Of a stretch of DNA of 64,000 nucleotides, positions 1 to 64,000 are shown one piece after another. The position numbers and the translations under genes were made by a program. The notes beneath the pieces were generated by a model that was not told where the DNA came from, did not search any database, and saw only the letters and a program-made list of their open reading frames with translations. Position 1 is the stretch's first letter. Each line of letters starts with the position of its first letter. The DNA comes from Candidatus Bathyarchaeia archaeon (GTDB lineage: Archaea; Thermoproteota; Bathyarchaeia; Bathyarchaeales; Bathycorpusculaceae). The DNA is taken from contig JBEKKK010000001.1 of NCBI GenBank assembly GCA_050010755.1, positions 96,001-160,000 on the forward strand, given 5' to 3'.

Positions 1-1324
1 CAACGTCGAGTTGACCACCGTTCTGGCTGAGCAGGTCGGGTTAGCCGTGGCGACCTTCGCCGAGGCCAAAGAAGTACTTGTCGCTAGAGACACTAGAGTT
101 TCAGGGAAGATGCTTCAGGAGGCGTTGGTTTCCGGCCTTGAGTCTGGCGGTGCCAACGTGAAATGCTTGGGAGTCATGCCTACTCCCGTGTTGGCTTTTT
201 TGACAAGGAAGATGGAGGTTGATGCCGGCGTGATGATGACGGCTTCTCACAACCCGCCTGAGTACAACGGGATCAAGATTTTCGATCGTGAGGGTTTGGC
301 ATATGACGAGGAAAGCCAAGTCGTGATTGAACGAATAATCGCGCAACAACGCTTCAGGCTCGCAGACTGGAAAAATGTCGGCCACGACCAGACTGCAGAG
401 AATACCAGCCAGTACGTCGACGCTGTAGAAAAAAACGTAAGACTTCGCAGGAAATGGCGCATCGTGGTTGACGCCGGGTGCGGAGCCACGTTCAGCCTTG
501 TTCCAACAGTTCTCCAACGTCTGGGTTGCACGGTGGCGGCGTTGAACTCGCAACCAGACGGATTGTTTCCAGCAAGAAGCCCTGAACCGAACCTCAAGTC
601 TCTCACAGACCTGGCTGCCGTCGTAAGGACTTTACACGCTGACGCCGGCCTAGCCTATGATGGTGATGGTGACAGAGTGGCCTTCATAGATGAGAACGGA
701 CACTTTTCCGATTTTGATCAAGTCTTGGCGGCGTATGCCTCTCACGTCGTGAAACAAAATCGGGGCGGTACGATCGTAACGAGTGTCGAAGCGTCGATGG
801 CCGTAGAAAAAATGGTTGAACGACACGGGGGAAAGGTTGTTAGGACAAAGGTCGGCGACGTTTACATTACGGAACTGATTAAGAAGCACAACGCGATTTT
901 CGGGGGCGAACCTTGCGGCGCATGGATACACCCGCAACTCAACTATTGCCCAGACGGCATACTTTCGTCAGTCATGCTTTTGAAGGCGTTGGAAGATGAG
1001 AGCGAGGGTTTAGCCGAGTTTGTTGCTGAAACGCCTAAGTATCCGATTCTGAGGGAAAACTTCAGCTGCAAGAAAGACGAGAAAGATGAAGCTGTGGAGA
1101 AAATCGGGGAACGCTTGAAATCTGTTTTCCAAACGTACCAGGAATTCTCGAAGGTTGACGGGGTTCGTTTGGTTCTCAAAACCGGATGGCTGCTGGTCAG
1201 AGCTTCAGGCACGGAGCCCCTTGTCAGACTGACAGTGGAGGGTGAATCGTTAAAAGCAGCAAGGGAGATAATGGAAAAAGGAGCAAAATCCATCAGAAAC
1301 CTGCTGGGGAACGATGATAGATGA
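1..1324 (+). CDS. glmM: Phosphoglucosamine mutase (5'-truncated by window edge)
   Basis: TASHNP phosphoserine motif, DGDGDR metal-binding loop, GGEPCG and RASGTEP motifs; the family's usual N-terminal FGT/G.RG segment is missing, so the true start lies upstream of the window. Confidence 0.93.
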   Translation, partial: NVELTTVLAEQVGLAVATFAEAKEVLVARDTRVSGKMLQEALVSGLESGGANVKCLGVMPTPVLAFLTRKMEVDAGVMMTASHNPPEYNGIKIFDREGLAYDEESQVVIERIIAQQRFRLADWKNVGHDQTAENTSQYVDAVEKNVRLRRKWRIVVDAGCGATFSLVPTVLQRLGCTVAALNSQPDGLFPARSPEPNLKSLTDLAAVVRTLHADAGLAYDGDGDRVAFIDENGHFSDFDQVLAAYASHVVKQNRGGTIVTSVEASMAVEKMVERHGGKVVRTKVGDVYITELIKKHNAIFGGEPCGAWIHPQLNYCPDGILSSVMLLKALEDESEGLAEFVAETPKYPILRENFSCKKDEKDEAVEKIGERLKSVFQTYQEFSKVDGVRLVLKTGWLLVRASGTEPLVRLTVEGESLKAAREIMEKGAKSIRNLLGNDDR

Positions 1325-2592
1325 AAGCCGCAATCATGGCCGCGGGAGAAGGCGTCAGGCTTCAACCCATCACGACGACTAGACCTAAGCACCTCATTAA
1401 AGTGGCCGGAAAACCGGTACTCGAGCACTGCCTGAATGCTTTGAAGAAGGCAGGGATAAGCGAAACTGTGATAATCGTCCACTTCATGGAAGACGCGATC
1501 CGACAACACTTCGGCGACGGCAAACAATTCGGCATCAAGATTGAATACGCTGAACAAAAGGCAATCCTCGGAACAGGCAACGCCGTAAGCGTTGTTGAAC
1601 CTTACATGAACGACGATTTTCTGCTAATCAACGGCGATGTGCTATTTGCCGCGGAAGCTTTGAAAACCGTTATCGACTTGCATCAAAAAGAGAAACCTGC
1701 CACGACAATGGCCGTCGTGCCAGTTGAAAAACCGGAGAACTACGGCATTGTTGAGCTTGAAAACGGCAAACACGTGAAGCGCATAGTGGAAAAACCCGCA
1801 CGAGAAGAAGCCCCGACAAACTTGGCCAACGCGGGCATCTACGTTTTCTCAACAGAAATATTCGCCAAGATAAAACAAACCTCCGCCACGTCCAGAGGAG
1901 AATGGGAAATCCCAGATGCGCTCACGCTTCTCATCAACGAAAAAAAACCGGTGCTCGCCGTCAACATAGCCGCTGAAGACTGGATCGACATTGGAAGACC
2001 GTGGGACCTCCTTGAAGCGAACCGCTGGGCGTTGACGAGGATGAAACACAAACCTCTGGGGTTCATCGAAGAAGGCGCTCACCTGTTAGGCCCCGTGACA
2101 GTTGCGGAAACCGCGCACGTCCGTTCAGGAGCATACATTGAAGGACCGGCCTTCATAGACGGAGAAGCTGACATAGGACCTAACTGTTACATTCGCCCGT
2201 GCACGAGTATCGGCAGAAAAGCAAGGGTGGGAAACGCCTGCGAAATCAAGAACAGCATTATAATGGACAATGCACACATAGGCCACCTTTCTTACGTTGG
2301 TGACAGCATAATAGGCGAGAGATGCAATCTAGGCGCTGGCACGATAACCGCCAACTATCGGCTTGACGCGGGCACAATCAAGATGATGGTAAAGGACAAA
2401 CTCGTGGACAGTGGAAGAAAAAAACTTGGAGCAGTCCTGGGAGACAACGTGAAAACAGGCATAAACGCGCTTCTCATGCCAGGAGTCAAGGTGGGAAACG
2501 ACAGTTGGATAGGCCCGAACCTCATGGTTCAGAGAGATCTGCCGCAAAAGAGCAGGGTGTTTCTGAGGCAGGAGCTCGAGAACAAAAACTGA
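1321..2592 (+). CDS. glmU: Bifunctional sugar-1-phosphate nucleotidylyltransferase/acetyltransferase (archaeal GlmU-like)
   Basis: AAGEGVRL..PK nucleotidyltransferase signature, VEKP, C-terminal hexapeptide left-handed beta-helix (HLSYVGDS); 4-bp overlap with glmM. Confidence 0.92.
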   Translation: MKAAIMAAGEGVRLQPITTTRPKHLIKVAGKPVLEHCLNALKKAGISETVIIVHFMEDAIRQHFGDGKQFGIKIEYAEQKAILGTGNAVSVVEPYMNDDFLLINGDVLFAAEALKTVIDLHQKEKPATTMAVVPVEKPENYGIVELENGKHVKRIVEKPAREEAPTNLANAGIYVFSTEIFAKIKQTSATSRGEWEIPDALTLLINEKKPVLAVNIAAEDWIDIGRPWDLLEANRWALTRMKHKPLGFIEEGAHLLGPVTVAETAHVRSGAYIEGPAFIDGEADIGPNCYIRPCTSIGRKARVGNACEIKNSIIMDNAHIGHLSYVGDSIIGERCNLGAGTITANYRLDAGTIKMMVKDKLVDSGRKKLGAVLGDNVKTGINALLMPGVKVGNDSWIGPNLMVQRDLPQKSRVFLRQELENKN

Positions 2593-2655
2593 ACGATTTT
2601 CCTAGGAACTCCGAAAGAGATAAATGCAGTGATCAACTGATTTTGGGTCGAGACT

Positions 2656-3147
2656 ATGAAAGAAGAAAAACTTCTGAAGCTTTTGAAAGAATTAATCAGA
2701 AACTCCAGGAGAAGCGATAGAGAACTGGCAAAGACCCTGAGAGTATCTCAGCCCACGGTCACTAGGAACAGAAAACTCGCGGAAAATTATGTGAGAAGCT
2801 ACACGGTCATCCCAGAATTTCAGAAGATCGGATACGAAATCTTCGCGATCACCTTCGCCAAAGCAAAGACTTACGATAAGAAAGAAGTGGAAACGAAACT
2901 GGAGGCACAGAGGAAATGGGTAATGCAACAACACAACGTCTTCTTTGCATCCGATGGAGAAGGGCTCGGAAAAGACGCGGTGATCCTGTCCCTCCACAAG
3001 GACTACTCGAAATACGCCAATTTCATGCGAGAATACACCGTCAACTTCGCAGACTTCATCAGCGACGTCCAATCATTCATCGTGAGCCTGAAGACCGGAA
3101 TGATAATCAAACCGTTTGACCTGAAGTATCTCGCCGAAGACCTGTAA
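2656..3147 (+). CDS. Lrp/AsnC-like transcriptional regulator
   Basis: N-terminal NSRRSDRELAKTLRVSQPTVTR HTH, YTVIPEF.KIGY linker, C-terminal RAM-like domain. Confidence 0.85.
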   Translation: MKEEKLLKLLKELIRNSRRSDRELAKTLRVSQPTVTRNRKLAENYVRSYTVIPEFQKIGYEIFAITFAKAKTYDKKEVETKLEAQRKWVMQQHNVFFASDGEGLGKDAVILSLHKDYSKYANFMREYTVNFADFISDVQSFIVSLKTGMIIKPFDLKYLAEDL

Positions 3148-3405
3148 GAATATCCTTGCCAGAGACTGTTTCCAAACCCCATTTTTCAAGCATCCAGTCT
3201 TTGACCTGTCCAAAATCAACTCAACTCAAGACTTGCGAGGCTCTCACAGAAACTGCTCACAGGACACTGCCAAAGCAAGAATTGCCGGATTCAAGTTCTG
3301 AAAAAACCGGAAAAAAAGTGTGATACAGCCCGCTGCAAAAGGCTGGAGTTATCATTTTTAAATAGTTGTTTTGCAATCTCGTTAGGTAGAATGGGGGTTA
3401 AGTGA

Positions 3406-3834
3406 TTGTCTGTTGCTCAGAGAAAGTATTTCAGTGAGGTCTCAGCGTTGGCGGATAGGCACGTGATCGTTGGAACTATTACTGGAAAGACGTTTACTGG
3501 AACATTGCTCGGCATTAACCCTGACAATTTGAGCCTTTGTCTCTCAGAAGCTAAGGATGAGGAAGGGAAGATGTTGCACAGGGTTTTTCTGAATGGCAAT
3601 GTTGTGGCCCAGATTTTGAGTGTTGAAAAACCTTTTGATTTGAAGGCTCTGGCTGATCGGCTCGAAAAGGTGTTTCCGACGATGGTCAAGCTCTACGAAG
3701 ACAAGGGGTTCATTTGGGTCATGGATAAGGTTAAAGTGACGGAAAAGGGCGTGGTCGAAGGGTCGGGCCCTGCTGCTGAACGCGTGGATAAGGTTTATGC
3801 GTCTTTCATCGCTGAGTCCAGGGGAAAAACTTAG
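3406..3834 (+). CDS. Lsm/Sm-family RNA-binding protein with C-terminal extension (SmAP3-like)
   Basis: Sm fold (GKTFTGTLLG..NLSLCLSEA..RVFLNGNVV) plus ~60-aa C-terminal domain; TATA-like TTTTTAAATA at ~3355 and GGGGGT SD. Confidence 0.85.
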   Translation: MSVAQRKYFSEVSALADRHVIVGTITGKTFTGTLLGINPDNLSLCLSEAKDEEGKMLHRVFLNGNVVAQILSVEKPFDLKALADRLEKVFPTMVKLYEDKGFIWVMDKVKVTEKGVVEGSGPAAERVDKVYASFIAESRGKT

Positions 3835-4583
3835 ATAAACCAGCGAAACTGCTGTTCCTCTTTCTTCTTTTCTGTCCCGACGGTTCTTATCAAACCGAAG
3901 GATTCCAAGATTCTCTTGATCTCTTCTGCAGCTGTGTCCAGGGTGGACAGGTCGACGTTCATGTTCAGGAACTCGTTCAGTGCTGCCAGCACGTAACGCG
4001 TGGCGTTTGCATCCGGATACATGCCCAACGTGTCCACCAAGAGCGAGAAGCTCTTGAAACCCCTGAGCCTGGCCAAACCGATAGTGAGCCCGGCGATGCC
4101 GAATATCTGCCCAACCATTATCTTCGCTCCGAGGCTGAGAACACTGTTCAATGTCTCATGATCCGATGCAGCCGTGTAAATCTGAGGAACACCTTTAATC
4201 TCTTCCTGCCTGAATCCGCCCAAGGTCACGACATAATGGCAGTCCAGATCCTGAGCAACGTCCAAGATTTTACCGCAGAGCTCGTATTGTCCTGAAGTCG
4301 TCAAAGCCTGCGTGTTGCCGTACCAGATTATCAAGTCGCGCCCTTCCTTCAGGCTCTTGTAATAGTACAGTTCGTTCATCGGACACTGCACCCCACCCTT
4401 CTCGGTCGTGACCGCCAAGTCTTGGAAGGCCGAAGAATGAACCTCGCCGAAACGTTCTGCCTTCAACTCGCGAATCAAGTGCAGAGAAGCAATGTTGGCC
4501 ACGAAACCTATTCCTGGCAGACCTTCAATCAGAACAGGATCATGAAGTTTCGGTTTCTCGAAGAGTTCAATCACACAGACCAT
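3831..4583 (-). CDS. PAC2-family proteasome assembly chaperone
   Basis: LIEGLPGIGFVANIA N-terminal motif, TLGG, G.I.G..G, D.LG.YPD..A. Confidence 0.88.
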   Translation of the reverse strand: MVCVIELFEKPKLHDPVLIEGLPGIGFVANIASLHLIRELKAERFGEVHSSAFQDLAVTTEKGGVQCPMNELYYYKSLKEGRDLIIWYGNTQALTTSGQYELCGKILDVAQDLDCHYVVTLGGFRQEEIKGVPQIYTAASDHETLNSVLSLGAKIMVGQIFGIAGLTIGLARLRGFKSFSLLVDTLGMYPDANATRYVLAALNEFLNMNVDLSTLDTAAEEIKRILESFGLIRTVGTEKKKEEQQFRWFI

Positions 4584-4660
4584 TAATTCTCCTTCCGATA
4601 GGGTAGGCAGTAGTACATGGAAAAATCGCGGTATAAGTGTGTTTAGCTCGAAACGTGAGG

Positions 4661-6727
4661 CTAGCAGAGTTCGACAAGCTTGGATTTCTCAAGGTCTCGC
4701 AGAAACTTCAATACGTGTTCAGGATTGGTTTCGCTGTACTCCGCAGAAACAGCCATTACAATCTCGTAGATGCTCCGTTTTCCATTCATGAAGTTCAGCA
4801 TTTCCGCCGTCTTCTTGTCGAAATCCTCGTCTATCTTGCGCACTTCTTCGTACCACTCCAACTCTTTCTCGCTCAACGTTTTCCTCAAAACGTTAGAATC
4901 AAGCGGGCCCTTGAAAAGTCGCCTCGGAACCACACTAAGTTCCTTATTGGATTCTGCATGGTCATTTTGGTTTGGAAGAGTCAACGCCGATGCCTTAGCT
5001 ACGAAGCTCAGGATGTCTTGCAGGTCTGCTAGCCCCCGTGCAGCCATGGCTGCAATGTTTTTGCAGAGCACACTCAGAGAAGCGTTCAGCTCAGCGCTTT
5101 CTCCGAATCTTCTCACTGATTTGACTGCTTCTTGCTCACGCCACGCGAAATGTTCTATTCTATTCTTGTGGTAAGAGATTGTCCTCTCCAGTTCTCTGGC
5201 TAGCTCTTCAGGCTTGTCTCTAAGCCTCGGGTCTTGCCTCTTTTTGAACAGTTTTTCAACGGCTTCTCGCTTGGCTTCTTCGATTCTGATGATGCCCTCC
5301 GAAGCGGTTTCATGCGCGAGCTGAAATGCCGTTTCAAGGGTGGCGTTTGCGAGAGTCAGCATGACGTTTGTCGCTATCCATCCGACCCTTTTTAGGCTGT
5401 TCTCACTCACTTTGTCAATGGTGTCCATGCTCGTGTGATAGAACAAGTCTGGCCATTGGAGCAGCATTACGCATGGAACTCCTATCGTTGAGTCGGTGAA
5501 TTCCGCGTGGTCACTGCCGCCGCTGAAGGCCCCTGTTGCATAACGGAAGATGGATGACGAGCCGAACGAAGATGGGACATCAAATTGTCTAACAGATTCC
5601 TGCATGAAGCCGAAGACCAGATCATTCAAATAGGATGGCAATGAATCTGGAGTGCGGTCAAGGTTGAGAGTGGACTTGCAGAGTTCCTGATTCTGACCCA
5701 CCATGTCCAAGTTTATGCCTGCAACGAGCCTGGTTGGCAGGTCCTCGTGGCCGTGAAGGTAGCTTACAGAACCGAACGTTTCGGGCACCCACAAGAAGCG
5801 TATTGTCCGAGCTGGGCGCTCAATCTTTCCAGATTCAATCAGGACGTTGATTGTTCTGGCAATTTCCAATAGCAACCCACTGCCGGAGGCATTATCGTTG
5901 GCGCTGGGCTTGGGGTGGCAGAGATGAGCGACCAGAAAGACTTCCTCTTCCGGTTTCAGCCTGCCTTGCACAGTTGCTGTCACCACGTCCAAGTTGCCAG
6001 GAAACAACCTTGCGTCCACCCTGGCCTTGAGCTTTACGGGTTTTCCGCGTTTGAGCAGAGTCCGAAGCTGGTTTCCTTGCCGTTTGCTCAGAGAGAATCC
6101 GAATTTGACCTTGTCCAACACTTCCGCGGAGGGCCATATGGACTGGTACGCATGGGCGTCGGGAATGTCCAGACTTTCTCGTACGTCGGGTATTTCGAAA
6201 GTGATTGAGTCTGTGATTACGCCGGCGGCTCCACACTTGTAAACGGCTTGTTCGTGAACAGATTTTGCCCTGCCAGTGGCTAGCACGAATTTGTCCTTAA
6301 CGTCTTTTCCCTCATAATCGGCTGTCTTGGTTCCAGCGCCGACGTCAACAAGCTCAGCTGTGACGCCCTCTTGAGGCGTTCCGTTACTGTAGGTGTGCAG
6401 ACTCTGAGGCGTGTCATTATACGAAGCGAGAAGCTTTTCCTCGGGTTCTAGGAGTCGAAGCTCGGCGCTCTCAACCGTCCAGCCCATTGGGGACGTGAAG
6501 GTCCAGTATTTCTGGGCTCCGTCAGCAGGAAACTGTTCTATAACAGCATCCCTCAGCCCTATTTTCAGAAGCTCGCTCTTCACGTATTCGGCGGCTTCAT
6601 GGAACATCGTTGAAGCTTGAACTCTGTGAAAACGGGTAATTTGTGCCACATACGATTTGGCGACATTTCCAGAAAGCTCCTCTTTGACAATCTCATTTAG
6701 ACCCATGTCCGAACCTCGCATTCCCAT
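4661..6727 (-). CDS. M28-family aminopeptidase-like protein (DUF4910-like, PA domain, C-terminal wHTH)
   Basis: AHLCHP..SANDNASG, PETFGS, NLDMVG, GSDH and YHTS.D zinc-peptidase motifs; start may be ATG at 6706. Confidence 0.85.
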   Translation of the reverse strand: MGMRGSDMGLNEIVKEELSGNVAKSYVAQITRFHRVQASTMFHEAAEYVKSELLKIGLRDAVIEQFPADGAQKYWTFTSPMGWTVESAELRLLEPEEKLLASYNDTPQSLHTYSNGTPQEGVTAELVDVGAGTKTADYEGKDVKDKFVLATGRAKSVHEQAVYKCGAAGVITDSITFEIPDVRESLDIPDAHAYQSIWPSAEVLDKVKFGFSLSKRQGNQLRTLLKRGKPVKLKARVDARLFPGNLDVVTATVQGRLKPEEEVFLVAHLCHPKPSANDNASGSGLLLEIARTINVLIESGKIERPARTIRFLWVPETFGSVSYLHGHEDLPTRLVAGINLDMVGQNQELCKSTLNLDRTPDSLPSYLNDLVFGFMQESVRQFDVPSSFGSSSIFRYATGAFSGGSDHAEFTDSTIGVPCVMLLQWPDLFYHTSMDTIDKVSENSLKRVGWIATNVMLTLANATLETAFQLAHETASEGIIRIEEAKREAVEKLFKKRQDPRLRDKPEELARELERTISYHKNRIEHFAWREQEAVKSVRRFGESAELNASLSVLCKNIAAMAARGLADLQDILSFVAKASALTLPNQNDHAESNKELSVVPRRLFKGPLDSNVLRKTLSEKELEWYEEVRKIDEDFDKKTAEMLNFMNGKRSIYEIVMAVSAEYSETNPEHVLKFLRDLEKSKLVELC

Positions 6728-6793
6728 CTGTTGGTCATTATCTGGTGAATGTTTTTTATATGTCTGCTTGTTTTCTTTTGTCAGAGTTCAGCC

Positions 6794-8395
6794 ATGTCTT
6801 TTGAGATAAGAGAAAAAGATTTGCTGGCAAGAATTGGAAGACTTCAGACCAAGAGTGGAGTGCTAGAGACGCCTCTGCTTTTTCCAGTAATAAACCCCAT
6901 CGTGCAGCCTGTTTCTCCGAGGAGAATTAGAGAAGAGTTCGGGTTTGAGGCCCTCATAACCAACGCCTACATTTTGAAGAAACATTCAGAGAAACAGCCT
7001 ACCAAGAACGGTCTGCAAAGCTTCCTGGATTTCAACGGTCCAATTATGACCGATTCCGGCGCCTACCAGATTCTTGTATACGGCGACGTGGAAGTAACGC
7101 CGAAAGAGATAGTGGAATATCAGGAACAGATAGGTTCGGACATCGCCACGATACTTGACATTCCAACAGGCTGGAAAGTTACAGAAGCCTGTGCGCGACA
7201 AACGGTCGAAGAGACTCTGAAGCGAGCCAAAGAGTTCTTCACGTTCAAATCGAGAGAAGACATTCTGTGGGTTGGGCCAGTGCAAGGCGGAAAATATTTG
7301 GACCTCGTTGCCAGGTCCGCCAAGGAAATGGGAAAGCTTGCCTTCCAAATACACGCCTTAGGAAGCCCTACTGAAGTTATGGAACGCTATCGGTTCGACG
7401 TCCTGGTGGACATGATAATGACTGCTAAGATAAATCTGCCCGTTGAGAGGCCGCTTCATCTCTTCGGCGCCGGACACCCTTTCATGTTCGCTTTGGCAGT
7501 AGCCTCGGGATGCGACTTTTTTGACTCGGCAGCGTACTCGTTGTATGCCAAGGAAGGTCGCTACATGACCGAAGCGGGCACTTGCAGACTGAACGAGCTT
7601 GATTACTTTCCATGCGTCTGCCCAAAATGCGTGAGAGCAACGCCGAAACAAATTATGGAACTGGCTCCGAAAGAAGTGCAGATGTTCCTCGCCGAACACA
7701 ACCTTCACGCATGTGCCGCCGAGTTGAAACGCATTAAACAAGCCATAAAAGACGGCAGATTGTGGGAACACTTGGAAATGCGGGCCCACGGACACCCAGC
7801 CTTGTTTCAAGCACTGAAAAGCCTGAAGAAATACGAGAATTACGTTGAAAGACACGATCCATCTGTAAAAAATAGCGGATTGTTCTTCTTCAGCTCCATC
7901 GGGCTCGCCCGACCCGAAATTGTCCGGCATAGGAAGAAGCTGGCCGAAAGGTATACCCCGCCCAGCGAAGCAAAAATCCTGCTTTTGTTACCACAGACGC
8001 GAAGAAAACCGTTTCACAAGTCAGAGACTTTCACGAATACCATCAGACAGCTCCAGACGTTGAAAAAGCCCAGCGTGTTTCACGCGTGCGTCTACAGCGC
8101 CCCATTCGGAGTAGTTCCGACCGAGCTCGACGAAATGTATCCGCTATCACAACATGAAACAATTCAGACGCCAGACAAGGAAACATCAGAGTACGTGGCA
8201 GCCCAGCTCGCTGAGTACATTAGCCGCACCAGATATGAAACCGTAGTGCTGTTAGACGACACTGAAAACTGGGGTAAAACAGTCCTCAACGCGTGCAGAA
8301 GGGCTTGTGCACATAAGAAGATTGGATTCAAACGCATTGTCGCCGCGAAAAAGCAAGAGAAGAACCTGATAACTGCTTTGAAGGATCCCCTGTGA
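6794..8395 (+). CDS. tgtA: tRNA-guanine(15) transglycosylase (archaeosine pathway)
   Basis: ARIG.L.TK.G..ETP, MTDSGAYQ, PVQGG, HLFGAGHP, DFFDSAAY, C.CP.C zinc site; start set at ATG 6794 (MSFEIREKD); no obvious C-terminal PUA domain. Confidence 0.93.
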   Translation: MSFEIREKDLLARIGRLQTKSGVLETPLLFPVINPIVQPVSPRRIREEFGFEALITNAYILKKHSEKQPTKNGLQSFLDFNGPIMTDSGAYQILVYGDVEVTPKEIVEYQEQIGSDIATILDIPTGWKVTEACARQTVEETLKRAKEFFTFKSREDILWVGPVQGGKYLDLVARSAKEMGKLAFQIHALGSPTEVMERYRFDVLVDMIMTAKINLPVERPLHLFGAGHPFMFALAVASGCDFFDSAAYSLYAKEGRYMTEAGTCRLNELDYFPCVCPKCVRATPKQIMELAPKEVQMFLAEHNLHACAAELKRIKQAIKDGRLWEHLEMRAHGHPALFQALKSLKKYENYVERHDPSVKNSGLFFFSSIGLARPEIVRHRKKLAERYTPPSEAKILLLLPQTRRKPFHKSETFTNTIRQLQTLKKPSVFHACVYSAPFGVVPTELDEMYPLSQHETIQTPDKETSEYVAAQLAEYISRTRYETVVLLDDTENWGKTVLNACRRACAHKKIGFKRIVAAKKQEKNLITALKDPL

Positions 8396-8419
8396 GGAGA
8401 CAATAAAATATCTGGACCC

Positions 8420-8592
8420 ATGCCGATTTCACTTTACGTTCACACAAAGTATTCGCCTGATTCATCAATAAATCTGAAAGCGCTGGCCGAGCAACGGAAA
8501 TCGAAGCTTCGTTGAATGTCGACGAGATTCTGAAGGCAATAAGGAGTGGTTCAGTCAAAGCTTCTTCAACCTGCAAGTCAATACGTTTTTAA
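8420..8592 (+). pseudogene. Remnant of a PHP-domain phosphoesterase gene with large internal deletion
   Basis: ATG 8420 frame reads MPISLYVHTKYSPDSSINLKALAEQ (PHP N-terminal DLHVHT.YS.DS motif); a different frame from ~8494 reads TEIEASLNVDEILKAIRSG (typical PHP C-terminus); the middle of the gene is absent. Confidence 0.6.
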
Positions 8593-8634
8593 AAGAGCGC
8601 AAAACATGAATAGTGAACTAGCTGATGAAGAGAA

Positions 8635-9900
8635 ATGGGACAGTTGCAGTTAGGCTTTTTGGGCGGAACCCGGGAAGTCGGCAGGATAGCAATTGCGGTT
8701 AAAACCGAAAAAACGCAGATCCTGATGGATTATGGCGCCATGCTGGATCATGAGCCAGGGTTCCCCATGCACGTGCCTCCCAAGGACGTTGATGCCATAG
8801 TCTTGTCACACAGTCACCTGGATCACTCGGGAGCTATCCCGATATTCTATGTGCAGGGAAAGAAACCCTTGTACACAAACAGGATGAGCGCAGAACTGAA
8901 CCAGTTGCTGATTTCAGATTTCATTCACCTGTCCAGCTATTACCTGCCTTTTGAGTATCTTGAGCTCAAATCGATGACACAGAACAGTAAGCACCTAGAT
9001 TTCAACGTTGAACAGAAAGTTGGAGACATATCATTCCAGTTCAGGAACGCCGGACACATTCCAGGAAGTGTGCAAACGCTCGTTGAAGCTGAAGGAAAAA
9101 AGTTGCTGTACACGGGAGACTTCAACATCATAGACACAAGGCTCCTGGAAGGCGCGAAAATGGATTATAAAGACTTGGACGCTGTGATAATTGAAAGCAC
9201 CTACGCCAATGAGGAGCACACCGAACGCCAAGAACTCGAAAAACGGTTCGTAAACACATGCTCAGACGTCGTAGAGAAAGGAGGCACTGTCCTTGTCCCG
9301 GCTTTCGGAGTTGGAAGATCACAGGAACTCGCATGCGTACTCGCAGCTCATCATTTTGAGTACCCAGTCACGATTGATGGGATGGCGCGCGAGGTGAGCA
9401 GAGTGATGATGAGCTATCCCCAGTTCCTGAGAGATGGAAAAACCTTCGTTGATGCATTACACTCTACAACTTGGGTTGAAGGCTGGAGAGACAGGAGGAA
9501 AGCCACAAGAACTCCGGGCGTGATAATCTCGCCTGCAGGCATGCTCAAGGGCGGACCTGCAATGTTCTACATTTCGAAAATCGCAAAAAGATCAGATAAC
9601 GCCATCTTCTTGGTAAGCTATCAGATTCCAGGAACCCCTGGAAAAGAGTTGATGGAAAAGGGATTATGCGTCATCGATGGAAAAATGCGGAAAGTCAAGG
9701 CTAAAGTGCAACACTTCGATTTTTCGTCTCACTGCGGAGCAGGCGAGCTGAAAGAAGCGCTAAGCAGACTTGGCGGAAAACCCAGGGTCTTCGTGGTTCA
9801 TGGAGCAGAAGGAAACTGCGAGCTGCTGGCGAAATGGGCGAAGAATGAACTTGGTCTAGAAGCTTCGGCGCCCAGAACAGGGGACATCGTCAAACTCTAG
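8635..9900 (+). CDS. MBL-fold beta-CASP ribonuclease (aCPSF2-like)
   Basis: LGGTREVGR, SHSHLDHSG, AGHIPGS, YTGD, ESTY, PAFGVGRSQE, FSSH, VHG motifs; no N-terminal KH domains. Confidence 0.9.
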   Translation: MGQLQLGFLGGTREVGRIAIAVKTEKTQILMDYGAMLDHEPGFPMHVPPKDVDAIVLSHSHLDHSGAIPIFYVQGKKPLYTNRMSAELNQLLISDFIHLSSYYLPFEYLELKSMTQNSKHLDFNVEQKVGDISFQFRNAGHIPGSVQTLVEAEGKKLLYTGDFNIIDTRLLEGAKMDYKDLDAVIIESTYANEEHTERQELEKRFVNTCSDVVEKGGTVLVPAFGVGRSQELACVLAAHHFEYPVTIDGMAREVSRVMMSYPQFLRDGKTFVDALHSTTWVEGWRDRRKATRTPGVIISPAGMLKGGPAMFYISKIAKRSDNAIFLVSYQIPGTPGKELMEKGLCVIDGKMRKVKAKVQHFDFSSHCGAGELKEALSRLGGKPRVFVVHGAEGNCELLAKWAKNELGLEASAPRTGDIVKL

Positions 9901-9913
9901 AGAGAAGGACAAA

Positions 9914-10471
9914 TTGGAAATTGGAATAGTGCGCGTCGGCCAAGTGGATTCTGAGATTATAACTGGAATCCAAGAAAGTCTTGAGACGATTTTTGAGGAA
10001 TCGAGGATCACGTTGATCTCAGAGACTCTGCCGCTGCCCGAAGAAGCCTACGTCAAGACGAGAAAACAGTACCGTTCGGACACAATCTTGGGGGCAATCC
10101 GCAACATTGCTGAAAGGTTCAATTCCTTCGATCGCATTCTCGGAATCGCTGACGTTGACCTTTTCGTTCCCAAGCTTAATTTCGTCGTCGGAGAGGGTGA
10201 ATATCCGGGGAAAGTGGCCGTCATTTCGTTGTGGAGACTCAGACCCGAGTTCTACGGAAAAGTCTCAGATGCCCAGGTTCTTGTTGAAAGAGGCACGAAA
10301 GAGGCAGTTCATGAGTTGGGACACACTTTGGGATTGAGTCATTGTGATAACCCGTTTTGTGTCATGTATTTTTCCAACTCCATCTTCGAAACGGACAGAA
10401 AGCAAAGCTTATTCTGCAACAAATGCTACGTGAAGACAACGGTAAAGGCCGATAAGGGTAAGGGTTCTTGA
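9914..10471 (+). CDS. Archaemetzincin (M54) zinc metalloprotease
   Basis: KEAVHELGHTLGLSHC, CVMYFSNS Met-turn, FC..C second zinc site. Confidence 0.92.
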   Translation: MEIGIVRVGQVDSEIITGIQESLETIFEESRITLISETLPLPEEAYVKTRKQYRSDTILGAIRNIAERFNSFDRILGIADVDLFVPKLNFVVGEGEYPGKVAVISLWRLRPEFYGKVSDAQVLVERGTKEAVHELGHTLGLSHCDNPFCVMYFSNSIFETDRKQSLFCNKCYVKTTVKADKGKGS

Positions 10472-11292
10472 AAGAAGAGTTTAAGATTGAACCAATACAG
10501 CTGTTGCCGGTTTTGGCAAGCTTGGGATTCGGAATCCTGTGCGCCTATTTGGTATTGACATCTAGCATCACCCGTTACCAAGTCACACCGTTCCCAGAAG
10601 GTGTAGGATCGCTCGTTAACGCACTTTATTTTGTCATACTTGCCGGAGTCGGTGCAACACTATTATATCTACTCGTTAAACGCAAGAAACTGAGGATAAT
10701 CAGCATAATCACGGGCTTCGCCATAACACTTGCGATTCTCCTGCTCTCAATCGTCTACCTTTCTGCATTGTTCTCTCTGCTCGCAATATCCTCCACAACT
10801 GCGTTAATATTGACTCTGGCAGTTGCCACGTCTGTAACGGTCTTGGCGGATCTTGCGATTTTCAAGGTTCAGGGAAGGATTTCCAACGCCGTAATTCTTC
10901 TTCTGGGTGGAGGTCTAGGCGCGTTTCTCGGGGTTTCGATACCGCTTTACAGCGCGATGCTGATTCTGGCTTTCCTAGCTATTTATGACATATACGCAGT
11001 TTATCGCGGCCCCGTAGGAAAGATAGCTCAACAAGGACTCGATGAGCTCCACGGGTTGAGCTTCTCTTTCAGAGATTTTCAAATGGGACTGGGCGACCTC
11101 ACATTCTATTCAATGCTGACAGGCCTTGTCCTCGAAACTGCTGGCCCAATATTCTGCGCTGTTTCAACATTGGGCATAGTTGCCGGAGTTTTACTGGTTC
11201 TCAAAATGTTGGAAAAGAGAGGCATGTTCCCAGGGTTACCCTTCCCAGTGTTTCTCGGCCTTCTGCCACTGATAGTCTATCTTCTTCGGTAA
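10468..11292 (+). CDS. Presenilin-family (GxGD) intramembrane aspartyl protease
   Basis: Multi-pass hydrophobic protein with YD (LAIYDIYAV), GLGD (MGLGDLTFYSML) and PAL-like PGLP motifs. Confidence 0.88.
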   Translation: MKEEFKIEPIQLLPVLASLGFGILCAYLVLTSSITRYQVTPFPEGVGSLVNALYFVILAGVGATLLYLLVKRKKLRIISIITGFAITLAILLLSIVYLSALFSLLAISSTTALILTLAVATSVTVLADLAIFKVQGRISNAVILLLGGGLGAFLGVSIPLYSAMLILAFLAIYDIYAVYRGPVGKIAQQGLDELHGLSFSFRDFQMGLGDLTFYSMLTGLVLETAGPIFCAVSTLGIVAGVLLVLKMLEKRGMFPGLPFPVFLGLLPLIVYLLR

Positions 11293-11388
11293 ATCCGTGG
11301 TAATCAGCCAAGAATAAAAAAAAGGATTGCGATGATCTCAAAAGCCGTAGAAGCTAGCATTCAGTTATTATGCTCTACTTTCTGTTTC

Positions 11389-11568
11389 TCAGGAACTTGA
11401 AAGAACTAACCGAGTAGAGTTCACGCTAACTTCCAGTATTTTGCAGTTCTTGAATTCCTTGGATTGTCCGAGAACGTCTGTGACGGTTACGTTGCTGCCT
11501 TTGAGTTTGGCGAGGACGGCGTCCTTGAACACTGTTTCTCCGTTAAGAATCACTTTAAACTCGCACAT
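11389..11568 (-). CDS. cooT: CooT-family nickel-binding protein (59 aa; absent from ORF track)
   Basis: Hand translation MCEFKVILNGETVFKDAVLAKLKGSNVTVTDVLGQSKEFKNCKILEVSVNSTRLVLSSS; MCE start and D.LG pattern; GGTGGG SD and TTTATAA TATA upstream on minus strand. Confidence 0.85.
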   Translation of the reverse strand: MCEFKVILNGETVFKDAVLAKLKGSNVTVTDVLGQSKEFKNCKILEVSVNSTRLVLSSS

Positions 11569-11678
11569 GTCTGCCCACCAAGTAAAGAAAAGAATCGGGT
11601 GGGTTATAAACCTCTTCTTTATGTGATGGTTGGATTGTTGTTCTCATCCGGAACGAAAGAGTTTTTGTCGGTTGTATT

Positions 11679-12686
11679 CTACTTCATGCTTTTGACGATT
11701 TTCAGTGCGACTTCTTCGGCTTTCATTGCGTCTTCGGCTGTCACCTGAGGTTTCTTGTGGTGGAGGACGCAGTCTATGAAGTGCTCGTCTAGTTGACGGT
11801 GTCCCCAGACTCTGGTGCCTTTAACATCCAGGTTCCATTCTTGCGGTTGTTCCCCTGACCCGTATAACAGAATCTTGTTGAAATTAATAGCGTGGATGAC
11901 ATCCGTGTTATCGCCGTATACCTCCAGTCTGCTGAGGGCTGCAGAAGGCGTCACCGAGGCACCGTAATGAAGTGAACCCACTGCACCGTTTGAGAGCTTG
12001 ACGACGCCCATCGTGTTGTAACCCAGTATTCCCCCGTATTTTTCGAGTTTGGGGTAGCTTGCCATCCATTGGACGTTTTCTATTTCGCTCTTGAACAGCC
12101 ATCTAAACATGTCCAATGACCAGACGGAGAGAGTGAAATCTGGGTAACCTCCGCTCTTTTCTATGTTCCAAGCCCAAGACCCAGCTGGCCACTGTTCAGC
12201 GATGCTTGAAGCAGGTATAAACTCGCGGAAATGGAAGGCTACTGCCTTGCCGATTAGGCCGGATTCTATCATTTCCTTCGTCTTAGCGTATATAGGTGCA
12301 AACCTGAACTGGAGAACCGGCATCAAAACCACCTTGTTCTTTTCAGCGGTCTTTTGAAGTTCTTTCACTTTGTCTATCGTTGGGGCGAGAGGCATCTCAC
12401 ATAAAACATGCTTACCTTTTTTCATTGCTTTCATAGCCAGGTCGAAATGCATTGGCGTCGGAACGGCTAGGACTACTGCTTGAATTTTTGGATCTTCCAA
12501 GAGTTTGTCAAAATCCAGATAGTATTTGACGCCATACTGTTCAGCAAGAGGTTTCACACGTTTTTCCGTAGTGGCTCCTAACGCAATCAGATCCGAGCCC
12601 TCGATTTTCTTGAAACTCGGTACATGCGCCTGTCCCCCCACGAAGCCTACTCCAACAACGGCGACACCCACTTTTTCTGACATCAA
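11679..12686 (-). CDS. Gfo/Idh/MocA-family oxidoreductase
   Basis: VAVVGVGFVG Rossmann motif, AVPTPMH, GKHVLCEMP (EKP variant), RFAP. Confidence 0.9.
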   Translation of the reverse strand: MMSEKVGVAVVGVGFVGGQAHVPSFKKIEGSDLIALGATTEKRVKPLAEQYGVKYYLDFDKLLEDPKIQAVVLAVPTPMHFDLAMKAMKKGKHVLCEMPLAPTIDKVKELQKTAEKNKVVLMPVLQFRFAPIYAKTKEMIESGLIGKAVAFHFREFIPASSIAEQWPAGSWAWNIEKSGGYPDFTLSVWSLDMFRWLFKSEIENVQWMASYPKLEKYGGILGYNTMGVVKLSNGAVGSLHYGASVTPSAALSRLEVYGDNTDVIHAINFNKILLYGSGEQPQEWNLDVKGTRVWGHRQLDEHFIDCVLHHKKPQVTAEDAMKAEEVALKIVKSMK

Positions 12687-12961
12687 CTCTCACCTGCTTA
12701 ATTCTTTGAAGAGCTACACTTTGTATAAAACACTTGCCCTCCCGTGTTTCTGAGAGAGGGTTTACTCCCATAAGAGTTCAAATCGAAGCTTGTTTGGAAA
12801 GAATTTGAACAAAAGAGGCATTCGGGAGATGTTTCAGAAGAACCGCTGGCGCTTTTTCCATGCAATTCCTGGCGCGTTGGACCAATGCACATTTAGGGTT
12901 AGGATTTGATAGTTATAATTCGTTAGCCCAGCGCACATTCTGATGAGCGCTATCGTGAAAG

Positions 12962-13441
12962 ATGAAGCAGATGCCCAATAAAGGCGAGAAGTCTCCCAGC
13001 GTCGATATATTCGAACTCTTAGAGGATACTGGAAAAAAAGAGAAGAAGAAAAGAAAGAAGGAAATTCTCGCACCCTTGGGCACGAAGGAATTCTTCCCTG
13101 AGGGGACCATAACCATTAACAAGAGAATTTGTCACGGCGTGGAATGCAAACTCTGCGTCAAAGCGTGCCCAACAAATGCCCTATTCTGGAAAGCGGGGGA
13201 AATCGGACTGACAGAAGATCTTTGCATATACTGCGGAGCATGTGTTTTGAGCTGCATCGTCGACGACTGCATCAAGATCACAAGGAAAAGATCAACAGGC
13301 GAAGTTGAAACGTTCAGCAAGCCAAGAGATTTCATAACGCAACAATGCAACGTCAACACAAGAAAACGCCTAGAACGAATTAAAGAGGTCTTCCCAGAGC
13401 CTGAAGATTATCTCAAGCGAAGAAAGAAAAAAACTCCATGA
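12962..13441 (+). CDS. 4Fe-4S dicluster ferredoxin-like protein
   Basis: CHGVECKLCVKACP and CIYCGACVLSC motifs. Confidence 0.85.
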   Translation: MKQMPNKGEKSPSVDIFELLEDTGKKEKKKRKKEILAPLGTKEFFPEGTITINKRICHGVECKLCVKACPTNALFWKAGEIGLTEDLCIYCGACVLSCIVDDCIKITRKRSTGEVETFSKPRDFITQQCNVNTRKRLERIKEVFPEPEDYLKRRKKKTP

Positions 13442-13561
13442 ATTTGACTAAATCTTTCGTTAACCAGCTCCTCAGCAACAAAGCGTATTCCGCGATCCAT
13501 TTGCGCCAGAAGGGAAAACATAAAGAACACGGCAAGCTAAGATTTCCCATGTGGAAGGGGC

Positions 13562-14362
13562 TTGAACCCGAAGGATAAAGAGAAAGCATTAACCCTCGTT
13601 TTCGTTTACAGCGGCGAGTTTTCAGAACGCGTGATAAGGAACGTTATCAACGATCCAAGCTTCTGCAAACCGTGCGGACTCTACTGTGATTCTTGCAAGT
13701 ATGGCGCTTACACTCATGTTCAAAACATAAAAGCAGCGATAGAGCTTCCAGGTCCTGCAGACCTTCCAGCCTTCATCGATAACCCCGATGAACACATGCC
13801 AAAAAGAATCCCCAAGGCAGACTTATGCATAGCGTCTGGTCTGCATAAGGATTTGCTGCTAGAGCTGCCAAATCATCTGCACCGGGCCGGGATGAAAGGG
13901 TTAATCGTTCCCATTGAGGATTTCGTGGAGGTTCCGATGGGCCTGAAGAAACAGATTGAAGAAAAGTGCCATGAACTTGGGCTTGAAAGTGCCTTTCCGA
14001 AACCTTTCTGTTCGTTAGAACCGTCCGAGAGCAAACCAACGATATCTCGATGCGTCACCGAATTGAAGATAGGAAAGCCCGTCTTGGAGATCTCGACTGA
14101 GAAGAAAGATAAGCGTGAGGTCATAGAGGCAGCGATTGCCAGACGAAGCGCCCCCTGCGGTTCCACGTGGTATGTTGCAAGAAAACTGACGGGAGTGGAT
14201 ACAGAGAAGGGTATTCTTTATGACGTAATTGCGAAGGCTCATCACAGTTATCCATGCACTGCAACGATGGGCGTCGACCCTGAAACAAAGGAGCCAATAC
14301 TTCACTTAGGCGGTTTCATCATACGAGAAGCCGTAGAAAAGGCATTAGAACAAAGAAAGTGA
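13562..14362 (+). CDS. DUF166-family protein
   Basis: H.DLL.ELP, PKPFCSL, R.APCGSTWYVA, HHSYPCTA.M..D motifs. Confidence 0.8.
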   Translation: MNPKDKEKALTLVFVYSGEFSERVIRNVINDPSFCKPCGLYCDSCKYGAYTHVQNIKAAIELPGPADLPAFIDNPDEHMPKRIPKADLCIASGLHKDLLLELPNHLHRAGMKGLIVPIEDFVEVPMGLKKQIEEKCHELGLESAFPKPFCSLEPSESKPTISRCVTELKIGKPVLEISTEKKDKREVIEAAIARRSAPCGSTWYVARKLTGVDTEKGILYDVIAKAHHSYPCTATMGVDPETKEPILHLGGFIIREAVEKALEQRK

Positions 14363-14400
14363 TAACGGCGCACTTTACGCTCTTCTTTAAGGAAGGGCTC

Positions 14401-16818
14401 TTAACTGTCGGTTTTCTCTCCCTGCGCAGGGGCTGATGGATATTCCTTGAGTTTTTCAGCCATTTGTTTGATGCGTTTGTCCACTCTGTAGTTGACGGTT
14501 TCTTCTTCGAAGGTTCCGTCCTCACGTCTTTCGCCAGCTTTGACGCCCGTTAGTACTTCTATTCCTTCGTCGATGGTTTTGACGGGGATTATGTGGAATT
14601 TTCCTTCTTTGACAGCATCGACAATTTCCTCTTTTAACATGAGGTTTTGCACGTTGCTTTCAGGCATCATCACCCCTTGTCTCCCAGTGAGACCTTTGGC
14701 TTTGCAAACCTCGAAGAAACCTTCGATTTTTTCATTCACTCCGCCGATGGCTTGAACCTCGCCCTTCTGGTTCACGGAGCCTGTGACAGCGAAGTTTTGC
14801 TTTATCGGTAGCTGAGAGAGAACTGAGAGGATTGCATAGAGTTCTGTGCTTGAGGCACTGTCACCTTCCACTCCCGCGTAGTTCTGTTCGAAAACGAGGC
14901 GTGCCGAGAGGCTAAGAGGCTTGTTTTGTGCGTACTTCTCGTTCAGGTAGCCGCTAAGGATCAGAACGCCCTTGGTGTGGATGGGTCCTCCTGTTTTGGC
15001 TTCACGTTCGATATCGATGACTCCTTCACGGCCGAGGCCCACACTAGCAGTCACGCGTGAAGGACTTCCGAACTCGAAGTCTCCCAGCTCCATCACAGAA
15101 AGGCCGTTCACCTGTCCTACACTCGACGACTCGGTGTCTATGAGCAGGATACCTCTTTTTATCATCTCGTCTATTTTCTCTTGTATCAGTTTCGAACGGT
15201 AAACCTTCTCTTCGATGGCTTTCTTTACATGAATCCCAGTGACAAACTTGGAGTTCTCTTGCGCCGCGTAGAAGTTGGCTTCCCGTATGGTGTCTGCAAC
15301 CTCGGCAAACCTGGTTGACAGTTTCTGCTGGTCTTCAGCCAGTCTTGAACTGTGTTCTATCAGTTTGGCCACGCCTGAACTGTCGAGGTGTTTTAGGTTT
15401 TCCTTCTCGCAAAGCATGCAGACGAAGGCAGCGTATTGTTGTACGTTTTCTTCGGTTCTGTCCATAGTCGTGTCAAAATCCGCTTTAACCTTGAAAAGCT
15501 GATTAAAATCCATGTCCAAGCTGTACAATTGTTGGTACAAGTAGGGGTCACCGATGAGAATCACCTTGACGTTCAGAGGAATCGGCTCGGGCTTCAAACT
15601 TTTTGTCGCTATGAAACCCAAAGTCTCTTCGAGCTCTTCGATAACTATATGATCGTTTTTCAAGGCTCTTTTCAAGCCATCATACGAGAATGAGTTGCGA
15701 AGCAGCTCTTCAACAGGAAGAATCAGATAACCACCGTTGGCCTTGTGTAATGATCCACCACGGATCATGGTGAAGTCGGTAACTAGGGCCCCAAATTGGG
15801 CTTCCTTCTCTATCCTGCCGAAAAGATGCTGATAAGTGGGGTTTAACTCTATCACAACCGGAGCGCCGCTGACGTTTGAGTTATCAACAATGGCGTTCAC
15901 TTCATACTTTTTGAAAGGCGTCTCCTTCATCCACCGAGCTGGAAAAGGAAGTTGTGGAGACTCCTCCCCCGCCTCTTTTATGAAGTGAGGTAGGTTGTTA
16001 AGAATGTCAGTTTGCACCTCGTCTATGTAAGTGGTCACATCCTGAAATTGCCCGTATTCCTCCTTCAAGGCAGTCACGATGTGTCCGATGGCGAAAATTG
16101 CAACGTCACGGTTGAGTTTCTTAAGAGTCTCGTCAGCTTTTCCTTCCAATTCTTTGAGTTGCCTCATAGCGCTTGTGAACTGATCTGTAAGTTGCCCTCT
16201 TTTCTTCTCGATTGCATCCCGTATTTTCGGGTCTAACGCGATGAAGTCTTGGTCGCTCACGGGTTTTCCTTTGATTACTGGAATCATGAGCCAACCGACT
16301 GGTGAGGCCTGCAGGATAAAACCCTGTTCTTGGGCCTGCTTCGTAAGTTGGGCGATTAGTTTCTGTCTTTCCTCTTCAACAGATCTGATCGCGGAGGCTC
16401 TTCTTGTGCCGTAATCCTCGCTTTCAAAGGCTTTCGGCAGAGCCCTCTGAGCTTCACTGACGAAAGTTGCCATGTCATCTCGAAGGTGTGTCCCTTTTCC
16501 AGCTGGAAGCTTTATGGCTTTAGGCTCGTATTGATTGTGAAAGTTGTTCACGTAGCACCAGTCAGACGGGACCAATCCGGTCTTGGCCAGATCCGACACA
16601 AAGTTCCTAACAGCCGTCGTCCTGCCTGTTCCAGGAAAACCTGCAACGTAAATGTTAAAACCGCGATCCCTGATTCCCAGCCCGAACTTGAGAGCCCTGA
16701 CAGCCCTCTCCTGGCCTATAATCTCCTGAAGAGGCGCCAACCCTTGCGTGGTTTCACACGGCATAATATCGGAAGTACATTCTCTTCTTATCTTCTCTGC
16801 CGACAACTCATCTACCAT
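14401..16818 (-). CDS. Lon-family protease, soluble LonC-like type
   Basis: IGQERA, degenerate Walker A GFPGTGRTT, long coiled-coil insert, GSLHKANGG, VGQVNGL, catalytic GDSAS and NEKIEG; no transmembrane segments; start set at ATG 16818 behind GGAGGGTG. Confidence 0.88.
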   Translation of the reverse strand: MVDELSAEKIRRECTSDIMPCETTQGLAPLQEIIGQERAVRALKFGLGIRDRGFNIYVAGFPGTGRTTAVRNFVSDLAKTGLVPSDWCYVNNFHNQYEPKAIKLPAGKGTHLRDDMATFVSEAQRALPKAFESEDYGTRRASAIRSVEEERQKLIAQLTKQAQEQGFILQASPVGWLMIPVIKGKPVSDQDFIALDPKIRDAIEKKRGQLTDQFTSAMRQLKELEGKADETLKKLNRDVAIFAIGHIVTALKEEYGQFQDVTTYIDEVQTDILNNLPHFIKEAGEESPQLPFPARWMKETPFKKYEVNAIVDNSNVSGAPVVIELNPTYQHLFGRIEKEAQFGALVTDFTMIRGGSLHKANGGYLILPVEELLRNSFSYDGLKRALKNDHIVIEELEETLGFIATKSLKPEPIPLNVKVILIGDPYLYQQLYSLDMDFNQLFKVKADFDTTMDRTEENVQQYAAFVCMLCEKENLKHLDSSGVAKLIEHSSRLAEDQQKLSTRFAEVADTIREANFYAAQENSKFVTGIHVKKAIEEKVYRSKLIQEKIDEMIKRGILLIDTESSSVGQVNGLSVMELGDFEFGSPSRVTASVGLGREGVIDIEREAKTGGPIHTKGVLILSGYLNEKYAQNKPLSLSARLVFEQNYAGVEGDSASSTELYAILSVLSQLPIKQNFAVTGSVNQKGEVQAIGGVNEKIEGFFEVCKAKGLTGRQGVMMPESNVQNLMLKEEIVDAVKEGKFHIIPVKTIDEGIEVLTGVKAGERREDGTFEEETVNYRVDKRIKQMAEKLKEYPSAPAQGEKTDS

Positions 16819-16865
16819 CGAACACACCCTCCATATTCTCAGAAAATCAATTTTTCACTCATAGA

Positions 16866-16886
16866 GATAAAAGTAACCCTTTTATC
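16866..16886. promoter_or_regulatory. Inverted repeat in Lon promoter region (candidate operator)
   Basis: GATAAAAG-TAACC-CTTTTATC, perfect 8-bp arms ~50 bp upstream of the Lon start. Confidence 0.4.
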
Positions 16887-17082
16887 AGTTTCGCTTCCCA
16901 CCTTCAATGACAAAATCTTTTGCCCGCACATGCGCGCATGAATATCAAGCGTTGCCCAAATGCCATCTCCTTTGGAACGGATGATTCATTTCATTAAAGA
17001 ATTGGACGATGAACTTGCATATATGCACATGCCCCCACCTGGGCTATACACCTTAGGAATATGTTCGTATGTCTGGGGTGCA

Positions 17083-18522
17083 TCAAGCTTGTTTTTGCCA
17101 TTTGTCCTGCAGAAATTTAGGAATCTCAGAGGAATCTCTGGGACCAACCATGACTTGCCAGCCGCTGAGTTCTTCGATTTCGCCGCTGAGGCGCGCAGAT
17201 TTTCCGGGAATTATGATTTTCTTGTGTTTGACTTTGTTTTCAATTCCTGAAGCTTTTATGGCGTCCGCGATTTTTTCCGCGGTTAACTTTCTACCTGCAA
17301 CTGCGCTATCTACGGCTGTTCCTTCAGTGTCGACAACAAGCACGTACGCGTTGATTTTCGCGGATTCGATGTCTGAGGCGACTGTGAAATATGTGAGCGC
17401 GAAGTTTGTTGTGAACAATACCGGCGAGTTTTCTTCAGGAGTGCCGAACACTTTCAGTCCCGATTCCACGGCCACCGGCTTTCTTGGGTCGGTGTAAATG
17501 TTTTGCCGCAGTATCACGCTTGGGAGAAGTGACCAACCGTCAACGCTGTGCATGATAATGATGTCTGCGAAGCGGACGATGAGCATCGAAGCCAGGTAGG
17601 CTTCTCTCCACTTCACGATTTCGTCCACGGCTTCGCCTCTTTCCATCCAGGCGACCATGGGTACACCTATGAGCGGAAAGCCGCAGAGCTCGTCTCCTTT
17701 CTCGCACGCGGCCCTGCGAATCATCGTGAAGTTGTTCAGTGTGTCGGCCAGACCGTCGCTTGAGAAGGTGCCAGGGTCCAGGGCCAAGTGCTCAACGCCG
17801 TATTCTGTCAGAGTCTTGGCCAAGGATAGGAGCGTTTTCAAATCGTTTGGCGCGAGAACGGCGAGGGGGCAATTGTACATGAGGGCAAGCTCGGCCATTT
17901 CCTTCCAGTTGTCTTTCGTAGCTGCGTACAAGAGCGGTCTGGATTTCGGAATGGCCATTACTCCCGCCTCCAGAACATTGGGGTCTAAAGAGCACAAAAC
18001 GAGTGGTAGGTTCGTGTTGTCTGCCACTTTTTTGACGGTGGCTGCGAACTTTTCAGGGTCTTTTGAAGTGGAGCGGATGGCAACCATGTTGAGTCTCAAC
18101 GTCTGTCCTATGTACTCGAAGTTGAAGCCTTCAGTCCGCTTAACCCGGTCCAACATGATTTCATCAGTCATTTCGTCTGTGACGTCGATGGCGATTGCCG
18201 TCGGGTTGGTGTACGTGAACTCGTGTCGGTACATGACGAGTTTTCCGCCGATTTTCACAGCTTTGTCACCGACGCCTACGGTAACTTCTTTTATGGCTGG
18301 TTTCAGCATTTCTTTCAGTTGTCTGTAGGCTTTCTCTTGCATTTTGGCCAGGAGCGGTTTGCATTTTTCAAGAGTTACTTCGCGGTTGACGAGTTTTGTC
18401 GCGAAAGCTAAGCAGTTTTCTTCTCCGCACTCTTTGCAGTTCGTCTTTGGAAGAAGCTTGTAAACGTCTATCGGACTTAGCTCTTTTATGCCGACTCTTC
18501 CCTTTCCTTCCTTCTCACTCAT
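17083..18522 (-). CDS. cdhE: ACDS complex gamma subunit (corrinoid Fe-S protein large subunit)
   Basis: LPKTNCKECG..CLAFA Fe-S motif, YRHE, RQNIYTDPRKP, TTNFALTYF. Confidence 0.96.
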   Translation of the reverse strand: MSEKEGKGRVGIKELSPIDVYKLLPKTNCKECGEENCLAFATKLVNREVTLEKCKPLLAKMQEKAYRQLKEMLKPAIKEVTVGVGDKAVKIGGKLVMYRHEFTYTNPTAIAIDVTDEMTDEIMLDRVKRTEGFNFEYIGQTLRLNMVAIRSTSKDPEKFAATVKKVADNTNLPLVLCSLDPNVLEAGVMAIPKSRPLLYAATKDNWKEMAELALMYNCPLAVLAPNDLKTLLSLAKTLTEYGVEHLALDPGTFSSDGLADTLNNFTMIRRAACEKGDELCGFPLIGVPMVAWMERGEAVDEIVKWREAYLASMLIVRFADIIIMHSVDGWSLLPSVILRQNIYTDPRKPVAVESGLKVFGTPEENSPVLFTTNFALTYFTVASDIESAKINAYVLVVDTEGTAVDSAVAGRKLTAEKIADAIKASGIENKVKHKKIIIPGKSARLSGEIEELSGWQVMVGPRDSSEIPKFLQDKWQKQA

Positions 18523-18540
18523 ACAAGTCCACCTTAAAGT

Positions 18541-19767
18541 CTAAACTTTGGCGGAGACCCATTCTGCAAGTTTGCTTGCGTTGCCCGAACTGCCGCACTC
18601 AAGTTGTCGAGTTATGTCCTTGAGGGTTTTCACGGCGGCCGGATGCATCATCATGAACAGGTCGACGCCTGCGAGCAGAAGCGTCACGGCCGTGGTCACT
18701 TCCCACAGGGGGCCTCGCAGCTCGCGGGGTTCCCATTCGGGGGCCATCTTCAGCCAAGCCTCTCTTGCTGCCCAAGCGTTTGTGGTTCCTGAAGACATTG
18801 GATGCGCCAGCTCCGGGTCTCCCATCAGTCCGCCGAGTCTGGCCCGCTCCATGTTGGTGAATGCATAGTCCAATCCATAGCCGAGTGCCGCCGTCGTCAA
18901 ATCCATAACGATGTCCTCTTTTGGCATGAAGTCGTAGAGTCGACGGTTGAGCTCTCTGGCCAAGTTCAAATCCATAGGAGTGAACGATAATGCGACATGC
19001 CCGTTTTTCTTGATGAACTTCGCGCAGCGTTCCACGTCCATGTCCTTCGTCACGGAGCTCATCAGGAACCTCTCGCCCGCAAAGGTTTCGGCGATTTCCG
19101 CGAAGACTTCGGTGTCTTTGACCGGATCCCCGCATCCGCCGATTACCAAGGGCACGTCCACGGCTTGAACTATATTCTCAACGGTCTTGACCGCGTCTTT
19201 CGGCGGAGCGTTCTTTATGAGTGGATCAATGCTGATTAAGTGTATTGTCAGAAGGTCGGCTCCGAACTTTTCGACGGCAAGCTTGGCCCAAGCTGCAGGA
19301 TCGCCAACGACTTCTTTGATGTGCATCTTGACAGCTTTTGGAAGCGGAACTTCCATGTCGAAAATGTCCAACGTCACGACCGGAGGATGAGGCATGGATC
19401 TCTCAAAAGTGTAGAAAGCCGGCGCAGTTTCGCCGCCGATTACGACGCACTTCCCGCGGGTTCCACCTTCCTTTTTCGTCGCCCCAAGCTTCACTTCCAC
19501 AATCTGGCCTGGATACGTCTTGACCGGTGGAACAAACTCTCTCTGTAAGATAGTTTGGGGCTTAACCTTTGCCGGTGCGACCACCTTAGGTTGCGAGATT
19601 ACTCGCGGAGCAACCGCGCCCGGTTGAATCGAGATTTCTAAGCTGCCCACTTCCATCTCGAAGTCATCAAGTTCTATTTCTTGGAGTTTTGCAAGTAGTT
19701 CTGTCAGGCGCGGACTAAGCTTCACTCCAAGAGGATTTTCTTCTTTATCTTTCTCATTTTCAGGCAA
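18541..19767 (-). CDS. cdhD: ACDS complex delta subunit (corrinoid Fe-S protein small subunit)
   Basis: LGAT..EGGTR, TTAALGYGLDY, MERARL, NAWAAREAW, GPLWE, MMMHP. Confidence 0.96.
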   Translation of the reverse strand: MPENEKDKEENPLGVKLSPRLTELLAKLQEIELDDFEMEVGSLEISIQPGAVAPRVISQPKVVAPAKVKPQTILQREFVPPVKTYPGQIVEVKLGATKKEGGTRGKCVVIGGETAPAFYTFERSMPHPPVVTLDIFDMEVPLPKAVKMHIKEVVGDPAAWAKLAVEKFGADLLTIHLISIDPLIKNAPPKDAVKTVENIVQAVDVPLVIGGCGDPVKDTEVFAEIAETFAGERFLMSSVTKDMDVERCAKFIKKNGHVALSFTPMDLNLARELNRRLYDFMPKEDIVMDLTTAALGYGLDYAFTNMERARLGGLMGDPELAHPMSSGTTNAWAAREAWLKMAPEWEPRELRGPLWEVTTAVTLLLAGVDLFMMMHPAAVKTLKDITRQLECGSSGNASKLAEWVSAKV

Positions 19768-19773
19768 GCCTGT

Positions 19774-21177
19774 TCACCTGTTCTCCGATTTCTCGCTTCT
19801 GAGTTGACGAATGATCACTTTCTTCGCGTAGATTTTTGCGTCCTTCAGTATTATTTTGAAGCCGCCAGCAGTTATGGGCAGTGTCGCCGCCGTTGCGACT
19901 GGCACCAGCTCGGCTTCCCCTTCTTCTAGTACGGCCTCCGCAGCTTCTGGAGTTTCCACTTTCCAGCTCGCAACGACCGGGTGGTTGCGTTCTTTCAGGA
20001 AAGCCTTCAGCTCGTCAATGGTTTTTGCGTTCTCTTCGGTAGCAATCTTGTCGACAACGTCTGTGGGGATGAATTTCTTGACCTTGTCTTTGATTTCTTT
20101 GGGCATCCAGACGATTCGGTTCCAGCCGCCGTCGGCCTGCAGGAACTTTGAGGATCTCATGTACTCTATCGAGAGCCCGTGGAAACCATCCACTTGGCGG
20201 CCGCCCGCCGTTGAGTCGGCCAGCGTTGAAAACGCCAGCCCGTTGACGGTTACTTCCTTGAAGCCTCTGTGAACGATGCCGAACCCGTCTGCCTCCGGTA
20301 TGTAGAAGGCGACGCTTTCAAAACAGCCGCACGAGGTGTGCGGATGGCCGAAGGCCGTGTAGAGTTCGACCTTCGTTATTTCTCCCAGAGACTTTTTCTT
20401 GACTGCTTCGTTCACGCCTGAAAACTCTCCCTTTAAGGCGTCCAACTGTTCCCCACGTTCGATGGCGAAGACGGGGCCTTTCGGATCTATGCTTGCAGCT
20501 GCCTTGCCGTCAAACCAGCTTATAGCTCCGCAATTGGAGTATCGTTGAGGCGTAATAACGCACACGTGAGTCGGAGCGAACGATTGACACAAGACGCAAC
20601 CGTAGAACTTGTCAACCTCTTCGTCCTTTAGTCCCCTGGCTCTGGCGTCCCTGGCTTCGTAAATCTGCAGAGACTCCCCGTACATCTCTTTCACCCTTTC
20701 AGGGTCCGTGATGAATGTCACCTGCATTTTTTCGATTATGGGCAGTTCGCTCTTGAAGAGCCGATTCAGGACTTTTCCGATGTAATCGAAGGAGTTCAAT
20801 CCTTTCTGGAAGGATTTCTTGCTCAGCCTTAGCCAGATGTCGTAGCGTTGGTTGAGGTGCATGAAGCCTTCGATGTAATTGCTGAAAGCGTGTATGCGCC
20901 TTTCTATGACACCTTCAAGTTCTGGGTCTAGCTTAGCGCCAGCAACTTCGATGAGGATACCGAACGGGTAGATCTTTCCCTCTTCCATGTCCTTCAAGTC
21001 GGGCCCTACGATGGTCACTTTTCCGTCTTCGATTTCCTCTGGCCTCTTCACTCGTGCCAGCTCAAACTTCTCTTTAACGTCTGGCCCTCCCAGCTCCACC
21101 TGCATGTCTTTTCTTCGAATCCGTTCTCCCTCATAGATTACGCCCACGTCCACTGGGATGTCTTTGAACATCGACAT
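19774..21177 (-). CDS. cdhC: ACDS complex beta subunit (acetyl-CoA synthase)
   Basis: YEGERIR, GVIERRIH, YGCVLCQSFAPTHVC, HTSCGCFE A-cluster ligands; start set at MSMFKDIP. Confidence 0.96.
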   Translation of the reverse strand: MSMFKDIPVDVGVIYEGERIRRKDMQVELGGPDVKEKFELARVKRPEEIEDGKVTIVGPDLKDMEEGKIYPFGILIEVAGAKLDPELEGVIERRIHAFSNYIEGFMHLNQRYDIWLRLSKKSFQKGLNSFDYIGKVLNRLFKSELPIIEKMQVTFITDPERVKEMYGESLQIYEARDARARGLKDEEVDKFYGCVLCQSFAPTHVCVITPQRYSNCGAISWFDGKAAASIDPKGPVFAIERGEQLDALKGEFSGVNEAVKKKSLGEITKVELYTAFGHPHTSCGCFESVAFYIPEADGFGIVHRGFKEVTVNGLAFSTLADSTAGGRQVDGFHGLSIEYMRSSKFLQADGGWNRIVWMPKEIKDKVKKFIPTDVVDKIATEENAKTIDELKAFLKERNHPVVASWKVETPEAAEAVLEEGEAELVPVATAATLPITAGGFKIILKDAKIYAKKVIIRQLRSEKSENR

Positions 21178-21181
21178 TTCT

Positions 21182-21736
21182 CTATTTTCCTCCTGCTTCT
21201 GACTTGTCAATTATGACCTTAAGGTTTTCCAGCCAGTCCTTCGCTGAGATGTTTGGGAAAGACCAGCTTGCATGTGAGTGATAAACGTTGTCCAACGTTA
21301 CAGTTTTGAGATTCGGCGCGTAATGTTTGAGTCCGGAGAGAATAGTCAGCTCCATGTAATAGGGCAACCCGACGAACAGAGCCAAATCATGCTGCCCTTT
21401 GCCGTCAATTCCTTTCCATTCAGGATCTACAAGTCTGTTTCCAATGTCTACCGCGGGCATCCACCCTGCTGGTTTGTAGGATCTTTTCAAAAACTCGCTT
21501 ACCGTGTGGGCTGTGGCGACGACTGGAATCTTCGTTTTCTGGGCAAAGTCAACGATGAAGTCAATCAGCTTTCTGTCTCCGAGATCTATCTCCGCGACTT
21601 TGTGGCCGACCACGAGTATCGGGTGTTTAGACTTCTTAATCATCGCAACGACGACTTCAGGCTTTGTTATAACAGAGGCTTTTTTTGGGCCTGAAACTTC
21701 AGCAGTTTGCCAGGGTTCCGCTGCCACCGCTCTCAC
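21182..21736 (-). CDS. cdhB: ACDS complex epsilon subunit
   Basis: PWQ.A...GPK.A, W.GIDGKGQHDL, LKHYA, A.WSFPN; position in operon. Confidence 0.93.
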   Translation of the reverse strand: MRAVAAEPWQTAEVSGPKKASVITKPEVVVAMIKKSKHPILVVGHKVAEIDLGDRKLIDFIVDFAQKTKIPVVATAHTVSEFLKRSYKPAGWMPAVDIGNRLVDPEWKGIDGKGQHDLALFVGLPYYMELTILSGLKHYAPNLKTVTLDNVYHSHASWSFPNISAKDWLENLKVIIDKSEAGGK

Positions 21737-24081
21737 TCCTTTCTCTTTCGAATCATTCTGGGCAAGAGAGTTGGGTCAGGTATTACTGTTTCCTTCCACT
21801 TCTTGTCCTGCAATATCTTCATGATTTCGTCTTTCATCGTAACGGGCACGTCTGTAACGGTACGCACGAACTGGGGAATATCCTCAGGCATCGTTCCAAA
21901 CAGCCTCTTGTGCAAGTCGATGTAATGGGTCAGCTTTATCGCCCGACCCTTCGACGTGTCATTAGGCCTCATACAGAGCTTGGCAATCATAACCATCGCC
22001 TCTTCCTTCGTCTCAACTGCGCAGAACAAATGTTCCGGCGTAGGCCCAACGTAAACTTTCTCTCCGGTTCGCGCGTCACAAACGTACCAGTCCTCTTCAC
22101 GATCAGCTCTCCCAAGCAGCATCCGACGATACTTTGTTCCATGCGGACCCACTACAACGGGTATTCCCAGCCTCCAGAAGCCGCTCGCGATTGCCGCTGC
22201 CTTCTGGGACATGGCTCCCCATGCCACTCCGACGGCGCCGACACGATTCAATATGTAATCGGCTATTTCCTCGTAGTTGCCTCTCAGATTGCGTTTAGCA
22301 AATATGTTGGCGATTTTTATCGCGGCCCCCGCGATATGCGCATTCGCTACGCATGAACCGACGTTGACGACGCCGCCTGCGGCGAATTCACCCGTGAATG
22401 TTTCGTACGGACTCTTGCCCTCTTCATTCTTGTACATAGCCGCAGACATCGCTGAGCATCCAGAAGTCACGACTATGTAGCGCCTGTTGGCAAACTCGGT
22501 TACCATCTCAGCGACTTCTGCTCCGCCCTTGGGAAAGTTGGCGCAGCCCACGAAGGCAACGACGCCTGGAATCTCACCGAGCACGATGGGACTTCCGACG
22601 TTCCTTATTTCAACGTCCTGTATGGCTCCTCTTCCAGCACGGATCTTGTAGGTTTCTTCTTTCAGCTTCTTTTCTCCCGCCTTCACTATGAAACTGTGGA
22701 TTTTTAGGCCAACGGGACACGCCTGTTCGCATCGTATACACCCTACGCAAGATTCGTACAGGTCTGACAGCATCGTCAAGTCTTCCTTTCCGGCGGCTTT
22801 CATGGCCTCTGGAATGTTAAGATCCTGTGGACATGCCCGTCTACAGTCATCACATTGTTTGCACTCTTTCGCCCTCCGAACAACCTCTTCAGCCGATGGA
22901 ATTGTCTTGAACTTCTTCCGCACGGGTGCAACTTTCAACGAGGTCTTAACTGCGACTTCTCCAACTTTCTCCGGATCAAGAATAAGCACTCCAGGAGTCT
23001 TTCCGCTCACAAGATCTTCGACTATTTCATCTGCAGGGTCGCTAGTGCGATCTGGCAATCCCATGCAGTTCTTCTCAGAGGCCACGATGACGGGGGCCTT
23101 GATGCTGTGAGCTTCTTCTAAAGCGTCTGTCCGGATGCACTGCTCATCCAAGACAACGACGTCTGGAACACCGCTTCTTATGAAGCGCAACTGCCACGAA
23201 ATCGGACCCACGATTTTCGCTTTTTTATGATATCTGGTGATGTCGTGTGCCGTGCAGCAGAGGCCGCACACCTCAACTTCGGTGTCAGCTCCGCTCTCTT
23301 TCAGGTAGTCTATTATTCCGATTGAAGGAACGACATTGTGACCTATGACAAGAATTACGGGTTTCTCGGGTTTTATGGTTCCAAACCCTAAATCTACGAG
23401 AGGAGAATCAGGATCCGCCTTTGGAAAGCCGTATGTTGCAACCTGAGCAATGTCGGCAACCTCCAATCCAAGGTGGTCAATCATGCCAGCGTGAAGAACC
23501 TTTGATTCAAAATCGGTGCTGTTTCCTTCCATGCCCGTGTGTGTTACCGAGAGTAAATTGGTAAGCTGATTTTCAGCATAATCTAGAATTTCTTCAAGGT
23601 CCCCAAGTGTTCGGGGTTTTGTTCCGCAGACCAAACGTATGATCGGCGCCTCAACCTTAATGTTAAGGCCGCCCACGTCGAGGGCTTTTCTGCGACCGAA
23701 CTTTTTGATTAAGTGTTCGACCAGATGACGAGCGTGTCCGACGTGCGTCGACGTTCCTATGCAGCAAGCCAGCAGGACTGTTCTCGACTGCTGCGCAGAC
23801 ATGTTTATTCCACAAGCCCCACGTTTGTTGCCGGTCAAGTCACATTTTCCATACGTGCAGAGACAGCACAAGTCACAGAAGGGCATGTAGAACGGTTTGT
23901 ACCGTTGGAGAAGCTTCTTGTCCCACTCCCTAAGCGTGGTCATGGAAGGAAATGGAGTTGGCCCCATGGGCTCGGTCCACGATTCATCAACAACCTTACC
24001 CACCGATAGTTCGAGGTTCTTTACAACTCCAACATCAGTCTTTAACTCTCCAATCTTCACTTTAACGCCTTTTCTACTCAA
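21733..24081 (-). CDS. cdhA: ACDS complex alpha subunit (Ni-CO dehydrogenase)
   Basis: GPTPFP, CDLCCLCTYGKC, GHNV, CCTAHD, two CxxCxxCxxxCP motifs, GSCVANAH, GAMSQKA. Confidence 0.97.
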   Translation of the reverse strand: MSRKGVKVKIGELKTDVGVVKNLELSVGKVVDESWTEPMGPTPFPSMTTLREWDKKLLQRYKPFYMPFCDLCCLCTYGKCDLTGNKRGACGINMSAQQSRTVLLACCIGTSTHVGHARHLVEHLIKKFGRRKALDVGGLNIKVEAPIIRLVCGTKPRTLGDLEEILDYAENQLTNLLSVTHTGMEGNSTDFESKVLHAGMIDHLGLEVADIAQVATYGFPKADPDSPLVDLGFGTIKPEKPVILVIGHNVVPSIGIIDYLKESGADTEVEVCGLCCTAHDITRYHKKAKIVGPISWQLRFIRSGVPDVVVLDEQCIRTDALEEAHSIKAPVIVASEKNCMGLPDRTSDPADEIVEDLVSGKTPGVLILDPEKVGEVAVKTSLKVAPVRKKFKTIPSAEEVVRRAKECKQCDDCRRACPQDLNIPEAMKAAGKEDLTMLSDLYESCVGCIRCEQACPVGLKIHSFIVKAGEKKLKEETYKIRAGRGAIQDVEIRNVGSPIVLGEIPGVVAFVGCANFPKGGAEVAEMVTEFANRRYIVVTSGCSAMSAAMYKNEEGKSPYETFTGEFAAGGVVNVGSCVANAHIAGAAIKIANIFAKRNLRGNYEEIADYILNRVGAVGVAWGAMSQKAAAIASGFWRLGIPVVVGPHGTKYRRMLLGRADREEDWYVCDARTGEKVYVGPTPEHLFCAVETKEEAMVMIAKLCMRPNDTSKGRAIKLTHYIDLHKRLFGTMPEDIPQFVRTVTDVPVTMKDEIMKILQDKKWKETVIPDPTLLPRMIRKRKE

Positions 24082-24416
24082 TTAAAAACCAGCCCAGATA
24101 TCTGCAGAGATTTAACGTGGTTACTGAATTATTTTAAGTTTGTCTTGGGAATTCTGCCGTTTTATCGTTCCAAATTCGGCTTCAACAACAAGGTTTTCTA
24201 GCGCCATGGCGTGTTTGTGAATCCCTTTTTCAATTGTGACCGAGTTGAGGGTCGCGCCCTTTAATCATCTTCCCATCCCCGAAACTAGCGAGACCGTGCC
24301 TTTCAGAAGGCTGAACGCTTGGAGAACAGCTGCAGAAATAATCGCAGCTCTTTTCCCTTTTTGAAAAGACGGTTCTTCTCGCCCATTCTTAGAATTAAAC
24401 TCTTAGAGTTCCAATC

Positions 24417-24788
24417 CTAGTGATGGCGCGCGCGGTGGCAGCCTTCGGTAAGCTCTTGCAGCTGGTCATCGTTGTATGAAGCAATTACGTCCTTGACTAT
24501 ATCTGCGTTCGCTTTCAACACTGCTACTCCTGCTTCTTGGAATCCGGTCAAACCTCTTGGGCCCATTCCGAAGGTTATTATCGCGTTCGGTTTCCGCTCC
24601 AGAATGTGTTCGTGCATGTGTCCTTTGCCTCCGAAATGTTCACCTTTGTTTTCCACGGTCTCCACATTTTCGACTTTCCCATCGTTGTCCAACGTTACAG
24701 TAACATAGAAGGGCGCTCTTCCGAAATGCTCCGCTATTCCAGCATTCAAACCGTTCCTGTCCGAAACCGGAACAATAACTTTTTTCAT
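24417..24788 (-). CDS. NifB/NifX-family metal-cluster binding protein
   Basis: HFGRAPFY, GMGPRG, C-terminal Cys/His; start set at MKKVIVPV behind GGAGGTGA. Confidence 0.88.
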   Translation of the reverse strand: MKKVIVPVSDRNGLNAGIAEHFGRAPFYVTVTLDNDGKVENVETVENKGEHFGGKGHMHEHILERKPNAIITFGMGPRGLTGFQEAGVAVLKANADIVKDVIASYNDDQLQELTEGCHRARHH

Positions 24789-24808
24789 TGCGTCACCTCC
24801 CCTTTTCA

Positions 24809-25666
24809 CTATTTCTCCGCCTTCTGTTTCAGCGAGTCTTCGATTTTCTTGACGATTTCCATGAAAGCCTTTGAAGCTGCAGAGTTGGGATGCTCCACGA
24901 TGAATGGTTCTCCTCTATCAGCATCCTCACAAATTTCTTGATCAATCGGAATGCTTCCGAGAAACGATATGTTCAATTCCTGAGCTATCTTTTGCCCACC
25001 GCCAGACTCGAAGATGTCAGATCTTTTCCCACAATTAGGACAGATGAAACCGCTCATGTTCTCGACTACACCGATGATGGGCATTCCCAGCTGCTGAGCA
25101 AAGGTTACAGACTTCTTGACGATCACCTGCGAGATTTTAGATGGGATAGTAACTATCACGACGCCATCCATTTCTGGCAATAACTGAGCGATGCTTAGTG
25201 GCTCATCCCCTGTTCCAGGTGGTAGATCGATTAGCAGTATGTCCAAGTCTCCCCAGACTATGTCTGACAAGAACTGGCGAATAGCAGTCATCTTCATCGG
25301 CCCACGCCAAATCACTGGTGCATTTTCATCGGGCAATAGAAAGTCCATGGAAACGACCTTTATCCCTAAAGTGCCGGAGGCTGGGAAGGCTCCCGGCGGC
25401 CCCGATTGGAGCCTTTGGCCTGTTAACCCAAGCATTCTCGGTACGCTGGGACCATGTATGTCTGCGTCAAGAATGCCGATCCGGTTGGCGTGTCCATGCA
25501 TCGCGAGGGCGACGGCCAAGTTCACTGCAACTGTGCTTTTGCCAACGCCACCTTTGCCGCTTATTATGGCTATCTTGTGTCTGACCTTGCTCATTCTTGT
25601 CTTAAGCTTCTGCTCCTGTTCCGAAAACTGCTTCTCTCTCTGTGCCACTATTTGCGCGCTTGTCAA
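24809..25666 (-). CDS. Mrp/NBP35 Fe-S cluster carrier ATPase
   Basis: SGKGGVGKST, DADIHGPS, WRGP, DLPPGTGDE, ENMS...CP.CG; start set at TTG 25666 behind GAGGGGGT so it does not overlap DUF134. Confidence 0.92.
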   Translation of the reverse strand: MTSAQIVAQREKQFSEQEQKLKTRMSKVRHKIAIISGKGGVGKSTVAVNLAVALAMHGHANRIGILDADIHGPSVPRMLGLTGQRLQSGPPGAFPASGTLGIKVVSMDFLLPDENAPVIWRGPMKMTAIRQFLSDIVWGDLDILLIDLPPGTGDEPLSIAQLLPEMDGVVIVTIPSKISQVIVKKSVTFAQQLGMPIIGVVENMSGFICPNCGKRSDIFESGGGQKIAQELNISFLGSIPIDQEICEDADRGEPFIVEHPNSAASKAFMEIVKKIEDSLKQKAEK

Positions 25667-25679
25667 TTCGATAACCCCC

Positions 25680-26141
25680 TCATATTTCAAAATGGCCTCT
25701 GCGACCTCTTCCAAGTCGAGCGTGCCCTCTGTCTTGGGGAGCCCTGTGTATGTTCTTGCCTCCGCATTTTGGACACGCATCGAGTCTTCCTTTTCCGTGC
25801 GGTTCTTCCCACTCGTGGCCGCATTCGGCGCATTTGAATTTTCTTGTTGTGTCCCACGTGTATTCTCCTCCTTCTATTCGTATGGCTTTGCCATTCACCA
25901 GCGCGTCTGCCACCTTCTTTCTTGCCGCCTCTATCACTCTGTGAAATGTTGGTTGCGATATGCGCATACTGTCAGCAGCAGCTGTCTGCTCTAATCCCTC
26001 GAGATCTTTCAATCGTATCGCTTCAAATTCGTCTACGCTTAGATCAACGCTTTTCAAAGAAGTCATTGGAATGCCTCTGGGTTTGAAGTACGTCACTCCT
26101 GGTTCGCAACATACCCTTCGGCAGATTCTTGGTCTAGGCAC
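25680..26141 (-). CDS. DUF134 (UPF0251) HTH DNA-binding protein with C-terminal zinc ribbon
   Basis: MPRPR..R.V, FKP.G, EFEAIRLKDLEGL.Q..AA..M.ISQPTF.R, CAECG..CPKCG. Confidence 0.9.
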   Translation of the reverse strand: MPRPRICRRVCCEPGVTYFKPRGIPMTSLKSVDLSVDEFEAIRLKDLEGLEQTAAADSMRISQPTFHRVIEAARKKVADALVNGKAIRIEGGEYTWDTTRKFKCAECGHEWEEPHGKGRLDACPKCGGKNIHRAPQDRGHARLGRGRRGHFEI

Positions 26142-26143
26142 GG

Positions 26144-26163
26144 TTATGAATATATATTCATAA
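26144..26163. promoter_or_regulatory. Perfect 20-bp palindrome, probable DUF134 autoregulatory operator
   Basis: TTATGAATATATATTCATAA lies between a minus-strand TTTAAG TATA (~26169-26174) and the GTG start at 26141. Confidence 0.7.
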
Positions 26164-26292
26164 ATCTCTTAAAGGTTTCGTAACGCAAGCTGGGAAAGGC
26201 AACATGAAATTGTGGAGAACAGCAGGCATTGCGCCCTGACAGGAAATCAGAACGAGTTCAAAACACTGAACAATGAGCGAAGATGGAGGCCC

Positions 26293-26997
26293 TCAACTTT
26301 CCAAGTGATATGGACATTTTTGCTTCAAGCACTCCTTGTTTAGATCTTTGAACTCGCACTTCACTTTTCGGTTGATCTTCATATCAAAGCTGAAATTCTC
26401 CTTTAGAAAATTCACGGTTTGATTTATCGCAAGAAATGTATTCCTCTTGCAGCACCTTGGGCCTCCGTGATCTGCTATTGTCAGGAGGCTTTTCGCCGTT
26501 ATCAAGTTGCTTAACTTCCATTCTCGTGAGGACAATGGCGTCGCGTTTGTAATCAAGCTCATGAAAATTCCTGTTCCTACGGCAGCTCCACAATCTCCGT
26601 AAAATCCACAGAACCCTCCCAGTATTTTTGAAGATCTAGATCTTGCTTCCTTTATTTTCAGTCTCTTTTGCGCGTAATCTCCTTTAGCGTTGTAATACGC
26701 AGCGAGCAAAACGGCTGGGACAAGGAAATGGTGCTCTGGTCCGTGCATCTTTATCTTGGGGTTTCTCAACAAGATCAAAGCAAGTTCCAAAGGATCTGTT
26801 ATTTTGCTCGTACTGCAGAAATTCTCTATCAGATCGTTTCCCGGCATGCTGTGGCACTTGTCGCAGACATAGTGTCCCTTTCTGCACTTTACGTTTGAAT
26901 CAAGAATTTCGTGACAATAGAAACACTCCAGTTTTTCATTCTGCCCGTAAACAAGTTCATCCCCACAAACGACGCAGCCACTTCTCTTATGCGACAT
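26293..26997 (-). CDS. Cys-rich DUF5714-like protein
   Basis: CVVCG, C..GHYVCD.CH, MHGPEHH.LVP, GGFCG..G.CGAAVG, GGPRCCKR, C....CPY. Confidence 0.8.
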   Translation of the reverse strand: MSHKRSGCVVCGDELVYGQNEKLECFYCHEILDSNVKCRKGHYVCDKCHSMPGNDLIENFCSTSKITDPLELALILLRNPKIKMHGPEHHFLVPAVLLAAYYNAKGDYAQKRLKIKEARSRSSKILGGFCGFYGDCGAAVGTGIFMSLITNATPLSSREWKLSNLITAKSLLTIADHGGPRCCKRNTFLAINQTVNFLKENFSFDMKINRKVKCEFKDLNKECLKQKCPYHLES

Positions 26998-27146
26998 TTT
27001 TCCACCTCGAACACATCATCATCTTGTTCTTGCTTTCTTCAGCGCGTGAATTCTCCTTGAACACTGGTCTGTCAATCTTAAATGGTAAAATATCAATCTG
27101 TACTTAGCGATATAAAAAAAGAGGTTACATTGAGGCTTCTTTAGTC

Positions 27147-27431
27147 TTACATGGTTTTCGCGACTTCGCTGAATGGTAGGACTGGTCTTACGTCAACTGC
27201 CATTTGACCAAAGAACTTTGAAATCGTAAAGGCATTGTCGGCGTCTATAATGAAGAAACCCTTATGATCAGTACTCTTGTCTTTTGGGCAACTCATATAG
27301 GCTCCGACTATTTTGAGACCCGACTTCCTGACGTTCTCATCTGAAAAGAGCGTTTTGATCATTGTTTTTCCTTCAGGCGTTAGTAGCGGACATTTTGCGG
27401 CTTGATGGGTATGGGTTGCGACAAACAGCAA
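27147..27431 (-). CDS. Small conserved hypothetical protein (GYD/DUF3303-like)
   Basis: F...HTH....CP start, H.GFFIIDA, V.PV; TTG start behind GGAGGTGA. Confidence 0.6.
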   Translation of the reverse strand: MLFVATHTHQAAKCPLLTPEGKTMIKTLFSDENVRKSGLKIVGAYMSCPKDKSTDHKGFFIIDADNAFTISKFFGQMAVDVRPVLPFSEVAKTM

Positions 27432-27478
27432 AGACTCACCTCCTTTCTGCATTTCAGCCTAAAGTAATTCGGTTCTGG

Positions 27479-27925
27479 CTATTTGGGCACTACTTCGAAT
27501 TCCACTTTCAACGGAATCGGTTCTTTGAATATGGATAGTACCGGACAGTTTGCTTCAGTTCTCCGCCAAGCAGCCTCAAGCAACTCCTTTCTTGCATTTG
27601 CACACACTTTGGTCTTCACGGTCACTCCAGTCAATACTGGGGAGTCGGGAGATTTGTCTGCTTCCGCCACGGCCTCGACTTTGATAAGTTCGATTTTGCT
27701 TTGCTTGCAGCAATCGGCAAATATGGTTACTGCACAATCTGCTAACGCCATTACTGCCAATTCAAGAGCTGTTGGACCCGTGTCGTTCCCACCCGCTGCT
27801 GTAGAAAGGTCGCAGACTACGCTATGCGTTCTGGAATTGTCAACTACTGACCGAACATTCTCTATCCATTTCGCTGTAGCCTTAATTTTTGGCATTTCCT
27901 TCACCGAATCAGACATTATACCCAC
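27479..27925 (-). CDS. OsmC-family protein
   Basis: GG.DTGPT.LE....LA.C and C-terminal CPV redox cysteines. Confidence 0.87.
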   Translation of the reverse strand: MGIMSDSVKEMPKIKATAKWIENVRSVVDNSRTHSVVCDLSTAAGGNDTGPTALELAVMALADCAVTIFADCCKQSKIELIKVEAVAEADKSPDSPVLTGVTVKTKVCANARKELLEAAWRRTEANCPVLSIFKEPIPLKVEFEVVPK

Positions 27926-28079
27926 GACAAATTAAGAGTTGCGCAAGCTGGCGCGCATGGTTGTTGTCAAAGTTGCTTAGAATTTTTTGTTCCTAATTTG
28001 AGGAAGGCAAGGGTCACGCGTGCACGTGCTACGAAAACAATAAGACTTACATTTCTAAGCTGGATGATCGTGGAGAACA

Positions 28080-28529
28080 ATGTCTAAACCTGAGAAGAAT
28101 GTGGGTATAATTATCTGTGACCGTTACCATAGTTGCGCCGGCGGGAAATGCCTAAGAGCATTGAAGAACAAGGAAGGAGCTTTCAGTTTGTACATCGATC
28201 AGGAAGTGAAACTAGTGGGATACACTACTTGTGGAGGATGCCCTGGTGGAAACGTTGAAGACTGTATTGAAGAAATGAAGAAAAACGGTGCTGAAGTGAT
28301 TCACTTTGCTACAGGAATGGTCGTCGGTTATCCACCCTGCCCCTACATTGACCAGTTGCGCGACTTTGTTAAGCAGAAATACAATATTGAGGTGGTTATC
28401 GGAACACATCCAATTCCACAGAAATATTACCTGACACACGAAGCCCTCGGAACTTGGAAATCGCCTGAATGGAAAGAACGAATCAAGCATGTACTGACAG
28501 ATGAGCAGACACGATCAAAATACAATTGA
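28080..28529 (+). CDS. CGGC-domain metal-binding protein
   Basis: GIIIC..Y..CAGGKC, TCGGCPG, IHFAT, PPCP, GTH. Confidence 0.9.
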   Translation: MSKPEKNVGIIICDRYHSCAGGKCLRALKNKEGAFSLYIDQEVKLVGYTTCGGCPGGNVEDCIEEMKKNGAEVIHFATGMVVGYPPCPYIDQLRDFVKQKYNIEVVIGTHPIPQKYYLTHEALGTWKSPEWKERIKHVLTDEQTRSKYN

Positions 28530-28750
28530 CCAAAAATCTTTTCATTCCTGATATCTTGTAGCCACTGATTTCGCAGAACCTTATCTGGTAGCCATTAATA
28601 CCGAAGAATAGGTCGACCGATCAATCACGGATGGAGTCGGTTTTTGCATTGGCCTTGACTCGTGCACGATGCGACCGCCAGATTATGGCGCGCACCACTG
28701 ATTGCTGACGTAGGTGGTTCAGGAAGCAAACATGATAAAGCCCATACTAA

Positions 28751-29521
28751 TTAATGCTTGGAATAACCGGCCGACAGCAATATTTCCTTGACTGAAGCAA
28801 ACGCAGGTGAGTCTGAGGGCAGGTCCAAGAGAGATCTTCCTTCAAGAACGTACTCTTCGACTTTTTCATCTCTGACTATCTTGCCCAAGTACTTGAATTT
28901 CAGAGCGTTTTCAACATGGCTTCTCAGGTTTTCTGGAAGCCTGTAACCGCCGACGACGTAGAAGTTCTCGAAGGCTATTTTGACCTCTTTGGCCACGCGG
29001 TAGGCCCGTTCAACGTGGTCGATGGATTTCTTTGAAGGATCGATAACGTCGAAAACGTCGTTGATTTTTGTTGCGATTCGTCGGTTCAGGTGCTCCAAGC
29101 CCGCAGGGGAATCGATGAGTACGTACTTGTAGTTCTTTGTCAGGGTTTCGAGTGCTCCCTTCAGGGCTGCGTTTGGCAGGCAGTAGCATCCTTCGACCCA
29201 TTTTGTCCCGAGGGCGATGAAGTCAAAACTGTCGCCTTCGTACATGCCTCGAGCCCATATCTTGTTTTCAATCCGCTCAGTGGGGGCAACGCCGACGGTG
29301 GTTCCTCCTTCTTCCAGAAAAGTTTCCACAAGCAAGTCTGAGATTGACTTTTTGCCCACATCTTTCAGGTCTACTCCGACCATTTCGCCCAAATTTTGGT
29401 CAGGGTCAGCGTCGACTAGGAGAAGAGGTGAATCCCCAGCCTCGCTGAAGTACTTGGCCATCATGGCCACAAAACTCGTCTTTCCCGTTCCTCCGCGGCC
29501 GATAGTGACAAGCGTCTTCAA
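28751..29521 (-). CDS. cooC: CooC/AcsF-like nickel-insertion ATPase
   Basis: GRGGTGKT, DADP..NL, EGCYC, D.PAGLEHL.R. Confidence 0.85.
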   Translation of the reverse strand: MKTLVTIGRGGTGKTSFVAMMAKYFSEAGDSPLLLVDADPDQNLGEMVGVDLKDVGKKSISDLLVETFLEEGGTTVGVAPTERIENKIWARGMYEGDSFDFIALGTKWVEGCYCLPNAALKGALETLTKNYKYVLIDSPAGLEHLNRRIATKINDVFDVIDPSKKSIDHVERAYRVAKEVKIAFENFYVVGGYRLPENLRSHVENALKFKYLGKIVRDEKVEEYVLEGRSLLDLPSDSPAFASVKEILLSAGYSKH

Positions 29522-30348
29522 ATGTCCTTCCTTCTTACTTGATCAGAGGAGTGTTCTTTCAGATTTATGGGTTTGTTGCTCGCCGTGAAGTTCTTGCACA
29601 ATCTTTCTATGGCGACTAAAGCCTTTGAAGTCTCGTGCTTGAGCGGGGTCTCGCCTCGCATTTCTGCATCCATGATGGCTTCGTCGAATGGAATGAAGTC
29701 AAGAACCCTCAGGCCGTTCTCTTTTGCATATTTTTCGATGACGTCTTTTTGATTTTCATTGGCAATCTTGTTTCCGATTAGAAAAACCTGTTTCATTCCA
29801 GCGTCAGCCGCGAGTGCATGAATGTGGTTGGCAACTTCCAAGGATTTGCTGTTTGCGTCCGTAACGATGAGCATGTAATCTACCTGCCGCGCTGTCCCTC
29901 TGCCCATGTGTTCGCAGCCTGCTTCCATGTCAAGGATGACAGCCTCGTCCCTCTCCACAACCAAGTAGCGCATCAATGCCCGCACAAGCGCGTTGGCGGG
30001 ACAGGTGCATCCCGAGCCCATCGACTGCACTGTTCCCATCACAATCAAGTTAACTCCAAAGGGAGTCTTCACCGAGAAGTCGCGAACAACGTCATCCACG
30101 CTGAAAGACAGGCGAAAAACGCCCGAATATCCAGTGTTCGTTTTAGACTCGATAAGGCTCTTGTTCTCGGAGAGCGGCACGATTTTGCGCGCTTCTTCTG
30201 CAGATAGGCCCAAAGTTAAGGCTAGGTTCGGCGAAGAATCAGCGTCAATCGCTATGGTGCTCAATCCCTTTCTGGCAAGGAAGAACGCTAAGCCTCCAGC
30301 CAGCAGGGTCTTTCCGACACCTCCCTTGCCCGCAACTGAAATCTTCAG
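29518..30348 (-). CDS. cooC: CooC/AcsF-like nickel-insertion ATPase (apparent CTG start)
   Basis: Frame extends 28 codons upstream of the ORF-track start to include KISVAGKGGVGKT; DAD..PNL, GCTCP, DMEAG.EH.GRG. Confidence 0.88.
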   Translation of the reverse strand: MKISVAGKGGVGKTLLAGGLAFFLARKGLSTIAIDADSSPNLALTLGLSAEEARKIVPLSENKSLIESKTNTGYSGVFRLSFSVDDVVRDFSVKTPFGVNLIVMGTVQSMGSGCTCPANALVRALMRYLVVERDEAVILDMEAGCEHMGRGTARQVDYMLIVTDANSKSLEVANHIHALAADAGMKQVFLIGNKIANENQKDVIEKYAKENGLRVLDFIPFDEAIMDAEMRGETPLKHETSKALVAIERLCKNFTASNKPINLKEHSSDQVRRKDI

Positions 30349-30565
30349 CTTACAATCCCACCAAATTCATCTAATCAAATAGACGGAGCAGCTTCCTATT
30401 ACGTTTTCTCAGGCGGGATGCCGAACTTTGTGCATGTTTTGTCATGAATTGTTCGTCTAGAGGATTGATTGTTATTCAGAATTCATAACTCTTTTACTGT
30501 CCTTGCCGCACCTTTCTTTGTTGCGCAAATACGCTTGCGCATGGTTCATGCTGAGGCGTTAAAAC

Positions 30566-30964
30566 TTGTCAGAAGCGGCGAGGATTGCACTTCTTCAAGA
30601 AATGATGAAAGATGCGAAGCGAAACGAGAGAGGCGGCCTTTTAGCCTGCCTCGTCGGTGTGATTGTATCGGCCGCGGGTTTTTCAACTCTTCCGCTCGCA
30701 AGAAACTCTCTTGAGCTAGGGGTTGTGGGGCTGCTGATTGCTGCGGTCGGGTTCGTTGTGTACCTCCATTACGCAGGTGTATACTCTAAATTCGTCGGCC
30801 AATTGGCGAAGATTGCATTCAAGAGTGCCGAGCCGTGTCCGCAATGTGGGAAAGAACTGCCAGAAGGCGAATTTGGTTTTTGTCCTTACTGCGGAACATC
30901 TCTCAAACACGAGGGCGTCATACAACAAGAGTTGTTAGAAAGAAACGAGACCCCGTTGCCTTGA
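30566..30964 (+). CDS. Two-TM membrane protein with zinc-ribbon domain
   Basis: Two hydrophobic helices followed by CPQCG...FCPYCG. Confidence 0.75.
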   Translation: MSEAARIALLQEMMKDAKRNERGGLLACLVGVIVSAAGFSTLPLARNSLELGVVGLLIAAVGFVVYLHYAGVYSKFVGQLAKIAFKSAEPCPQCGKELPEGEFGFCPYCGTSLKHEGVIQQELLERNETPLP

Positions 30965-31027
30965 TTCTTGCGCCTGCCAAGAGAAAGTGTCAAATATAAA
31001 AAGGAATGCGCGCTTGGGAAAGTGCTT

Positions 31028-31222
31028 CTATATTTCTCGGATTTCGCATTGGAGTTTCTTGATTATTTCCTCAGCCTTCAAAGGCTCGATTTTCAGGGTG
31101 AAAAGTCTGCCCGGAGTTCGAAGCTTCAGTTTTACGGCGCCTTGCAACCTTTTCACTGCACAATATTCAGCGTGACCACTGATTTCGACGAATCTTTCAG
31201 TATCGAAAATTTCTGAAGGCAT
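31028..31222 (-). CDS. rpl38e: 50S ribosomal protein eL38
   Basis: MP.EI...E.F.E....A....VKR.....KLKLRT...L.TL......A..I pattern of L38e; 64 aa; GGTGA SD. Confidence 0.75.
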   Translation of the reverse strand: MPSEIFDTERFVEISGHAEYCAVKRLQGAVKLKLRTPGRLFTLKIEPLKAEEIIKKLQCEIREI

Positions 31223-31419
31223 CGCATTTCACCGCTCGTTCAGCCCACTCATGGTTCATGCTCAAGTTCTTATCTGTTTTGGTGACGCGGCCGAACGGAG
31301 AACGCGCTGCCTTGCCTTTTGAAACGAGAAGAAAGGAAACCAAGTGAAGTAAGCGTTAAAAGCTATAAAGAACTAATGCAATGTTGAGATTAACCGCGAA
31401 GCCGGGGCTGTGAGGCAAA

Positions 31420-31857
31420 ATAGGCATATTTAATCCGAGTGCGCCCTTTCTTTCAGACTTGAACCTGATACTTCAAATTGTCATCCTCGGCATCCTCGGC
31501 ATGGCAGTATACGCTAGGCTCAGGCATAGCACGGTGAAACATGCCGCGCTGATGGGCAGCGCAATCGGACTACACACTGTGGCGATAGGAGCCATAATGG
31601 TTCCCTCCTTGCTGAGCCTGGGCACCCTGTTGAGCAAGCTGATGACTAGTTTTGCCTGGTTAACGATAGTGCATGCTACTCTAGGAAGCATCGTAGAAAT
31701 ATTGGGGATATGGTTAGTGGCAACGTGGCTTTCGAACACGAAAAACGTTGAAAAATGCTTCAAAAGAAAGAACTTTATGAGAGTCACCATAGCCCTTTGG
31801 CTTACAGAACTGATTCTAGGCATCTTCGTTTACATGATGCTATATCTCCCCGCCTAG
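31420..31857 (+). CDS. Four-TM membrane protein (DUF420-like)
   Basis: Four hydrophobic helices with His residues (KH..LM, MVPS, HATLG); ORF track starts at TTG 31459 but frame is open to ATA 31420. Confidence 0.7.
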   Translation: MGIFNPSAPFLSDLNLILQIVILGILGMAVYARLRHSTVKHAALMGSAIGLHTVAIGAIMVPSLLSLGTLLSKLMTSFAWLTIVHATLGSIVEILGIWLVATWLSNTKNVEKCFKRKNFMRVTIALWLTELILGIFVYMMLYLPA

Positions 31858-31976
31858 CCGCGTCGCGGCCAAAGCGCACATACCTATTCCGAAATCGAGT
31901 CAAAAACAGCATGTATTCTTCCTCTGACATCGCGGCTCTTGCACGGGCTTGCCATAAAGACTAATCCCTGCACACC

Positions 31977-32413
31977 CAACGTGAAAACTTACGAAACAAC
32001 ATTACAAAGCAACATCACAATGCAACATTACAACTGACCTCACAAACAAACAGAAAAAGTCAGCCGTAAGGCACAGTCAAGCCTGTTTTCAACATCGTTT
32101 GTCACAAAACGACATTACAATTAACCTCACAAACGCAGAGGCGGGGGGCGAAAAGCAACATGGACACATATGTGTGTTCATTACATTTCAACATTACATC
32201 TGATGTGTGTGAAAAAAAGGGAGGGCACCGTTTACCATTGAAATCTGACATAACCCCAGGTTGTAAACCCGAAGAAAATGGCCGAACTCAACTCCCGCCA
32301 GGACCAAGTTTCAGCTTGCTTCGGGACGGGCACTGGCAACATGGAAAACTTACACTGCAACATTACACAGCAACATTACATCTGATGTAAAGAAAAAAAG
32401 GGGAGGGGGCCGA
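31977..32413 (+). repeat. Array of an unclassified ~75-bp non-coding repeat (3 copies at 180-bp pitch plus 1 partial)
   Basis: CAAC(A/G)TG at 31977, 32157 and 32337, each followed by CAACATTACA-like units at 13-bp period and, in the last two, an A-run/G-run tail; partial copy at ~32090-32150. Confidence 0.85.
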
Positions 32414-32479
32414 TCGCACAACTCGCAGGCTTGCATTCTACGAAGCTTTCCCTAAAAGGCAAATTCGAAAACTTGTGAT

Positions 32480-33274
32480 TCAGAAAAATCTCGCTAACAG
32501 GCTACTCACCGAGGGAATGTGCACGAAAATTCGAACGTAAATAGCTGAGGCCAGGACTCCGAGTGTGATGGCCATCATGACAGCATCCCCTCTGTGCAAT
32601 CTCAGCACATACAGGTTGGTACGTTTCTTAGTCGCTCCCCAAGCACGCGACTCCATGGCCTCAGCAAGTTCCAGACTCCTTCGAATCGCACTCACAATCA
32701 GAGGGATAAGAATCGGAATGTAATTCCTAATCCTTTTCAGAAAGTTCCCTTTCTCAAGCTCCAACCCCCTCGCCTTCTGCGCGTCCATAATCGTTTCAGC
32801 CTCTTCCGCCAAAACTGGAACAAAACGCACCGCCGTCGTGAAAGCAAAAACGAACTCGTACGGCACATGTGTCTGTTCCATGGCGAGACCCAAGTGATCC
32901 GGCGAAGTTGTAAGAAAGAAAATGGAAAACGACTCCACCAACACGACGAAACGCAAGGTCAAAGCTGTAGCCGACTCGACTATGCTAGACGTGAGCACGT
33001 AATGATTGCCGAAAAAGCTGAAAACCAGATTGGTCAAAAAGATTACCGCGGCAAGAAACGCTCCTCCACGCATCGAACGAAGCCATTCCCGCCTCACCCC
33101 GGCCAGAAGGACAAACGGAATTTGAAAGAGAAAAAGCGCTATCAAAGGCAAAAGTTGCCAAAACGTTATCGCAACCCCAAATATCACGCAAACATAAACG
33201 AACTTTATCCTCGGGTCCAAGTTATGTATAGGCGAGAAGACCTTGCGAAACTTGAGCCCTTCGAAAACGCTCAT
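32480..33274 (-). CDS. ecfT: ECF transporter transmembrane component
   Basis: IHNLDPR.K, RFVP, AQKARG, AMESR motifs. Confidence 0.93.
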   Translation of the reverse strand: MSVFEGLKFRKVFSPIHNLDPRIKFVYVCVIFGVAITFWQLLPLIALFLFQIPFVLLAGVRREWLRSMRGGAFLAAVIFLTNLVFSFFGNHYVLTSSIVESATALTLRFVVLVESFSIFFLTTSPDHLGLAMEQTHVPYEFVFAFTTAVRFVPVLAEEAETIMDAQKARGLELEKGNFLKRIRNYIPILIPLIVSAIRRSLELAEAMESRAWGATKKRTNLYVLRLHRGDAVMMAITLGVLASAIYVRIFVHIPSVSSLLARFF

Positions 33275-34095
33275 CCTTCGCGTTTCCCCAGCATTCCAAG
33301 CAGAATTCTCTGCGCCTCATAAATGTCAATAACGTCCTCGCAGACATTCATTCCGCGAAGCTGAATGAATATCTGAGCCACCTGCGGAGGCACAATCGAC
33401 GCCTGCATCAGAGTGTACTCCTCCGTGAGAATCTTTCTCGCCTCGCCATCAGCAATGATTCTTCCCTCACGCATCAACAGAACCCTCGGGTTGCACTCAG
33501 CCACAAACTCAACATCATGCGTCACCACGATGACGGTTTTCTTCTGTGTATGCATCTGAAGAATGAACTGTCGAAGCTTCTCCTTTTGCTCATAATCCTG
33601 CCCTATAGTCGGTTCGTCCAGTATCAGCATCGCCGGATCCCAAGCCAACACCGAAGCCAAAGCCACACGCTTCCTTTCTCCACCGCTGAGCAAGAACGGA
33701 GAAGTCTTCCTGTACTGCGTCAACCCCAAAAGATTCAGAGCCCAAGTCACCCTGCTTTCAATGACGTCCTCACCGAAACCGAAGTTTCTCAGTGCAAAGG
33801 CTATTTCTGCCTCCACTGTCTCGCTGAACAGCTGATTGTCCGGATTTTGAAAAACGAACCCAACGTTTCTGGAAAGAGCCGCCACGCTCACCTTTGTCGT
33901 ATCCACCCCGTCAACGAGCACCTGTCCAGCGGATGGTTTGAGCAGACCGTTGAAATGTTTTACCAACGTCGTTTTTCCTGCTCCGTTCTGACCCATTATA
34001 GCTACAAACTCGCCTTCCTGGACGGTCAGGCGTATTTCCTTCAAAGCCTCCACGTTGTTCGGATACCTAAAATAAACATCCTTGACCTCTATCAT
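33271..34095 (-). CDS. ecfA: ECF transporter ATPase
   Basis: GQNGAGKT, FQNPDNQ, LSGGE, LDEPT. Confidence 0.93.
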   Translation of the reverse strand: MIEVKDVYFRYPNNVEALKEIRLTVQEGEFVAIMGQNGAGKTTLVKHFNGLLKPSAGQVLVDGVDTTKVSVAALSRNVGFVFQNPDNQLFSETVEAEIAFALRNFGFGEDVIESRVTWALNLLGLTQYRKTSPFLLSGGERKRVALASVLAWDPAMLILDEPTIGQDYEQKEKLRQFILQMHTQKKTVIVVTHDVEFVAECNPRVLLMREGRIIADGEARKILTEEYTLMQASIVPPQVAQIFIQLRGMNVCEDVIDIYEAQRILLGMLGKREG

Positions 34096-34943
34096 CGGCC
34101 TCCCAGACCCTCCTTAATCAAAGCTGCCATCTCATCCGAAGACAAGGGGACCACATCGCCAAGTTTGACTCCGTCCTTCAGGAGCATCTGGTAAAGCCTC
34201 GTTGCTTTCGGAATTCCGACGCCGACAAGCCGAGCTTCTTCAGATCTCAGAATCTCGTGCGGATCGCCGTCTAAGAGAATCTTTCCCTGATCCATCACGA
34301 TTATATGATCTGCGTACTTGGCCGTCAAGTCGAGTCTGTGCTCCACGAGTACGACAGTGATACCGAGGTTTCTGTTCAAATCGTGAATCACCTCGAATAT
34401 TCTTCTCGCCGTCAGGGGGTCAAGGAAAGAAGTCGGCTCATCAAGAACAATCACCTGAGGCTTCATCGCCAGAACTGAGGCAATGGCCACGCGTTGCTGC
34501 TGTCCACCCGAGAGTTCATGAGGTGCTCTTTCCCTCAGATCATTGATGCCGGTAAGCTGTAGCGCCCAGTCAACGGTTTTGCGCATCTCTTCTCTTGAAA
34601 CGCCCAAGTTTTCAAGCCCAAAAGCCACGTCCTTTTCCACAGACAGTGCAAAAAGTTGATTCTCAGGATTTTGAAAAACTAAACCCACACGTTGCGCCAG
34701 TTCGTACGTTGGGTGTTCCTTGACATTCAGCCCCGCGACGGTTAATTCACCCTTCATTTCACCCTGATAAAAATGAGGAATCAACCCGTTGAAGCATCTG
34801 CAAAGCGTCGTTTTTCCGCATCCGCTGGGCCCTGTGATGAGGACGAACTCACCTCTGTCTACGCTTAAGGAAACATCATTGATTGATTGCCTTGTGCCGC
34901 CTGGATACGTATACGTTAGATTGGTCGTTTCAATTATCGCCAT
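34092..34943 (-). CDS. ecfA: ECF transporter ATPase
   Basis: GPSGCGKT, FQNPENQ, LSGGQQQR, LDEPT. Confidence 0.93.
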   Translation of the reverse strand: MAIIETTNLTYTYPGGTRQSINDVSLSVDRGEFVLITGPSGCGKTTLCRCFNGLIPHFYQGEMKGELTVAGLNVKEHPTYELAQRVGLVFQNPENQLFALSVEKDVAFGLENLGVSREEMRKTVDWALQLTGINDLRERAPHELSGGQQQRVAIASVLAMKPQVIVLDEPTSFLDPLTARRIFEVIHDLNRNLGITVVLVEHRLDLTAKYADHIIVMDQGKILLDGDPHEILRSEEARLVGVGIPKATRLYQMLLKDGVKLGDVVPLSSDEMAALIKEGLGGR

Positions 34944-34998
34944 GCTGACAGTGCCTGCCCACTTGAAGCGGGCTTTCGGCTCATTTAAGAGTAACTAC

Positions 34999-35994
34999 CT
35001 AATTATGATTACCCAGTTTTTCCTTCAGAAGCCACAGACACCGTTTGAGCCCGAGTTCTATGTCGCCTTTCCCGTTAACTCCCGCCGCCGTGGCATGCCC
35101 CCCGCCCATGCCGTGAAGGTATTCACCCAAAGGCTTCGCCACGTCCTTTCCGAGGTGAACATCAGTTTTTTTATAGAAATCCATTGAGCTACGCAAGCTT
35201 ATTTCCAGGTTTCCATCTCTCTCTCCTGCCACGGCGGCAACGTGAGCCCCCAGCTCAATCATCGCCCGCGCGGCGGAAGCCTCGTAAGCGCTGACGTGTG
35301 ACAAAGCGATTATCCATTCTCCCACTCTGAAGAGTTTGGTTCTCCGGCAAGCCTTAAGCCTCGCAACGCGTTCAGAGAAATCCATTGGCAACGAGAGCAA
35401 CGAAAGGGTCTCTTGAGCGTTAACGCCAGCATCGATGAGTCCCACGATACTCTTCAACGTGGACGAGTTTGCTAAGATGAAATGTCGCGTGTCAAAAGCT
35501 ATGCCTAAAAACAGGGCCTTGGCCTCGTTCTCGCCTGGTTTTATTCCAGTTTGCCTGTAGAAATCGTACACGATCTCGCACGTGGATGATGCCGTTTCAT
35601 CTGTTATAGAAATCTTCGCCAGCCCCTCAGTGTCGGGGTGAACGACGTGATGATCAACAACGATGATTGGAGCCTTCGAAGTCCTAACCGTGTCAGCCAA
35701 ATCATCTAGCTGCTGAACGGTGTTCGTGTCAAGCAGCACGATCGCCTGTGCTTTTTCTACACTGGGTTGTGTTCTCACTTCTACGGGCAAGTGGCTGAGG
35801 AGATGTTTTGAAAGTCGACTTATTCCATGTGCTGCCCCAATCTCAACCGTTATTTGTGGCCGTGACTGTTTCAGCAAGCTTGAAAACGCATATGCCGAAC
35901 AGATTGCGTCTGGATCCGCATTATGGTGGCACAGCAGGACAACAAACTCGGCGTCAACAGAGTCTAAAAGCTTGATTATTTCTGTGAATGACAC
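34999..35994 (-). CDS. DHH-family phosphoesterase
   Basis: H.NADPDA, DT, DHH, SSTCE, GGGH..AAG. Confidence 0.92.
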   Translation of the reverse strand: MSFTEIIKLLDSVDAEFVVLLCHHNADPDAICSAYAFSSLLKQSRPQITVEIGAAHGISRLSKHLLSHLPVEVRTQPSVEKAQAIVLLDTNTVQQLDDLADTVRTSKAPIIVVDHHVVHPDTEGLAKISITDETASSTCEIVYDFYRQTGIKPGENEAKALFLGIAFDTRHFILANSSTLKSIVGLIDAGVNAQETLSLLSLPMDFSERVARLKACRRTKLFRVGEWIIALSHVSAYEASAARAMIELGAHVAAVAGERDGNLEISLRSSMDFYKKTDVHLGKDVAKPLGEYLHGMGGGHATAAGVNGKGDIELGLKRCLWLLKEKLGNHN

Positions 35995-36287
35995 GCTATT
36001 TCCCTCAAGTGTTTTTCAGCGGATATGAAAGCTTCTCTCACAGCCTCGTCGGCAAGCTTCTGCACGTCGAAGTCTCTCATCGAGGGAGATAACGTGACGG
36101 CCACATCAACCTTCAACGCCACAGGTTTTGCACCCTCTGCTTCGGCGCTGATGTCGAGTGTTTCTATCTTTTTTGAAGGGATTTTCGACAGAATGTGTTC
36201 TCTCGCCGCTTTCTCCGCAATCAGACACAGCTTCTCAATCTGTTCACTGCTTAACTCTGGTATTCCCAGCGCTTCCATAATCCCCAC
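35976..36287 (-). CDS. DUF3194-family protein
   Basis: GIPELS.EQ....C..AE motif, acidic ~100 aa, conserved position after prefoldin beta. Confidence 0.75.
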   Translation of the reverse strand: MGIMEALGIPELSSEQIEKLCLIAEKAAREHILSKIPSKKIETLDISAEAEGAKPVALKVDVAVTLSPSMRDFDVQKLADEAVREAFISAEKHLREIACHSQK

Positions 36288-36301
36288 TTAGAAGCGATAA
36301 T

Positions 36302-36673
36302 TTACTCGGACGGAGGAGAAACGGGGTTCAGGTCTTGTTGAAGCTTTGTCTGTACGTCTTTCAGTTGAGCGCGTAAACGCTCTTCTTGTTTTGTCAGAAT
36401 CGTGGACCTTGTGTTGAGCAGATCCTTTCTTTCAGTCAATTCGGTGATTACTTTCGGCCGTTCAGACCTCATCAGCAAAGTGCCGGCAGATTTGTAAATC
36501 ACCGCGTCGTCAGTCATTTTTTGCAGTTCATTCAAGGCTTGATCGATTTCGGTTGCTTCAAGCTCCACCTGCTGCTTTTGCCCAAGAATTGATTGAAGCG
36601 TTTGCTGGAGCTGTTGAAGTCTGAGTAAACGTTCTTGAACCGGCTGCGGCAGCTGCGAAATCTCGTCACTCAC
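36302..36673 (-). CDS. pfdB: Prefoldin beta subunit
   Basis: LP..VQ..L..LQQLQQ coiled coil, IYKSAG.LL hairpin; start set at GTG 36673. Confidence 0.92.
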   Translation of the reverse strand: MSDEISQLPQPVQERLLRLQQLQQTLQSILGQKQQVELEATEIDQALNELQKMTDDAVIYKSAGTLLMRSERPKVITELTERKDLLNTRSTILTKQEERLRAQLKDVQTKLQQDLNPVSPPSE

Positions 36674-36922
36674 GTGGATCCTTCCATCTGCACAGCAATA
36701 AGCCGGGCTATTAATTAACATTTTCTCAAATGGTCAGTAAGCTCTCAATTTAAGCCGTTGCGTCTCGCGCCGCTGTGACTAATTATCTTTCCTTCTTAGG
36801 AAAATGCAGTTCTCGGGTTGCTTCACTCTGATAACCGACTAACGGTTTCTTCTGCTGGAAAATCGCACGGATTGAAAGCACGATAGATTTGCAGGGGCAC
36901 TCAAGTGGGGATTGGGCACCAT

Positions 36923-37201
36923 TCAAAGCTGTGATTTCATGGGTGCGTGCTCTTCTTCTCTTTCAAGAGTCTGAAACACGTTTAGAATTGAGTTTATCCA
37001 TCTCAAGTATGCGTTTATGGCTGCGCGTAGCGCAACCGTGTCTTTGGCTTCAACCTTTAGGAGTAGATAATCGCCTTCCCTGATCAGACTTGCTCGCGAA
37101 CGCGAGGTCGGGCTGTTAGTCTCTGGCTCTAGGGATGTGAGAATCGTCTGCAACTTTTGCTCTGACTGTAACTTTAGGCGTACGGTTGCTCCCGCTTTCA
37201 T
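36923..37201 (-). CDS. pcc1: KEOPS complex subunit Pcc1
   Basis: SLEPE, RS.A, A.D.VALRAA.N.YLRW. Confidence 0.9.
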   Translation of the reverse strand: MKAGATVRLKLQSEQKLQTILTSLEPETNSPTSRSRASLIREGDYLLLKVEAKDTVALRAAINAYLRWINSILNVFQTLEREEEHAPMKSQL

Positions 37202-37265
37202 TAGAACATTTCCAGAAAAACTGTTCGCAAGCTCAAGGTCAGCCTAAATTTCGCAAGAGAGAAGT

Positions 37266-37568
37266 TTAGGCGCTTTCTTCTTCCACTTTCTCCAACGTCT
37301 CTTCCGCTGGTGCGCCCTTGGCTGAGCGTTTTGCCACTATTCCGAGTTTTGTGATTGGGGTGTAGGCTCCGCCAGTGTATGTGAAACCGCATTTTCTGCA
37401 TTTCCAGATTCCGACGCTTTCTCTTTTAACTCTCGAAAAGCCGCATTGGGGGCACTTGTGAGGTTTCTTCATCTCTTGCATTACTTTGATGTAGCGTTTT
37501 CTGACGGTTGAACCGTAGCGGGGACCCAGCCCGCGAGTAGGCCCAACTTTTTTGGTTCTGTTCCCCAC
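37266..37568 (-). CDS. rpl37ae: 50S ribosomal protein eL43 (L37Ae)
   Basis: G.RYG..VRKR, CPQC..VKR.SVGIW.C.KC, GGAY.P. Confidence 0.96.
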   Translation of the reverse strand: MGNRTKKVGPTRGLGPRYGSTVRKRYIKVMQEMKKPHKCPQCGFSRVKRESVGIWKCRKCGFTYTGGAYTPITKLGIVAKRSAKGAPAEETLEKVEEESA

Positions 37569-37575
37569 CGCGTTT

Positions 37576-38367
37576 TCACCAGTTCAGTTTTTTCCGCATT
37601 TCCGTGGATTTTTCCTTAGCTATTCTTGCGGCTTCAAATACTTGTTTGGGTTCAAGGTATCCGCTTCCGCCTTTTTGAATGGCACATATGTTTTCGTCGT
37701 CGTCGAATGCGAATGAGATTCGGGCGTCCATGACTTGCTCTTCTTCCAGCCAAGGGTCGACGACGAGTTTGTCGCCTATTTTGGCGCAGGTGACCGTTAT
37801 GGGGTGTTTCTTTAGTGGAAGCTGCTCGTAGCCTGACTTCATCTTCACTTCTTCATCCTCGACTTCGTACTTACCCATTTTCGTGTTAATCAGTGCAGCC
37901 ATCGCGGCCAGCGCTGAGGCGTCTATCAAATTTCCGTCATGATTCAGGACGTAGACGTCAACGAATACGACGAAAACCTTCTTCCCAGGTATGACGCAGA
38001 GTTTTTCCATATCGATTGCTTTGGACTCTCTGATTCCCCTATCGACTACTCTCGCGAGCTCTATCGAACTTTCGTCTGGGGGTCCCGGTTCAAAGCCCGG
38101 CGACGCAAGCGGTACGAGTTCTGCGTTCACGGTCAAGACGGCCTCGTTCGGCGTATCCGAGAATGGCTCGCCCGTCTCGATTTTCACTCCGACGACGACC
38201 TCGGTTTTTCCAAGAAGCACCCTTGCCGAACCCTCGGCTTTTTCAATTATGCCCTGTTCGATTTTTATTTCGCGATAGTCTGTCAATTCTCTGCCGTCTA
38301 AGCGTTTTCCCTTTTCTATCAACTGCGCAATCTGTTTTTGTTTCACTTTCGTGATTACTGCTGCCAT
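37576..38367 (-). CDS. rrp42: Exosome complex component Rrp42
   Basis: G.RLDGR...YR, AEGSA.V.LG.T, ELARVVDRGIRES, DGNL.DA, IQKGG. Confidence 0.95.
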   Translation of the reverse strand: MAAVITKVKQKQIAQLIEKGKRLDGRELTDYREIKIEQGIIEKAEGSARVLLGKTEVVVGVKIETGEPFSDTPNEAVLTVNAELVPLASPGFEPGPPDESSIELARVVDRGIRESKAIDMEKLCVIPGKKVFVVFVDVYVLNHDGNLIDASALAAMAALINTKMGKYEVEDEEVKMKSGYEQLPLKKHPITVTCAKIGDKLVVDPWLEEEQVMDARISFAFDDDENICAIQKGGSGYLEPKQVFEAARIAKEKSTEMRKKLNW

Positions 38368-39119
38368 TATTCTTCGGCCTCCTCCTTGTTTTCTTCTTCT
38401 TTAACGTTCACGTACTTAGTCCTGAGCGCTTCTTTCTGAAGTACGTAGATTTGTTTGCACCCTTCGAGAGCCAAGTTCACCGCGCTTTCAAACTCGTCGG
38501 TTGAGAGTGAACCATCCATCTGCAGCAAAGTGATGGCGTTCAGGTTGGGCATCAGAGCCACGGGAACATCAGCGCTGCCCAACTTGTCTTCAGTGTCCAT
38601 CAAGTCCAGCACGATTTTGTCCTCCACTTTGCCCGCTGCGCAGGCGACGATTAGGTCCCGCATCGGTATGCCTGAGTCTGCCAAGGCCAGAGCGGCTGCC
38701 GTGATACTAGCGCATCTTGTCCCCCCGTCAGCCTGTAAGACTTCGATGAATATGTCTATCATCGTGCGCGGATAGTATTCCATGAAGATGGCCGGTTCCA
38801 GCGATTCCCTGATCACTTTCGAGAGTTCGATTTCCCGCCTTGACGGAGCAGGTGACTTACGCTCCTGAACTGAGAACGGAGCCATGTGGTATCGGCACTT
38901 TACGACCGTTCGGTCCGGGAGGGCTAAATGTTTGGGATGAACTTCTCTCGGTCCGTAAACACCGGCCAGGATCTTGTTTTTTCCATGCTCGATGTATGCT
39001 GACCCGTCTGCGCGTGATATCACGCCGACTTGAAGCTTCACTGGCCTTAACTCATCGGGCTTTCTTCCGTCCAGTCTTAGGCCTTTTTTGTCGATTAACT
39101 TTTCAGGTTTATCATTCAT
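38367..39119 (-). CDS. rrp41: Exosome complex exonuclease Rrp41
   Basis: [36 protein letters not shown]. Confidence 0.96.
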
Positions 39120-39822
39120 TTTTCTTTTCCTCCTTTCCAGTTTTTGCCTCTTTCAGCATCTTGGTTATGCGGTCCGTCAGACCGCTTGTGTGGGATTCTG
39201 CTTCTATTTTCAGAATCGCCATCATAGCCAACTGTTCGTCTTCAAGAGTCTTTCCAGTAATGAGCACGACCCCGTTAACGCCCAGGATAATGTTGCAGCC
39301 CGTCTCTTGCTTTATGGTGGATATCATCGAGCCTTTTCTGCCTATCACGCGGGGAATTTTCGTCGGCGTGACCTTTAGTATCTGCCCGCGTGTTATCTTT
39401 CCTAGCCCAGGTTCTGCAACAGTCAACTGTGGATCGTGCGTCCTGTCGTAAGAGACTATCTTGGCCACCACCAAATCCCCGACATCAAGAACCTGTGGCA
39501 AATCGTCTTTTTGGGGTCTAAAGGATCTGCTTAGTACGTCTGAAGCCCTGAGAAGAGCGGGATAGGGCGAGTTGATGTCCACAGTCCACCCGCTGAATCC
39601 AACTTCCGTGATGGTTCCTATGACGATGTCTTCCATCCTCGGAACGTAAAAAGACTTCAGAGCGACAACATCCAATTTTTTTGTTTCATACTCGACGATT
39701 CCAACTCTTGAAGCGTAAATCTTGTTGTTTTCCATGTACGTGTTTTCTCCAGCTATGTAATCGCCCTCTGCGATCAAGTCGCCAGGCGTCACAAGCTGTC
39801 TTTTTTCCAAAAATATTGGCAT
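39112..39822 (-). CDS. rrp4: Exosome RNA-binding cap protein Rrp4
   Basis: V.PGD, S1 domain (Y.P...D.VIG, W.VDINSPY), KH domain ([13 protein letters not shown]). Confidence 0.95.
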
Positions 39823-39858
39823 GAAATCACTCCTTTTCTATTCATACAAACTTTATTG

Positions 39859-40548
39859 CTAGGGGTTGATTTTTGCTTCTCCCGTTCCCTTAGTTATTTC
39901 TCCGAGTTTATCCAGGAACGGGGCGTACACTCCTGCGGGCATTTCTAGGACCCCGTACCATGAACCGTTTGCGCGCCATTCTTCACGTTTTATCGTTCCA
40001 AATCCCTTGATTGTTCCATAGGCCTTAACGGAATGTTCCGCAGGTATTGTAATGCCAACGGTTATCTGCTCCATTTTCAGCGGCAGAATCGTCCGCAAAA
40101 GCTTGATTATTTCTTTAGCCTGTTCTTCCACAGGCTTGAAAGGGTCTATCGAGTAGCGAACCTGTTCCATGGCGTTTTCGATTCGTGTTGGCGGATGCGG
40201 AAGATTAGTTCTGGGATCAACGCTCTGTCTCGATATGAAATCCACTATCTGTTTTCTCTTGTCCTCAATCATTTTCCTGCGTTGTTCGGTGGTCACCTGC
40301 AACGTTCCCTTTGTGAGTATGGTCTCGGCTATCTTCAGCGAATCCGTAGTGCCGAAAGCCTTACGCAGGCTTTCTTCCGAGGGCTTCGTGCCCTTGTTGG
40401 CGTCAGAAAATATCGTTTCAGCCGCCAAAACTTCGGTTATTCCCGCTATTCTTCCCGTTCGAAAATCTAGGGCTTTTTGAGGTTTTACAAGCACTTCGAA
40501 GTGTTCGTTGTCCTTTGTAATGCGCGCAACGGTGTACTTATCACTCAT
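39859..40548 (-). CDS. Ribosome maturation factor SBDS/Sdo1
   Basis: HFEVLV.P, IF.DA.KG, TEQRR, DP.T..PHPP.RIE.AM. Confidence 0.95.
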   Translation of the reverse strand: MSDKYTVARITKDNEHFEVLVKPQKALDFRTGRIAGITEVLAAETIFSDANKGTKPSEESLRKAFGTTDSLKIAETILTKGTLQVTTEQRRKMIEDKRKQIVDFISRQSVDPRTNLPHPPTRIENAMEQVRYSIDPFKPVEEQAKEIIKLLRTILPLKMEQITVGITIPAEHSVKAYGTIKGFGTIKREEWRANGSWYGVLEMPAGVYAPFLDKLGEITKGTGEAKINP

Positions 40549-40555
40549 CAGCGTG

Positions 40556-41284
40556 TCACTTGCCCGCGCCTAGCTCTTTCAGCATACCTTCAATTTTCTC
40601 CTCGCTCAACATTTCCAGTTTCTTGGTTTCTGTGGACACGACGGCTACTTTGATTCTCAGCGGCAGTTGTCTCGCTTCCAAGGCTTTGGCCAAGCATTTT
40701 ACCGTGAGCTTCGTGGTTTCTTCTAGGCTCAGATCATCCTTGTATTCCTCTTTCAGGATGTTGAACACGGTTTCTCTTCCGGCGCCTTCCGCTCTGGCCT
40801 TGTAGCCCCTGTAGGTTCCGCTAGGATGAGTTCCGAAGACTCGGCTTCCCGTTTTGTCCACTCCGGCAAACACCATCGACACGCCGAAGGGTCTCACACC
40901 CGCGTGTTGTGTGTAAAGCTGCTTAATATCGGAGATTCTCTTGGTCACGACTTCAACGTCGATCGGTTCATCATACGTTAGTTTGTTAGATTGCGCCATA
41001 ACCCGCGCCTGATCTATGAGGATCCGCGCGTCCGAACTCAAACCAACGATGGCCGCGCCCACGTGATCGTCAATTCGAAATATTTTCCATGAATATTCCG
41101 TTTCTTCCAGTGGGTCAACTGTCTCTTCAGCTCCGAGAACCACTCCTTCTGGGCATCGTATCGCAATGATTGTCGCTCCGCGGTTGACAAGTTCCATCGC
41201 GTATTCAACTTGAAAAAGCCGTCCATCCGGTGAAAAAACAGTTATCGCACGGTCGTAAGCACCTGGTGCTGCAAACACTGACAT
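40556..41284 (-). CDS. psmA: Proteasome alpha subunit
   Basis: YDRAITVFSPDGRLFQVEYA signature, TQ.AGVRPFGV. Confidence 0.97.
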   Translation of the reverse strand: MSVFAAPGAYDRAITVFSPDGRLFQVEYAMELVNRGATIIAIRCPEGVVLGAEETVDPLEETEYSWKIFRIDDHVGAAIVGLSSDARILIDQARVMAQSNKLTYDEPIDVEVVTKRISDIKQLYTQHAGVRPFGVSMVFAGVDKTGSRVFGTHPSGTYRGYKARAEGAGRETVFNILKEEYKDDLSLEETTKLTVKCLAKALEARQLPLRIKVAVVSTETKKLEMLSEEKIEGMLKELGAGK

Positions 41285-41435
41285 TCATTTCATCCTCACA
41301 GTATATCCTAACTATTTGCAGTCTCAGATACAACAACTATACTAAAAACCTTTCCTATACTTTGCAGCCCTTATTTCAGGGTCTCGTTAGCGATATTTTC
41401 CGTTTTGACGTCCACGGGAAACCGTTAAACTTGGC

Positions 41436-42689
41436 CTATTCTTTCCAGTCGAGGAGCCTTCTTTCTCCTTCAATCTTTTTCAGGTCCGTGAGATCCTGTG
41501 TGACTTCCATTGTTCCGAGGTATTTTCCGCTTTTATTTCTCACTGCGAAGTACCTTATGTGGACCATGCGGTTGTTCATCCTTATCCAGAATTCGGCTGT
41601 GTTCTTTTCGCCGGTGGTGAAGGCTTCGATGATTTTGTTGACTATGTGGACGCTTTTCTGAGGGTGGCACAACTGCACGCTTCTGCCGATGACTGATTTA
41701 GTTCTCACGAATATTCTTTTTTCAGCCTTGTTGAAGTACTTCACGCGGTCGTCCTTGTCGATGAAGGAGATATCGATGGGCAATGTGTCGAGGATGGCCT
41801 CGGCCTCTTCTTTGGAGAGGCTGCCAGTTTCAAACTGCCACGTGTCTGCGGAGGGTTTGGAAGTTTTAGGTGCCGATTCTGCCGCTTGAAAAGCTGTTAG
41901 GACGTTAGGGGGTGTAAAATCTGGGTATCCAATCTCGTCGAATTCTGTTCTGATGTCTTCCCACTCTTTGTCGGTGACAACTTGGAGTGCAGTGGGGAAG
42001 AGTATGTTGTTTTCTTTGAAAAAGTGATCGGGAAGAAGGCTGCACAAGGGGCTTGCGTCTTTGCTTAAGCGTTTTTTGAAGTCGGGGTAGGGCATCGTGT
42101 TCCACTTTTCGACGGTGTTGTGGAGTTTCTTTTTTGTCTCCCTTATTTTGTTGTGTTCCATCCACATTATTGCTGGAGGTTCGGTGACTCCATGTTTTTC
42201 CATGGTTGGGAAAAGAACGTTTTCTTCTCGCAGATAATGTTTCTCTGAGTCCTGAAAATCTTTCACCAGGGTCTGAAGTTCCGTCAGCGCCTCGCCAACG
42301 TAGACTGAGTCACATGCTTCCTCTAACATTTTCACGAGGGTTTGCAGTCGTTCAGCCTTTTCTAGCATGACCCTGTGTTCTTCGATGAGTATGCTGATTG
42401 GATGGCCTGCGGGGATGTGTAGTTCTTGATCTTGAACCTGTTCGCCGAAAACGGCCAGATGAACGTCGCAGAGTCTTTGAAGCTCTTCTCTCGGCATTCC
42501 TTCTTTCACGAGTTCCTGCTCTATCTTGGCAATATCCTCGGGTTTTGTGCCCTTCAAAACTTCCTTAAATTTCTCCTTAACTTCGGTTGGTGACGCTCCA
42601 CCGTGTAATTCTTTGATTACTTCTTTCAACATTTTCTTCTTGTTGGCATTCGCCTTCGCCATCTTCATGCGCCTTCCCTGACGGCTCAA
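41436..42689 (-). CDS. DUF438 / hemerythrin-like / PAS-domain protein
   Basis: LCDVH, GHPI..L..EH, HY.REENVLFP, MW.EH, H..KEN.ILFP, C-terminal PAS (SF.D..D.V.YFN, CHP.KS). Confidence 0.88.
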   Translation of the reverse strand: MSRQGRRMKMAKANANKKKMLKEVIKELHGGASPTEVKEKFKEVLKGTKPEDIAKIEQELVKEGMPREELQRLCDVHLAVFGEQVQDQELHIPAGHPISILIEEHRVMLEKAERLQTLVKMLEEACDSVYVGEALTELQTLVKDFQDSEKHYLREENVLFPTMEKHGVTEPPAIMWMEHNKIRETKKKLHNTVEKWNTMPYPDFKKRLSKDASPLCSLLPDHFFKENNILFPTALQVVTDKEWEDIRTEFDEIGYPDFTPPNVLTAFQAAESAPKTSKPSADTWQFETGSLSKEEAEAILDTLPIDISFIDKDDRVKYFNKAEKRIFVRTKSVIGRSVQLCHPQKSVHIVNKIIEAFTTGEKNTAEFWIRMNNRMVHIRYFAVRNKSGKYLGTMEVTQDLTDLKKIEGERRLLDWKE

Positions 42690-42722
42690 GTCATAGGTTT
42701 CTAGGTGATAAAAGTTTGGGAA

Positions 42723-43916
42723 TTACGGCATATTTTCCGATTTGATCTTGCTTGCGAGGGCCTTGCCGAATCCCACTATCTTGTCGATGTCGGCTTCGGT
42801 GGGCGGACCGTTTATTTCGAGTGCTCCGACGATTTCCATTTTTGTCGGTCCGAGTGTTTCTTGGATGTGTTTTATCGCTCCGCCGGCCCATCCGTAGGAG
42901 CTGAGGACCACTGCGTATTTTGTGGGTGGTTTCAGGGCTCTGACCAGATATGTCGCGTACATTGCTATGGGGTGAGCGCCGCCGAGAACCGTGGGGGTGC
43001 CTAGGACGATGGCTCTTGAGTCTACGAGGTCTTTTGCCACGTCGCCTATGTCGGCCGTGACCAAGTTGTGCCGTACGATTTCGATGCCTTCTGATTCCAA
43101 GAAGTCTGCGATGGTTCTAATCATCTTCTCTGTGCTGTTCCACATGGTTGCGTAGACTATGATTGCCTTCTGTTTGGTTTCGCCGTTTGACCATTTCCTG
43201 TAGGCTTGAAGTATGCGTTCTGGGTTTCTGTGTATTGGTCCATGGCTGGGAGCGATGATTTCAATCGGCAAGTCCTTTATCTTTTCCATTCCTTTCTGCG
43301 CGTTGAACCTGAACGGCATCATAATCTCGCCGAAGTACTTCTGAGCAAAAACGAGCAGGTCGCTGACTTCATCGTCGTAAACCCCTTCGGCCACGTGTGA
43401 GCCAAAGAAGTCGCATGGAAACAGGGTTTTGTTTTCCGAGACGTATGTGAACATGGTTTCGGGCCAGTGAAGCATTGGGGCCTCGATGAAGCGAAGCGTT
43501 TTGCCGCCTAAGTCGATGGTTTCTCCGTCGGCGACGGCTTTTATCCTGTTTTCGGGGACTTTGTAGAATGTTTGCGCCATCTTTGCGCCTCTGCTGGTAG
43601 CCACCAGTTTGGCTTTGCTGTTTATCGACATGATGTGGGGGATTGAACCCGCATGGTCGGGCTCAGCATGGTTCATTATCACGTAGTCCAGCTCGGCCGG
43701 GTCGGTGACTTTGCGGATTTTTTCTTCAAGCTCCTTTTCGAAGCCCGGGTTAACTGTGTCGATGAGGGCTTTCTTGTCTTCGCCTATCACGAGGTAAGCG
43801 TTGTAGGTTGTCCCCCTTGGAAGAGGGATTAGCGCGTCAAAAAGCCTGCGATTCCAGTCTCGGGAGCCTACCCAGTAAACGTTTTTTGAGATTTCAACAA
43901 CGTTCCGCCAGCTCAT
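42723..43916 (-). CDS. fprA: Flavodiiron protein (FprA-type)
   Basis: GTTYNAYL, NHAEPDH, HWPE, D.FG.H, PSHG, flavodoxin domain (TMWNST, SYGW.GG); start set at ATG 43916. Confidence 0.93.
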   Translation of the reverse strand: MSWRNVVEISKNVYWVGSRDWNRRLFDALIPLPRGTTYNAYLVIGEDKKALIDTVNPGFEKELEEKIRKVTDPAELDYVIMNHAEPDHAGSIPHIMSINSKAKLVATSRGAKMAQTFYKVPENRIKAVADGETIDLGGKTLRFIEAPMLHWPETMFTYVSENKTLFPCDFFGSHVAEGVYDDEVSDLLVFAQKYFGEIMMPFRFNAQKGMEKIKDLPIEIIAPSHGPIHRNPERILQAYRKWSNGETKQKAIIVYATMWNSTEKMIRTIADFLESEGIEIVRHNLVTADIGDVAKDLVDSRAIVLGTPTVLGGAHPIAMYATYLVRALKPPTKYAVVLSSYGWAGGAIKHIQETLGPTKMEIVGALEINGPPTEADIDKIVGFGKALASKIKSENMP

Positions 43917-44055
43917 GTTATGCACCTTCAAATTTGTAATACGATTGTGATAAAGCATTGTTTATGCTTTTCGACAACGACACAGCGAAAAGCCCATGCA
44001 TGTTCATGACCATGCGAAGCGACAATGAGATGTGTTCTGCAGTTCGCGAGGTACC

Positions 44056-44307
44056 GCCCCCTCCCCTTTTTTTCTTTACGTCTATTGTAATGTTGCATTG
44101 TAATGTGTAGGCGTAAATTTCCATGAATCGTGCAGTCTTCCGAAAAGGGTTGGAAATGGCACGCGTGTCAAACTCGGCCCCTCTGTGAGAGTTTAGATTG
44201 AGTTCCTGTTGAGATTTCAACGAGTGAACGGCAGGCTCCTCCCCTTTTTTCCTTTACATCAGACGTAATGTAGCCGTGTAATGTGTCAGCGTAAACGGTC
44301 ACGTTGC
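44056..44307 (-). repeat. Two further copies of the ~75-bp repeat, inverted relative to the 32-kb array
   Basis: Reverse complements read CATGGAAATTTACGCCTACACATTACAATGCAACATTACAATAGACGTAAAGAAAAAAAGGGGAGGGGGC (44056-44125) and GCAACGTGACCGTTTACGCTGACACATTACACGGCTACATTACGTCTGATGTAAAGGAAAAAAGGGGAGGAGCC (44234-44307); 178-bp pitch. Confidence 0.85.
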
Positions 44308-44483
44308 GCGCGCCTATCTTGGGATACCTTAAGCTTTATATTTTCCACTCTGCTTTTGGCAACAAGAAAACAGGCGATCTAGCATGTTCGGTCGGCCTTC
44401 ACGCAGTCTCTTTTTTGGGAAAACGCCCTCGATGAGGGGTGCTTTGGACTGAGAGTGGGGATAGTTTTAGGAGAAGAGGAGCC

Positions 44484-45788
44484 ATGAGTTTAAAGTCGTA
44501 TACGTGCGTTTGTTTGTTGTTCTGCTCCGTTTTCCTCGTGGCGTTGGCGGGTTGTCTGGGACTTGTTATGAGGGGAGTTGCGCAGGGAAATTCAGGTCCG
44601 GTTGTGATAGTCAATTTTGACGTGCCGGTTGACCCCGGTTCTTCTGGCTTCTTTAGCAGAGCTGTCAACTATGCGATGGGACAGGGGGCGTCCGCGATAG
44701 TTATAGAGATGAACACTCCTGGCGGCTTGCTAAGCGACATGCTGTCGATAGTGACTTCGATAAACCAAACAGTAATTCCGACTTACACTTTTGTCGAGCC
44801 TAATGGTTTGGCAGCCTCGGCTGGAAGTTATATTGCGATGGCAACGAACGGGATTTACATGGCGCCGGGTTCCGAGATAGGCCCAAGCACACCCATCGTT
44901 GTCGGCGGCACAGACTTGGAACAAAACCACACTCAAGCGGCAATGCTGAATACTATGCTCGCTCTTGCTGAGAAATGGGGACGAAACAGCACAGACGCTT
45001 TTAACATGGTTCAGGCAGATGAGGCCTTCACAGCAAACCAAGCCGTCTCCGATCATCTGGTCGACGGGCTTGCAAACTCATTGAGCGACGTTATCACGCG
45101 GATAGGCCTTTCTGGCAGACAGCAGATCACGCTCAGCGAGTCTTTGTACGATGAGTTCGTAAGCGCGCTGAGCGACCCAACGCTCGACGGAATCCTTATT
45201 CTGCTGGGAATAGTGGCAATCGTGCTGGACTTCTACCATCCCACGATTATTCTCTCTATAGCCGGAGTCTTGGGCATAGCGATGGGGCTGATTGGTGCGG
45301 AGGTGATCGGCGCCTCTTTTCTCGGTTATCTGATCCTGGCGATCGCGGCGGTCCTGATCGTGCTGGAGCTGAAGTTGGGACACGGTTTTGCCATGATGGC
45401 AGGAGTGGCCCTCGGAGCGTTCGGCATATTTTACTTGGCACAAGGATTAAATTATTCGCCCTCGCCCATCACTGACGTAACAGAACTGGAGCTTTTCCTA
45501 GTCGTAATGGCCGGAGTAGTTGCTGGACTCTATTTTAGATGGATAATAGGGCCGATAATGCACCGCGGCAAACTAACCGGGCCGGAAGCAATACTCGGTA
45601 AGACCGGCATGGCCGTGACCGATCTGAAGCCAGACGGGGAAGTAAGGGTCGGAGGAATCGTTTGGAGGGCCAAGTCAATTCAAGGCGACATACAGAAAGG
45701 CGAATTGGTAAGAGTGAAGTCTCTTGAAGATCTCGTGCTGAAGGTCGAAAAATGCGACCAAGAGCCTTCGACGCAGACCAAGAAATAG
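44484..45788 (+). CDS. nfeD: NfeD-family membrane-bound serine protease (ClpP class)
   Basis: Signal peptide, NTPGG, AASAG.YI, MAPG..IG, TM bundle, C-terminal OB domain (G.A.TDL.P.G.V...G..W.A). Confidence 0.92.
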   Translation: MSLKSYTCVCLLFCSVFLVALAGCLGLVMRGVAQGNSGPVVIVNFDVPVDPGSSGFFSRAVNYAMGQGASAIVIEMNTPGGLLSDMLSIVTSINQTVIPTYTFVEPNGLAASAGSYIAMATNGIYMAPGSEIGPSTPIVVGGTDLEQNHTQAAMLNTMLALAEKWGRNSTDAFNMVQADEAFTANQAVSDHLVDGLANSLSDVITRIGLSGRQQITLSESLYDEFVSALSDPTLDGILILLGIVAIVLDFYHPTIILSIAGVLGIAMGLIGAEVIGASFLGYLILAIAAVLIVLELKLGHGFAMMAGVALGAFGIFYLAQGLNYSPSPITDVTELELFLVVMAGVVAGLYFRWIIGPIMHRGKLTGPEAILGKTGMAVTDLKPDGEVRVGGIVWRAKSIQGDIQKGELVRVKSLEDLVLKVEKCDQEPSTQTKK

Positions 45789-45864
45789 CGTGAACCAGCA
45801 CTTTTTTCTATCATGGCAAAATTAATAAGTGAAGAGCTTTCTCTCAAAGTTAGGGTGATTCTGG

Positions 45865-46677
45865 ACGGATCCCGTCGTTCTAGGCATAGAGATTTTTGTG
45901 ATTCTGATCGTTCTAATCATTCTTCTGAGCGGCATTAGAATTCTCAGAGAATGGGAGAGAGCTCCACTGCTCACCCTGGGCCGATACAAAGGACTCAAGG
46001 GGCCAGGAGTAATTTACATTCCGCCAATCATCAGCCGCGTGCCTTTTGTAATATCAACCAGGCTGCAGGTAGTCTCATTCAAGACGGAGCAGACTCTCAC
46101 CAAGGACAACGTGCCCGTAGTAGTCGACGCCGTAATGTACTTTCAACCCGTAGACCTGCAGAAAGTCGTATTGGGCGCAGAGAACTTCCGAGACGCCACC
46201 GATTTTGCGGCACAAACCACCCTGAGAGAAGTTATCGGACAGGCAACCTTCGACGAAGTGCTCACCGAAAGAGAAAAAGTTGGGTCAATCGCAAGGGGCA
46301 TAATCGACTCAAAAACGGAAGCCTGGGGCATAAAAGTAACTGCCGTAGAAATCCGGGACGTCGGAATTCCACAGGTGCTACAAGACGCCATGTCAAGACA
46401 GGCCCAAGCCGAAAGAGAGAGAAGAGCAAGAGTCACGCTGGCCACGGCAGAATTCGAAGCCGCACAAAAGATGATTGAAGCCGCAAACCTCTACGAAAAA
46501 AGCCACGAAGCCCTCAGGCTCCGATGGATGAACATACTATACGAGATCGGACAACAATCCAGCACAAACACGATAATGCTCGTCCCCTCGTCCATGCCAG
46601 AAGCAGGATGGCCACCGATAGGCATGTTCGGCTTCAAGGAAATAGCCAAAGAAACGACAAAGAAAGAAACTAAATAA
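45865..46677 (+). CDS. SPFH/stomatin-like (slipin) protein
   Basis: E.ER....LG......GPG, TKDNV.V.VDAV, AQTTLR.VIG, AM.RQA.AERERRA; canonical NfeD partner; start either ACG 45865 or GTG 45898. Confidence 0.92.
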   Translation, partial: TDPVVLGIEIFVILIVLIILLSGIRILREWERAPLLTLGRYKGLKGPGVIYIPPIISRVPFVISTRLQVVSFKTEQTLTKDNVPVVVDAVMYFQPVDLQKVVLGAENFRDATDFAAQTTLREVIGQATFDEVLTEREKVGSIARGIIDSKTEAWGIKVTAVEIRDVGIPQVLQDAMSRQAQAERERRARVTLATAEFEAAQKMIEAANLYEKSHEALRLRWMNILYEIGQQSSTNTIMLVPSSMPEAGWPPIGMFGFKEIAKETTKKETK

Positions 46678-46769
46678 ACACTCCAACGGCCCGAGCACAC
46701 AAGCCCAAACACCCTACAATTTCTGTCTTTTTATTGTACGCTAAACATGGTTTGATTGGTTCGTCTGGG

Positions 46770-48830
46770 ATGAAGGAGAAGAAAACTCTCGTTTCTTTGA
46801 GCGTTTTTCTAAGTCTGATTATTTTTTCTGCGAGCTGTGTGAATGCTGGAAAATCGTTGACGGATTCGAAGGTCTTCGCGATTGAACTGCCTGAAATCAA
46901 TCTGAATCAGACCGCGGATATGCGACTGATTTTTCTCGGTATCCCCTCAGGACAAATAGATCAAACAGCATTGTTTGATCAGGTTGCACAGAACTTCAGC
47001 CAGTTTACAGGCACTATGAGCGTCATCTGGAACCTTAATTACACATGCGATTTCTATCCGTTTCCTCAGAACATCACAGACTCATTGGTGGCCAATGCGT
47101 TCAGCTCCCAAGGAATCCTGTATTTTAACACTTCACTTCTAGATGAGCTGATGTTCAATGTTTCGGAATTTGCAATTCCAACGCATGGATACGAGCTGAC
47201 GTTTATGTCGATGTCCAACGCGCCTGATCACTCATGGTTCTACGTTCCAGAAAGCCCTGACCTCCTGCTGAACTTGACAACGATAACTCCCTCAGGAAAT
47301 TACACTGGCTCAACTTTTCCACCAAACTTCGGGGGAATACACAGATCAATCTACTATGACATGAGCACGTTGATGAATCAAAACCCTACCGGAACAAATG
47401 TGACGGACAAAGTCGCTGAGTTCATAAGCAACAGTCTAGCGCTCGTGTTTCCCACGTCAATGGGATCTCTGGATCCCTCATTTGCGGCTGCGGACTCCCA
47501 GACGTACAGCAACTATCAGGTGAAGATACTGTGGATTAACGGAACAGGAGAACAGCTTCCACTTGAAACCATACGAGAAGAGTTCGAGAGTCTAATGCCA
47601 TGGACGAACTGGACGGTGACGCTGCAAACGAGGCCTGCAGAGGAAGACCTGAACAACCTTGTCGAAAGTCTAACAGTTGACTTCCCGACACCTTCAAACT
47701 ACTCAAACATCTTTCCGAACGGAAGCAGCATCAATTTCGAGGCAAAGAGGGGCTTGACCTGGTTACCAGGTGGTGATGTCCAATTTGCAGAAAGCTACCC
47801 TTTGACCACCTACTTCAATAGCCGTCTCAACGACTATTTCGGCGTCACGGATCTGAATGATAAGTCCGTTATTCCTGTGGTGTTGCTGCAACTGGATAAT
47901 GACACAGAAATCGTTGGGGACGGATTAGGCGCAGGAACATCCTTGTTTCCGGACAACCTGATACTCACCGGCTTTGACGGCAGCTATTTCACAACCATGG
48001 GAGAGCTCGGCCCCTTGACTCTAGAGGAGTTACTGTTGCATGAGATCGGCCACTGGCTAAGTTTAACGCATGAATACTCGACTGGCCCTACGCAAGATCA
48101 AATAGGAATCATCGACCCAATGAGCAACATTGGCTTTGCAGTATTCGCGCCCAGTTTCTGTGCGTTCTGCAGGGATTCACGCGCGAGGATGAGCTTCATA
48201 TCGTATTATGACCAGACCGTTGAACTTCTGTCTCAGGACGAAACGATGGCTTCAGACTTGGAAGGTGAACTGAATGATTCGCTTCAGCTCTTCTACGATT
48301 GGAATTACTCTGCGGCGGTGGAGAATATCGCTTCTGTCTATTCCAGTCTTACGACTCCTCCCTCGATACTCGCCGTTTGGCAGACGCCCCTTGAAAGTAG
48401 TGTCTATCCTGAAAACGAAGTTCAGGTCTGGACAAATGTCACTGCCAACACCAGTGGATTGAAGAGTGTTATCCTGAACTACACGATCGACAACAGAACT
48501 TGGAACGAGGTCAACATGACGAACGTTGAGGGAATCACTTGGAATGGCGTTATCCCACCCTACCCGCTCGGAACAAACGTGACCTACGTTATCGTAGCCC
48601 AGAACGAGTTCAACAATGTGACAACTTCACAGACAATGGGCTTTCAATACGGGTACACAGTGACACCCGAGTTTCCATCTGTAATTCTGACGGGCATCAC
48701 GCTGACAACGCTTGCAGCCATAGTAGCTAACAAAAAAACGCGGCTCAAGCTGTCCATAAAACGGCAGCATGCGCGCTTTTGTTCACGGGTCTTGCCAAGA
48801 CGCGCACGGGTTACAAGGTGTGTCAGCTGA
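46770..48830 (+). CDS. Secreted zinc metallopeptidase with PEF-CTERM-like sorting signal
   Basis: Signal peptide, many NxS/T sequons, HEIGHWLSLTH, Met-turn-like DPMS, Ig-like C-terminal domain, then TPEFPS + TM helix + basic residues. Confidence 0.78.
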   Translation: MKEKKTLVSLSVFLSLIIFSASCVNAGKSLTDSKVFAIELPEINLNQTADMRLIFLGIPSGQIDQTALFDQVAQNFSQFTGTMSVIWNLNYTCDFYPFPQNITDSLVANAFSSQGILYFNTSLLDELMFNVSEFAIPTHGYELTFMSMSNAPDHSWFYVPESPDLLLNLTTITPSGNYTGSTFPPNFGGIHRSIYYDMSTLMNQNPTGTNVTDKVAEFISNSLALVFPTSMGSLDPSFAAADSQTYSNYQVKILWINGTGEQLPLETIREEFESLMPWTNWTVTLQTRPAEEDLNNLVESLTVDFPTPSNYSNIFPNGSSINFEAKRGLTWLPGGDVQFAESYPLTTYFNSRLNDYFGVTDLNDKSVIPVVLLQLDNDTEIVGDGLGAGTSLFPDNLILTGFDGSYFTTMGELGPLTLEELLLHEIGHWLSLTHEYSTGPTQDQIGIIDPMSNIGFAVFAPSFCAFCRDSRARMSFISYYDQTVELLSQDETMASDLEGELNDSLQLFYDWNYSAAVENIASVYSSLTTPPSILAVWQTPLESSVYPENEVQVWTNVTANTSGLKSVILNYTIDNRTWNEVNMTNVEGITWNGVIPPYPLGTNVTYVIVAQNEFNNVTTSQTMGFQYGYTVTPEFPSVILTGITLTTLAAIVANKKTRLKLSIKRQHARFCSRVLPRRARVTRCVS

Positions 48831-49386
48831 GAAACTCGGAGACTTCATCAAGGGACTTTCTGGATTTCGGCTGCGGAGTCTCTGCAGGCCAGCCGAGGGT
48901 TATTGCGGCCACTAGTTTCCACGTTTTGTGGAGATGTTTGGTGAGTGCTTGCGATGCGTAGTAGATGTCGCATATCCATAGTGAGCCCAAGCCCTTGTCG
49001 TAGGCTTTTAGCAGCATGTTTTCTGTGGCTGCTGCTACGCTCTGCAACGAAGACTCGCTCATCTGCGTCACCTCGTTAGAATCCCAGACAAAGACAAGGA
49101 CTGGTGCCTCTTCCATTATGCGGCAGGAGTTGAATGATGATCCCATCCTAGCGATGCCTATCCTTGTCGATAATTTTTCGAGTTCGTTACGGAAGAGTGT
49201 GGTCAACTCTTTCTTGGATGAGCCGGTGAGCACTGTGAATCGCCATTGTTGACCGTTCTTGGCTGATGGTGCCCATGTTCCTGCTTCCAGTACTTCGCGG
49301 ATAGCCTGCATGGGAACAGGTTTTTCAGTATACTTGCGCACGCTCCGCCTTCCCTTTATAGCCTCGTCGACATCCATGGAGACCAA
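48823..49386 (-). CDS. Nitroreductase-family protein
   Basis: RRSVRKY, APSAKNGQ.W, NMLL.A...GLGSLW, R K C-terminus. Confidence 0.9.
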   Translation of the reverse strand: MVSMDVDEAIKGRRSVRKYTEKPVPMQAIREVLEAGTWAPSAKNGQQWRFTVLTGSSKKELTTLFRNELEKLSTRIGIARMGSSFNSCRIMEEAPVLVFVWDSNEVTQMSESSLQSVAAATENMLLKAYDKGLGSLWICDIYYASQALTKHLHKTWKLVAAITLGWPAETPQPKSRKSLDEVSEFLS

Positions 49387-49413
49387 CCTCAGGTTACTTG
49401 AGTTTTAGGCTTC

Positions 49414-50268
49414 TTAAGAATTCTGGTCTGCCAGTGAGGACGTTGGTCGGCGTTTCTGTTTGGTTTTTTTGTTTGTGATGTTGAACCCGCGTTTTTCAAG
49501 CTGGTTCAGCAGTTCTTTCGGGTTGGGGTACCATTGTCCCCATTTTCGGCATATGTGTTCTGTCCAGCTGTAGTTGTCATAGGTGAAAGCTTCTTTTCTC
49601 TTGCCTTCCAAGGGTATCTTTGCTTTTGCTTTGCAGTAATAGTCCTGGGCCAGGTAGCCGTCGTCCATTTGTTTCATCGCTTTCGTGACCATCTTTGTGT
49701 TCAGCTCTGGGTATTTGTCTTCGAAGAGTGTGAATTCCATTGGGTATCTGGGTCGGGCAGGCGGGTCTTCTGCGGGGTAGCCGATGGTCAACTGTACGAG
49801 TGGAAAAACTCTTTCGGGCAATTGATATTCTTCTGCGATTTTGTCCGCTCGGAACATTGCGGAGCCGAGGAAGCAGCTTCCAAGGCCTAGGCTTCGTGCA
49901 GCGGTGACCATGTTCTCGGCCATGTAGGCGGCGTCTTGAATTCCGAAAAACAGCAGGGTCAGGTCGTTCGTGACGAGCTCCCAACCTCTTCTTGCCATTA
50001 TCTGCTCAAACTTGTGAGAGTCAACGCAAATCGTGAACAACAGCGGGGCCTTGAAGGGGTTTCGCTTTCTGTTTCTCGAAAGCAGGACACTGTAGAACTG
50101 CGATGCGAAGGGAGCTTGCTGACCTGCTCTCACGATAGTCTCAACCGTCTTGTCCGTGGGAGTCTGCTCAGTGTATTTTCTAATCGATTTGTGATCAAGC
50201 ATTGTTTGAATGACTGGATTATTTTTCATTGAAAGATCTCTCCCTGATTCCAAATGTCTCATTGACAC
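49414..50268 (-). CDS. Nitroreductase-family (NfsA-like) flavin oxidoreductase
   Basis: HKSIRKY, DA...AENM..AA.SLGLGSC.LG, GYP.E.P..RPR.P; likely start 50229. Confidence 0.88.
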   Translation of the reverse strand: MSMRHLESGRDLSMKNNPVIQTMLDHKSIRKYTEQTPTDKTVETIVRAGQQAPFASQFYSVLLSRNRKRNPFKAPLLFTICVDSHKFEQIMARRGWELVTNDLTLLFFGIQDAAYMAENMVTAARSLGLGSCFLGSAMFRADKIAEEYQLPERVFPLVQLTIGYPAEDPPARPRYPMEFTLFEDKYPELNTKMVTKAMKQMDDGYLAQDYYCKAKAKIPLEGKRKEAFTYDNYSWTEHICRKWGQWYPNPKELLNQLEKRGFNITNKKTKQKRRPTSSLADQNS

Positions 50269-50349
50269 GTCAATAAGTATGGTTTAGCTGCCGTTAAGTA
50301 ATTTATCGTCGGCGAGAAAAGACAAATCGCATGCTGGCTGAGCGTCTTT

Positions 50350-51315
50350 TCATGTTTCGGTCAGGCTTAGGTTGAACTTTCGGGACAGATTGTCCAGATC
50401 GTTGAGCACGTAGATGAACACGTAGCCTCTCCATTTTCCCCATCGTTCCTCCGCTATCTTCTTGAGCTTCGGAATCAGGTCGCGTGGAGATTCTGCCTTT
50501 TCTCCTAGAAGAAGCGTGTTGAAGATTTTTGCGCTCCAGACGTCCAGGGCGAACCCAGAATGGGGCAACACGATGTCTGCCGAGTACTCTCCTATCCCGT
50601 GCAGTTGCATGAGCTTAGCTTTGGCCTCTTGAGGCGACATTTCTTCAAGCTCTTGAAACGAGGGAAACCCTACTCGCAGTGTTTCCGCTATATCCTTGAG
50701 AAATTTCGCCCTGTAACCAAGCTTACACTTCTTTTCAAGTTCTCCAACGGCAACATCCGCTATCTTCTCGGCAGAGGGCCAGTACGTGATATGTTTTCCG
50801 TCGAAGCTGACTGAGTCGCCATACTCCTTTATCAGCGAATTCATCATCTGATCGCTTCTCGTTATCGGAGCCATCTGCAGGGTAACTGCTAATATGAGGC
50901 GTGAGAAAAGGTCGGGCTGCCTTGTATTTCTCATTCCGTGCAAGTCTTTTGTCAAAGTCTTGACGAGTGGGTCTCGTCTAGCAAGCGAGTAGAAAGCTCT
51001 GATGTCTTCTCTGAGATTCAGTATCCACGTCAAGGTTTCCAGCATCGCTTTTTTCTCGCTCGTCCCGAGCTTTTGGCGAGAATATATTTGACAGGATATT
51101 CTTGGTGTCTCAATCGTTCCCATGGATTTCAGCTTGAGTCCGAAAAGTTCACCAGAAAATGCTCTCATGACAGTCCACAGAGTGCCGTTTTCGAACACTT
51201 CAAAGGGTGTCGACATTGGCCATCCAGCGGGTTTGTGGACGGATAAGTCAAAATCGTATGGCGAAGTTGCCTCAAGTCTTAAGGTCGAGGAACAAGTCAG
51301 ATTGGTGAGACCCAT
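50350..51315 (-). CDS. HhH-GPD DNA glycosylase (AlkA/Ogg-like)
   Basis: PYDF N-terminus, WPS.E.I, LGYRAK, L..L.GIGEYSA helix-hairpin-helix, DVW, WG.WRG. Confidence 0.85.
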   Translation of the reverse strand: MGLTNLTCSSTLRLEATSPYDFDLSVHKPAGWPMSTPFEVFENGTLWTVMRAFSGELFGLKLKSMGTIETPRISCQIYSRQKLGTSEKKAMLETLTWILNLREDIRAFYSLARRDPLVKTLTKDLHGMRNTRQPDLFSRLILAVTLQMAPITRSDQMMNSLIKEYGDSVSFDGKHITYWPSAEKIADVAVGELEKKCKLGYRAKFLKDIAETLRVGFPSFQELEEMSPQEAKAKLMQLHGIGEYSADIVLPHSGFALDVWSAKIFNTLLLGEKAESPRDLIPKLKKIAEERWGKWRGYVFIYVLNDLDNLSRKFNLSLTET

Positions 51316-51369
51316 TCATCCCATCGCTTTTCTTGGTCAGTCCTAGCAGGGCGGCTTCCAAGCTGAAAA

Positions 51370-52116
51370 TCAGTGTATCCTTTTTTGAACGGCTCTCCAT
51401 GAATTTGTGATGAGGAAGCTTTCGTTCATGTTGTCGACCATCTTCACAAACTTTGTCATGGGCACTGAAAATGTGAGAGTCTCTGCGGGAACGAAGGGGC
51501 GGGCTGAAACGTCGAACATGCCGATTACGGCTCTTGGGCGGTTGGAGTTTTTCTCGAGGTATGGGTACTGTACAATTGAGGAACAGCCCGACCCGAATGG
51601 GGTAAAGATAGGATCCGGTTCAGCCTCGTCGTAGCTTGCTAAGGTGAAAAGGCCTGAGAGGACGTCGGGCGGGGCGAAGAAGATGACCACGTCTGGTTCG
51701 TCGGACGCTTCTAGCAGATCCCACCTTTTGAACACGATGAACTTGGCTGGAGCCCTGAAGGAGGGCGCGAGCTTAATCGATTGCGTAACGAGCTGAGGCG
51801 TTTTCTTGTAACGTTCGCCTTCGATTTTTCCGGGAATTCCACAGGAGAGGAAATACTCGAAGTCAGGTCTGACTTTTTCGCGAAATCCTAGGTATCTCTT
51901 CCCGCCGAAGCAGCCAACAGATTCGACGTTGAAGCAGAGGGCTCTTCCTTTTCTCACTAGCGATAGCGCTTCGATGACGCATCTTGGAACTGAGCCAGGT
52001 TTCGCGAGTTCTGCATGCCCTTCCTCGTCCGTGTAATAGAAGACGATTGGGAGTTCTGCATCGTTAAAATATTTTTTCCAGAGACCGATGAAACCTTCCT
52101 TGAGCTTGATGTCCAT
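51370..52116 (-). CDS. DUF169-family protein
   Basis: C.GG..YLG, FLSCG, GERYKK, PDVVIFF..PD.LS.L, GSGC, G.FD.SAR. Confidence 0.82.
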   Translation of the reverse strand: MDIKLKEGFIGLWKKYFNDAELPIVFYYTDEEGHAELAKPGSVPRCVIEALSLVRKGRALCFNVESVGCFGGKRYLGFREKVRPDFEYFLSCGIPGKIEGERYKKTPQLVTQSIKLAPSFRAPAKFIVFKRWDLLEASDEPDVVIFFAPPDVLSGLFTLASYDEAEPDPIFTPFGSGCSSIVQYPYLEKNSNRPRAVIGMFDVSARPFVPAETLTFSVPMTKFVKMVDNMNESFLITNSWRAVQKRIH

Positions 52117-52136
52117 AAGCTTATCGCCGCTTGCTG

Positions 52137-53057
52137 TTATTTATGTCGTCTGCCGACTTGGTTGGGCTTTTTCAGATTTTTGCGCAGGATTTTTCTCACA
52201 TTGTCTACGTGAAAGCCCAGACTGCGAAGCAGAGTTTGTGAGGGAATGTTCAGTTCTGATGTTCCAAGCCTGACCGAGTCCATTCCTTTTTCGAACAGGA
52301 GGTTCATGCCCTGCGCCGTGAGTGCTCTGGCTAGATGCCTGCTCCGAAACTCTGGGAGCGTTGCCGCAGGGCCGAGAGCGCCGCGTCTGAGATGGAGATA
52401 CTTGTTGGATTCTGTGTCGGGTCTCGCCACGACGGCGGACACGATCCTTCCCCCGATCTCTGCGACTTGAACCCAATCTTCGGTGAACGGTGGATCCTCA
52501 GTTCTCCAATTTTCAAGAGCTCCGAGTTCGAGTCTTCTCCAGCCGAAGCCGGTGTTCATCACTTCGACCAATTTTTCTTCTTCTGAAAGCTTCAAACTTC
52601 GAAGCTTGGTGTCTTCGGCCACTCTCGGTATTTCTTTCAGATGGTCGAGTTTGGCGGACATCCTTAGCCAGCCAGGATTCAATGAATAGCCTCTTTCAAT
52701 CCAATCATTTATTCTCGGGCTTCCCTCCTCAACCCCCGCTGACACGGATTCGCCCCTGGCTTTTTTCTCAACTGTGTCTACGAGCAGGTCTTCAATGCTT
52801 CGTTGATCGGATCCTTCTCGAGCGGCGAGCCAAGAGATGTCCACTTCATCGTGCTCCTCAAGATGAGTCCCGATGAGTCCTGCCGCGTCGCCCTTTTCTT
52901 CTGCCACAAGAACGCTCATGTTTCGTCTTCGAATTTGATATCTGATTCTCTCCTCGTCGAACGGGATGAACTCGAATGAATCCCGGTATTCTTTGTTCAG
53001 CAAGTCGGCAAAGGCTTTGAAGTGCCTGTCGGCTAATTCCGAAATCTGAATGGTCAT
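52137..53057 (-). CDS. Tandem-domain GNAT N-acetyltransferase
   Basis: Two GNAT-like halves; T.PEFR.R.LA.AL and N.P...L..SLGF in the C-terminal half. Confidence 0.82.
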   Translation of the reverse strand: MTIQISELADRHFKAFADLLNKEYRDSFEFIPFDEERIRYQIRRRNMSVLVAEEKGDAAGLIGTHLEEHDEVDISWLAAREGSDQRSIEDLLVDTVEKKARGESVSAGVEEGSPRINDWIERGYSLNPGWLRMSAKLDHLKEIPRVAEDTKLRSLKLSEEEKLVEVMNTGFGWRRLELGALENWRTEDPPFTEDWVQVAEIGGRIVSAVVARPDTESNKYLHLRRGALGPAATLPEFRSRHLARALTAQGMNLLFEKGMDSVRLGTSELNIPSQTLLRSLGFHVDNVRKILRKNLKKPNQVGRRHK

Positions 53058-53219
53058 TTCGCCAACTGCAAAAGCCCAAATCAGTTATAAAGTTTTAGCT
53101 TGGCAAACAAAGCGATATCGGCAAATGGCAACGCATAGAACAAACACAAATTTGTTCTATAACTAAATACTAGAACTAAATAACACGCACGGGCCAAAGA
53201 AAGCGCCAGGTATACTGTT

Positions 53220-54149
53220 TCAGACTATGAATAGAATTGCAACTCCGATAACAGCTACAACGGCGCCTATTATGCCGCGCCAGTTAGTTTTTTCTCTGTA
53301 GACTATCCATATAACGGGAATGATGAAGATAGGCATGAGGGACATTAGTGTTTGAGCGATTCCTGCGTTTTGGGTGTCAGCGAGGGCGACCATGGAGAGC
53401 GTCATGCCCAGGAACGGCCCGACCACTGCACCGGCCGCGGTATATTTGATTCCTTCCTTGTCTTTTGCGGCTTGCCGTACCGCCGGTAGTTTTCTTGCGA
53501 AGATAGCGACCACCCATATGAAAGCGCCGGCGAACAGCATCCGTATCAAAGCAGTGGAAACTGGGTTTACCGCCACGGTCGTGTTGAAGTACATTCCCTT
53601 TTTTGAAAGAACCGCTCCAATTCCTTGGCCCGTTGCCGAAATCAGACCGAACAGCACTCCCCAGGCCTTTCGATTCTTGGCAACGGACTTCATTTCTGAT
53701 TCTTCTTCCTCCTCCGCTATCACCACGATGATGCCCAGCAACGTGAGCGCTATTCCGAGGGAGGCCAACGGCGAGATGGTCTCTCCCAGCATGAAATAGG
53801 CGCCAAACAGCGTGAATATTGGGGCCGAAGCTTGAATCAGGACGGTGCGTCGCGGGCCGATTGTGACGTACGCCGCAAACAAGCCGGAATCGCCGATGCC
53901 GAGCCCGACTATTCCGCTCAGACCGATCCAGAACCATTGCCCGCCGCTTGCGAGAGGCAACAAGGTGCCCAGTAAGACGACTTGCGCAACGAATAGAAGC
54001 CCGATGGCCATCATCGTCCGGTACACGTTGACGCTGAAAGAGCCGAACCTTTTGCCGGCCGACGTGAAAAATAAGCAACTGGCAGTCCAGAGACACGAAG
54101 TGAGAATTGCAGCAGAGTCTCCCATCAGATCCGAGTTCAAATTCCTCAC
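53220..54149 (-). CDS. DMT/EamA-family transporter
   Basis: ~10 TM helices in two repeats, SG.VGL.IGD, IGP.R, GE, E K near C-terminus. Confidence 0.88.
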   Translation of the reverse strand: MRNLNSDLMGDSAAILTSCLWTASCLFFTSAGKRFGSFSVNVYRTMMAIGLLFVAQVVLLGTLLPLASGGQWFWIGLSGIVGLGIGDSGLFAAYVTIGPRRTVLIQASAPIFTLFGAYFMLGETISPLASLGIALTLLGIIVVIAEEEEESEMKSVAKNRKAWGVLFGLISATGQGIGAVLSKKGMYFNTTVAVNPVSTALIRMLFAGAFIWVVAIFARKLPAVRQAAKDKEGIKYTAAGAVVGPFLGMTLSMVALADTQNAGIAQTLMSLMPIFIIPVIWIVYREKTNWRGIIGAVVAVIGVAILFIV

Positions 54150-54347
54150 TGTTAGACTAAACCAACACGTTTCTTATGACCTTAAACCTTTCTTGCCCTT
54201 GATAGAGTTCAGAATGGCGCAGGCACAACACTATCCGTTCAGTATATGGTGCGTTTAACAAGCGGTGCCGGTGATATGTAAAAGAAAGCGGGTGTTTTGT
54301 AGACTACTAGTTCTTCAAAGTAGAAGCTGCTACGGGTCTGGCCATGT

Positions 54348-55613
54348 CTAGTTGGCAGCGTGTGTGTACTTGTTGACGAGGTCTTTTTTGTTGACGGCGT
54401 TGAGTTGTTTGAAGAGGAATTCGAATTTGTTTTCGACTTCTGCTGCTATGGCGTCGCGGGTTTTTTGCGGTAGGTTCATTATGTCTTTCTTGAATGGGCC
54501 TAGCGCTTTTTTTCTGGTTTTATATAGGAATTGTTCTTCTGTTTCGCCCTGTTTGGCTTCGTTTACGGCGTTGATTTTTAGCCATTCGTAGATTCTCTTT
54601 TTCAGGTCTGCGGGTAGGTGTTTTGATTCGTAAATCATGTTCTGAAACTCTGTTGCCAGGTGCACTTCTGCGGTTTCGCATTCGACGAATTTGTGGAATG
54701 CTTGAGGAGGCAGTGTTGATGCGCCGTGTTGCACGGCTCCGGCCAGTCTGTATTTTTGGCGGGCGAGGTCTGAGAGGGTTTTTAGGGTGTTGAAGTCGAG
54801 GTTTACCTGTGCTACTGAGCCGTCTGGAAGGACGACGCCTCCGTGAGTGGTTCCGGTCTGGACTGAGATTTTGCTTATTCCGGCCGATGGTTTGGGCAGC
54901 TTGTTTTCGAGGCCGGACATGAACGCGTTCAGGTCTTCGGGCGTTGAGTTTTGGTGTCCGATTTCACCTATTTCTCCGCCGACTGAAACGGTGATGCCTT
55001 TGGGTTGGATGTGGCGGATGTACTGTGTGAGTCTTGCGCAGACTTCGTAGTTCAGTTGCTGTTGTGTTTTCAGGTCGGGTTTGGAGAGGTCGACGAGTGT
55101 GGAGGAGTCGATGTCGATGTTGTAGAAGCTTGAGCCGATTGCGTCTGCAATGAGCGCCTGTAGGCTTTCCATTTCTTTGTTAGGGTTTTCTTTGAATTTG
55201 GCGGCGTTGGCTTGGAAGTGATCGCCCTGGATGAACAAAGGGCCTGAATAATTCTCTCTTATGGCCGCAGCCAGGACGGCGCTCGAGTATTCTATCGGTT
55301 GTTGACCTGTGTAGCCTATCTCTGACCTGGCAATTTCGAAGATGAACGCGCCTGAGTTGTTCTTCTCGGCCACTCTGAATATGGCACGAGCCAGGTCGTA
55401 GGTCATGCTTCGAAGGTTTATCGCGGGAACCGTGAAACCTTTGAATTCGCCCCTGCCGCGGGCCATGTAGAAATCAAAGATGCTCGCCGAGTAGATTCCC
55501 CGGCTGTGGGCAACGTCAAGAATGGCCTCGGCCAACTGTTTCTTCTTCGTCGGATCGTCGGTCATGACCAATTCCGTTATTGCTTTATCGATATCAAACG
55601 ATTTTTTTCCCAT
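54348..55613 (-). CDS. Class II fructose-bisphosphate aldolase family protein
   Basis: FTVPAIN, IQGDH, DIDSS, GGEIGEIG, GTTHGG, QHGAS, E.HLATE metal-dependent aldolase motifs. Confidence 0.87.
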   Translation of the reverse strand: MGKKSFDIDKAITELVMTDDPTKKKQLAEAILDVAHSRGIYSASIFDFYMARGRGEFKGFTVPAINLRSMTYDLARAIFRVAEKNNSGAFIFEIARSEIGYTGQQPIEYSSAVLAAAIRENYSGPLFIQGDHFQANAAKFKENPNKEMESLQALIADAIGSSFYNIDIDSSTLVDLSKPDLKTQQQLNYEVCARLTQYIRHIQPKGITVSVGGEIGEIGHQNSTPEDLNAFMSGLENKLPKPSAGISKISVQTGTTHGGVVLPDGSVAQVNLDFNTLKTLSDLARQKYRLAGAVQHGASTLPPQAFHKFVECETAEVHLATEFQNMIYESKHLPADLKKRIYEWLKINAVNEAKQGETEEQFLYKTRKKALGPFKKDIMNLPQKTRDAIAAEVENKFEFLFKQLNAVNKKDLVNKYTHAAN

Positions 55614-56038
55614 AGTGTTCGCGCTTCCTCAAATCAGTATTCGATCTTCTAGGCTCGAATTCTTCTCTTTGAATATTAAATTAGTGGTTGTTTAGGGTAC
55701 AGCGCACGGACTTCGCAAGCAAGGACTCAGTTCACATGTTTCCAGTGGGGCTTCCCTCGTGGGCTACTGGTGTCCTTGAAATTTTTCTGGGCGAGGTGAC
55801 TTGACACTCTGCCTGGATAAATTCGGGAGATTCTTCCATGAGCTCATTAATCGAGTTTAACCTCTCGGTGTGGAAGTTTGGGCGATATCAAAATGGCCTG
55901 TCTATCAACTAAATTAACATTTAGTACGCCGCCCAATTTCATATTCGTAGCGCGGCTCGAAATATGGAGTGGAAGTTGTTAGTCATCTTACAAAATAAAG
56001 ATTGATACGTGATTTATTCGGCGCGTCCGTGGAGAGTG

Positions 56039-56422
56039 TCAAAAGTGTAGCCAGCCTCTGCCTCCCTTCTTCAGCTGCCTCGAATTATCCACTTCAGGCT
56101 TGGGCAGGCTGTTCAGTCGCTTGTAGGCGTTCGCCCTAGCGAACCTTCTCCATCCGCCTGTGTGTGGATTCGCTTGAACGAAGCGGTCCACATTCAGGAT
56201 TCTATGCTGCTCCAAGATTTCCTTCAGCGTTAAGAATTTGAAACTTCGAGTGGCCAAAACAACCGTGCCACGCTCAATGAACAACTTTTCATAATTCTGC
56301 CCAGCTATGCCTTCTGCTCTAAATCGATCATCAATTCGTTCCCTCCACATGCGCCGCCACTGGCCACATATCTCCTCTGTGAGACTGTCCGAACTGGAGG
56401 TGGAACTCTTCGCGTCCGCCAA
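56039..56422 (-). CDS. Hypothetical basic protein
   Basis: 127-aa ORF behind GGGGAG SD, Trp/Arg rich; no recognised domain. Confidence 0.6.
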   Translation of the reverse strand: MADAKSSTSSSDSLTEEICGQWRRMWRERIDDRFRAEGIAGQNYEKLFIERGTVVLATRSFKFLTLKEILEQHRILNVDRFVQANPHTGGWRRFARANAYKRLNSLPKPEVDNSRQLKKGGRGWLHF

Positions 56423-56610
56423 AACTCATCTCTCCCCAACAAATGTGGAAACGAAACAATAGTAGGTTGTCACGACCGACCCGCTCTCCTCTGTCCATCC
56501 TATGGGAAAGTTAGAGCGAAACCATTGTATTTAAACAGTAGCATATCGTGAATCTAGAATATTGTTCTATGCGAATGGTTTGTTCTGTTCGCTGGAAAAT
56601 CGTGCGTTAG

Positions 56611-57348
56611 TCATGATTCTTCGTGTGTTTGTGGGTTGTAAGTGTCGTGTGTAACGGGTGCGATGCCGTATCTGAAAATGATCGTGAACATTTTGAAGCC
56701 GTCAAACAGTATGCGTAACCTGGATTTGCCTTCTTCTCTCCTTAAGCAGAGTATTGGGATTTCTTCGAGTTTGAAGCCGTTTCTGAGTCCTTTAACCGTG
56801 ATTTCGGTTTCGATTTCGAAGCCGTCTGACTTGAGGGTGATGTGGTTGAGAAAGGTTTTTTTGAAGGCTCTGAAGCCTGTTTGACTGTCGGTGATGTACT
56901 TTCCTGTCATCATCGTGATGGAGAGGTTTAGGAGTTTGTTGCCTATTTGGTTAAGTTTTGTTGTAAAGTTTTCTCCGTCGCCGAGGAATCTTGATCCGGA
57001 TACGATGTCGGTTCCGTTGTACAGTGGATAGATGAGTTTGGGAATTTCTTCGGGTTTGTGTTCTCCGTCAGCGTCTATGGTTACGATTATTTCTCCGCGT
57101 GCCTGGCGGAAGGCTTTTCTCATTGCGTGGCCTTTTCCGTGGTTGCTTCCGTCTCCTATCACTATGGCGTTGGAGGCTAAGGCTACTTTTTTTGTGTTGT
57201 CTGTTGATCCGTCGTCGACGACCAATATTTCATGTCGCACCTTGAGCTTTTCCATGACGGCGGTAATTCTTGAGATGATATCTCCGATGGTTTTGCCTTC
57301 GTTGTAGGCCGGAATGACTATTGAAACCGATGGCCGCCACTGTTGCAT
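56611..57348 (-). CDS. Glycosyltransferase family 2 (Dol-P-sugar synthase-like)
   Basis: IPAYNE, VDDGS.D.T, N.GKG.A, DADG.H, GSRF, DSQTGFR, FEIETE; start uncertain (57348 or 57429). Confidence 0.92.
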   Translation of the reverse strand: MQQWRPSVSIVIPAYNEGKTIGDIISRITAVMEKLKVRHEILVVDDGSTDNTKKVALASNAIVIGDGSNHGKGHAMRKAFRQARGEIIVTIDADGEHKPEEIPKLIYPLYNGTDIVSGSRFLGDGENFTTKLNQIGNKLLNLSITMMTGKYITDSQTGFRAFKKTFLNHITLKSDGFEIETEITVKGLRNGFKLEEIPILCLRREEGKSRLRILFDGFKMFTIIFRYGIAPVTHDTYNPQTHEES

Positions 57349-57588
57349 TTGGTTCCTTTCTCCGTATCTTTCGCAGAGTACAATGTTGTAATTCATCGCT
57401 GCTTTACAAACAGCTATGGAAAAGCCCAAAACATAGTCTAGAAGAACATCATGGAAAAGTGGTGCCTATACTCTGTATGAAAGAACTAGAGGATTCATCC
57501 ACACGCGCGTTTGGTAAAGGATTGTTGACTAAATGCTAAAGGGTGCTTCACAAGAACCCTTAAGAAAAAAGAGCGCGCGCTAAAGGAT

Positions 57589-58656
57589 ATGCGGCAGGAT
57601 CTGGGAGAGAGGATTCTAGCATTAGCCTTAGCAGTGCTCATCATTTTGGCTTTCATGTATTGGTTTGAAGGATATAGCGTTCCAAGGGTCTCGGGCGTGG
57701 TAACTATCGGAGTGGGAGTCTATTGGGGAATGAACTGCTCTCAGCCTGTGGCTTCTATAAACTGGGGGATCCTCAGTCCAGGCTCGACGAAGAATACGAT
57801 TGTTTATGTCCGTAACGAAGCCCAACAGCTCATATCTCTCAACATGTCGACGGAGAATTGGAGCCCTTCAAGTGCGTCAAACTATATTCAACTCAAGTGG
57901 GACTACTCGGGGCAGGTTATGAATCCTAACAGTGTTCTCAAAGTAACATTGGTGCTTTCTGTGTCTTCTTCCCTGCCGAAAATATCCAGTGTCGGCTTTA
58001 ACCTTGTGATAGCTGGTGTTGCTGTTGCTTCGTCGAGCGTGATTTTTGCTGACGGCTTTGAATCTGGGAACTTTAAGGCATGGACCGGAACTTACGTCAC
58101 CACAGGCGAGACTGCCACCGTCGTTAGCACCGTTCACCAGAGCGGGTCCTACAGCGCCCTGTTCACGACCCACGGCGGGTCAACAGTTGCGAGAGCCTAC
58201 TGCTACAAGAACCTTTCCAACCAGTCCCAACTCTACACGCTGGCTTATGTGTACTTCAACAGCAGCGTGTCTCTTCCCAACTGGGACAGCCTGTGGCTAA
58301 TCCAGTTCCGTGACTCCGGCGGTTCTGCCATAGCGTCGTTTGGAGTAAGCAAGGACAGCACCTCCGTGAAGTGGACGACCCAGTATGGTCTTTCAACGAG
58401 GGTCTACGCAACATCTGGTCCAGCTGCTCATGTCTGGTACGCCGTGGAGGCTTACTTCAACAAGACTGCATCAGGCAAAGCACTGGTGATATACATAAAC
58501 GGGACTCAATTAGCTTCTTTAAGCGTAAACACGAGCGGATCCAACAGCGTAGCACAGGTTCGCGTTGGAATAACATACAATGCTGCGGGCTACAAGAATT
58601 GCTTGTACGCTGACACCGTCACCATCGATAACAAGTACATAACGCCGTCATCCTGA
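57589..58656 (+). CDS. Secreted/surface protein: N-terminal beta-sandwich plus lectin-like C-terminal domain
   Basis: N-terminal TM/signal; GVGVYW...INWG.L.PG......YVRNE domain; second domain starting IFADGFESGNF..W, Ser/Thr/Tyr rich. Confidence 0.7.
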   Translation: MRQDLGERILALALAVLIILAFMYWFEGYSVPRVSGVVTIGVGVYWGMNCSQPVASINWGILSPGSTKNTIVYVRNEAQQLISLNMSTENWSPSSASNYIQLKWDYSGQVMNPNSVLKVTLVLSVSSSLPKISSVGFNLVIAGVAVASSSVIFADGFESGNFKAWTGTYVTTGETATVVSTVHQSGSYSALFTTHGGSTVARAYCYKNLSNQSQLYTLAYVYFNSSVSLPNWDSLWLIQFRDSGGSAIASFGVSKDSTSVKWTTQYGLSTRVYATSGPAAHVWYAVEAYFNKTASGKALVIYINGTQLASLSVNTSGSNSVAQVRVGITYNAAGYKNCLYADTVTIDNKYITPSS

Positions 58657-58675
58657 AACTCTGGAAGCGGAAATG

Positions 58676-58718
58676 CACGCGCTTATTTTGGCCGTTTAGG
58701 GCGATCTGTAAGCGCGTG
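58676..58718 (+). terminator. Inverted repeat downstream of the surface-protein gene
   Basis: CACGCGCTTA ... TAAGCGCGTG perfect 10-bp arms followed by T-rich sequence. Confidence 0.35.
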
Positions 58719-58934
58719 TTCTTGTATCATTTTATGCGTTTCTATTGGAGATATTCGAAAGGTGTGCAGGGTTCGATTGGCGTGTGCCCGTGGAGCGGGC
58801 GGTTGGATGTGTAGTTTTTGATTCAAGACTGATTAATTTTTTGTGGGAGTGCGTTTATCGGTGGTTTGTTTGTGTGGAAAAGTTAAAATATCTGGCAGTA
58901 TGCTGTATTGTTCCTCTTTTGCAGGTGAGAAGGA

Positions 58935-59270
58935 ATGGAGAATTTGAGGGGGGCTCTTTTCTATGTGGAAAGGGCGCCGATGAGAAGCCGTGTTGATATT
59001 ATGGCTAACATTTTGAATGAGGCGAGCTTGTCGTCTGAAGGGTTGAGGAGGACGCGGATTATGTACAGGTGTAATCTCAGTTCGAGGCAGCTCAAGGTGT
59101 ACGTCAAGCTCTTGAGTGAAAAAGGGTTTCTGGATGTGCGCTCGATTGACTCTTCGAATGGGACGAATAGAAAAGTTGAGTTCTATCAGATTACGAAGGA
59201 CGGCTTGTCTTTTCTGAAGGCCTATGGTGATTTGAAGCGTCGGATGCGTGAGGGTATCCTATCTCGCTGA
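58935..59270 (+). CDS. Winged helix-turn-helix regulator (ArnR1/HTH_45-like)
   Basis: RSR.DI.A.IL, T.IMY..NLS..Q...Y...L...G.L, Y.IT..G..FL. Confidence 0.85.
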   Translation: MENLRGALFYVERAPMRSRVDIMANILNEASLSSEGLRRTRIMYRCNLSSRQLKVYVKLLSEKGFLDVRSIDSSNGTNRKVEFYQITKDGLSFLKAYGDLKRRMREGILSR

Positions 59271-59495
59271 AAGTTTCTCCTCGGTTTGGATTCGCGTCAG
59301 AAAAAGGCTTACGGTCCTCTCGATTTTCGCCCTCTTGCCCTGATCATTCAGTGATATGAACTTGTGTGCTGCGAGGAACTCTGTGATCTCTTCAGCATCT
59401 TTCATTCGAAGGTCTGTCTTTTCAGCAAGCTCGCTTATGCTGTGCCAGTCTCGGTCTGTTGCGAGTAGTTCCAGGATGCGATCGATCTCTAGCAA
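59259..59495 (-). CDS. Small winged-helix-like protein
   Basis: IDRILELL....WHSI.ELAEK..L......I..FL....FI pattern. Confidence 0.7.
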   Translation of the reverse strand: MLEIDRILELLATDRDWHSISELAEKTDLRMKDAEEITEFLAAHKFISLNDQGKRAKIERTVSLFLTRIQTEEKLSAR

Positions 59496-59653
59496 ACTCG
59501 TAGCCTCTTGAAAGCGTGCGCTTCTCTACTTTCGTGTTTTAGCAATAAACGATTTGTGAAGACTCATTCCCTAGGATGGTTGGAGTTTTTTTAGAAATTC
59601 AGCAGCGTTAGATCAGAAATGCCGTTTGGTTTCCACAGAAATTGGGCGTGAAT

Positions 59654-59718
59654 GTTATAGAAAGATAGCCTAGAATCTAGTTATAGAAGAAGAGTATAGA
59701 GTTTCAGCCTAGACTTAG
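59654..59718. promoter_or_regulatory. TAGAA/CTAG-rich direct-repeat cluster between divergent wHTH genes
   Basis: GTTATAGAA twice, GTATAGAG once and AGCCTAGA twice within ~65 bp, just upstream of a TATTAAAA box. Confidence 0.45.
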
Positions 59719-59863
59719 CTTCCGTAGGTATTAAAATGATTGTTTTCGGCTAATAGATGTTCATTGTGACATGGTTTAACTGCTGTTAATAGCGCGCGAG
59801 CTTTCCAATCCGCTTCCGTCAGGGAGGGATTTGAGAGCTTTGGCGCTCGATGGGGTGAGATTT

Positions 59864-60223
59864 TTGGGTCAGCATAGAACTTCTTTGGAGATTTTGGCGG
59901 AAATTCTTAGGATAGTCAGGGGTGGTGCCAGAAAGACCAGAATCATGTACCAGGCTAATCTGAGCTTTAGCATGTTGAAGAAGTACTTGGATTACGCGCA
60001 GGAGACTGAATTGGTGGTCTGTCCGGAAAACGGCAGTTGCTATTTTGCCACGCCGAAGGGTCATGAATTTCTGGAGAAGTATGAGAAGTATCTGTTGCGC
60101 AGTAGGCAAGTGGAGGATCAGCTGGAGACCATGGCCAAGGAAAGAGCGATGCTTGAAGAGGGCTACACGAGAAGGCAGAGACGTAAGGATCCATCAGCAG
60201 TTCAGTCTGCATCAGGGCAATAA
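59864..60223 (+). CDS. Winged helix-turn-helix regulator (ArnR1/HTH_45-like) with coiled-coil tail
   Basis: R..LEILA.IL, KTRIMYQANLS...L.KYL, T.KG.EFL; start set at TTG 59864 behind GGGGTGA. Confidence 0.87.
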   Translation: MGQHRTSLEILAEILRIVRGGARKTRIMYQANLSFSMLKKYLDYAQETELVVCPENGSCYFATPKGHEFLEKYEKYLLRSRQVEDQLETMAKERAMLEEGYTRRQRRKDPSAVQSASGQ

Positions 60224-60244
60224 TGCGTTCACAAAGCGAGGTTT

Positions 60245-60745
60245 TTGAAAACAATTGAAGCGTACGCTGGAGGTTGGGGACGGTTGAAGAAACTCTTTGT
60301 TCTTTTAGTTCTCTTTGTTCTCTTGTTGTCCTGTTTGTGTGTTCAGTGTAGAGCTGCGAGTGAGACGGATGCGCAATCGGCTGTTAGTGAGGCTTCGCAG
60401 AGGATTGTTACCTGTTACGGGGAGGTTGCAAACGCGAGCAGTGCAGGGGCGAACGTGTCTGCCCTGCTGCAGGTTTTGAACACTGCTGGTGACCTGTTGT
60501 CTAGGGCTCAGTTGGCTCTTGCCGATGGAGATTTCAATTCGTCATCAGCCCTCGCATTGCAGAGTCAGCAGGCGCTGGTGGGGTTTGATGCTCAGTCTGA
60601 GTCGTTGAGGAGTGCGGCTCTGCACAGTGGTTTCGTGGATTTTTGGGTTGACGTTGTGGGTTCTTCGGTGGGCGCGGTGGCTGTTTTAGTTTTAGGCTTT
60701 TTCGTTTGGCGATTCCTGAGCAAGAAGTATCCGGGGGTCACATGA
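60245..60745 (+). CDS. Membrane-anchored hypothetical protein
   Basis: Signal-like N-terminus, Ala-rich helical ectodomain (A...GANVS.L...LN.A), C-terminal TM helix with basic tail. Confidence 0.75.
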   Translation: MKTIEAYAGGWGRLKKLFVLLVLFVLLLSCLCVQCRAASETDAQSAVSEASQRIVTCYGEVANASSAGANVSALLQVLNTAGDLLSRAQLALADGDFNSSSALALQSQQALVGFDAQSESLRSAALHSGFVDFWVDVVGSSVGAVAVLVLGFFVWRFLSKKYPGVT

Positions 60746-61359
60746 TGAGCATAGGAAAATACGGGGTCACCTTTCTTATTGTCGTCGTTATCCTGGCTCT
60801 GCTGGTGGCTTCGCCGGCCCTGAGCAAGGCTCTTGTTTATCCTCGGACGGATTTTTTCAGTGAGATGTGGCTTTTGGGTTCGAATCATACGGCTGAGGAT
60901 TATCCGTTCAACTTGAGTAGTGGCCAGAGCTATGATATCTATTTGGGTCTTGGGGACCAGTTGGGTTATTGTGCGTATTATCAGGTTGAGGTTAAGTTTC
61001 GGAATGAGAGTCAGTCGATGCCGAGCAGTCTTGGGCCGGTTGAGGATAGGGTTCCGAGTGACTTGCCATCGTTGTATAATGTGAGCGCGTTTGTAGCGGA
61101 TCAGGGCAGTTGGGAGTTGCCGGTTTCGTTTGGTTTCAACTACGTCTATGATGCGAATGCGAGTGCAGTTAGGTTTGAGAGTTTGACGTTTAATGGTAAC
61201 CTGTTGAGTTTAGCTGGGGAAAGCACGGTTTGGAATAGCACGATGAGCAGGTTTTATGGTGATTTAGTTTTTGAATTATGGTTGTACAATAGTTCGTCGA
61301 GCAGCTTCGTTTATCATGACAGGTTTGTGGATTTGAAGCTGAATATGACTGTGACGTAG
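60742..61359 (+). CDS. DUF1616-family membrane protein
   Basis: N-terminal TM, FSE..LLG....A.DYP, Y.V.VK, L.FELW.Y, L.LN.T; ATGA overlap with upstream gene. Confidence 0.8.
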   Translation: MMSIGKYGVTFLIVVVILALLVASPALSKALVYPRTDFFSEMWLLGSNHTAEDYPFNLSSGQSYDIYLGLGDQLGYCAYYQVEVKFRNESQSMPSSLGPVEDRVPSDLPSLYNVSAFVADQGSWELPVSFGFNYVYDANASAVRFESLTFNGNLLSLAGESTVWNSTMSRFYGDLVFELWLYNSSSSSFVYHDRFVDLKLNMTVT

Positions 61360-61368
61360 GGTTCTCGG

Positions 61369-62142
61369 ATGGGTCAATATTACGTGAGGCCGTATAGAGA
61401 CGGTGATGAAGAGGAGGCTGCAAGGCTCTTCAACCAAAGATATCTTGCCTACGGTGGGTTTGTTCCAAGAACTGGTGAGTATTGGTTGTGGTCCTGTCTG
61501 CATAGGCCTGATGTGAGTAGGGAGGGGGTTTTCTTTGTGTCTGAGGAGGGGGCTCAGAATGTTTGTGGGTATGCTGTTGTTGGAACGACTGGGGAGATTT
61601 GGGAGTTTTGTGCGGGTTGTGATGAAGAGGTTGTTTCCTCGGTGCTTTTGAAGGAAATCGCGAGATACGTTGACGGTTTGGGAATCTCTTCTATGAACAT
61701 AAACGTTCCCGATGATGAGGTTCTGTGCAGGGTTCTTGTTCGAGAAGGGTTTTCGAGAGTTCCGGCTGAGAGAATGTTTGTGAGTACGATGAGCGTCGTC
61801 AATTTGCTTTCAAAATTGGTTGTGGATAGAAAACTTGACAGTGAAGAGGTTAATTTCGTGTTTGACCACGTTCCGTTTGGCGTTGAAAGAATTGTTTCAG
61901 TGAAAGTTCATGATGGCGCTGTGTCGGTTGCTGAGGGTTTGTCAAAGTCTGCGGATGTCACGGTCAGAGTTGAATTCGCTTCTTTCTTGTCAATTCTGTT
62001 CGGAACTGCTGGCATGCGTCGAGAGTTGATTAGAAGAAGGATGCGGGTTAAGCCCTTCTGGAAGATTTCGGAAGCGACGGGTTTTCTTCGCAAGGTGCGT
62101 CTTCAGAACGTTTGGTATTGGCCCTTGAGCGATTTTGGTTGA
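61369..62142 (+). CDS. GNAT-like protein with C-terminal SCP2-like domain
   Basis: VRPYRDGDEE GNAT start, GYAVV, GF; ADVTV...F.S.L.G...MRVK SCP2-like tail; acyl-CoA-binding motif A degenerate. Confidence 0.7.
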   Translation: MGQYYVRPYRDGDEEEAARLFNQRYLAYGGFVPRTGEYWLWSCLHRPDVSREGVFFVSEEGAQNVCGYAVVGTTGEIWEFCAGCDEEVVSSVLLKEIARYVDGLGISSMNINVPDDEVLCRVLVREGFSRVPAERMFVSTMSVVNLLSKLVVDRKLDSEEVNFVFDHVPFGVERIVSVKVHDGAVSVAEGLSKSADVTVRVEFASFLSILFGTAGMRRELIRRRMRVKPFWKISEATGFLRKVRLQNVWYWPLSDFG

Positions 62143-62154
62143 GGATGCAGGAGA

Positions 62155-62979
62155 ATGAGTGAACCGTATTCTTGCCGTCCCTTTCGTAATGGCGACGAAG
62201 AGCAAGTTCAGGAACTTATGAAGACTATCTTCAGTAGGTTCATGGGTGGGGATTATTGGAGTTGGAAGTATCCGCTTAATCCTGGGTTCGATCCGTCTTT
62301 GGTGGTGGTTGCGGAAAAAGATGGCAGAATAATTGGGTGCAATCACTGGTTGCGGAGGAGGCTCAAGATCGATAGTGCTCGTGAAGTTGGTGCTGGTTTG
62401 GGTGCGGACGTTGCGGTGGCTCCTGACTTTAGGAGTATGGGGGTTGGTAAGGCGTTGTTGAAGTTTGTCAGGACGGCGAATCCTTCTAAGAGGTTTGAGG
62501 TGATGTACATTTTTGCTGACCCGGAGTTGGCAAAGCGTTTTCATTCACCAGTAGCGGGTTATGTTCCTGCGCCCGATCGGACGGTTGCCTTTACGAAGAT
62601 TTTGAGCTGGGTGAAGGTCAGAGAGAGCGTTTCTTCTTTCAACAAGAAGATTTCCGAAGGTTCTGGGAAAGAATCTCTCGGGGGCGGTGTTAGTGTTCTT
62701 TTCAGGGTTGCTTCTGCTCCTCCGCTCTTTCTGGGTATTAGAAAGGGAGGCGTGGACGTTTATGAGAAGGAAGCGGCGCTGGAGCGGCGAGCGGACGTTA
62801 CGATTATCGGCGACGCGACGACTTTGAGCAGTCTTAAGGAAGGGGGAAGTGGCATGTGGCCGATGGTGAAGGCTTTGTTGGCGGGGAGGCTCAAGTTGAG
62901 GGGTAAGCCTTGGAAGTTGTGGTCTGTTTATAGGAATTTTTGGGTTTTTAGAGAGGTTTTCGGTGGGAAAATTACGTAG
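62155..62979 (+). CDS. GNAT acyltransferase with C-terminal SCP2-like domain
   Basis: RPFRNGDEE, YW.WKY..NP, DVAVAPDFRSMGVGKAL motif A; ADVTI.GD...LLAGRLKLRG SCP2-like tail. Confidence 0.8.
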   Translation: MSEPYSCRPFRNGDEEQVQELMKTIFSRFMGGDYWSWKYPLNPGFDPSLVVVAEKDGRIIGCNHWLRRRLKIDSAREVGAGLGADVAVAPDFRSMGVGKALLKFVRTANPSKRFEVMYIFADPELAKRFHSPVAGYVPAPDRTVAFTKILSWVKVRESVSSFNKKISEGSGKESLGGGVSVLFRVASAPPLFLGIRKGGVDVYEKEAALERRADVTIIGDATTLSSLKEGGSGMWPMVKALLAGRLKLRGKPWKLWSVYRNFWVFREVFGGKIT

Positions 62980-62995
62980 ATGAGGGGTTGTGGGT

Positions 62996-64000
62996 ATGCG
63001 TCGGCTGTTTTGGAATAGGAAGATTCAGAAGGCTTCGGAATCTGAGCTTAGGCGGTTGCAGCTTAGGCTTCTCAGGGCACAGGTGCGTTTTGTTTATAAG
63101 AACAGTAGGTTTTACAGGAGGAAGTTCAGGGAGAGCGGAGTGGGCAATCCGCAGATTAGAAGTTTGGAGGATGTTCAGAAGTTGCCGTTCGTTAGTCGGG
63201 AGGAGCTTGAGAGGGGGTTTTGGGATGTGGTTTCGGTTCCGTTTTCTGATGTTTCGACGATTCGGATGTCGAGTGGGAGCGTTGGGTTGCCGTTGGCGAT
63301 TGCTCATACTCAGGGGGATGTTGAGGGTTTCGCTGAGGCGAGTGCTAGGAAGCTGAGTTATCATGGGGTCACGGGGAAGGATGTTGTGCAGGTCACGTCT
63401 GCTTATGGCTTGTGGCAGGGGGCCTGGTCGGTTCATTGGGGTGCTGAGAAGATTGGCGCCTGCACCATTCCCGTTGGGGCTGGGGATACGGAGAGGCAGA
63501 TTCGCATCATTAGACAGTTCAAGCCGACCGTTCTGTACGGTGTGACGAATTATCATTTGAGAATAGCCGAAGTTGCTAAGTCGATGGGCCAGTCTCTGAG
63601 GGATAGCAATCTGTGGTTGGGTGTTTGCGTGGCTGAGAGGCCGACTAAGCAGCAGGTTGAGGTTTTGAAGAGAGAGTTCGGTTATGAGAAGGTGGCGCTG
63701 GATTATGGGGCTACGGAGTTTCCGGGGTTTTCTGTTAATTGTGATTGCAGTGATTTTCATCATGTTTGGGCGGATTATTATTTGGTTGAGGTTGTGGATC
63801 CGCGGACGCATGAGCTTTGTGGGGAAGGCGAGAAGGGCGAGCTAGTCCTTACGAGCCTTCAGAGGAAAGGGTTTCCGTTGGTTAGGTATCTTTCTCGGGA
63901 TGTTACGACTTTCATGGGGTTCGGAGAGTGTGAGTGTGGGATGTCGCATCCTAGGGTTGGGACGGAGATTGACCGCGAGGATTTCATGATTAAGATTCGG
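62996..64000 (+). CDS. Phenylacetate-CoA ligase (PaaK)-family adenylating enzyme, 3'-truncated by window edge (absent from ORF track)
   Basis: Hand translation MRRLFWNRKIQ..LQL..LR.QV.FVY.NS.FYR.KF..LED..KLPF..SSGSVG.P..YGLW.G....H.GAE.IG..YG.TE..EV.DP..GE.GELV.T.L....PLVRY...D; open to the end of the window. Confidence 0.88.
   Translation, partial: MRRLFWNRKIQKASESELRRLQLRLLRAQVRFVYKNSRFYRRKFRESGVGNPQIRSLEDVQKLPFVSREELERGFWDVVSVPFSDVSTIRMSSGSVGLPLAIAHTQGDVEGFAEASARKLSYHGVTGKDVVQVTSAYGLWQGAWSVHWGAEKIGACTIPVGAGDTERQIRIIRQFKPTVLYGVTNYHLRIAEVAKSMGQSLRDSNLWLGVCVAERPTKQQVEVLKREFGYEKVALDYGATEFPGFSVNCDCSDFHHVWADYYLVEVVDPRTHELCGEGEKGELVLTSLQRKGFPLVRYLSRDVTTFMGFGECECGMSHPRVGTEIDREDFMIKIR

Follow-up and report, generated by a model that had tools for sequence, protein, structure and literature searches.

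The DNA analysed here, called the window throughout, is a stretch of 64,000 nucleotides (C1:96001-160000) from the 2.19-Mb, 8-contig genome of a Candidatus Bathyarchaeia archaeon, a genome that is labelled G000 and is 93% complete. Within it, a small membrane protein gene and the CbiQ gene, the last gene of an ECF-type transporter operon, converge on a gap that holds an array of short repeat modules, designated H, S and D. The features of this region, together with a second locus of the same family elsewhere in the window, are as follows.

31459-31857, + strand: small membrane protein gene, the upstream flank (weak DUF420 and DUF5904 matches)
31858..32479, no strand: 622-bp gap with the array inside, between convergent flanking genes (from the ORF list)
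31977..32155, + strand: D-type unit of 179 bp (D profile nhmmer match at C1:128002-128157, which is window 32002-32157, E 3.6e-45)
32156..32225, + strand: H module of subtype c3 (nhmmer, C1:128156-128225, E 3.4e-15)
32227..32336, + strand: S linker of 110 nt (S profile match at C1:128226-128327, E 4.1e-17; alignable with 21 other linkers)
32337..32408, + strand: H module of subtype a1, the commonest form (nhmmer, C1:128337-128408, E 1.5e-19, the genome's best)
32390..32409, - strand: C-run followed by T7, an archaeal-terminator-like tract (read from the sequence; 72 nt downstream of the ECF operon stop)
32480-33274, - strand: CbiQ gene (ECF T component), the downstream flank (E 4e-33), followed by two ABC ATPase genes
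44058..44306, - strand: second family locus in the window, two H modules at a pitch of 179 bp (cluster K2; nhmmer, C1:140058-140125 and 140237-140306)

A coding role for the array was considered and rejected. The three ORFs of 43-76 aa within the 622-bp gap have no match in Pfam, nor do the modules themselves, whose 13-nt period and non-triplet indels break all reading frames and whose subtypes do not all contain an ATG. No Rfam family was detected in 30500-34000, the sole match at E <=10 being a chance one to bxd_6 (E 3.3) inside the ECF gene, and ARAGORN found no tRNA in the window. The initial annotation had described the array as a non-coding, unclassified element that is neither CRISPR nor tRNA, and on these points it is borne out.

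The array opens with CAACGTG at 31977 and CAACATG recurs at 32337, both as first annotated, but the middle copy begins at 32156 and not at 32157, which makes the spacings 179 and 181 bp. The 13-bp units lie where they had been placed (31997, 32010 and 32023 in the D-type unit, 32358 and 32371 in the last H module), and Tandem Repeats Finder returned a period of 13 at 31989-32033 and at 32350-32380. A partial fourth copy had been noted at ~32090-32150, and related sequence is indeed present there; it is not a copy in its own right, however, since it and the first copy (31977-32040) are the two halves of one D-type unit, in which a first half with the three boxes is followed by a middle part and then by a second half with a terminal G-run. 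The c3 H module has a CACACA-type 5' arm, degenerate GGATCC-like boxes and a TGTGTG tail. The a1 H module has a CAACATGG start and carries, besides its two boxes, the annotated palindrome TTACATCTGATGTAA, found at 32376-32390. The tails of an A-run and a G-run also reported for the last two copies were found at 32213-32225 and 32390-32409.

The box motif itself is more frequent than chance would give. Taken as a 10-mer with at most one mismatch, CAACATTACA occurs 13 times in the window (shuffle mean 2.88, maximum 8; 0 of 100 shuffles reach 13), and seven of the 13 occurrences fall in 31997-32380, all on the + strand. As the genome-wide census makes plain, the window array amounts to between two and a half and three units of a family of TTAC-box elements that spans the genome and is lineage-specific.

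The census of H relied on an iterated nhmmer search seeded with window positions 32325-32420, which yielded 68, then 78, then 81 matches. The 81 H copies, 62 of them full length, form 49 intergenic clusters on all of the larger contigs, with a single orientation in each cluster. An H module spans 71 nt and consists of the conserved CAACATGG start, 13-nt CAACATTACA boxes with TTAC (one to four per module), a 15-nt palindrome, an A-run and a G-run. The modules are 66-99% alike and fall into several subtypes, which differ in the first box and in the tail; one of these subtypes, b2, is without the palindrome. There are 1-4 H per locus, H standing alone at 28 loci and being joined by S linkers at the other 21. 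A search for further copies with conserved 13-bp and ~180-bp spacing had been proposed as a check on the element, and its outcome is clear: the copies are many, and all 32 adjacent H pairs are co-oriented. The exact 180-bp pitch claimed for the window does not hold, though, as 24 of the adjacent pairs have a pitch of 151-200 bp with a median of 184, and only one of these 24 is at exactly 180. Six more pairs are spaced at 79-114 bp, and there the shorter module type D is involved; besides the window's D unit, about ten more were found in G000 with the D profile in nhmmer.

The ~105-bp segments between copies, which had been taken to be largely unique, form a repeat family of their own. Twenty-two S linkers of 105-129 nt are homologous to each other, with pairwise identities of 0.65-0.83 inside one subfamily, and the S profile matches 23 places in the genome by nhmmer, 20 of which have H on both sides. 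Because the linkers are homologous between loci, S is best regarded as a second module, and the ~180-bp pitch is then simply the length of H plus S. In arrays the H subtypes recur in the order e, b, c, a, with two exceptions, and hybrid subtypes (c1 forms are among the hybrids, as is a c-type 5' part joined to an a-type tail) are found mostly at array ends. Recombination between units at the boxes they have in common gives rise to the hybrid subtypes and to the variable box number.

The arrays were not built by local duplication, since all 38 of the arrayed copies compared have a closer relative at another locus than next door (median identity 0.96 vs 0.79). Identity reaches 95-99% between some b2 copies from separate loci, whereas their flanks are unrelated. 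From these comparisons, units or blocks have been copied between loci or homogenised, and part of the similarity between loci could come from gene conversion instead of movement. Five loci have a common H-S-H(a) block, in which the identity of H(a) is 0.92 and that of S 0.76, a difference which argues that H is under more constraint, or more conversion, than S.

Signs of a conventional mobile element were sought in and around the modules. No terminal inverted repeats are found at H or at H-S arrays, and no target-site duplication was detected; T-rich and GAAC side motifs differ within a locus, and only 3 of 35 loci have the two together. The Y1 transposase (PF01797) and TnpB (PF07282) profiles have no match in the 93%-complete genome, the same searches being positive in 6 and 8 of 14 control genomes, respectively. 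The IS91 type (PF04986) also has no match in G000, a result to be read with the fact that its control matched nowhere either. The sole candidate for a mover that was seen is a putative divergent tyrosine recombinase, with four gene copies that each abut an H module.

The loci lie mostly at the 3' ends of genes. H midpoints fall inside crude ORF calls in 18 of 81 cases against a crude coding fraction of 0.84, bearing in mind that both the coding fraction and neighbour orientation derive from these crude calls and that A/C-rich repeats yield spurious ORFs. Two neighbours were called for 47 loci; the genes are convergent at 15 of these, divergent at 6 and co-directional at 26 (18 sense and 8 antisense), so that gene 3' ends are the preferred sites.

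The loci are also associated with differences in gene order. Seven of the eight that were tested lie at a synteny break, at an inversion end or at the edge of DNA that is unmatched in congeners, while at the eighth, which is colinear, ~330 bp kept in three congeners have been replaced by ~200 bp that include H. That said, the background of rearrangement is not low: the congener G002 has four block boundaries in the 20 kb around the window array, of which two are at H loci. Modules are absent from the six boundary stretches of G002 and G004 that were inspected at places orthologous to the two window loci, and no clean empty site was recovered among the loci compared with congeners. Contig C2 of G000 both starts and ends in repeats of the H family, and H-S repeats will break assemblies.

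The distribution of the family among relatives is narrow. BLAST gave matches in 5 of 41 relatives counting G000 itself: G000 has 37, no other genome has more than 5, and the positive genomes belong to the same genus and to one other genus of the family. The triple TTACA pattern with a spacing of 12-13 nt has 20 occurrences in G000, where the reversed control has 2; among 300 other genomes of the class, a sample without the four congeners, none has more than 6. Outside G000, the D unit has many matches of 72-84% in the congeners G001, G002 and G004. The family is strongly expanded in G000 and weaker and diverged in its congeners, and the expansion in G000 is recent.

In G001 and G002 a pair of D-type modules lies inside an element of ~480 bp with 18-bp inverted ends, and a 1.1-kb DDE_Tnp_1 insertion sequence of G000 (C2:77969-79081) has the same 18-bp ends. 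Because the ends of the D-bearing element equal those of the insertion sequence, the modules in these two congeners are carried along as MITE passengers. The 18-bp ends occur four times in G000 (at most one mismatch), none of them at an H locus. The initial annotation had allowed that the array might prove to be the decayed end of a known IS or MITE family; that is not the case in G000, though in two congeners a related module type is carried inside a MITE.

The opposite strand of the arrays offers a different perspective on the modules. Upstream of the tRNA genes of G000 stand a CCGAAA-like BRE and, after it, a TATA box of the CTTAAA or CTAAA kind. The conserved sequence immediately 5' of each H, when read on the opposite strand, is GTTCCGAAAA, a BRE-like motif that resembles these tRNA promoters; in units followed by S, an A/T-rich box comes next. 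At up to two substitutions, the BRE-like 10-mer stands 20-26 nt past the H end in 18 of the 23 internal copies and, among the 49 that are first or single, in 17; 0.023 per window searched would be expected. A TATA-like hexamer follows it in 14 of these 18 internal copies, compared with 1 of the 17 first or single ones. At the other end of the unit, the antisense H tail is a C-run followed by six or more T in 67 of the 75 copies that have a tail. The interval from TATA-like box to T-run is ~100-115 nt, so that a transcript of ~85-100 nt would be expected.

More exacting models temper this picture. A tRNA-promoter matrix with fixed spacing scores at least 10 in only 2 of 72 copies, with a median of 1.3 where the background gives 0.8; some ten internal units reach 6-14, compared with a tRNA range of 7-17, and the window unit scores 2.0. 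Its S linker carries on the - strand a degenerate BRE-like motif (reverse complement of 32318-32327) and a TATA-like motif (reverse complement of 32304-32314). A simple regular expression for BRE plus TATA is unspecific, 32 of its 48 matches in the genome being inside ORFs, and the module arrays of the congeners contain no antisense promoter-like matches. Each S may be a small antisense transcription unit of ~90 nt, an interpretation that about half of the internal units fit. The window's T-run past the ECF operon stop could also serve to end the ECF operon transcript.

On balance, we think the family probably consists of selfish repeats that are prone to recombination and have terminator and promoter signals on the antisense strand. 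H-S DNA would spread and recombine as selfish repeats between genes, and it would be tolerated there because the antisense strand brings transcription signals. Each H would supply the C-run with a T7 terminator and a BRE-like motif, and each S a TATA-like box and ~90 nt of transcribed sequence, so that an H-S-H interval would come to resemble a small self-contained transcription unit.

A stronger version of the same observations would make the arrays functional sRNA genes; the initial annotation had offered an array of processed small RNAs as an alternative, and such a reading could apply to the opposite strand only. S on the - strand would then be a regulatory RNA of ~85-100 nt furnished with a BRE/TATA promoter and a T7 terminator of its own, a regulator would bind the H boxes that precede the promoter, and the arrays would be tandem sRNA genes. 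In its favour, 14 of the 23 internal units have BRE-like and TATA-like motifs at a constant offset, a T-run of at least six follows ~85-100 nt downstream in 67 of 75 tails, S retains conserved sequence blocks across loci and is nearly confined to positions between two H (20 of 23 matches), and H followed by a promoter also precedes the recombinase genes. Nevertheless, folding speaks against a structured RNA: single sequences compared with shuffles gave a median z of 0.36 (-0.23 for the complement) over 19 units, and RNAalifold found no consensus on either strand for H with its flanks, the H core, S or the predicted - strand RNAs. There is no Rfam match, promoter scores are weak in most copies, H stands alone, with no S, at 28 of the 49 loci, S is conserved to a lesser degree than H, and the promoter-like motif is absent from the arrays of the congeners. 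Genuine sRNA genes are accordingly a possibility worth keeping in mind, although a clearly less probable one than selfish repeats with transcription signals. A related idea, that S is a guide RNA with a variable spacer, was rejected since diverged homologues, and not unique sequence, make up the variable part of S.

The recombinase-like genes bear on how such repeats might move. Four copies encoding ~366-390 aa are found in G000, at C1:204311-205408, at C3:24616-25608 and at both ends of C2, and each has a partial or full H module 80-200 bp upstream of its start in divergent orientation. Three of the four are close paralogues, and their DNA similarity stops directly after the H tail. They belong to a large environmental family (393 matches) in which R151, K183, H247, R250 and Y279 are invariant in a 25-member alignment. 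Seven of the 25 members match the Pfam Phage_integrase family PF00589, with a best E of 2.3e-7, while the query itself reaches only E 0.011; searched against PDB sequences, the family profile finds only coiled-coil chains, for the C-terminal tail. Beyond an H and an S-like stretch adjoining the C1 copy lies an intron-containing tRNA-Ser (C1:205626-205767, - strand), which was called by ARAGORN in intron mode and missed by Rfam and by plain ARAGORN. A tRNA gene is a usual place for an integrated element; no att duplication was found in 9.8 kb around the recombinase island.

If these enzymes act on the repeats, H could be a tyrosine recombinase site, with its direct 13-nt boxes as arms and its palindrome as core in the manner of FRT or attP, and S-H units could be excised and inserted as small circles at a resident H, giving co-oriented H-S-H-S-H arrays. 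Such recombinase cassettes would account for the placement of H upstream of all four genes, divergently and at 80-200 bp, for the end of paralogue homology directly after the H tail, for the composition of the arrays (n H and n-1 S, all in one orientation) and for hybrid H subtypes that join at the shared box and palindrome region, and the protein family keeps the R..HxxR..Y signature. The association is confined to G000, however. H or D modules were found near recombinase homologues in none of 3 relatives and at none of 28 metagenome loci, and G002 is rich in modules and has no homologue at E 1e-20. Within G000 itself 45 of the 49 loci have no recombinase nearby, and three of the four adjacencies are of common descent. 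Add to this the poor match of the query to PF00589, the coiled-coil chains as the only PDB hits and the b2 subtype without a palindrome, and recombinase-driven cassettes look doubtful as an account of the family.

A bolder combination of the two preceding ideas would have G000 maintain an integron-like platform, in which non-coding cassettes of ~180 bp (promoter, ~90-nt RNA and oligo-T stop) are moved at H by archaeal tyrosine recombinases with coiled-coil tails. If true, an archaeon would be shuffling small RNA genes and terminators between gene ends, but we rate this as quite improbable. The likeness to integrons (attI/attC) and to FRT lies in co-oriented site-spacer-site arrays and in a tyrosine-recombinase-like gene reading away from the site, and, for FRT-type sites, in the direct repeats beside a palindromic core in H. 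The differences are that H arrays sit at 49 dispersed loci, that the cassettes would be non-coding and ~180 bp long, that no attC-like long imperfect palindrome exists in the arrays and that the link to a recombinase holds only in G000. As a classification, integron was rejected on the 45 of 49 loci without a recombinase gene, the non-coding units and the want of a long imperfect palindrome.

Base pairing within H has a much weaker claim. Read as RNA or ssDNA, the sense strand of H might be the functional unit through a stem in which the first TTAC box pairs with the 3' GTAA, and the first box and 3' arm do vary jointly (TTACA/TGTAA, TTACG/CGTAA, CACACA/TGTGTG), with three exceptions that are by eye G·T and not A·C. 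That co-variation, however, tracks the subfamilies and is broken in recombinants (six c-type 5' arms with an a-type tail, one the reverse), the stems are only 5-7 bp long, any box can pair with the single 3' arm, and RNAalifold gives no consensus on either strand, all of which makes a sense-strand fold very unlikely.

The least credible of the readings is the one put forward in the initial annotation, a phased platform of binding sites for a partition (centromere), replication-origin or chromatin protein, with 180 bp as a whole number of histone steps. What it can draw upon are the in-phase direct 13-nt boxes, the single orientation inside each array and an architecture kept across diverged subfamilies. 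But the family occupies 49 dispersed loci and not one or a few, its pitch of 151-200 bp is that of one H+S unit with homologous spacers, congeners do not share its loci, the window loci were seen to have no par or rep gene beside them, and sites at a 13-bp period, by established geometry, do not all face the same side of the helix. A partition centromere or iteron origin was set aside on the 49 loci and on the transporter and housekeeping ORFs that neighbour the window loci.

How the selfish, signal-carrying repeats that we favour relate to known systems deserves some attention. The closest parallels are bacterial. BOX of Streptococcus pneumoniae (boxA-boxB(n)-boxC) and mycobacterial MIRU are dispersed, intergenic, non-coding and modular; they differ in how many internal units they contain, share one orientation within a locus and have no dedicated transposase, and BOX is described as folding. 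The H family is likewise dispersed, intergenic and non-coding, with variable modules in one orientation per locus, and it shows the features of modular interspersed intergenic repeats of the BOX/MIRU kind, a class that is descriptive and does not denote a homologous family. There is no sequence relation between them, the host of the H family is an archaeon, and its unit is an H of 71 nt plus an S of ~110 nt with 13-nt boxes. It also differs from BOX in having no detected stable fold and in the presence of antisense promoter-like and terminator-like signals.

REP/BIME (REPIN) elements with RAYT and the palindromic elements of IS200/IS605 resemble the family as short intergenic repeats at gene ends that form mosaics and are associated with rearrangement, and the TTAC motif of the H family recalls the IS608 target. 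They differ in that neither a Y1 transposase nor TnpB was found in G000, in that H has a palindrome of just 15 nt, which one major subtype lacks, and, for REP/BIME, in that the units of the H family are direct and not inverted doublets. MITEs of DDE insertion sequences are, like the H family, non-autonomous, multi-copy and lineage-specific, and a D-type pair lies inside a ~480-bp MITE in G001 and G002, but the H and S units of G000 have no terminal inverted repeats or target duplication. CRISPR was rejected because the modules are 71 nt, 66-99% alike and of several subtypes, as opposed to near-identical repeats of ~23-50 nt, and because the linkers are homologous; the window array is flanked by membrane protein and ECF transporter ORFs. 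By its behaviour the H-S family is nearest to bacterial BOX, MIRU and BIME mosaics, and by defining features it is a member of none of them and also falls outside the MITE, CRISPR and integron classes.

Interspersed modular repeats are well studied in bacteria and, to our knowledge, hardly described in archaea, and a literature search found no such elements in Bathyarchaeia. The modular intergenic repeat family reported here is real and, as far as that search shows, has not been described before. Since it marks differences in gene order and carries plausible terminator and promoter signals, the family offers a handle on genome rearrangement and on the bounds of transcription between convergent genes. 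Should either the recombinase link or the small transcription units prove real, it would represent a new kind of mobile non-coding cassette. On a practical level, H-S repeats will give rise to spurious 'CRISPR-like' or 'origin-like' calls in MAGs of Bathyarchaeia.

Searches beyond the relatives were consistent with a narrow range. The H tail pattern had no match in the viral collection or in a first scan of species-representative genomes, from which the genome itself had possibly been left out. A loose double-box pattern of 13 nt, run on species genomes, gave mostly chance single matches in unrelated bacteria, and the relevant matches came from two Bathyarchaeia records only, L148 and L154. 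A 13-nt microsatellite of Nitrosopumilus also matched the loose pattern and was taken as a coincidence.

The 18-bp inverted ends of an insertion sequence in the genome under study are also those of a multicopy miniature element (MITE) in two congeners (G001 and G002), and this MITE contains two to three TTAC-box modules.

G000 C2:77969-79081 (L045 1470-2582): insertion sequence of 1.1 kb with 18-bp inverted ends
L025-L031, L033, L036, L038 and L040 (G001 and G002): MITE of about 480 bp

The insertion sequence encodes a 348-aa transposase with a match to DDE_Tnp_1 (E 4e-13). A third copy of its end lies 0.8 kb beyond the element (L045 3347-3364) and encloses an ORF for a 238-aa membrane protein, an arrangement that suggests a composite or a one-ended passenger.

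Modules differ in their number of boxes. One module in another Bathyarchaeia genome (L154 480-560, minus strand) carries four perfect 13-nt boxes, and the number of boxes thus behaves like a variable-number tandem repeat.

Contig C2, which is 200 kb long, bears at its two ends inverted copies of the recombinase-like gene (a divergent tyrosine-recombinase candidate), each with a partial H, the 71-nt module of the intergenic repeat family.

L013 1-1400 and L014 8700-10000 (the two ends of contig C2): recombinase-like gene with partial H, inverted copies

These copies are 92% identical across 1.1 kb. Either the assembly broke off at a repeat here, or the inverted recombinase genes enclose a large segment. 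The L013 paralogue contains an extra segment of about 182 bp between its promoter and start region (about 1107-1285); on alignment the segment is missing from the other two paralogues, and it resembles neither H nor S, the linker between H modules. The H adjoining the recombinase gene of contig C1 is followed, about 100 nt on, by an intron-containing tRNA gene.

G000 C1:205626-205767 (L011 about 8627-8768), minus strand: intron-containing tRNA gene

ARAGORN in intron mode calls this gene as a 142-nt tRNA-Ser; neither the Rfam tRNA model nor plain ARAGORN detected it. Upstream of two metagenome recombinase homologues (L079 and L096) are short direct repeats, GTAAAA-like with A-runs, which are unrelated to H by profile and are possibly those homologues' own sites.

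At one colinear locus, the content itself has been replaced.

L063 1998-2274 (G000), compared with L109-L111 (three congeners): colinear locus

The three congeners share a conserved segment of about 330 bp, which may be a small gene read from the other strand; G000 has about 200 bp with a solo H in its place.
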